A stretch of 34,913 nt of DNA from Verrucomicrobiota bacterium. Its GTDB lineage: Bacteria; Verrucomicrobiota; Lentisphaeria; UBA2565; JAYEIY01. The notes under the pieces were generated by a model. That model saw nothing but the letters and a program-made list of their open reading frames with translations, did not search any database and was not told the DNA's origin. Below are positions 1 through 34,913 of the stretch, in pieces (the first letter of the stretch is position 1; each line of letters opens with the position of its first letter). The position numbers and the translations under genes were made by a program. The stretch is from assembly GCA_034660375.1 (NCBI GenBank), contig JAYEIY010000132.1, positions 1-34,913 of the forward strand. Reading direction: 5' to 3'.

Positions 1-18
1 TTCTTTTCTTATTCATAT

Positions 19-64
19 CCCACCGCGATGCGGTGGGCTACGGTGAATATCCCCGCTGGGGATA
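19..64 (-). repeat. GTAG-type REP-like double hairpin
   Basis: Minus strand reads GTAG (41-38) directly followed by the perfect hairpin CCCACCGC-ATC-GCGGTGGG (37-19). A second hairpin TATCCCC-GCT-GGGGATA lies at 48-64. GC-rich patch in AT-rich DNA. Confidence 0.6.
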
Positions 65-119
65 AAACGGATATTCTTTCTTAAGAATTGACCTTAGATG
101 AGGTGGAATAATATCCTGG

Positions 120-170
120 ATAAAAAAAGGGAATCTGAGTTGCTCGATAACTTGGAGCTCTGGATAACTG
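120..170. repeat. 51-bp direct repeat, copy 1
   Basis: ATAAAAAAAGGGAATCTGAGTTGCTCGATAACTTGGAGCTCTGGATAACTG matches 1277-1327 at 44/51 positions without gaps (manual alignment). Confidence 0.85.
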
Positions 171-556
171 GACCAATTAATTTTTCTAAACTCTCGAAGG
201 ATATGTGTTTACTCTGTTCTATATTAACTCCGCCAAGCAGAAAGTGACTTAACCATTGTTTATTTAAATTGTTTTCAGAGTCTTTTTCTGGAAAAAGCAG
301 ATCTATCCAGGGAGAAAACAAAAGAAGACCACAATGTTGTAATAATCTGGGCTGGCTACAGATTTCAACTCCACTTAAAGGTAGCCCTAAAAAGGGAAAA
401 TAGTTGCTCGATGGAGATAAAGTTTGACCTGGAATAGAACTTTTAACGCAACTGTCATTCCCTTTTTTGTCATTTTTATCTTCTTCTATCTGTTCCGTTT
501 TTCCAATATTTTCGGTTGTTATTGATTCTTTTGTCTTTTGAATAGTTTGCAAATGA

Positions 557-708
557 TTTGATTCATTTTCAGTAGAAACATTTGATTTATTTTCATCAGG
601 AACGTTAGACTCACTTTCAGTAGAAACGTTTGACTCATTCTCATTAGGAACTTTTGACTCATTCTCATTAGGAACTTTTGACTCATTCTCATTAGGAACT
701 TTTGACTC
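557..708. repeat. 24-bp coding tandem repeat (VNTR), about 6.3 units encoding ESKVPNEN-like octapeptides
   Basis: Three identical units TTTGACTCATTCTCATTAGGAACT at 629-700, three diverged units at 557-628 and a partial unit at 701-708. Confidence 0.95.
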
Positions 709-1276
709 GTGTTCTTCTTGAGTTTCTTCTATCAAAAATAATTGCCTTAACCTCTCACCGGAAACGGAAATATTATACCTATCTTCAATAGCCTCTACTG
801 CAAGTTGTCGATAATTCTTAACTTTACCTTTAAAAAAATGATAGACTCCTTTTGCATAACCCAATACTTCGCTAGTAAGCTTCAATTTGTTTGCATTACC
901 AGCAAAAACACGATTCATTTCTTCCACGGAACCCAATTTTAAAGCTTTTCCCTATTTACGAATAGTTTTTTCACTTACACCAAAGACTTGGCTTAAATTA
1001 TTTAATCTATACCCAGTATTATAGAAACGACCGACAAGTATTTTGAAGACAATATGATTTTTGTCATGTGGCAGGCGCTCAATCTCAGCCAACCCAATTA
1101 ACACAGACCAATAAGTTTCTTCATGCTCATTGACTGTTTTTAATACTGTTAAATCAAGACTTCCATTTGCAGGAAGTAAAATTTGCTGTATCTTGTTTTT
1201 CATTGAATACCTTTTTTTTTGATTTTTGATGATGAAATTAATATGGTATTCAATGTCCATTATTTCAAGTTTTTAT

Positions 1277-1327
1277 ATAAAAAAAGGGAAACTGAGTTGC
1301 TCGTAAACTATGAGTTCTGGATAACAG
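1277..1327. repeat. 51-bp direct repeat, copy 2
   Basis: ATAAAAAAAGGGAAACTGAGTTGCTCGTAAACTATGAGTTCTGGATAACAG, immediately upstream of the minus-strand pseudogene. Confidence 0.85.
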
Positions 1328-1528
1328 AATTAAATTCAGAAAATTTATCTTTATCTGATGCATAGTTTCTGATTCTATGGCGTATTAATTTTGATTTTTT
1401 AAAGAAAAAATATTGCCTCATGTAAATTTGCCTTTTTTGAATATTGTAAGGTCAATGTATTTCTAAAAAGGGGTGAAAAAAAGAGGGGGGGCAGTGTGTA
1501 GGCACTACTGAATATGTACCTGTTTTCT

Positions 1529-3751
1529 TTATTTTGTTGTAAACTTATAGACTCCATCCCAGTTTTCTGGAGGTGGATTTTCTTTAAAGTGCTCTAGACG
1601 TTCCAGGTATGCATCATAGAGAGGGTGTGGCTTTTTATTATTAAGTTTTGTAATTATATTGATACTTTCGTCAAATTTCATATTAAAATAAGATTTGAGT
1701 GCTTTTTCGAAAGAATCCACTTCTTCTTTTAGTTTTGGATTAGGGATGCCTTCCAGTAAAGGTTCATAAATGTTGACAGGTTGAGTTCTTCCTTTTACTA
1801 TAATTTTATCTATATAACGAGAGTAAAATTTATCTCCGGCTGCTTTTCTGGTTGCTTCTGAGATAAGAAATGAAAGTCCATATTTTTTTCCCGCACTTTC
1901 AAGTCTGGCAGCAAGGTTTACATTATCTCCCATCATTGTGTAGGCAAAATGATTTTTGCTTCCCATGTTTCCAACACTCATCATTCCGGAATTTAAGCCG
2001 ATTCTTATAAATATTTCGGGGAGGCCTCTGGCTTTCCATATTTTCCGCATTTTTTTTAATTTATTCAGCATGATCAAACCGCTCCTTACTGCATCCTCTG
2101 CATGGTTTGGATTGTCAAGAGGAGCTCCATATATTGCGACAACAGCATCTCCAATAAACTTATCTATCATTCCTTTGTTCTGCATGGCTATATCTGACAT
2201 AGCACTCAAGTATTCGTTAAGAAATGTACTGAGTTCTTTTGCTGTCATTTTTTCTGAAAATGTGGAAAAGGACTGTATATCCGAAAAAAATGCAGTTATT
2301 ACTTTTTCTTCTCCATCCAGAGTCAGTTTTCCAGGATCCTGGGTCATTTCAGCAACAACGTCTTCGGAGACGTAGTGAGAAAATGCGGAATGTATGAATC
2401 TTTTTTCTCTACCTTCAAGGAAATAATTCATGAGTAAGACAAGTAAAAAGAGAAGAGTAATAGATATAAGAACATATCCGGTCCAGAGAATATTATTATT
2501 AAGGAAAAACACATAATAATTGACAAAGAAAATGGAAAGAATGAGAATAAAACCGAATATACCTGCAATGATAGGTCGTGTGAATGTAAGCAAAATGATT
2601 AGGAGTATTCCCATAACAAGTAAAACAGTTATAGAAAGAGAAACTTCTGTTTTTTTTATATGCTCCATCGGATCTGCTTTTAGGATATTGTCCAGCTGAG
2701 TTGCCAAGATTTCAACCCCTGGGAAAACACCGCTGTAAGGAGTTGCTCTCAAGTCAAGCAATCCTAGTGCAGATGTTCCGACAAGAACATACTTATTTCT
2801 TAGTTTTTTTGGAGGGACAGTCCCTTCAAGAATGTCTGCTACAGAAATATATTCGAAAGTTTCATGTGGTCCTCGAAAATTAAGAAACATTTCTCCTTTC
2901 TCGTTTACGGGGATTACTTCTTTTCCCAGTCTAATGCTCATAAGGGATCCATCTTTACTACTGGTGCATAGTGTAATATCACTTGCTGAACCTATTCTTG
3001 CCATTTCCAGGGGCAGGGATGGATAAACTCGGTTTTTATATCTGATTAAAAGTGGAACTTTGCGAACTATTCCAGATCTATCCGGGGCGGAATTGAAAAA
3101 TCCTTCACTTAGTGCTGAGTTACATATAGACAAGATATTGAGGAGTGGTCTTTTTGCTCTGGTAAAAGGAATATTTGCTAATTTGTCATCTTTTATTTCC
3201 AGAGAAAATTCAGGAAAAGGTAAGACATCAACATCTTCGTATGTCTCTCCCTCTTTTATTAGAATAAAAACATAACCCAATACTGTATTTGTATCAGCGA
3301 CCGCCTCACCAAGTACCCAGTCATTATCAAGTTCTCGTTGAGAAAGATCTATTTTTTCGGGAAGATAGTTTTTGAGAGGAGGGATATAGTTCTTCAGAGA
3401 TGTTTTATCGGCTTCTCCAAAAACAATGTCAAGGCCGGTTACTTTTACTTCATATTCGTCAAGCTTTCTAAGAAGTTTTGCCATTACCGTGCGAGGCCAG
3501 GGCCATTGCCCGAATTTTTGAAGACTTTTTTCATCTATATCAACAATTACTATTTGTGAATCGACCATAGTAATGCCTCTCTGACGAAACATGTTGTCTA
3601 TAATCCCATGGTTTAAAAAAGCTACCTTTTCTGAAATAGGGTCGCCATAAAAAACGTTGACAATATAGAGAAAAATGAAGACAAAAAGTATCATTATCCC
3701 AAAAAAGAAAGAGCGTGATCCTTTGAAAAACTTTTTTAATTTATTAAACAT
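1529..3751 (-). CDS. CHASE2-domain membrane adenylate/guanylate cyclase (class III)
   Basis: N-terminal TM, CHASE2 motifs (IVIVDIDEKSL, GQWPWPR, GLDIVF, DLRATP, PGVEI), three TM helices, cyclase motifs FSDIQSFS, DKFIGDAV, GDNVNLAARLE. Confidence 0.95.
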   Translation of the reverse strand: MFNKLKKFFKGSRSFFFGIMILFVFIFLYIVNVFYGDPISEKVAFLNHGIIDNMFRQRGITMVDSQIVIVDIDEKSLQKFGQWPWPRTVMAKLLRKLDEYEVKVTGLDIVFGEADKTSLKNYIPPLKNYLPEKIDLSQRELDNDWVLGEAVADTNTVLGYVFILIKEGETYEDVDVLPFPEFSLEIKDDKLANIPFTRAKRPLLNILSICNSALSEGFFNSAPDRSGIVRKVPLLIRYKNRVYPSLPLEMARIGSASDITLCTSSKDGSLMSIRLGKEVIPVNEKGEMFLNFRGPHETFEYISVADILEGTVPPKKLRNKYVLVGTSALGLLDLRATPYSGVFPGVEILATQLDNILKADPMEHIKKTEVSLSITVLLVMGILLIILLTFTRPIIAGIFGFILILSIFFVNYYVFFLNNNILWTGYVLISITLLFLLVLLMNYFLEGREKRFIHSAFSHYVSEDVVAEMTQDPGKLTLDGEEKVITAFFSDIQSFSTFSEKMTAKELSTFLNEYLSAMSDIAMQNKGMIDKFIGDAVVAIYGAPLDNPNHAEDAVRSGLIMLNKLKKMRKIWKARGLPEIFIRIGLNSGMMSVGNMGSKNHFAYTMMGDNVNLAARLESAGKKYGLSFLISEATRKAAGDKFYSRYIDKIIVKGRTQPVNIYEPLLEGIPNPKLKEEVDSFEKALKSYFNMKFDESINIITKLNNKKPHPLYDAYLERLEHFKENPPPENWDGVYKFTTK

Positions 3752-3761
3752 TATATTTTAT

Positions 3762-4241
3762 TTAGAATTTTCTTTTTATTCTCATTTGATATGTTTTGAA
3801 TCTTCTTTCGTTAATATCGGATCTGTCTTTTGCTTCTTTTATTATTTCTTTTGCTTTGTCATATTTCTTTAGAGTTAAATAATTATCGCATTGGTCGATC
3901 AGAGAAGCTTCGTTGAGCTTACCAAATTCAGTTGCTTTTTCATAAGTTTGAGCACTTTCAATATACTTACTTTTATCTCCGCTTATTGCTTTTATGTGTA
4001 GATCTGAAGCAATAAACTGGTAGGCATTGCTAACATTTTTTTTGTCGACACCTTTTTGTTCAGGATATTTTTTCCAAAATGTTTCGTAGCCTTTTGTTAT
4101 TTCTTCCCACTTTTGATTGGAATAGAGCCCCCGTAATCTGTTCAATTCTTTGGTTTGTACCTTGATAAGTGACATTTGTTTATAGCCGAAATAGACTCCT
4201 ATACAGATTGCGATGATGATGACGAACTTTATAAATCCCAT
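3762..4241 (-). CDS. Membrane-anchored helical (TPR-like) hypothetical protein
   Basis: Likely ATG at 4241 (MGFIKFVIIIAICIGVYFGY anchor) after a purine-rich RBS. Helical-repeat-like C-terminus (YLTLKKYDKAKEII). Ends 10 bp before the cyclase start. Confidence 0.7.
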   Translation of the reverse strand: MGFIKFVIIIAICIGVYFGYKQMSLIKVQTKELNRLRGLYSNQKWEEITKGYETFWKKYPEQKGVDKKNVSNAYQFIASDLHIKAISGDKSKYIESAQTYEKATEFGKLNEASLIDQCDNYLTLKKYDKAKEIIKEAKDRSDINERRFKTYQMRIKRKF

Positions 4242-4303
4242 AATTGTTTTAATCCTTTTTCCTCTTTTTTGTTTGTAGTTAGACCCTGTAATAGGCTCGC
4301 ATG

Positions 4304-4328
4304 AGTTCAAAATCAGAGATTTTGAACT
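4304..4328. other. Perfect intergenic inverted repeat (11-bp stem, 3-nt loop)
   Basis: AGTTCAAAATC-AGA-GATTTTGAACT between folC and the TPR-like gene. Could be a terminator, operator or REP-like element. Confidence 0.5.
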
Positions 4329-4531
4329 TTATTTAAAATGAATACGGACTCGTTAATAATAATTTTAAGTGTTATTTACTCAAAAACACAACTCAAAACA
4401 GAAACAGGCAGTCTACGAAAAGCCTTTGAATAAAGTGAAAAAAGCTTTTCGTGCAATGTCTAATTAAGTCAGTATCTTTAGGTAAAAATACATCATAGTC
4501 TATCTTTTTCAATATTTTTATTGCTTTCTTT

Positions 4532-5908
4532 TCAGAGAGTACAGGTTGAGAAACTGTCTGTTTTCAAAATAGGAGGTATATAATCTTTCCCATAGAGGAT
4601 TGTCATTATCTCTCCGGCTAGGTAAAGAGAACCAGTAATTAAAGGCGATCGCATGGACTCTATAACTTTGAGTGCCTTTTCTGGTTCTTTTTCTAAATGG
4701 ATTTTTGTATTAGAATATTTGTTTTTAATTTGTTTAAATATTTTTTCTGGAGAAGATGGATATCGTCCTTTTACTGCTGTAATTATGATTGAGTCACATA
4801 TTTCTTGAAGAGTATCTAAATAACAAAGATAATCCTTATTGTTCATTATGCCTACTATAGCATTCCATTTTCTGTCTGGGAAGGCATCTTTCAGAGATTT
4901 TACGAGTGCTGATGCTGCATTGGGGTTATGAGCACCATCGATAAGTATATTTCCTTTTAAAAACTGAAGTCGTGCGGGCCAAAGAGCATTTTTCATGTAT
5001 TTTACAGTTTCGCAAATATTGTCTATTATTTTTATTTTATGCAGAATATGAAGGACGGCGCATGCAGTTGCAATATTATCAGCCTGATATGTCCCCCATA
5101 AATTGTTTTTTACGGTATATTTTTTTTCTGCTATAAGTATTTGTGTATTCATTTGAAATTGTGGAATTGCAGAATTGCAGAACTGCGGGAGTGATATATA
5201 AGATGTCTTTAAAATAAAAAAGTCCTTATCACGTAAGAGTATTTCACTTTGTTGCTTTTTTGCTTGCTTTAAGATTACTTTCTGGGCTTCCGGATTTTTA
5301 GATCCACAGACTACAGGACAATTTTTCTTTATTATTCCTGCTTTTTCCATTGCAATTTCCTGTATATTGTTTCCCAAATATTCTGAATGTTCCAGCCCTA
5401 TTTCTGTTATTACTGAAATGAGCGGAGATACAATATTTGTTGAATCCAAGCGTCCCCCCATTCCAGTTTCCCAGATAACAATATCTACTTTTTCCTTAGC
5501 AAAATAAATTAGTGCAGCAGCCGTCAGAGCCTCAAAGTATGTGGGCATAAAGTCGGGAGTGTTTTTTTGTATGATTTTTGTTTTTTTAGATATTTTTTCA
5601 ATGACGGCAGAAAATGCAGTTTCTGTTATTGTTTTTCCATTGATGCGTATTCTTTCGCGTACTGTTATGAGGTCCGGAGATGTAAAAATGGCCGTTTTTT
5701 TTCCGCAACCCGTGAGAGCAGCATGTAAAAGGGTAGATACAGAACCTTTTCCATTTGTTCCGGCGACATGTATGAATTTGAGCTTTTCGTGCGGAGAATT
5801 CAGTTCTGTTAGGAGTTTTTCTATATTTTTAAGACCGAGTTTTATCCCGAACAACTGTAATTCATTTAGATATTGCAAGGCATCTTGGTATTTCATTTTA
5901 AATTCCAT
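4532..5908 (-). CDS. folC: Bifunctional folylpolyglutamate synthase/dihydrofolate synthase
   Basis: IHVAGTNGKGS, ERIRING, TYFEALT, ETGMGGRLDSTN, IAMEKAGIIK, DGAHNP, TGSLYLAGE motifs. Confidence 0.97.
   Translation of the reverse strand: MEFKMKYQDALQYLNELQLFGIKLGLKNIEKLLTELNSPHEKLKFIHVAGTNGKGSVSTLLHAALTGCGKKTAIFTSPDLITVRERIRINGKTITETAFSAVIEKISKKTKIIQKNTPDFMPTYFEALTAAALIYFAKEKVDIVIWETGMGGRLDSTNIVSPLISVITEIGLEHSEYLGNNIQEIAMEKAGIIKKNCPVVCGSKNPEAQKVILKQAKKQQSEILLRDKDFFILKTSYISLPQFCNSAIPQFQMNTQILIAEKKYTVKNNLWGTYQADNIATACAVLHILHKIKIIDNICETVKYMKNALWPARLQFLKGNILIDGAHNPNAASALVKSLKDAFPDRKWNAIVGIMNNKDYLCYLDTLQEICDSIIITAVKGRYPSSPEKIFKQIKNKYSNTKIHLEKEPEKALKVIESMRSPLITGSLYLAGEIMTILYGKDYIPPILKTDSFSTCTL
5154..5193 (-). 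repeat. Octamer microsatellite (CAATTCNN-like) x5 inside folC
   Basis: Minus strand CACTCCCG CAGTTCTG CAATTCTG CAATTCCA CAATTTCA, encoding SLPQFCNSAIPQFQ. Confidence 0.75.
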
Positions 5909-6003
5909 AAAAAAGTAGATTTAAACTATACTAAACAGCTTTTCGATATAAATTAAACCAAATTTCCGTTTTTGCCAATATTTTAATTAAACTACATATT
6001 CAA

Positions 6004-6771
6004 ATGCAATTTTTAGATCGTTTAGAACAAAACTTTGGAAAATTTGCGATACAAAAGCTTCCCCTTTATCTGGCTGTTGCACAGCTTGTTTGTTTTTTTT
6101 ATGCCAGTGCTCATGGAGGTATTGCATTTCTAAACCATCTCGTTCTTAATTCTACGGCTGTTATGCAGGGTGAGATCTGGCGACTCTTTACTTTTGTTAT
6201 TATCCCACCAGGAGTCCAGAATCTTTTTGCTCTTTTTGGGATATATTTTGTTATATACTTCATGGGGTCGGCTCTTGTTGAGGAATGGGGAGACTTTAAA
6301 TTTACCTTTTTTGTTTTTTCCGGGTGGCTGATGACAGTTGTCGCATCTTTTTTCTTTCCTTATAACATATTGACAAATGTTTTTCTTGAGACATCCATTA
6401 TACTTGCTTTTGCATACCTCCTCCCCAATTTTGAATTTTATCTCTTTTTTGTACTCCCCATAAAAATAAAGTATTTGGCATATTTTATCTGGGCAGGGCT
6501 TGTTATTTCTTTAGTATTTGCTCCTTGGTCGCAGCGAATTTGCCTCCTTGCATCTTTAACAAATTACTTTATCTTTTTTGGGAAAGACATTTATATGAAC
6601 ATGAAAGCGGGAAAAAGAAATATGAAGCAGCAGGTAGAACAAATTAAAATATCAAAAAAAGCCTTTCACGTTTGTAATGAATGCGGTGTTACAGATAAGG
6701 ATGAACCTGGGAAAGAATTTAGAATATCATCACAGGATGGAGAAGAATACTGTCTTGAACACCTTCCATAA
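6004..6771 (+). CDS. Rhomboid-like multi-pass membrane protein with C-terminal Cys/His (Zn-binding-like) motif
   Basis: GEIWRLFTF loop motif, EWGDFKF, FFVLPIKIKYLA, about 6 TM segments, C-terminal HVCNECG...EYCLEH. Confidence 0.75.
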   Translation: MQFLDRLEQNFGKFAIQKLPLYLAVAQLVCFFYASAHGGIAFLNHLVLNSTAVMQGEIWRLFTFVIIPPGVQNLFALFGIYFVIYFMGSALVEEWGDFKFTFFVFSGWLMTVVASFFFPYNILTNVFLETSIILAFAYLLPNFEFYLFFVLPIKIKYLAYFIWAGLVISLVFAPWSQRICLLASLTNYFIFFGKDIYMNMKAGKRNMKQQVEQIKISKKAFHVCNECGVTDKDEPGKEFRISSQDGEEYCLEHLP

Positions 6772-6791
6772 ATAATTGGAGATTTTTTTTA

Positions 6792-8129
6792 ATGAGTACG
6801 AGAAGAAAACTTAGTAAAATTTTGACAATTGCGGGAAATACTTTAAGGTTAATATTTAGAGGGGGAGCAGGCATAGGAACCTTATTTATTTTGATTCTTG
6901 TAGGAATTTTTATTTTTTCGGCTGCAAAGGCAGATGAAGTCCTTATTAACGAGATCCGTCTGCGTTTTAGGTATAGTTTATATTTTTCGACAACAATTCT
7001 GAGTATGGCAACTCTATGGTTTTCCTGTGTAACTGTTAGGAAAGATATTGATGGAAAACAGATGCACGCCCTTGTTTCTTTCCCTATTTCCAGAGTGCAG
7101 ATTTGGATTGGCAAATGGCTTGGAATTTTTACATTTGCGTCCATTGCTTTGTTCTGTTGTATCCTTACATCAGGTCTTTGTGCATTAGTTTTTACAATGA
7201 ATTGGGAAAATAAGACTGAAATAACTGAAATGTTAAAAAGTATTAATCCAGTTTACTCTATTTGTCAGCCGGAAGGAAGATCTGTTGAAATAAAAGTAGA
7301 TATAGCCTATTCTAAATTAAAGGCAACAGGAAAACTTCCCCCAAATGAAACAGAAACACAAATAAGAAAAAATCTTTTTCTTAAATTTAGAAGAGAAGAA
7401 CAATTGTTGCCAGCAGGAACAGGGCGAACATGGGAATTTAATCTTAAAAAAAGACCACAAGGGAAATCCATTTCTTTTAGATATAAGTTCTACACACAAA
7501 GACGTAAAAAACTTGCTGGAAAATGGATTGTAGAAACACCAGGAAAAATTGAGAGATATGAAGTAAAATTTAACAAATATCCCTATAGAATACATACCGC
7601 AGAGATTCCCGTCTCCATGATTCCTAAAAATAATTTCACCGTATCCTTTATCCCGATAACCAAAAAAGATATCATTTTCCCCGGAGAAGAGGGGCTTCGC
7701 GTATACTACAAGACCGGCACTATCTTGGGCAATGCAACTATGATGTTCTTTTTGTTTTTACTACACCTCGGGACTGTTGTAGCTCTCGGGCTTACATTTG
7801 GAACCGTATTTACATTTTCTGTAGCAACTTTTGTTTCGCTGATTTTTTATTTCTTGGGAATGGGTAGCTCTTTCTTTGAAAATATTGCCAATAATACCAT
7901 GAACTCAGAAGAAGGAACCCTCCATTTTTTTTCAAATTTATTTTTATGCATAGGTGTTTGGCTTACAAAAGGTATCAGTCCTTCACCAGTAATTGGTCCA
8001 TTTTCCGAAAATCTTTCTGTAAGCGCAGGCTTGCAATCCTGGTTGCCAGAACTTATCCTATATTTTTTAGTCGTAGCAATAATCGGAATGATTTTTTTGT
8101 CTAGAAAGGAACTTGACAGATTGCATTAA
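6792..8129 (+). CDS. ABC-2-type transporter permease-like membrane protein
   Basis: KDIDGKQMHALVSFPISRVQIWIGKWLG permease signature, 3 N-terminal TMs, large soluble loop, 3 C-terminal TMs ending SRKEL. Confidence 0.75.
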   Translation: MSTRRKLSKILTIAGNTLRLIFRGGAGIGTLFILILVGIFIFSAAKADEVLINEIRLRFRYSLYFSTTILSMATLWFSCVTVRKDIDGKQMHALVSFPISRVQIWIGKWLGIFTFASIALFCCILTSGLCALVFTMNWENKTEITEMLKSINPVYSICQPEGRSVEIKVDIAYSKLKATGKLPPNETETQIRKNLFLKFRREEQLLPAGTGRTWEFNLKKRPQGKSISFRYKFYTQRRKKLAGKWIVETPGKIERYEVKFNKYPYRIHTAEIPVSMIPKNNFTVSFIPITKKDIIFPGEEGLRVYYKTGTILGNATMMFFLFLLHLGTVVALGLTFGTVFTFSVATFVSLIFYFLGMGSSFFENIANNTMNSEEGTLHFFSNLFLCIGVWLTKGISPSPVIGPFSENLSVSAGLQSWLPELILYFLVVAIIGMIFLSRKELDRLH

Positions 8130-8226
8130 TCAGTTTTTCCAAATAACTCACAATCTCTCAACCCTCTACTTTTTAACTGAAAATTTCTATAAAAAGTACT
8201 TTTCTCAAAAAAAAACTGGAAAAAAT

Positions 8227-8254
8227 TTGTATTTTAAATAATTCGCTTTAATTT
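8227..8254 (+). promoter_or_regulatory. Putative sigma70 promoter of rpsA
   Basis: TTGTAT-N16-TAATTT about 50 bp upstream of the start, A-rich upstream. Pattern match only. Confidence 0.35.
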
Positions 8255-8305
8255 AGCGAGCCGAGGGAAAAATGTACGTTCATCAAGCAACTATTAAGGT
8301 TAATA

Positions 8306-10111
8306 ATGTCAAACAAAACTCAAACAATGCAAATGTTCAACGATCTAATTGATGTCGAAAATATGTCCAGTATGGAAGACTTGCTGGTAGAAGAAGAAAT
8401 CTCTGGAGATAAACTGTCGGAAGGCAAAATTGTGACTGGAATAGTCTCAAATAAGCGTGACAACGGAGCTCTTATTGATATAAACTATAAGTCTGAAGGC
8501 TTCATTCCCAAAGAAGAATTTGAAAATTGGGATGAATTAAAGGAGGGTGATTCGCAGGAAGTTTTTCTCGAGTTGCTTGAAGACGACCGTGATGGTGGTA
8601 GTCCTCTGTTAAGTGTTCAGCGTGCTTTAATGCTAAAAGCCTGGAATAATATTATTGAGAATTACGAAGAAGGTAGTGTTGTAAAAGGGTTGGTTAATCG
8701 TCGTATTAAAGGTGGATTGATGGTTGATATTATGGGTGTAGAAGCATTTCTACCAGGATCTCAAATAGATCTGGTTCCTGTAAAAAATATGGACGAATAT
8801 ATAGATAAGGAATTGGAACTTAAAATATTGAAGATTAATGATGAACGAAAAAATATTGTTGTTTCCAAACGTGAACTTCTCGAGGAAACAAGAAAAGAAA
8901 AGCTTAAAGAACTTATTGATGATATAAAAGTAGATCAAATAAAGAAAGGTGTCGTTAAAAATATAACTGATTTTGGTGCATTTATAGATCTTGACGGTAT
9001 AGATGGTCTTCTGCATATAACTGATATGTCTTGGGGAAGAGTATCCCATCCATCGGAAATGCTTTCTGTCGGAGATGAAATAGATGTAATCATTATAGAT
9101 ATTGATTACGAAAAACAACGCGTTTCTTTGGGGCTGAAGCAAAAGAATGATGATCCATGGGAAGCTGTTGAAGAAACTTATCCCATTGGAGAAAATATAA
9201 AAGGCAGAGTTGTTAATATTATGCCGTATGGAGCTTTTATCGAATTAGAGGAAGGTGTTGAAGGACTTATTCATGTTTCTGAGATGTCTTGGATAAAACG
9301 TATTTCTCACCCATCGCATATCCTTTCTATCGGTGATGAAATAGAAGTGAAAGTTATTGATATCCAGAAAGCTACCAAAAAAATATCACTTAGTTTGCGA
9401 CAAATAACAGAAAATCCTTGGTTGCAGTTGGAAAAAGATGTTCCTGTTGGAACAAAAATAACCGGAAAAGTCAGAAATATGACTTCTTACGGTGCTTTTA
9501 TAGAGATACAAGACGGAATGGATGGTATGATACATGTAAGTGATATGTCATGGACTAGAAAAATAAATCATCCTGGTGAAGTTTTGGAGAAAGGAGATGA
9601 AGTGGAAGTTGTAATTCTTGATATTTCCCCCGATGAACAGAGAATTTCTCTTGGAATTAAACAGTTGAAAGAAGACCCGTGGAGCAATATAGGAAAAAGA
9701 TTGCATTTAGGTGATAAAATTAAAGGAAAAGTAACAAAATTAACCAGCTTTGGAGCATTCGTCGATTTAGGAGATGAAATAGAGGGACTTGTTCATATTT
9801 CTGAACTAAGTGAAGAACACGTAGAGAAGGTAGGGGATGTCTTGAAGGTTGATGAGGAAGTAGAAGTAAATATAATAAAACTCGACGTTGATGAACGAAA
9901 AATCGGGCTGAGTCTTAAAGCTGAAGTTATAGAAAAAGCAGCAGATGTGGATTCTCTGTCAATTGAACAGGGAGAACACTTGGGAGATCTAGGTGGCATC
10001 TTTGATACCGCAATGGAGAATGCAGGTAATTCCGCTAACGAAGTAGAAGAATCGGAGGGAAATACTGCAACTATAGACGATGAAGAAGAGAAAAATGAAG
10101 TAGAAAAGTAA
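8306..10111 (+). CDS. rpsA: 30S ribosomal protein S1
   Basis: Six S1 domains (AFLPGSQID, NITDFGAFIDL, GLLHITDMSW, EGLIHVSEMSW, DGMIHVSDMSW, EGLVHISEL) plus acidic tail. Confidence 0.99.
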   Translation: MSNKTQTMQMFNDLIDVENMSSMEDLLVEEEISGDKLSEGKIVTGIVSNKRDNGALIDINYKSEGFIPKEEFENWDELKEGDSQEVFLELLEDDRDGGSPLLSVQRALMLKAWNNIIENYEEGSVVKGLVNRRIKGGLMVDIMGVEAFLPGSQIDLVPVKNMDEYIDKELELKILKINDERKNIVVSKRELLEETRKEKLKELIDDIKVDQIKKGVVKNITDFGAFIDLDGIDGLLHITDMSWGRVSHPSEMLSVGDEIDVIIIDIDYEKQRVSLGLKQKNDDPWEAVEETYPIGENIKGRVVNIMPYGAFIELEEGVEGLIHVSEMSWIKRISHPSHILSIGDEIEVKVIDIQKATKKISLSLRQITENPWLQLEKDVPVGTKITGKVRNMTSYGAFIEIQDGMDGMIHVSDMSWTRKINHPGEVLEKGDEVEVVILDISPDEQRISLGIKQLKEDPWSNIGKRLHLGDKIKGKVTKLTSFGAFVDLGDEIEGLVHISELSEEHVEKVGDVLKVDEEVEVNIIKLDVDERKIGLSLKAEVIEKAADVDSLSIEQGEHLGDLGGIFDTAMENAGNSANEVEESEGNTATIDDEEEKNEVEK

Positions 10112-10145
10112 GACCCAAAAGAATCAGCAGAAACAGAAGAGAAGT

Positions 10146-10166
10146 AAAGTCTTTGAGACTTTTTTT
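10146..10166 (+). terminator. Weak intrinsic terminator after rpsA
   Basis: AAAGTCT-TTG-AGACTTT running into a T7 tract. Confidence 0.55.
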
Positions 10167-10196
10167 CACAAAGCATTAAATATTTAATAAATAATG

Positions 10197-10224
10197 TTGT
10201 ATTTGCGGGTAGTTCGATTAAATT
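10197..10224 (+). promoter_or_regulatory. Putative sigma70 promoter of tRNA-Thr/tuf
   Basis: TTGTAT-N16-TAAATT followed by GC-containing discriminator ACGCAGCC, 20 bp before the tRNA. Confidence 0.4.
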
Positions 10225-10243
10225 ACGCAGCCAAAAGGAAAAA

Positions 10244-10318
10244 GCCCGCGTAGCTCAGTGGTAGAGCGCTTCCTTGGTAAGGACGAGGTCACCGGTTCAA
10301 ATCCGGTCGTGGGCTCCA
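10244..10318 (+). tRNA. tRNA-Thr (GGT)
   Basis: Acceptor GCCCGCG/CGTGGGC, D arm GCTC/GAGC, anticodon GGT at 10276-10278, T loop GTTCAAATC, encoded CCA. Typical position before tuf. Confidence 0.97.
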
Positions 10319-10421
10319 GACTTATTTGTGTGATTGATCTATAATATGTTGTAAAGTAAAATAAAAAACATAACAAAATAATAAACGCCGGAGAAATTTC
10401 CGGAGAATCAGGAGACGAAAA

Positions 10422-11618
10422 ATGGCTAAAGAAACTTTTAAAAGAACGAAACCACATGTAAACATCGGAACAATCGGACACGTTGATCACGGAAAAACAA
10501 CTCTTACCGCTGCAGTTACAATGACAATGAATAAAATTCATGGCGGAGATATCAAATCTTATGATGAAATTGATAATGCTCCCGAAGAAAGAGAACGCGG
10601 AATTACGATTAATACTGCACACGTAGAATATGAAACAGAAAATAGACACTATGCACACGTAGATTGTCCCGGACATGCAGACTATATTAAGAATATGATT
10701 ACAGGTGCTGCTCAGATGGACGGAGCAATCATTGTAATTGCTGCTACTGACGGACCTATGGCTCAAACAAGAGAGCACATCTTGCTTGCACGTCAGGTTG
10801 GAGTCCCTGCATTGGTTGTTTATGTTAATAAAACTGACCTTGTTGATGATGATGAACTTATCGAATTGGTAGAGATGGAAGTAAGAGAACTTCTTGATGA
10901 ATATGAGTTTGATGGAGACAATGTTCCTGTTATTTGTGGATCAGCTCATCAGGCTATGTTGGCTCAAGGAGACGAATCCAACAAGGATGTTCAAACAATC
11001 ATTGAGTTAATGAAAGCATGTGATGAATATATCCCTGAACCTCAACGTGACCTGGAAAAAGATTTCCTGATGCCGATGGAAGATATTTTCACTATTGAAG
11101 GTCGTGGTACCGTTGTTACTGGACGTATCGAACGTGGTATTGTTAATGTTGGTGATGAAATTGAAATCGTAGGAATTAGACCTACCAGAAAAACAACTGT
11201 TACCGGTGTTGAAATGTTCCGTAAACTTTTGGATAGAGGAGAGGCTGGAGACAATGTTGGATGTCTGCTCCGCGGGATTAAAAAGGACGACGTTGAAAGA
11301 GGACAGGTACTTGCTAAACCAGGTTCAATTACTCCTCATACTAAGTTTATGGCGGAAGTTTATATCTTGAATAAAGATGAAGGTGGAAGACATACTCCTT
11401 TCTTTAAAGGATATCGTCCGCAGTTCTACTTTAGAACCACAGATATTACAGGTGCTGTAACATTGTCTGAGGGAGTAGAAATGGTTATGCCAGGAGACAA
11501 TATTACTATGGAAGTAGAATTGATTGCTCCTGTTGCAATGGAAGAGACATTGCGTTTTGCTATACGTGAAGGTGGACGTACGGTTGGAGCGGGTAGAGTA
11601 GTTAGCATTATTGAGTAA
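10422..11618 (+). CDS. tuf: Elongation factor Tu
   Basis: [51 protein letters not shown] upstream. Confidence 0.99.
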
Positions 11619-11636
11619 ATCTTTTAAACTGTTAAT

Positions 11637-11673
11637 AATTTGCCGGACTAATTACTTGTTAGTTCGGCAAATT
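11637..11673 (+). other. 15-bp stem-loop between tuf and rpmG (mRNA stabiliser or partial terminator)
   Basis: AATTTGCCGGACTAA-TTACTTG-TTAGTTCGGCAAATT with one G-U pair and no long U tract. Confidence 0.6.
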
Positions 11674-11693
11674 CTATATACTAGGAATATAAA

Positions 11694-11846
11694 ATGGCTA
11701 GAGAACTGGTAATCCTTGCATGTACAGAATGCAAATCAAGAAATTATACAACAACGAAAAATAAACAGAATACAACGGGACGTTTGGAAAAAAAGAAATT
11801 CTGTAAAAACTCGAGAAAGCATACTTTACATAGAGAGACTAAGTAA
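11694..11846 (+). CDS. rpmG: 50S ribosomal protein L33 (absent from the ORF track, 50 aa)
   Basis: Manual translation [50 protein letters not shown]. Canonical position between tuf and tRNA-Trp. Confidence 0.97.
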
Positions 11847-11872
11847 GATTTATTTGCGTTCTTAATGAAGGA

Positions 11873-11948
11873 AGGTGAGTAGCTCAGCTGGTAGAGCAGC
11901 GGTCTCCAAAACCGCAGGTCGCAGGTTCGACCCCTGTCTCACCTGCCA
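11873..11948 (+). tRNA. tRNA-Trp (CCA)
   Basis: Acceptor AGGTGAG/CTCACCT, anticodon arm GCGGT-CTCCAAA-ACCGC, T loop GTTCGAC, encoded CCA. Precedes secE. Confidence 0.98.
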
Positions 11949-11992
11949 TTTATTTTATTTATGGGGTCGTAAAGAAAAATAAAAGAATTGAT

Positions 11993-12187
11993 ATGAATAT
12001 ATTAAAAAAAATTAAAAATTTTTATGAAGATACTGTTTCAGAGGTAAAGAAATGTACTTGGCCCACTAAGACTGAACTTTTGAATTCCACAATACTTGTT
12101 GTTGTCACTCTTCTTATAATGATGGTCTGGATAGGGTTTGTTGATAAAGTCAGTTCTATGTTTGTTCGTTGGGTTATTAATTTTTAG
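11993..12187 (+). CDS. secE: Preprotein translocase subunit SecE
   Basis: EVKKCTWPTKTEL motif plus one TM helix, upstream of nusG. Confidence 0.95.
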   Translation: MNILKKIKNFYEDTVSEVKKCTWPTKTELLNSTILVVVTLLIMMVWIGFVDKVSSMFVRWVINF

Positions 12188-12205
12188 AATAAGGTTTTTC
12201 CTAAA

Positions 12206-12769
12206 ATGCAGAATGAAGAAAATATGGATAAATGGTATATAGTCCATGTCATGTCCGGTAAAGAAAATAGAGTTAAGGAAAGTATTGAAAAAAAAGCTGA
12301 ATTAGAAGAGATGAATCAGTATATTCATGAACTCTTGATTCCCGCAGAGATTGTCTCGGAAGTTAAAAAAGGGAAAAAAACAATGCAGCAAAGGAAAGTT
12401 TTCCCCGGGTATATGATGATGTGCCTTGATCTTTACGATCAGGAAGGAAATTTTAATGCAAAGTTATGGCATTATATCAACGGAACAAATAATGTTATAT
12501 CCTTCCTTGGTGGAGATAAACCTAGTCCCTTGGATCCTAAAGAAGTAAAAGAAATATTGGGTCAACTTACCGAAGACGAAGAAGTTGTAAAACCAAAAGT
12601 GGACTTTGAAGTAGGAGAAACTGTGATTATAAAAGAAGGTGCTTTTACTAACTTGGAAGGCAATATAGAAATGGTTGATATAGAAAAAGGTAAGTTGCGC
12701 GTAATGTTAAGTATATTTGGTAGATCTACACCAGCAGAACTTGAATATTGGCAAGTAGAAAAAATATAA
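12206..12769 (+). CDS. nusG: Transcription termination/antitermination factor NusG
   Basis: WYIVHVMSGKE, KVFPGY, KOW domain ending IFGRSTPAELEYWQVEK. Alternative start at 12224. Confidence 0.98.
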   Translation: MQNEENMDKWYIVHVMSGKENRVKESIEKKAELEEMNQYIHELLIPAEIVSEVKKGKKTMQQRKVFPGYMMMCLDLYDQEGNFNAKLWHYINGTNNVISFLGGDKPSPLDPKEVKEILGQLTEDEEVVKPKVDFEVGETVIIKEGAFTNLEGNIEMVDIEKGKLRVMLSIFGRSTPAELEYWQVEKI

Positions 12770-12799
12770 AATTTTGAATACAAATTATCTGGAGTTTAT

Positions 12800-13228
12800 A
12801 TGGCAAAAAAAATAACAGCAAAAGTGCAATTGCAGATTCCGGCAGGCCAGGCTAACCCTGCGCCTCCAGTCGGTCCAGCCTTAGGGCAGGCCGGAGTTAA
12901 TATCATGGAATTCTGTAAGCAATTTAATGCTGCAACAAAGGATCAAGCAGGCATGATTATCCCTGTTGTGATAAGTGTCTATCAGGATCGCTCTTTTACG
13001 TTTATTACAAAATCACCCCCCGCAGCTGTGTTAATTAAAAAAGCTGCAGGTCTTGCTTCCGGAGCAAATAATCCCGGTCAGGAAACGGTGGGGTCAATAA
13101 CAAAAGAGCAGGCTCTTGAAATAGTAAAAATTAAAGAAAAAGACCTGAATGCACGTGAGGATGAGGCAGCAATTAATATTATTGCCGGGACTGCTCGTAG
13201 CATGGGAATCGAGGTGATTGATGGCTAA
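12800..13228 (+). CDS. rplK: 50S ribosomal protein L11
   Basis: [27 protein letters not shown]. Confidence 0.99.
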
Positions 13229-13919
13229 AAAAGCGAAAAAGTATAAAGCACAGATGAAGAAGATAGATCAGACAAAGAACTATTCTGTAGATGAAGCATT
13301 GAGTATTCTTAAAGATCTTCCGAAAGCTAATTTTGATGAAACAGTTGAAGTTGCAATGCGTTTGGGAATAGATTCACGAAAATCAGACCAAAATGTACGT
13401 GGTTCGCTTATTCTTCCAAATGGTACAGGAAAGAAGGTTACAGTTGTAACTATTGCAGCCGGAGATGCCGCAGTAGCGGCTAAAGAGGCTGGTTCTGATT
13501 ATGTAGGCTCTGAAGATCTCATTGAAAAGATAAAAGGTGGTTGGATTGATTTTGACGTATTGATTGCAACCCCTGCCGCAATGAAAGATCTGAGACCTTT
13601 AGGCAGAGTTCTGGGACCCAGAGGTTTAATGCCTAACCCTAAGACGGGAACATTAACAGATGATGTTGCTAAGGCAACTAAGGATGCAAAACGTGGTAAA
13701 ATTGAGTACCGTGCAGATAAAAATGGTTGCATGCATGCACCAGTCGGACTAATATCTTTTAGTAAAGATGCATTGGAAGAAAATTGTCTGGCTTTTGTTC
13801 GTGAAATAGTAAGAGTTCGACCTGCGGTCATAAAAGGAACTTATATCTTTTCGTGTACCGTTTCGACAACAATGAGCCCCGGAATAAAAATTGATATTAA
13901 AGACATTGTAAAGGTATAA
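13221..13919 (+). CDS. rplA: 50S ribosomal protein L1
   Basis: [30 protein letters not shown] at 13221 after GAGGTG, overlapping the rplK stop. Confidence 0.99.
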
Positions 13920-13920
13920 A

Positions 13921-14445
13921 ATGAGACCTGAAAGAATACAATTATTGAATGATGTTTGTAAAATGCTGGAAAAATCAAGTTATTTTTTCCTTTGTACCTA
14001 TAAAGGATTAACAGTTGAAGAATTTTCTGGATTGAGAGACAAACTGGCAGAGCATGGAGCTAATTGTAAGGTAATTAAAAATTCCTATATTGCGCTCGCC
14101 TTGAGAAAACAGAAGATAGAGATTCCCGGAGATTATTCTTTTACAGGGGATACGGCAGTTGTTTTTGGAGATGGTGATAGTTGTACAATTGCCAAGTTAC
14201 TTAAAGATTTTAGCAAGAAACAGAAAAAGGTTGGATTTAAGGGAGGACTTCTTCAAGAAGATTTTCTTTCCGATAAAGAACTCCTAAATCTTGCGGATCT
14301 GCCAAGTAAAGAGGTTCTTCAAGCACAATTGCTAGGCGTTCTTGAGGCTCCAAAACGGAATTTGGCAGTTGTCTTAAACAATAAAGTTTTAAGTATTGTA
14401 TATGCTTTGCAGGCATACAAAAATAAAATAGAAAAAACATCGTAA
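13921..14445 (+). CDS. rplJ: 50S ribosomal protein L10
   Basis: YKGLTV, LR, VIKN, LADLPSKEVL motifs and position between rplA and rplL. Confidence 0.97.
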   Translation: MRPERIQLLNDVCKMLEKSSYFFLCTYKGLTVEEFSGLRDKLAEHGANCKVIKNSYIALALRKQKIEIPGDYSFTGDTAVVFGDGDSCTIAKLLKDFSKKQKKVGFKGGLLQEDFLSDKELLNLADLPSKEVLQAQLLGVLEAPKRNLAVVLNNKVLSIVYALQAYKNKIEKTS

Positions 14446-14472
14446 ATAAATATATAAATTTGGAGGAAGAAA

Positions 14473-14880
14473 ATGTCAGAAGAAAAAAAAGTAGAAGTTT
14501 CAAAGGAAATGGAACAGTTTATTTCCTATGTCGAAAACATGACAGTATTAGAACTATCGGATTTAGTTAAAGCTCTCGAAGACAGACTTGGAGTTGAAGC
14601 AGCAGCTCCTATGGCAGCAATGCCTATGGCAGTCGCAGGTGGAGATGCAGCTACTGAAGAGGAAGAAAAATCAGAATTTGATGTTGTTCTTGCATCATTT
14701 GGAGAGAAAAAAATCAAAGTTATCAAAGAAGTAAGAAGTATAACTGGACTTGGACTTAAAGATGCAAAAGGTCTCGTTGATGCTGCGCCTAAAACTATAA
14801 AAGAAGGCGTTGCAAAAGAAGATGCTGAAAAGATGAAAGAACAACTCGAAGGCGTGGGTGCTACTGTTGAGTTAAAGTAG
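14473..14880 (+). CDS. rplL: 50S ribosomal protein L7/L12
   Basis: [41 protein letters not shown]. Confidence 0.99.
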
Positions 14881-14923
14881 TTTCACAATAGTTTTACTTT
14901 TGTAGTATTTTTAACTACTCTGA

Positions 14924-14988
14924 AAGCCGGATACATCCAGAATTACATTGTGTCCGGCTTCTGCTATTTCGGAGAAATCTCCGAAATA
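14924..14988 (+). promoter_or_regulatory. Two adjacent hairpins in the rplL-rpoB spacer (attenuator/processing-like)
   Basis: AAGCCGGATACA...TGTGTCCGGCTT (14924-14960) and TATTTCGGAG-AAAT-CTCCGAAATA (14965-14988), followed by T-rich sequence. Confidence 0.55.
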
Positions 14989-15023
14989 CCTATATTTTTA
15001 GTTATTTTTTCTGAGGATTGACT

Positions 15024-18000
15024 ATGACCAAACGTACTAATTTTGGAAAATTACGCGAACTGTTAACAGCCCCTGATTTAATTGATATTCAGAGGCTTTC
15101 TTTTGATAGTTTCTTGCAAAAAGATGTTCCCCCCAGCAAACGGAAAAAACACGGCCTCCAGGAGGTTTTAGAAGAAATTTTTCCTATTCACAGCTTTGAC
15201 AAGAAGTTCAAGATTGACTTTGTAAAATACTTTCTTGGAAAGTCAAGAACTTCAGGAAAAAGTGAGGATCCTGATGAAGTTATAAAGTGTATTAAAGATG
15301 GAGTAACCTACAGTCTTCCTCTATACATTACCTTTCGTTTGGAACAGCAGGGTTCTTCTCCCGTAGAAGAAGATGTTTTTATGGGTGATCTGCCTATGAT
15401 GACCGAAAAAGGAGCTTTTATTATCAATGGGGCAGAACGAGTAATTGTTAGTCAGTTGCATAGAAGCCCTGGTATTTGTTTTGAACAATCTAAACATACA
15501 AATGGAAGAATTCTTTACTCATATAGAATTATTCCGGATAGAGGTTCTTGGATAAATATAAAATTTGATATAAGAGATGATATCTTTATTTATATGGACC
15601 GCTATCGTCGCAGAAGAAAGTTTTTGATAAGCACATTTCTAAGGGCTATTGGATTTTCAAGTAACAGAGATTTGCTGGATGCTTTTTATGGAATCAGCTC
15701 TATTTCTATAGCAAAACTTAAAAAAGAAGAGAATCTGCTGGAAAAATATGTTGTGGAAGATGTTACAACTGATGATGGAGAAGTCTTGATAAAGGAATTG
15801 ACTCCACTTGACAGTGAACTTCTGCAATTACTGGTAGATTTCAATATTAAAAAGATTGATATTGTTGATGTTAGCGAGCTCGGATCCTATTTCATGCAGA
15901 GCATAGAGAAGGATGTTACCCGTACAGCTGAAGATGCTATCAAAGAAATCTATAAAAAAATGAGACCTGGAGACCCCCCCAACCTAAATAATGCTAAACA
16001 GTTGCTCAAACGCTTGTTTTTTGATAAAAATAGGTATGATCTTGGTTATGTGGGACGCTATAAAATTAATAAAAAACTTGGTCTTGATACTGATTTGCAA
16101 GAAAGAGGTTTGCAAAACAGTGATATTATTGGCGCAACGATCATGCTTTCAAAGTTAAGACACACACACGGAAAAGTGGATGATATTGACCATTTGGGAA
16201 ATAGAAGAGTGCGAACCGTTGGAGAATTGGTGCAAAATCACTGCCGTGTAGGACTTGTTCGAACAGAACGCCTTGTACGAGAACGCATGACTCTTTTGGA
16301 TTTGGATGAAAAAACAAAACCTTCAAAACTTATAAATCCTAAAGCTTTCAGTGGCGTGATAAGAGACTTCTTTGGACGTAATCAACTTTCTCAGTTTATG
16401 GACCAAACAAATCCTCTTGCTGAAATGACAAATAAACGTAGGTTAAGTGCTCTTGGACCTGGAGGTTTGAGTCGGGAAAGAGCTGGTTTTGAGGTGCGCG
16501 ATGTTCACCCCAGTCACTATGGTCGAGTTTGTCCTATTGAAACTCCTGAAGGACCCAATATTGGATTGATCTCTTCTCTTGCCATTTATGGTAAAACAAA
16601 TAAATATGGTTTTATCGAAACTCCTTATAGAAAAGTGGAAAATGGAAAAGTTACGGATAAAGTAGAGTATTTAAGTGCAGATATAGAAGAAAAATTTGTA
16701 ATTGCACAGGCGAATGCCGTATTGGATAAAGAGAATAAATTTGTTGAAGATTATATTTTGGCTAGATTCGAAGGCGAATCAATGGAATCTCCTGCCAAGG
16801 ATGTTGGATATATGGATGTCTCGCCTAAACAACTGGTAAGCGCCGCAGCTGGAATTATTCCATTTTTAGAACATGACGATGCAAATCGTGCTCTTATGGG
16901 ATCAAATATGCAGCGTCAAGCTGTTCCGCTTTTAAATACGGATTCTCCTTATGTCGGAACTGGTCTCGAAGCAAAAGTTGCCGAGGACTCTAAAACCGGA
17001 ATAATGTCCGATATATCAGGAAAAGTCGCTTATGTTGATGCAGCGAATATTATTATTTCAGAAGATGGAGAAATCCCCGACAATATTGAAAAAAGTAAGA
17101 CGGCAAAGCATTTTAAATTAAGTAAATTTTTGAGGACCAATAGTAGCACAACAATTAATCAGAGACCCATTGTAAAACTTGCAGATAACGTAAAGGCGGG
17201 AGAAATTATTGCTGACGGTGCTGCAACTGATCAGGGAGAATTAGCTCTTGGCAGAAATGTTCTGGTTGGTTTTATGTCGTGGAGAGGATACAATTTTGAA
17301 GATGCAATTGTCCTCAGTGAAAGATTGGCTAAAAATGACACCTATACCAGTGTACATATTTCAGAATATGATATCACTGCTAGAGATACAAAACTTGGAC
17401 CTGAAGAAATAACCAGAGATATTCCTAATGTTTCTGAAGATGCGCTTAGAAATCTTGGACCAGAGGGAATTGTAAGAGTTGGAGCTGAGGTTAAGCCAGG
17501 CGATATCCTTGCCGGAAAAATAACACCTAAAAGTGAAACTGAACTTGCTCCTGAAGAACGACTTCTCAGAGCTATTTTTGGTGAAAAAGCTGCTGATGTA
17601 AAAGATTCATCTCTTTATCTATCAGGAGGAACTGGTGGGATTGTAATGGAAGTACGTGTTGAACGAAAATATGATCCTAATATTTCTACGCTTAGCGAAC
17701 AGGAACTCAAACAGAAAATAAAAGACGTAAAAGAAGACCATCAGTCTGAATATAAAGATATTGTTGCTGAATTAGCTGATAAATTGGCTAATGTCATGTT
17801 TGCTTCAAAACTTAATGTTGATGTAGTTGATAAAACACAGGAAGATAAAACTCCTATTATTCCCGCAGGAAGAAAGGTAACGAAGGCTTTACTTAAGAAA
17901 CTTGCTGGTAAACACGATAAGTATAAAATGCCTCCATGTGCTGCAAAAAAACAAATAGATGCAGTTATGAAGCCATTTAAAATTCGTTTTAGAGAACTTG

Positions 18001-18794
18001 ATTTACGAACAGACGAAACTATCGAAAAGCTCAAAAAGGGCGATAAAAGTGAAATGGGTATTGTGAAGTCTGTAAAGGTCTATGTTGCTAGCAAAAAGAA
18101 AATTTCTGTTGGAGATAAAATGGCTGGAAGGCATGGGAATAAAGGAATTATTGCACGCATTGTTCCCGAGGAAGATATGCCCTTTATGGAAGATGGAACT
18201 CCAATGGATATCCTTCTTAATCCGCTTGGTGTCCCAAGTAGAATGAATGTAGGTCAAATCCTTGAAACCCATTTGGGATGGGCCGCAAGCGTGCTTGGAA
18301 TAAAAATTGCAACACCGGTTTTTGACGGTATTTCGGAAAAAGAAATAAATGAATTATTGAAAAAAGCTAATTTACCAGAAGATGGGAAAATATACCTGTA
18401 CGATGGTATTACTGGAGAACGTTTTGCCCAAAAAATTACCGTTGGTCAAATATATATGATGAAATTAGACCATTTAGTGGTAAATAAAATCCATTCAAGA
18501 GCAGTCGGACCATACTCTCTCGTTACTCAGCAACCTTTGGGAGGAAAAGCACAAAATGGAGGTCAGCGCTTTGGAGAAATGGAGGTGTGGGCCCTTGAAG
18601 CCTATGGTGCAGCTTATACTTTACAGGAAATTCTAACCGTAAAAAGTGATGATGTTACTGGTAGAACTAACATTTATGAGAGTATTGTGCGAGGAGATAA
18701 TACTTTGGGTGCAGGTATTCCTGAGTCGTTTAATGTTCTAATGAAAGAGATGCAGAGCCTGTGTCTCGACATAAGACTGAGAAAGAAAATATGA
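15024..18794 (+). CDS. rpoB: DNA-directed RNA polymerase subunit beta
   Basis: SQLHRSPG, QLSQFMDQ, IETPEGPNIGL, GDKMAGRHGNKG, GQRFGEMEVWALEAYGA. ATG at 15024 after GAGGA. Confidence 0.99.
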   Translation: MTKRTNFGKLRELLTAPDLIDIQRLSFDSFLQKDVPPSKRKKHGLQEVLEEIFPIHSFDKKFKIDFVKYFLGKSRTSGKSEDPDEVIKCIKDGVTYSLPLYITFRLEQQGSSPVEEDVFMGDLPMMTEKGAFIINGAERVIVSQLHRSPGICFEQSKHTNGRILYSYRIIPDRGSWINIKFDIRDDIFIYMDRYRRRRKFLISTFLRAIGFSSNRDLLDAFYGISSISIAKLKKEENLLEKYVVEDVTTDDGEVLIKELTPLDSELLQLLVDFNIKKIDIVDVSELGSYFMQSIEKDVTRTAEDAIKEIYKKMRPGDPPNLNNAKQLLKRLFFDKNRYDLGYVGRYKINKKLGLDTDLQERGLQNSDIIGATIMLSKLRHTHGKVDDIDHLGNRRVRTVGELVQNHCRVGLVRTERLVRERMTLLDLDEKTKPSKLINPKAFSGVIRDFFGRNQLSQFMDQTNPLAEMTNKRRLSALGPGGLSRERAGFEVRDVHPSHYGRVCPIETPEGPNIGLISSLAIYGKTNKYGFIETPYRKVENGKVTDKVEYLSADIEEKFVIAQANAVLDKENKFVEDYILARFEGESMESPAKDVGYMDVSPKQLVSAAAGIIPFLEHDDANRALMGSNMQRQAVPLLNTDSPYVGTGLEAKVAEDSKTGIMSDISGKVAYVDAANIIISEDGEIPDNIEKSKTAKHFKLSKFLRTNSSTTINQRPIVKLADNVKAGEIIADGAATDQGELALGRNVLVGFMSWRGYNFEDAIVLSERLAKNDTYTSVHISEYDITARDTKLGPEEITRDIPNVSEDALRNLGPEGIVRVGAEVKPGDILAGKITPKSETELAPEERLLRAIFGEKAADVKDSSLYLSGGTGGIVMEVRVERKYDPNISTLSEQELKQKIKDVKEDHQSEYKDIVAELADKLANVMFASKLNVDVVDKTQEDKTPIIPAGRKVTKALLKKLAGKHDKYKMPPCAAKKQIDAVMKPFKIRFRELDLRTDETIEKLKKGDKSEMGIVKSVKVYVASKKKISVGDKMAGRHGNKGIIARIVPEEDMPFMEDGTPMDILLNPLGVPSRMNVGQILETHLGWAASVLGIKIATPVFDGISEKEINELLKKANLPEDGKIYLYDGITGERFAQKITVGQIYMMKLDHLVVNKIHSRAVGPYSLVTQQPLGGKAQNGGQRFGEMEVWALEAYGAAYTLQEILTVKSDDVTGRTNIYESIVRGDNTLGAGIPESFNVLMKEMQSLCLDIRLRKKI

Positions 18795-18861
18795 CAAAGA
18801 AGTTATTTTGTTTTCGCATATTTAATTTGTAAAATATTAGCTTAAAAAAGCTTTAATTATT

Positions 18862-21800
18862 GTGGAGGAACTCAAATTGAGAACCAATAGTAGCCTAGAT
18901 CAAGTTCTTGGATTAAATCAGGATGAATCAAATCAAGTTTCCATAGGGATTGCATCTCCAGAAGTCATAGCTTCCTGGAGTAGAGGAGAGGTAAAAAACC
19001 CGGAAACGATAAACTATCGTTCATTTAAACCTGAAAAGGGTGGACTCTTTTGCGAACGCATATTTGGTCCAACAAAAGATTGGGAATGTAATTGCGGTAA
19101 ATACAAACGTGTAAAACATAAGAATATTGTTTGTGATAGATGTGGAGTAGAAGTTACACATTCAAGAGTTCGACGGGAGAGAATGGGACACATTGAACTC
19201 GCAGTCCCTGTAACACATATATGGTTCTATAAATGCCTTCCTAGTCGTATTGGCTTGTTACTGGATATGACTGTAACAAAACTTGAGAGGGTGATTTACT
19301 ACGAAGATTGGATCATTACCGATCCTGGAGATACCCCACTGGAATATAAACAGATTCTTATTGATTCAGAATTCAGAGAGGCTAGAGAACTCTACGGAGA
19401 TAATTTTAAAGCCGGAATGGGAGCTGAGGCTATTAAAGAATTATTGAAGAATGTAAAAATAGATGAACTTCAGGAAGAGTTGAGAGAAGAAATGCGCTCT
19501 ACTAGAAGCAAAGCCAAAAGAAGTAAGATTGCAAAGAGATTGCGTATTACCGAAGGCTTCTCTATAGATAGTGATAACTTTGAAACACATCCTGAATGGA
19601 TGGTATTGGATGTAATTCCGGTTATCCCCCCAGATTTAAGACCGTTAGTCCCACTTGAAGGAGGACGTTTTGCCTCATCTGATCTCAATGATCTATATAG
19701 AAGAGTTATTAACAGAAATAACAGATTGAAAAATCTTCTTCGCCTTAAGACACCCGAAGTTATCATCAGAAATGAGAAACGAATGCTTCAGGAATCTGTA
19801 GATGCCTTATTGGATAATGGGCGTCATGGAAGACCAGTTACAGGTACAGGAAGAAGACCTCTTAAATCTCTGAGTGATATGTTGAAGGGGAAACAGGGGC
19901 GTTTTCGCCAAAACCTACTAGGGAAACGCGTTGATTATTCAGGTAGATCTGTTATTGTTGTGGGGCCAGAATTGAAACTTCACCAATGTGGGCTTCCCAA
20001 AGAAATGGCTATGGTTCTCTTTGAACCATTCATTATTGCAAAATTAAAGGTGCATGGTTTTGCTCATACAGTTAGAAGTGCAAAGAAAATAATTGAAAGA
20101 CGTACTCCAGAAGTTTGGGATATTCTTGAAGAGGTTACAAAGGGACATCCCGTATTACTTAATCGTGCTCCGACTTTGCATAGATTGAGTATTCAGGCTT
20201 TTGATCCTATTCTCATAGAAGGCAAGGCTATAAGATTGCATCCCCTTGTTTGTGCAGCATACAATGCCGATTTTGATGGCGATCAGATGGCCGTACACGT
20301 CCAGCTTTCCAATGAAGCTCAAATGGAAGCAAAAATGCTTATGATGGCTCCTTTGAATATATTTTCTCCCGCAAATGGAAAACCAATGACAGTTCCTTCT
20401 CAGGATATTACGCTGGGAATTTATTATCTTACATATCACGCAAGAAAAGCTTCAAAAGCACTTAAAAAATATTCCCATTTATTTGAAGCTCTTTTAGCCT
20501 ATGACAAGGGAATCCTACATATTCATGATTTGATCTCTGTAAAAAATCCGTGTTATGGAAAGGATACATTATGGGGAGATAAGGAACGCAAGTTTATAGA
20601 TACAACTATAGGTCGCTGTTTGTTTAATGAAGTATGGGAAGAAGAGCTCGGTTTCTTCAACGATATAATAGATAAAAAAACAATGAGCAACCTTTTAGAA
20701 CAGGCTTATTCTGTTGTTGGAAGGGAAAAATTAGTTGTATATCTTGATAAATTGAAAGAAGTTGGATATAAATATGCTACCGAATCAGGTTTCTCAATAG
20801 GAATGACAGATATGATTATTCCTGAAAAGAAAAATGTTATCATTGAAGAAGCATCAAAAAAAATAGATGAAGTCAGAAAACAGCGGCAGGATGGTATTAT
20901 TACTGATATGGAACGTTACAATAAGTGTATTGATACATGGACTCAGGCAAACAACGATGTTGCATCTGAGCTCCATCAGACACTGCAGAACAATGATAAC
21001 AGAGAGGAAATAAATCCTATTTATGCAATGCTTGACTCCGGTGCACGTGGAAGCCGTGATCAGATTCGACAGCTTGCCGGTATGCGTGGTCTTATGGCTA
21101 GACCTTCCGGAGAAATTATAGAGCGTCCAATTAAATCAAATTTCAGAGAAGGATTAACTGTTCTGGAATATTTCATAAGTACGCATGGAGCAAGAAAAGG
21201 TCTTGCAGATACAGCTCTAAAAACAGCCGATTCAGGTTATATGACCAGGAAGCTTGTGGATGTAGCACAGGATGTTGTTTGTTCCGAGTTTGACTGCCAT
21301 TCTGTCAAAGGAATAACAGTCAGTGCAATAAAAGAGGGGGATCAGGAAAAATTGCCATTGCGTGATCGTATCATAGGGCGGTTTGCCGCTGAAGATATAG
21401 AAAATCCATTGCAAAAAGGATCCTTTCTTGTGCGAAATGGTGAAGAAATTACTGAAAAAATTGCTGCTACAATAGAAGAATTTGAAATAGAGACAGTTTC
21501 AATGAGATCCGTCTTGACTTGTGAAGCCATAACAGGAGTATGCACAAAATGTTATGGACGAAATCTTGCTACAGGAGATCTGGCAAAAAAAGGTTCTGCT
21601 CTGGGAATAATTGCAGCACAGTCTATTGGAGAACCTGGAACTCAGCTCACAATGAGAACATTCCATGTAGGTGGTACAGCAACAGCTTCCTATAAAAAAC
21701 CAATATTAAAAGCACGGCGAGGGGGGAAAATAAAGCTTCTTGATGCCAGAACCGTGCGTCAGGAAGATGGAAAGTACGTTGTCCTTAATAAGCATGCTTT

Positions 21801-23040
21801 TATCCTTCTTGAAAATGATAAAGGCGTTGAACTAGAAAAGCATTCTTTGAATCCTGGAACTATTCTTCAAAAAGAAGAAGGCGAGGCTGTAAAAAAGAAT
21901 GAAGTATATGCAAAATGGGATCCCTATAATGTTCCTATCATTACAGAATATGAAGGAATAGTCGAGTATAAAAATATGGTAGAAGGGGTGACTTTGAGAA
22001 CGGAAGAAGAAGATGGTACCCTTGAATTAACTATCATGGATCACCAGGAAGTACAACATCCACAGATAATTGTGGTTAATGAAAAAGGTGATGTGAAAGA
22101 TCATCATAGTCTTCCCGCAAAAACAACTGTGCTGGTTGCTCCAGGAGATAAAGTAAAAGCTGGAATTATCTTGGCAAAAACTCCCCGGGAAGTCGCAAAA
22201 ACAAAAGATATTACTGGCGGTTTGCCCAGAGTAACAGAACTTCTCGAAGCACGAACACCAAAAGAAGCTGCAGAAATTGCAAAGATTGATGGTGTTGTCG
22301 AACTCGGTAAAATGTCAGAAAAAAGCAATAAAAGAACTCTCCTAGTTAGAGATATTGAAAACGGACAGGAAGAGAAACATCTCATTCCGTCAAGCAAGCG
22401 AATTGTTGTTTTTAACGGTGATTTTGTTAAAAAAGGTCAATCCCTCACTGATGGAGCAGTTGTGCCAAAAGAAATTCTGGATGTTTGCGGAGCCCACGAA
22501 CTTCAGGAATACCTCGTTAACGAAGTACAGGAAGTATATCGTTTACAGGGAGTTGAAATCAATGATAAGCATATTGAAATTATTGTTCGTCAAATGCTTA
22601 GAAAAGTGAAGGTAACAGATGCTGGAGATACCGAATTTGTTTACGGAGAGCAAGTCCATCGTGATACATTCTCAAAAGCTAATGCAAAGACTCTGGCAGA
22701 AGGAGGGCAACCCGCAGAAGCTGAACCTCTTTTATTAGGAATAACTAAATCTGCTCTTGGAACTGATAGTTTTATCTCTGCAGCATCTTTCCAGGATACA
22801 ACTAGAATCCTGGCCGATGCAGCAACGATGGGACAGGTTGATAACCTCAGAGGGTTTAAAGAAAATGTTATTCTTGGACAACTTATACCTGCCGGAACAG
22901 GGCATGATGAGGTAAGAAATCTGCAGTATGAAAAGGCTCAGCCAGAGGAAGATATTACAGAAACTCTTGATGCTAAATTTACTGAGGAACATGAGAAAGC
23001 AAAAACCTTTGATGAAGCAAAAGCTCTACTTGATCTTTAA
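18862..23040 (+). CDS. rpoC: DNA-directed RNA polymerase subunit beta'
   Basis: Zn finger CNCGKYK...[13 protein letters not shown] catalytic motif, [16 protein letters not shown] start uncertain. Confidence 0.99.
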
Positions 23041-23067
23041 ACAACTTTTTAATTTTAAAATTATTGT

Positions 23068-23095
23068 TTGACAAATATAAATATAGAACTATTTT
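23068..23095 (+). promoter_or_regulatory. Putative sigma70 promoter of the str operon
   Basis: Consensus TTGACA-N16-TATTTT followed by GCAAACCCCGC, about 110 bp before rpsL. Confidence 0.45.
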
Positions 23096-23207
23096 GCAAA
23101 CCCCGCAGAAATATCTGTAGCTTTTTGAATTAATGTTTTTTTTTCTGAAAAGAAGAAAATAAAAAAGCTCTAGGGATTTAAAATACATAATGATAGAAGA
23201 GGAAAAA

Positions 23208-23576
23208 ATGCCTACAATTAATCAATTAGTCCGAAATGGACGGAAAAAAACAAAAAAGAAAGCAAAAGCAAAAGCGTTGAATAATTCCCCACAAAGAAGA
23301 GGAGTTTGTCTTCAAGTTACTACCAGAACACCTAAAAAACCTAATTCTGCTTTAAGAAAAGTGGCTAGAGTAAGGCTTACAAATGGTAAAGAAATTACAG
23401 CCTATATAGGTGGTGAAGGGCACAACTTGCAGGAGCATAGTGTTGTTCTTGTAAAAGGAGGAAGAGTTCGAGATCTCCCTGGCGTAAGGTATCATATTGT
23501 CCGAGGTGCTCTGGATACTCTCGGTGTGCAAGATAGAAAAATTGGAAGATCTAAATACGGGACAAAGAAAAGTTAA
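23208..23576 (+). CDS. rpsL: 30S ribosomal protein S12
   Basis: MPTINQLVR start after [34 protein letters not shown]. Confidence 0.99.
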
Positions 23577-23612
23577 TTATTAACGCCTATAACACAAGGA
23601 GAACATGCAATA

Positions 23613-24083
23613 ATGAGAAAAAAACAAGCAGAAAAAAGGCAGCTTACTCCTGATATTAAGTATAATAGTGAGCTGATTGCACGGCTGATTAATACCGTAA
23701 TGAAGCGTGGGAAAAAAACTATTGCTCAAAAAATAGTTTATGGAGCAATGGATATAATACAAAAACGATTGAAAGATATGGATCCGCTTGAAGTTTTTTT
23801 GCAGGCCCTTGAAAATGCGAAACCAAGACTTGAAGTGAAAAGTAGACGTGTAGGGGGAGCTACATATCAAGTTCCTATTGAGGTGCCTCCTAGTAGACAA
23901 GTTGCTATCGCAATGAGATGGATTGTCGGATATTCCAAAGCAAAAAAGGGGCGGGCAATGAAAGAAGCTCTAGCAGGCGAACTGATAGATGCATATAATG
24001 CAACTGGTGCAACAGTTAAAAAACGTGATGATGTACATAAAATGGCTGCTGCCAATAAGGCATTTGCACATTTTAGATGGTAG
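23613..24083 (+). CDS. rpsG: 30S ribosomal protein S7
   Basis: [30 protein letters not shown]. Confidence 0.99.
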
Positions 24084-24155
24084 TTTTTTAAAATAATTCT
24101 TGAATCTGAATAAAAAGGTACAACTAAAAAATCTTTAGTTAATAAGTAAATAAAT

Positions 24156-26279
24156 ATGAGTAAAATGACAGAGAAACATAAATACACAGAAGCCGACGGT
24201 AGGACTGTACCTTTGGATCATGTAAGAAATATTGGAGTAATGGCACACATAGATGCAGGGAAAACAACTCTGACAGAGCGTTTTCTGTTCTATACCGGCG
24301 TAAACTATAAAGTAGGAGAGGTTCATGAAGGAACTGCAACTATGGACTGGATGGAACAGGAACAGGAACGTGGAATAACAATAACGAGTGCTGCAACTAC
24401 TTGTTTGTGGAAAAATCATAGAATCAATATCATTGATACCCCCGGACACGTTGATTTTACCGCAGAGGTTGAACGCTCATTACGTGTCCTTGATGGAGCT
24501 GTTGGAGTTTTTTGTGCAGTAAGTGGAGTTCAATCTCAATCAGAAACAGTTTGGAGACAGGCAAAAAAATATTCTGTTCCGGTTGTTGCGTTTGTGAATA
24601 AAATGGATCGTGTAGGAGCGAATTTTTTAAAAACTGTCCAGGATATTAGAGATAAACTTAGCGTAACTGTAGTACCTATTCAGTTGCCAATAGGTGCCGA
24701 AGAACATTTTAAAGGTGTTATTGACTTAATTTCTCAAAAAGCTTTAATTTGGAACAATGAGGAAATGACTTCCGAAGTTGAAGTAACCGATATTCCTTCT
24801 GAATTTGTTGATAGTGCCAATCAAGCGAGAGATTATATAGTAGAATGTCTCGCCGAAACAGATGAAGAAATTATGGAGCTTTTTCTAGAAGATCAACCCA
24901 TTACTGACGAGAATTTGAGAATAGCTATCAGAAAGGGCGTAATCGCAAATGAAATTGTCCCCGCAGCTTGTGGAACAGCTTTTAAAAATAAGGGTGTTCA
25001 ACCAATTCTAGACATAATTAATGATTATTTGCCTTCTCCTCTTGATGTTTGGGAAATTCAAGGCTCTGATCCTAAAACGGACGAACCCATAAAAAGACAT
25101 GTTGGCGATGAACAACCATTTGCTGGACTAGTCTTTAAGATAATGACAGACCCATACGTGGGAAAACTTGCCTTCTTTAGAATTTACTCGGGAACTGCAA
25201 ATCAGGGAATGTCTGTCCTGAATACACGTACAAATGAAAAATCAAGATTTGGAAGACTCCTGCAAATGCATGCAAACTCTCGTGAAGAGAGAGACGAAAT
25301 CTTCAGCGGAGATATAGCTGCTGCCGTTGGATTGAAAAATGTTACTACCGGTGATACCATAACCGACCCTAAGAATCCTATTGTCCTTGAAAATATCACT
25401 TTCCCTGAACCCGTTGTTAGTATAGCGGTTGAACCGAAAACGCAGCAGGATAGAGATAAATTGTTTGAAGCAATTTCATCTCTGGCAGAAGAAGATCCCA
25501 CCTTTCAGGTTAAAACTGATTCAGATACAGGACAAACTATTATTTCAGGAATGGGAGAACTCCATCTGGAAATAATTAAAGATAGATTGCATCGTGAATT
25601 TAAAGTGCAGGCAAATACGGGTGAACCTCAAGTAGCCTTTAGAGAAACAATAAAAAGAGCTTCTGATGCTGATACAAAATTTGTAAAACAATCTGGGGGA
25701 CGTGGACAATATGGACATGTTGTTTTGGATATGACACCATGTAAAGAAGGTCATGGATTAACTATTGAAAATAAAGTTACCGGAGGAAATATTCCAAAAG
25801 AATATATCAAACACGTTGAAGCAGGAATAAAAGACGCTGCAACAACGGGATCTCTCGGAGGTTATCCAGTGGTCGATCTGCATATAAATATTCTCGATGG
25901 TTCATATCATGCTGTCGATTCTTCAGAATTAGCATTCAAAATGGCTGGTTCAATGGCTTTTAAAGATGCAACCAAAAAAGCAGGAATGAAATTTCTGGAA
26001 CCAATCATGGCTTTGGAAATAGTAACTCCGGAAGAATACATGGGAGATGTAATAGGAGATGTCTCTTCAAGAAGAGGGCAGATTCTTGAAATGGAAACTC
26101 AAGATAATGTAACGACAGTAAAAACAAATACACCTCTCTCAGAGATGTTTGGCTATACTACGGCTTTGCGTTCTATTACGAAAGGACGTGCAACCTCCTC
26201 AATGGAACCCTCTCATTTTGGGGGAATGCCTAAATCTATAGAAAAAGAAATATTGGAAAATAAAAACAAGGATAAATAA
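24156..26279 (+). CDS. fusA: Elongation factor G
   Basis: [48 protein letters not shown]. Start may be 24165. Confidence 0.99.
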
Positions 26280-26280
26280 G

Positions 26281-26589
26281 ATGGATAATCAAAAGATTAG
26301 AATCCGACTGCGTGCATACGATCATCGTGTGTTAGATCAATCTACTAAGAATATTATTGAGGCAGTTAAACAGACAGGAGCTCAAATAGCCGGACCAATC
26401 CCGTTGCCGGTAAGAATAGAGAAATTTTCCGTAAATAAATCTCCATTTGTGAATAAAAAATCTGCCGATCAGTATGAAATAAGAACACATAAACGCATGA
26501 TGGATATAATTAGTCCAACAAGTAAAACTATTGATGCTCTCAAAAAACTTACCCTGCCTGCAGGGGTTGATATTAACATAAAATTATAG
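26281..26589 (+). CDS. rpsJ: 30S ribosomal protein S10
   Basis: [31 protein letters not shown]. Confidence 0.99.
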
Positions 26590-26630
26590 AAGTTTAGATA
26601 GTATTATTAAAAAAATCAGGAATTTATATT

Positions 26631-27263
26631 ATGATTGGTATATTAGGAAAAAAATTGGGAATGACGCAAGTCTATGATGAAAATAATAGACTTGTTCCTG
26701 TTACTGTGGTGCAAGCTGGACCATGTACTGTTACAGATGTTTTAACCGAAAAGAAGAATGGTTATTCTGCTGTGCAGTTGGGCTACGGGAAAAGGAATGT
26801 TAAAAATGTAAAAAAGCCAGTATTGGGGCACCTTAAAAAAAGTGCAATACATACTGCTCCCCCTGCAAGAATTGCAGAAATAAGATGCGATAAAGATGAG
26901 GACGTTAAACTTGGTACTAAAGTGGACGCAGGAATCTTTACTCCTGGAGACTTTGTTGATGTAATTGGGACATCAAAAGGAAAAGGATTTCAGGGAGTTG
27001 TGAAAAGATATAATTTTGCTGGTGGTAGAGCAAGTCATGGTGGTGACTGGCTCAGAAAACCAGGAGCAATTGGTATGTGTGAATTCCCAGCAAAAGTCTA
27101 TAAAGGTAGAAAAATGCCGGGACAGATGGGAAATAAAAGATGTACTGTGCAGAGTTTGCAAGTAGTAGATGTTCGCGTCGATGAGAATCTGCTTCTTATA
27201 AAAGGAGCCGTTCCAGGAGCTAGGAACTCCTATTTGATTGTACATAAAGCTAAAAAAAAATAG
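26631..27263 (+). CDS. rplC: 50S ribosomal protein L3
   Basis: GKKLGMTQ, SKGKGFQGVVKR, KMPGQMG, KGAVPG. Confidence 0.99.
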   Translation: MIGILGKKLGMTQVYDENNRLVPVTVVQAGPCTVTDVLTEKKNGYSAVQLGYGKRNVKNVKKPVLGHLKKSAIHTAPPARIAEIRCDKDEDVKLGTKVDAGIFTPGDFVDVIGTSKGKGFQGVVKRYNFAGGRASHGGDWLRKPGAIGMCEFPAKVYKGRKMPGQMGNKRCTVQSLQVVDVRVDENLLLIKGAVPGARNSYLIVHKAKKK

Positions 27264-27269
27264 GGAATC

Positions 27270-27950
27270 ATGATTATGAAAATAAAAAAATATAATGTAG
27301 ATGGAGATCCTGCTGGAGATCTGGAAATTAGTGCGACTCTACTGGAAGATTCAAAAGGAGAACAGGCCGTTCACGATTGTGTCGTAGCTTACTTAGCTGC
27401 AAAACGTTCTGGAAATGCCAGCACAAAAACTAAAGGTTTTGTAAGAGGTGGTGGAGCAAAACCATGGAGACAGAAAGGAACCGGAAGAGCACGTGCCGGA
27501 AGTATCAGAAGCCCTCTCTGGCGTGGTGGAGGAGTTATCTTTGGTCCGCATCCGAGAAGTTTTGCAAAAAAAGTAAATAAAAAAGTCCGTGCACTTGCCC
27601 TCAGGAGAGTGTTTACAGAAAGATTAAATGAAGATGGTGTTGTAGTTGTGGCTGATATCGAAATTAATGAGCCAAAAACAAAAGCCTGTATTGATTTTTT
27701 GAAGAAAATAGGTGCTGGTAATGATGCCCTTATCCTAACAGAAAAAATGGATGACAATTTCCTTCTTTCTTCAAGAAATATCCCCAAAGTTGAATCTATG
27801 AATGCAGCATCTGTTGATGTTTACAATATCCTGCTTCATAAAAAAATAGTGATTACTGAAGCCGCACTTGACGTTCTCGAAAAGCGTATAAGTAAGAAAA
27901 TAAAAACAGCTCCGGTGGCTGTAGAAGATACAGGAGATGAAAATGCATAA
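27270..27950 (+). CDS. rplD: 50S ribosomal protein L4
   Basis: KPWRQKGTGRARAGSIRSPLWRGGG, FGPHPR. Start may be 27276. Confidence 0.99.
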   Translation: MIMKIKKYNVDGDPAGDLEISATLLEDSKGEQAVHDCVVAYLAAKRSGNASTKTKGFVRGGGAKPWRQKGTGRARAGSIRSPLWRGGGVIFGPHPRSFAKKVNKKVRALALRRVFTERLNEDGVVVVADIEINEPKTKACIDFLKKIGAGNDALILTEKMDDNFLLSSRNIPKVESMNAASVDVYNILLHKKIVITEAALDVLEKRISKKIKTAPVAVEDTGDENA

Positions 27951-28230
27951 AAATTTATATAATACAATAAAGACTGTTATGGTCTCTGAAAAAGCAACTG
28001 ACCTTATGGATGCTCATAATCAGTATTCCTTTAAAGTAGCTAAAGATTCTAATAAAAAGGAAATAAAAAGAGCCGTAGAAAAACTCTTCTCTGTTGGTGT
28101 GCAGTCTGTAAGAACAATGAATTGCAGAGGAAAACTCAAGAGAATGCGTGGCCAATTTCCTGGAAGAACCGCTTCTTGGAAAAAAGCTATTGTAACTCTT
28201 AACGCCAACGACAGTATAGAACTTTATTAA
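27943..28230 (+). CDS. rplW: 50S ribosomal protein L23
   Basis: SEKA, YSFKV, EIKRAVEKLF, WKKAIVTL. ATG at 27943 is 6 nt after AGGAG and overlaps the rplD stop. Confidence 0.98.
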   Translation: MHKNLYNTIKTVMVSEKATDLMDAHNQYSFKVAKDSNKKEIKRAVEKLFSVGVQSVRTMNCRGKLKRMRGQFPGRTASWKKAIVTLNANDSIELY

Positions 28231-28263
28231 ATCAAGCCTAAAACTATTAATTGAGGTAATGAT

Positions 28264-29112
28264 ATGCCGATGAAAAAATATAAACCGACGTCTCCTGGAG
28301 TTAGAGGTACTGTTACTTCTGACTATTCCGATATTACTAGGTCTACGCCACAAAAAAGCCTTACCAAAGGGAAAAAAAGCACTGGTGGTAGATCTAAATC
28401 TACGGGTAGAATCTCTGTTCGCTTTAGAGGAGGAGGAGTAAAAAGAAAACTCAGAAAGATTGATTTTATGCGGAAAAAGACTGGTGTCCCTGCTAAAGTC
28501 GCTGAAATAGAATATGATCCAAATAGAACCGCACGTATAGCTTTACTTCACTACGTAGACGGCGAAAAGGCTTATATTCTCGCTCCAGTAGGTCTTGCAA
28601 AAGGTGATACTGTCCTATCTGGTCCTGATGCAGAGACAAAACCCGGTAATGCAATGCCACTTGCCGATATTCCCCCAGGAACTCAAATACATAATATTGA
28701 ACTTACCCCCGGAACTGGCGCAGCATTAGTACGTTCAGCCGGAGATTCGGCTCTCCTGCGTCTTAAAGAAGGAAAATATGCTCATGTAAGGTTGCCCAGT
28801 GGAGAAGTTCGAAGAGTTAATCAAAAATGCATGGCAACTATTGGTCAAGTCGGTAATGTTGAGCACATGAACATTAACCTTGGTAAAGCTGGACGTAAAC
28901 GCTATTTGGGAAAACGTCCCCATGTCCGTGGTGTTGTTATGAATCCTGTGGATCATCCCATGGGTGGTGGAGAAGGTAAAACAAGTGGTGGTGGACATCC
29001 CGTTTCTCCATGGAGTCAGCTTTCGAAGGGATATAAAACAAGAAAGGGTAAAAAATACTCTGATAAACTGATTGTCAGTGGTAGAAAGAATAAGAATAAA
29101 AGGAGGAAATAA
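28264..29112 (+). CDS. rplB: 50S ribosomal protein L2
   Basis: [37 protein letters not shown]. Confidence 0.99.
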
Positions 29113-29114
29113 GA

Positions 29115-29393
29115 ATGCCAAGATCTATTAAAAAAGGTCCTTTTTACGACGAACATTTGATGAGAAAAGTTGAGAAAATGGATGCCAGTGGAAGAAAAAG
29201 GCCTATAAAAACATGGTCCCGACGTTCTATGATAATGCCGGAATTTATAGGACATACATTCGCCGTTCATAATGGAAGAACTTTTGAAAATGTCTTCGTT
29301 GTCGAGAATATGGTTGGTCATAGACTTGGAGAATTTTCTCAGACTCGTAGATTCAGAAGTCACGGTGCAATTAGTGGAGCAACTACACTATAA
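29115..29393 (+). CDS. rpsS: 30S ribosomal protein S19
   Basis: [32 protein letters not shown]. Confidence 0.99.
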
Positions 29394-29417
29394 ATTGATA
29401 TTTATAGAATCAATAAA

Positions 29418-29466
29418 GCCTTCATAAAATATCTCCAGACAGATATTTTTTATGAAGGTTTTTTTT
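29418..29466 (+). terminator. Intrinsic terminator after rpsS
   Basis: GCCTTCATAAAATATCT-CCAGAC-AGATATTTTTTATGAAGGT (long stem, 2-nt bulge) running into a T8 tract. Confidence 0.85.
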
Positions 29467-29645
29467 GTTTTCCCCTGAGACTCTATTCGTTTTTCATAAA
29501 AACTCGCCAAATAAATAATAATATAATGATGTGATTAAAATTAGTGTATTTGCCATTTTCGTTGGTCACTGCTGATGCCAAATCAGCCTCACCTCAAGCA
29601 AGGTGTGGGCTAAAAAGGCTTTTCGTGCAATCTTTATTTAAAAGG

Positions 29646-30716
29646 TTATCTTCCTATCCGTGTACTCAAGCGTTGCACAAATACCGGCGGAATCAATATC
29701 TTCCGTTTCTTTGCGCCTTTTTCTAGGCGCTCTATGCACTCCATAACCTTATGGCTCCATAATTCCAGATTGAAATCAACTGTTGTAAGATTATCCTGCT
29801 TCGCCCACGGTGTGTTGAAGATGCCGTAAATTCCGACTTGTTCTGGAATCTGTATCCCTGACATACGTAGTGCACCGGTTACAAGGTGTGCCCCGTAATC
29901 ATTTACACAGAGAACTGCTAAGGATTTACTGCTTTTTGCCAAGTTAATTATAGAACTCAGTGATTCCTGAAGATTTTTCTGGCTGAATTTAGAGAATGTT
30001 CCATTTGCCCGTTTGCTTTTCTCTATGACTTTGCAAATCTGTGGTTCTGCAATATCCCAATAATCCTTTAACACTGAAACAAATAAAATGAAATCCTTAT
30101 AGCCGACCTTCAGGGCTTCTTCCGTAAGTAATTGCCACGTTTTGTGCATATCAGTAGAAACCTGTCCAGCATAAATGTCATCTACATTGAAAATGTCGCT
30201 ATTATGATCCAACCATATTAAATTCCTAAATTTACGCCTTGATTTACCAAGTTTTTCTAAAAAAGTCGCTATATTCATCTCCGAAGAAAGAATCAAGTTA
30301 CGTGGACGAAAAGATAAAGCTCTTTCTAACTGCTTAAAAAATTCTTTTTCAGCACCAGGCTCCTTTTTTGCCATCGCACCTGTATCTATAGCCATTAAAA
30401 ACCTGTCAGTTTCAGTAGCTCTACAGGAAAGTTCAAGATAGAGTTTTTCCCATAAATGTCCTTTTAATGGCATTGCAACAACTAGAAGACGTTTATCAAA
30501 ACCAGTGTTTATATAGTCTGTAACGAAATTCCCCGCTCTCCCCCTTCGAATTAAGAGCCCTTTCTTTTCCAAATCCTCTAACGCACGATGAACAGTTGCT
30601 CTGTTAACCCTATATTGCTTGCAAAGCTGTTCTTCTGTTGCAAAACGCTCCTTTGCAGAATACACCGAAAATATCTTTTCTTCAATTTTTTTTGAAATTT
30701 CTAAATATTTATACAT
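29646..30716 (-). CDS. GntR-family regulator with LacI-type sugar-binding domain (AraR-like architecture)
   Basis: N-terminal wHTH TEEQLCKQYRVNRATVHRALEDLEKKGLLIRRGRAGNFV. C-terminal AVLCVNDYGA, IPEQVGIYG, LTTVD, RLST motifs. Confidence 0.9.
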   Translation of the reverse strand: MYKYLEISKKIEEKIFSVYSAKERFATEEQLCKQYRVNRATVHRALEDLEKKGLLIRRGRAGNFVTDYINTGFDKRLLVVAMPLKGHLWEKLYLELSCRATETDRFLMAIDTGAMAKKEPGAEKEFFKQLERALSFRPRNLILSSEMNIATFLEKLGKSRRKFRNLIWLDHNSDIFNVDDIYAGQVSTDMHKTWQLLTEEALKVGYKDFILFVSVLKDYWDIAEPQICKVIEKSKRANGTFSKFSQKNLQESLSSIINLAKSSKSLAVLCVNDYGAHLVTGALRMSGIQIPEQVGIYGIFNTPWAKQDNLTTVDFNLELWSHKVMECIERLEKGAKKRKILIPPVFVQRLSTRIGR

Positions 30717-30848
30717 AATTTTATGTTTTTGGTGTTTTTAAATAAAAAATAAAGAATAAAATAAAGCATACAAACTATGAATATAATCTCTTATTTCAAG
30801 TGTAAAAATAAAAAAAATATCTGTTTTTAGAAAAAAAAAGTAAAAAAC

Positions 30849-30893
30849 TTGATTTTTGTTTGTTTATTTGTATATTAAAATTGATTCAATCAA
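30849..30893 (+). promoter_or_regulatory. Putative promoter and palindromic operator for the divergent sugar operon
   Basis: TTGATT-N16-TATATT (30849-30876) followed by the palindrome TTGATT-C-AATCAA (30881-30893) over the expected transcription start. Confidence 0.4.
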
Positions 30894-31000
30894 ATTGATT
30901 AATTATCTAATATCTAAAAAATAAATAAAATGAGCTTCAATGTAAAAGATGTTCTGCATACAGCGGCCTACCATAAAATAGAAAATCGATAAGGTTTTAA

Positions 31001-31108
31001 ATGAAGAAAATCCATCACTATAATCCTTATGGTAATTTCTGGTTCGCTCATTCAATGCGCGATGAATTAGTCGATTGGCTATGCCCAAAACCACCGGCAT
31101 ACAAATAA
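31001..31108 (+). pseudogene. C-terminal remnant resembling an SGNH/GDSL-type hydrolase
   Basis: Manual translation MKKIHHYNPYGNFWFAHSMRDELVDWLCPKPPAYK*. HxNxxGN followed by a helix resembles SGNH block V. Judged by eye only. Confidence 0.3.
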
Positions 31109-31233
31109 AGCCGACTGTTGTCCTAATATTGCACGCTTAACGTCGAACATTAAATGAATGAAAAGACAAATTTCTCCGAGCTACATGGGGATATTCAAGT
31201 GAAAGAATTAAAAAACAAAAAGGAATAATTAAG

Positions 31234-31827
31234 ATGAATGATTCTCAATTCAATCCTCAATTATATCGTAAATATAACGAAAATGAATTTCAGAAAGTGA
31301 CATTTATCTGTGATGAGTTTCCGACCGTTTTCGGAGAGATTCTTGTTGCAAAATTCGCAGATGGCGGAACTGTTAAAATCGGGAAAAATGTAACGATAAA
31401 TTCTGCTTTCTGGGCTAATCCGGTCGGCGGAACCCAGACCTGTTTTCTAATCAAAGGCGAGGATGCCCTGATCAATATCGGCAACAATGTGGGAATGTCC
31501 AATGTGCTTCTTGCCGCACGCGTGAGCATAAAAATTCATGACAATGTAAATTTGGGCGGTGGCGTTAAAATATTCGATACAGATTTTCACTCTGTTGATC
31601 TTCAGGAAAGGCTTGATGATGTTAATATCCCGAAAAAAGCAGTCGTAATTGAAGAGGGATGTTTTCTCGGTGCTGACGTAATCATCCTAAAAGGCGTAAC
31701 CATTGGCAAGGAATCGGTTGTCGGTGCAGGTTCGGTTGTCGCAAAAAGCATTCCACCAGGCGAAATATGGGGCGGAAATCCGGCAAAGTTCATCAAAAAA
31801 CTAACCAATAAGGAAAAAGTACAATGA
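31234..31827 (+). CDS. Hexapeptide-repeat (left-handed beta helix) O-acyltransferase
   Basis: IGKNVTIN, IGNNVGMS, IFDTDFH, IILKGVTIGKESVVGAGSVV, WGGNPAKFIK. SD AAGGA. Confidence 0.92.
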   Translation: MNDSQFNPQLYRKYNENEFQKVTFICDEFPTVFGEILVAKFADGGTVKIGKNVTINSAFWANPVGGTQTCFLIKGEDALINIGNNVGMSNVLLAARVSIKIHDNVNLGGGVKIFDTDFHSVDLQERLDDVNIPKKAVVIEEGCFLGADVIILKGVTIGKESVVGAGSVVAKSIPPGEIWGGNPAKFIKKLTNKEKVQ

Positions 31828-33077
31828 AATATGAAGAATTAAGATATGGAATGTTCATACATTATGGGCTGTTCAGTATGCTTGGACGTGGCGAATGGGT
31901 AATGAATAGAGAAGAAATCCCCGTGGAAGAATATGCGAAATTAGCAGATAAATTTGATCCGTCTAAGTTTGATGCAGATGCAATATGTGATTTTGCCGTT
32001 AATAATGGTATGAAATACATAGTTTTTACTACAATGCATCATGAAGGTTTCAGACTTTATGATACATATTTGAGTGACTATAATTCTGTTAAAAGTTGTG
32101 GTAGAGATTTGACTCAGGAAATTGTTGATGCCGCAAAACAAAGAGGATTGAAAATTGCTTTGTATCACAGTTTAAATAATTGGTATGATCAACCAGATGC
32201 TGTTGATGCGCTTGAAGATGAAGAAAAATATCAAATTTTCATTAAAAATACTTTTGCAAGGATAAAAGAATTAGTAACAAAATATAATCCTATAGACGTT
32301 CTCTGGTATGATGGTTGGTGGCCTTTTAATGCAGAACAATGGCAGGCGGAAAAAATGAATGCTATGGTTAGAGAAATTCAACCGCATATATTATTTAACG
32401 GACGTAATGGTCTAGATGGTGATTTTGGAACTCCAGAAGGTCATGTATCCGCTCCAAACCCATGGCGGCCATGGGAAGCATGTATTACCTTGAATAATAA
32501 CTGGGGATATCATCGTGGAGACCATAACTGGAAAAATCAGGAAGAACTAATTGATATGCTTGCAAAAGTTGCACAGGGCAACGGAAACCTGCTCCTTAAT
32601 ATTGGACCTAAGGGAGATGGTTCAATTCCTGAAGAATCTGTGACAATAGTTGAAGAAGTAGGTCGTTGGATTAAGAAAAACTCTGAAGCACTTTACAATA
32701 CTGAAATTTTTGATTTTGATTTGCAAGAACGTGGAAATCACAGGGGAGACTGGAGTAATATAGGATCTTTTACTGCAAAAGGGAATAATCTGTACTTCTG
32801 GATTAAGCACTGGGTAGGACAAACATTAACTATAGGAGGTCTGGAATCAAAAGTGAAGAAAGTCTTCTTTTTAGATGGTGGAGAAGAACTTAAATTTCAG
32901 CAAAAAGAAACAAAACTAGTGATTCTTGGTTTGCCGGAAAACCCTCCAGACTCTCTTTGTACGGTATTAAAAATAGAATGCGAGACTCCTCCAGAAATAT
33001 ATCTTTCTGGAGGTATGCGTACTCCCCAAGTAGAACATCCACATTACGATCCATGTCCATCGGATATTCAATTATGA
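31824..33077 (+). CDS. Alpha-L-fucosidase-like glycoside hydrolase, family GH29 (no signal peptide)
   Basis: YGMFIHYG, TTMHHEGF, nucleophile motif LWYDG, TPE, WEAC, WGY, GNLLLNIGP. ATGA overlap with the upstream gene. Confidence 0.93.
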   Translation: MKYEELRYGMFIHYGLFSMLGRGEWVMNREEIPVEEYAKLADKFDPSKFDADAICDFAVNNGMKYIVFTTMHHEGFRLYDTYLSDYNSVKSCGRDLTQEIVDAAKQRGLKIALYHSLNNWYDQPDAVDALEDEEKYQIFIKNTFARIKELVTKYNPIDVLWYDGWWPFNAEQWQAEKMNAMVREIQPHILFNGRNGLDGDFGTPEGHVSAPNPWRPWEACITLNNNWGYHRGDHNWKNQEELIDMLAKVAQGNGNLLLNIGPKGDGSIPEESVTIVEEVGRWIKKNSEALYNTEIFDFDLQERGNHRGDWSNIGSFTAKGNNLYFWIKHWVGQTLTIGGLESKVKKVFFLDGGEELKFQQKETKLVILGLPENPPDSLCTVLKIECETPPEIYLSGGMRTPQVEHPHYDPCPSDIQL

Positions 33078-33103
33078 AAACAAAAATAAAATAAGGTTAA
33101 GGG

Positions 33104-33540
33104 GCATTAATGGCTTTTGTTGGTAATGCGTTTACTATTGATGGTGATAATTATACCATTAAAATAAGCGTGCTACTGCAAATGCTATGTGTGAAAAATC
33201 CTCGCTGTTATTGAACAAGAATATTATTTGGTCATCATTCACGGAAATGGATCACAGTAGGAAATCTTATGCTGTAGCGTGATTTAACCAATAAAAAAGT
33301 TCCTCCAATGCCTCTTGATCTACTTGTTCCACAGACTGAGGGGGGATTAGGATATATCCTACAATATTAATTATTAAATCATTTTCGCCTATATAAAACT
33401 GGTAAATATGTTGTAATAATGACAACACAAGTAAGAATTGATGAAAATGATATAGCATTCAAAAATACTACAAAATCTCTAGACCCTTTTTACTTGAAAG
33501 AAGAATCAAAAGAACTGGATGGAAGGACTATAGATGGAAT
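33104..33540 (+). pseudogene. arcC: Carbamate kinase pseudogene (N-terminal half, multiple frameshifts/stops)
   Basis: Motifs in the expected order across frames: ALMAFVGNAF (ALGGNA-like), LVIIHGNGSQ/VGNLML, VPPMPLDLLV, TEGGLGYILQ, VVIMTTQVRIDENDIAFKNTTKSLDPFY (TQVxVDxxDPAFxNPTKPIGPFY-like). Confidence 0.85.
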
Positions 33541-33808
33541 TTTTTAAAAGTGGATTAAGCTTTCTAAACATGAGAAAAAACTGTAGAACAGGTTGTTGAT
33601 GCAATTTTATTGAAACAATAATTAATTATAATTAGTTATCTCCAATCCAAAAGCGAGATAGAGTCGCACTTAGAAAGATTCGTTGCACTCATCAAAAAAC
33701 TAGCTAAAGAAAAGAAAGAATATCTCTAGCAGTTCTACAAATACCTCAACTTTTCTTTCCAATAGAATGATTTCTTTTTCTAAAAGAAAGGATCTAACTC
33801 CATACTCA

Positions 33809-34673
33809 CACTCTTCACATTACACGCACGGCAACACGCATTTTGGTAGTACGTCATCTCCGAGGACGTGTACAGCTTTTGTTTTCGCTTTCGGAGATAG
33901 CGAAGTACTTTTGGAAACGTTACGAATCACGCGGAGCGGGTAAGCTTGGATTTTCTGGAAAAGATTGTTTTTCCAGAGTGCTTGGCTACCGCGGAGCGAT
34001 AATTCCGAAGCGAGCTTGCGAGCGAGGTTAGAAAACTCGTTTTCCCTTTCTGCGAATGCAGAAATATGGATAATTTTTCTATTTTCTCGGATTTCGGTTG
34101 TTTGAAATTTGAGAGAATGGGGAAAGTATCCCACTTTTCACATTACACGCACGGCAACACGCATTTTAGTAGTACGTCATCTCCGAGGACGTGTACAGCT
34201 TTTGTTTTCGCTCTCGGAGATAGGGAAGTACTTTGGGAAATGTTACGAATCACGCGGAGCGGGTAAGCTCGGATTTTCGGGAAAAGATTGTTTTTCCAGA
34301 GTGCTTGGCTACCGCGGAGCGATAATTCCGAAGCGAGCTTGCGAGCGAGGTTAGAAAACTCGTTCTTCCTTTCTGCGAATGCAGAAATATGGATAATTTT
34401 TCTATTTTCTCGGATTTCGGTTGTTTGAAATTTGAGAGAATGGGGAAAGTATCCCACTCTTCACATCACACGCACGGCAACACGCATTTTAGTAGTACGT
34501 CATCTCCGAGGACGTGTACAGCTTTTGTTTTCGCTCTCGGAGATAGCGAAGTACTTTGGGAAACGTTTTGGATCACACGGAGTGGGAGAGCTCGGATTTT
34601 CGGGAAAAGATTGTTTTTCAGGAAACTTGGCTACCGCGGCAGCGATATTCCCGGAGCGAGGAACGAGCGGAGG
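33809..34673. repeat. Tandem array of a 323-bp structured non-coding unit (2 full copies plus about 0.7 diverged copy)
   Basis: Units start at 33809, 34132 and 34455 (CACTYTTCACATYACACGCACGGCAACACGC). Copies 1 and 2 differ at about 10 positions with no indels. Copy 3 diverges increasingly and ends near 34673. Confidence 0.97.
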
Positions 34674-34684
34674 GCTTGCACTTT

Positions 34685-34721
34685 CAATTCCCCAATTCTG
34701 CAATTTCCCAATTCCACAATT
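34685..34721 (+). repeat. Octamer microsatellite (CAATTCNN-like) x4.6
   Basis: CAATTCCC CAATTCTG CAATTTCC CAATTCCA CAATT. Confidence 0.8.
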
Positions 34722-34859
34722 AAAAATCCTAACTCATTTATTTATCCCAAATTCTTACTTAAAAATCAGAGTTTATTGTATCGTACTTGTTCAAAGTAGG
34801 TTATTATTCAAGTAAAACTAAAGCTAATTAGTCGACAAAAATAGGATTTTTGTCAGATT

Positions 34860-34913
34860 ATGAAGAAGAAAAAACACCTGAAGTATGAAGAAAAGAGTTT
34901 GTTGTTAAAGCAT
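34860..34913 (+). CDS. Possible start of a CDS running off the window end
   Basis: ATG then 17 open codons (MKKKKHLKYEEKSLLLKH). Too short to identify. Confidence 0.2.
   Translation, partial: MKKKKHLKYEEKSLLLKH

Follow-up and report, generated by a model that had tools for sequence, protein, structure and literature searches.

BOX elements of Streptococcus pneumoniae are non-coding, strongly folding repeats organized as boxA-boxB(n)-boxC, in which the inner unit is about 45 bp long. To our knowledge, no dedicated transposase has been shown for BOX elements, and we know of no link between them and the ends of Y1 transposases. In Enterobacteria and Pseudomonas, the REP/BIME repeats with their RAYT partners are portrayed, in the available portions of PMC3333891, PMC8266576 and PMC3116915, as extragenic, hairpin-forming and multi-copy sequences, clustered into mosaics with other motifs; the REPs themselves are 20-40 nt and mostly form inverted pairs. 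The consensus of the inverted repeats found around TIRYT genes, which define TIRtrons, is given as GGGGWSAS in the accessible text of PMC3733652 and PMC6006769 (subclass 2.1). Larger assemblies are also known: the NIMEs of Neisseria are large mosaic intergenic regions interleaving REP-type and other repeats, as far as the accessible text of PMC3733652 goes, and a Porphyromonas gingivalis MITE with an internal minisatellite is dispersed and non-autonomous, with terminal inverted repeats and a tandem array of short units in variable copy number (PMC4596501, in part). The sequences described below are new with respect to every collection searched; the kind of repeat DNA that they represent is already known.

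The 323-bp array and its mosaic family

The window, i.e., the whole stretch of 34,913 nucleotides that was analysed, is one entire contig (C132) of the 346-contig MAG of a Verrucomicrobiota bacterium (GCA_034660375.1, 89% complete). It ends at 34913, about 250 bases past the array, and the copy number is the one read from this fragmented assembly: Tandem Repeats Finder detects a period of 323 with 2.6 copies, 94% matches and 0% indels (score 1513) at 33809-34660, which bears out the tandem array of 323-bp units announced in a preliminary description of this DNA. The copies lie head-to-tail. In blastn alignments with copy 1, copy 2 shows 96.9% identity over 323 bases, with 10 differences, the number estimated earlier, and copy 3 shows 89.4% over 207 bases. 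The units were said to be richer in GC than their flanks and not to be a CRISPR, and both statements hold: GC is 0.44-0.50 within the array vs 0.29-0.31 in both flanks, the units abut without spacers and the CRISPR-DR match in Rfam scores 19 bits for a threshold of 48. The parts of the array and its immediate surroundings are the following:

33710-33795, + strand: leader module A, about 72-86 bp, with seven copies on 5 contigs (two in C97, one each in C132, C157 and C256, two in C336)
33809-34131, + strand: unit 1, composed of U1, U2, a T-like linker and U3 (Tandem Repeats Finder, blastn and folding)
33846-33873, + strand: U1 block of highest conservation, a GTAG with a local hairpin after it, resembling a REP in form and also contributing the 5′ arm to the long U1 hairpin (33845-33909)
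33930-33993, + strand: U2 hairpin, lying between direct repeats CGCGGAGCG and seen missing at other loci
34015-34131, + strand: U3, with two hairpins, one small (34047-34064) and one long and G-U-rich (34068-34131), found solely inside tandem arrays
34132-34454, + strand: unit 2 (blastn against unit 1), forming with unit 1 the closest pair among all copies
34455-34680, + strand: unit 3, of terminal type, composed of U1, U2 and the terminal module T (34635-34680)
34685-34721, + strand: CAATTCNN microsatellite, often found after T (Tandem Repeats Finder period 8, 4.6 copies)
34726-34786, + strand: tail module (end of E and D2), interrupted after GTATCGTAC; C122, C256 and C305 match it at 95% identity over 61 bases
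34788-34913, + strand: start of a separate multi-copy element, a probable insertion sequence, with an ORF from 34860 (read depth and starts of run contigs)

Units 1 and 2 are mutual closest relatives among all copies of the genome (96.1% in the all-copy comparison), while unit 3 is nearest to terminal units located elsewhere (92.1% with C28 and 91.1% with C336) and not to units 1 and 2. On these sequence relationships, the array is best described as a local tandem duplication within a single mosaic element, of which it repeats the inner part. The tandem order would instead be an assembly artefact if dispersed copies had been wrongly chained, and both the fragmentation into 346 contigs and the stop of the window so close to the array could be taken in that sense. 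Four public DNA runs (X1-X4, from one study and labelled brine) also split the array region into short contigs, with breaks all through it; in X3 and X4, stretches of this region that lack contig cover carry no meaning. However, units 1 and 2 join in register and yet differ at 10 sites. Moreover, the U3-to-U1 junction is spanned by one run contig (record 21 of X3, with 7 letters differing) and is likewise assembled on C305 (twice) and on C336, which argues against an artefact and makes it very unlikely.

Blastn and profile searches of the MAG identified 21 copies of the unit core U1 (E <= 7e-15) on 12 contigs, and the profile search 16 copies of U2, for 24 blastn pieces of the unit overall. 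The mapping of nine reference modules defined at least 12 mosaic loci in this MAG, in which module order is fixed and co-oriented at every locus: a leader (L1 or A), U1, U2, (U3-U1-U2)n, T, a tail D1/E and D2. Module A is found in tandem in C97 and C336 and directly 5′ of U1 in C132, C256 and C157. Within U1, identity in alignment columns 25-52 is complete or at least 90% across 20 copies, for a mean column identity of 90%. U2 often but not always follows U1, and it is precisely missing between two CGCGGAGCG direct repeats in C28, C39, C157 and C179. Matches to U3 are confined to C132 (2), C305 (2) and C336 (1); the ends of U3 align with the tail module E (score 93 vs 24.8 +/- 4.3 for shuffles), partly through the shared T segment. 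U3 had also been considered as a copy of D1, a candidate that was rejected since only the shared T segment and some 20 bases are alike, and module E aligns better. The CAATTCNN motif is also found 3′ of T in C28, C157, C39 and C305. D2 lies downstream in the same orientation on 10 of the 12 U-bearing contigs, and its complete copies extend to ...CCCCGGAATT, the terminus being also given as ...GTATCGTACCCCGGAATT.

All mosaic copies are intergenic. Their orientation shows no consistent relation to neighbouring genes and follows no rule with respect to the GC skew of the flanks (negative at 10 of 16). On C176, D2 copies spaced by about 73 bp were examined as a possible CRISPR and this reading was discarded, the "spacers" being themselves repeat modules. 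Outside this genome, the unit sequence matched none of 40 relatives and gave 0 matches in two metagenome scans, one genome-collection scan, one viral contig scan and among plasmids and phages. The comparison with the genome and related MAGs by BLASTN, which the preliminary description had advised, thus reveals a dispersed family, and its proposal of a novel repeat element is upheld across all these collections.

Like BOX elements, the mosaics are made of a head, variable tandem inner units and a tail, the inner unit measuring 323 bp here vs about 45 bp. Like the NIMEs of the accessible text of PMC3733652, they are large, intergenic and composed of several repeat families, but their sequences are different and their units larger and polar. 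They also resemble the P. gingivalis MITE, as presented in the available part of PMC4596501, in being dispersed and non-autonomous with a tandem array of variable copy number, but have neither the terminal inverted repeats nor the short units of that element. An amplified MITE had been one of the first suggestions: its multi-copy amplification is retained, while its MITE nature is not, because the loci are polar mosaics that lack terminal inverted repeats as well as target duplications. At these loci, leader and tail are unrelated, no inverted D2 end is found nearby and no flank duplication is seen.

The D2 module of the window is interrupted after GTATCGTAC by the element starting at 34788. 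From this position, read depth rises to 154.9-178.9 in X1, where the unique flank has 15.9, and to 23.4-24.4 in X2, where it has 3.9, i.e., about 6-10 times the flank, and contigs begin at 34788/34789 in all four runs, with other sequence preceding it in X3 and X4. The ORF at 34860, initially envisaged as a partner protein of the array, hence belongs to a different multi-copy element and is no longer retained in that role. A sequence at C52:8-60 (minus strand), 79% like this element, may be its other end; the interior is absent from the MAG.

Several other repeats were observed in this genome, in which 9.5% of the assembled bases have a match at another place and 568 merged loci are accompanied by 4 or more further copies, a repeat content that explains its assembly into 346 pieces. 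One of them is a classical MITE, about 250 bp long, whose terminal inverted repeats are TAATTAGAC...GTCTAATTA; it has about 100-170 other matches in the assembly, and its copies include:

Window, 4291-4478: classical MITE copy
C307:3227-3476: classical MITE copy
C330:125-345: classical MITE copy
C339:17390-17620: classical MITE copy

Another repeat module, ending ...GCTCGATAACTTGGAGCTCTGG and located at 1-167 of the window, has about 77 other matches, often at contig ends, and truncated copies of it lie inside the mosaics of C39 and C97. The window also contains a tandem repeat at 557-708 (period 24/48, 6.3/3.2 copies, 85% matches). Between the alpha-L-fucosidase gene (31824-33077) and module A, about 630 bases (33078-33709) hold no ORF over 63 aa and no blast repeat match. 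The mosaic at C256:93-821 adjoins a gene with confirmed RHS repeats (108.7 bits), and ORFs flanking the mosaics on C293, C336 and C339 are RHS-like by eye, a possible association with toxin-type loci that would be a further point in common with NIMEs.

Coding potential, folding and the RNA question

The unit was first described as having no convincing ORF. Units 1 and 2 each contain a 104-aa ORF on the minus strand, for which no Pfam match and no homolog at E <= 0.01 were found, and the array of C305 has no minus-strand ORF of 80 aa or more. Hence, this ORF is not convincing, in agreement with that description. The same pair of ORFs could suggest that the unit derives from a protein-coding gene, or a fragment of one, that has decayed, but beyond their lack of a Pfam match or homolog and their loss on C305, the unit length of 323 is not divisible by 3 and the copies differ by 1- and 2-base indels, so that a coding origin is extremely improbable.

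The plus strand of copy 1 folds as RNA at -111.9 kcal/mol (z -5.61), a value equalled by 0 of 100 shuffles, and the minus strand at -88.9 kcal/mol (z -4.36). When copy 1 is folded as DNA, the values are -54.9 for the plus strand (z -5.18) and -44.5 for the minus strand (z -3.02). The plus strand is therefore the better folder under both models, consistent with the earlier proposal that it folds as RNA or ssDNA, and the four hairpins pointed out at that time are all present in its minimum-free-energy RNA fold. Such an advantage is compatible with RNA and with single-stranded DNA alike.

These folds raise the question of whether the units encode small structured RNAs of one family, whose transcription might start from L1 and end near the T/D1 junction, in which case the array would provide several copies of a regulator, sponge or antitoxin-like RNA. 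Besides the lower energy of the plus strand, its fold in copy 1 contains 21 G-U pairs vs 2 A-C single (1x1) mismatches, an excess that would also fit RNA. The long U1 hairpin (hairpin 1) is paired in 98.5% of cells over 20 copies, and the 7 pairs that change on one side all stay paired. The position 33890, singled out earlier for its change from G-U to G-C, behaves as stated: the pair is G-U in copy 1, and of the 20 copies 18 have G-C there and 1 is unpaired. By eye, L1 contains TTTAAC-17 nt-CATAAT, and a short hairpin with TTTTT behind it can be seen at the T/D1 junction.

Against RNA genes, the z-scores of the two strands (-5.61 vs -4.36) barely differ, which indicates that part of the difference in folding energy is due to composition. 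Because the unit has no match outside this genome, covariation could be compared among within-genome copies, which, at about 90% likeness, are too close to tell an RNA structure from a DNA palindrome. The covariation check called for at the outset returned 0 compensatory (two-sided) changes in hairpin 1, where the shuffle control is consequently uninformative. For the U2 hairpin (hairpin 2), pairing amounts to 88.4% of cells, a value attained by 111 of 500 shuffles and so not above them; copy 1 alone has a perfect inner stem, in which pair 32-51 is lost in 12 of 14 copies. The Rfam scan advised at the same time was equally negative: with Rfam 15, the best score in the window region is 20.7 bits for a threshold of 60, and the sole match at 8 other loci (29.9 bits vs 56.8) lies outside the repeats. 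Furthermore, the array of the window has leader A and not L1, and a simple scan of it detected 0 terminator-like sites and 5 promoter-like sites vs 4.5 expected, the level of shuffles. Finally, variable truncation and stacking, described below, are not traits of RNA genes. The public runs include no RNA run and the comparison rests on DNA sequence. Taken with these results, the structured ncRNA or antitoxin-like array of the preliminary description gains no support, and a family of RNA genes appears rather unlikely. It is worth noting that a transcribed structured RNA and the reading of the mosaics as repeat DNA are not mutually exclusive.

Y1 transposases and end-anchored stacks of truncated copies

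The MAG contains four Y1_Tnp loci (C105, C142, C208 and C233), two of which hold intact genes, encoding 249 aa (C105) and 179 aa (C233). These two proteins score respectively 76.4 and 75.3 bits (E 2e-21 and 4.5e-21) with the NCBIfam model REP_Tyr_transpos, just below its cut-off of 80, 35.8 and 38.1 bits with Pfam Y1_Tnp (cut-off 23), and 23 and 27 bits with the IS200 model. HVH/HYH and YI..N motifs were read in the Y1 ORFs. The intact gene of C233 is preceded, at 6624-7238, by about 3.5 tandem copies of a hairpin-rich unit of about 240 bp, i.e., another long structured non-coding array, here beside a RAYT-like gene. Directly upstream of the broken Y1 gene of C208 lies the reverse complement of the module ending ...GCTCGATAACTTGGAGCTCTGG. 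No TnpB was found in the genome, and the lack of a match for a Y2 (IS91-type) partner is uninformative, control genomes being equally silent.

The C105 gene is bordered by inverted copies of TATAGTATCTGACCCC, which includes GGGGTCAG. The latter fits the TIRYT consensus GGGGWSAS and occurs in 5 copies upstream of the gene, with its complement downstream. The 16-mer of C105, allowing up to 2 mismatches, has 11 matches in the genome, of which 6 are at C105 itself, 4 at D2 ends and 1 in C29, making the mosaic tail a sequence relative of a transposase-gene end. This proximity concerns the TATAG variant of D2 (4 of 32 ends), which alone comes as close as 2 mismatches in 16 to the C105 repeat, the majority variant differing more; GGGGTACG of D2 matches GGGGWSAS at 6 of 8 positions. 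Among 150 other genomes of the class, 23 encode homologs of the C105 protein, and clear flanking inverted repeats were found at 6 of the 19 homolog loci that were fetched.

The C105 gene, a RAYT-like Y1 with GGGGWSAS inverted repeats, thus agrees with the TIRtrons of PMC3733652 and PMC6006769, as do the scattering of D2-type ends as singles and groups and the GGGG-type inverted repeats carried by homologs in the class. Unlike TIRtrons, the D2 ends are one-sided, arranged in truncated stacks and fused to long non-coding modules, and such stacks are not described for TIRtrons in the accessible text of these two papers. The likeness to REP/BIME systems lies in the general traits given above for these repeats, in the presence of RAYT-type Y1 HUH transposases with related repeats on either side of their genes, and in the GTAG tag followed by a hairpin in U1 (33846-33873), which is intergenic and near-invariant in 20 copies, the total of 21 copies being modest. 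In contrast to the 20-40 nt of REPs, mostly in inverted pairs according to the available portions of the REP literature, the modules here are 60-320 bp, always direct and in fixed order, and all U and D2 copies of a contig are co-oriented, unlike the inverted doublets of REPINs and BIMEs. A RAYT gene flanked by the repeat that it accompanies is a trait of REP/REPIN-RAYT systems; in this 89%-complete MAG, the U1 GTAG hairpin flanks none of the genes at C105, C142, C208 and C233, and no Y1 gene was found flanked by an exact D2 end.

A total of 32 D2-type ends were located on 12 contigs. They share a common outer end, ...CCCCGGAATT, and vary in copy length from 12 to 214 nt, these lengths being ungapped estimates, of which three on C339 are too low owing to a 7-base deletion. 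Directly after 23 of the 32 ends (one, on C255, judged by eye) comes another module, often another piece of D2. Similarly, 9 of the 21 U1 copies begin at inner unit positions 10-38, and the five copies upstream of the C105 gene, with their constant outer end and variable inner end, form a stack of the same type. Partial stacked copies of the repeat end were also seen at 3 of the 6 homolog loci with inverted repeats (L053, L054 and L056, read by eye without a chance control). No inverted D2 partner was found near any locus, all D2 copies within a contig having the same direction. At C176:8809-9020, on the minus strand, five stacked D-type copies lie against the 57 C-terminal residues of a tyrosine recombinase, which match Phage_integrase with 75.1 bits at profile positions 115-171 of 172; the frame is closed by a stop exactly at the repeat boundary, and the recombinase gene hence appears to have been truncated by the repeats.

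One-sided truncation of this kind is equally expected from incomplete reverse transcription, and the family could spread through an RNA intermediate, with reverse transcription primed at the target site, as in retroelements. The constant outer end and varying start of the 32 D2 ends and of the 9 truncated U1 copies, stacked head-to-tail, would be accounted for in this way. However, the only RVT_1 match in the genome scores 21.6 bits, below the cut-off of 29.6; as the MAG is 89% complete, this does not prove the absence of a reverse transcriptase. In addition, no group II intron RNA was matched in the window region or at the 8 other loci, giving no sign that the family belongs to group II introns or retroelements, and similar stacks adjoin Y1 genes both here and in other genomes. 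Retrotransposition is accordingly a quite improbable route.

The alternative that links the stacks to Y1 enzymes can be put forward tentatively. The stacks at D2 ends, at the C105 gene and at homologs in three other genomes may be the footprints of one-ended cut-and-join reactions by RAYT/TIRYT-type Y1 enzymes; the genome would then record both the spread of the repeats and the building of polar mosaics, 323-bp units included, by serial end-anchored addition. In the literature searched, including the available part of PMC8266576, no report of Y1 enzymes producing truncated stacks was found, and the same part of that paper states that the mechanism by which REP-type repeats spread is unresolved.

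A single-stranded DNA reading of the mosaics

The mosaics are dispersed, fixed in order and orientation, strongly folding, devoid of coding signal and locally duplicated; the D2 end and the C105 repeat are related, and end-anchored stacks occur at both. On balance, the array is probably a local amplification within a dispersed, polar and non-coding mosaic of the REP/BIME/NIME/BOX kind, whose hairpins would most likely act in single-stranded DNA handled by HUH Y1 transposases of the RAYT/TIRYT type. In such a scheme, these transposases would cut and rejoin single strands beside tagged termini, the plus strand would be the strand-specific single-stranded DNA substrate, and unequal recombination or slippage between neighbouring units would raise the number of units. 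We infer that a Y1 enzyme moves or builds the mosaics, that the GTAG-hairpin of U1 would be its recognition site and that the folding strand would act as DNA rather than as RNA. The U modules are tied to D2 by adjacency only, on 10 of the 12 contigs.

The spurious ORFs that run through these repeats call for caution against annotating them. More generally, this bacterium of the PVC group, found in brine, carries a very heavy intergenic repeat load, amounting to 9.5% of its bases and including long, polar and tandemly amplified mosaics linked by sequence to the ends of REP-type transposases. If the stacks are indeed enzyme footprints, they would offer a testable model of how REP and TIR repeats multiply.
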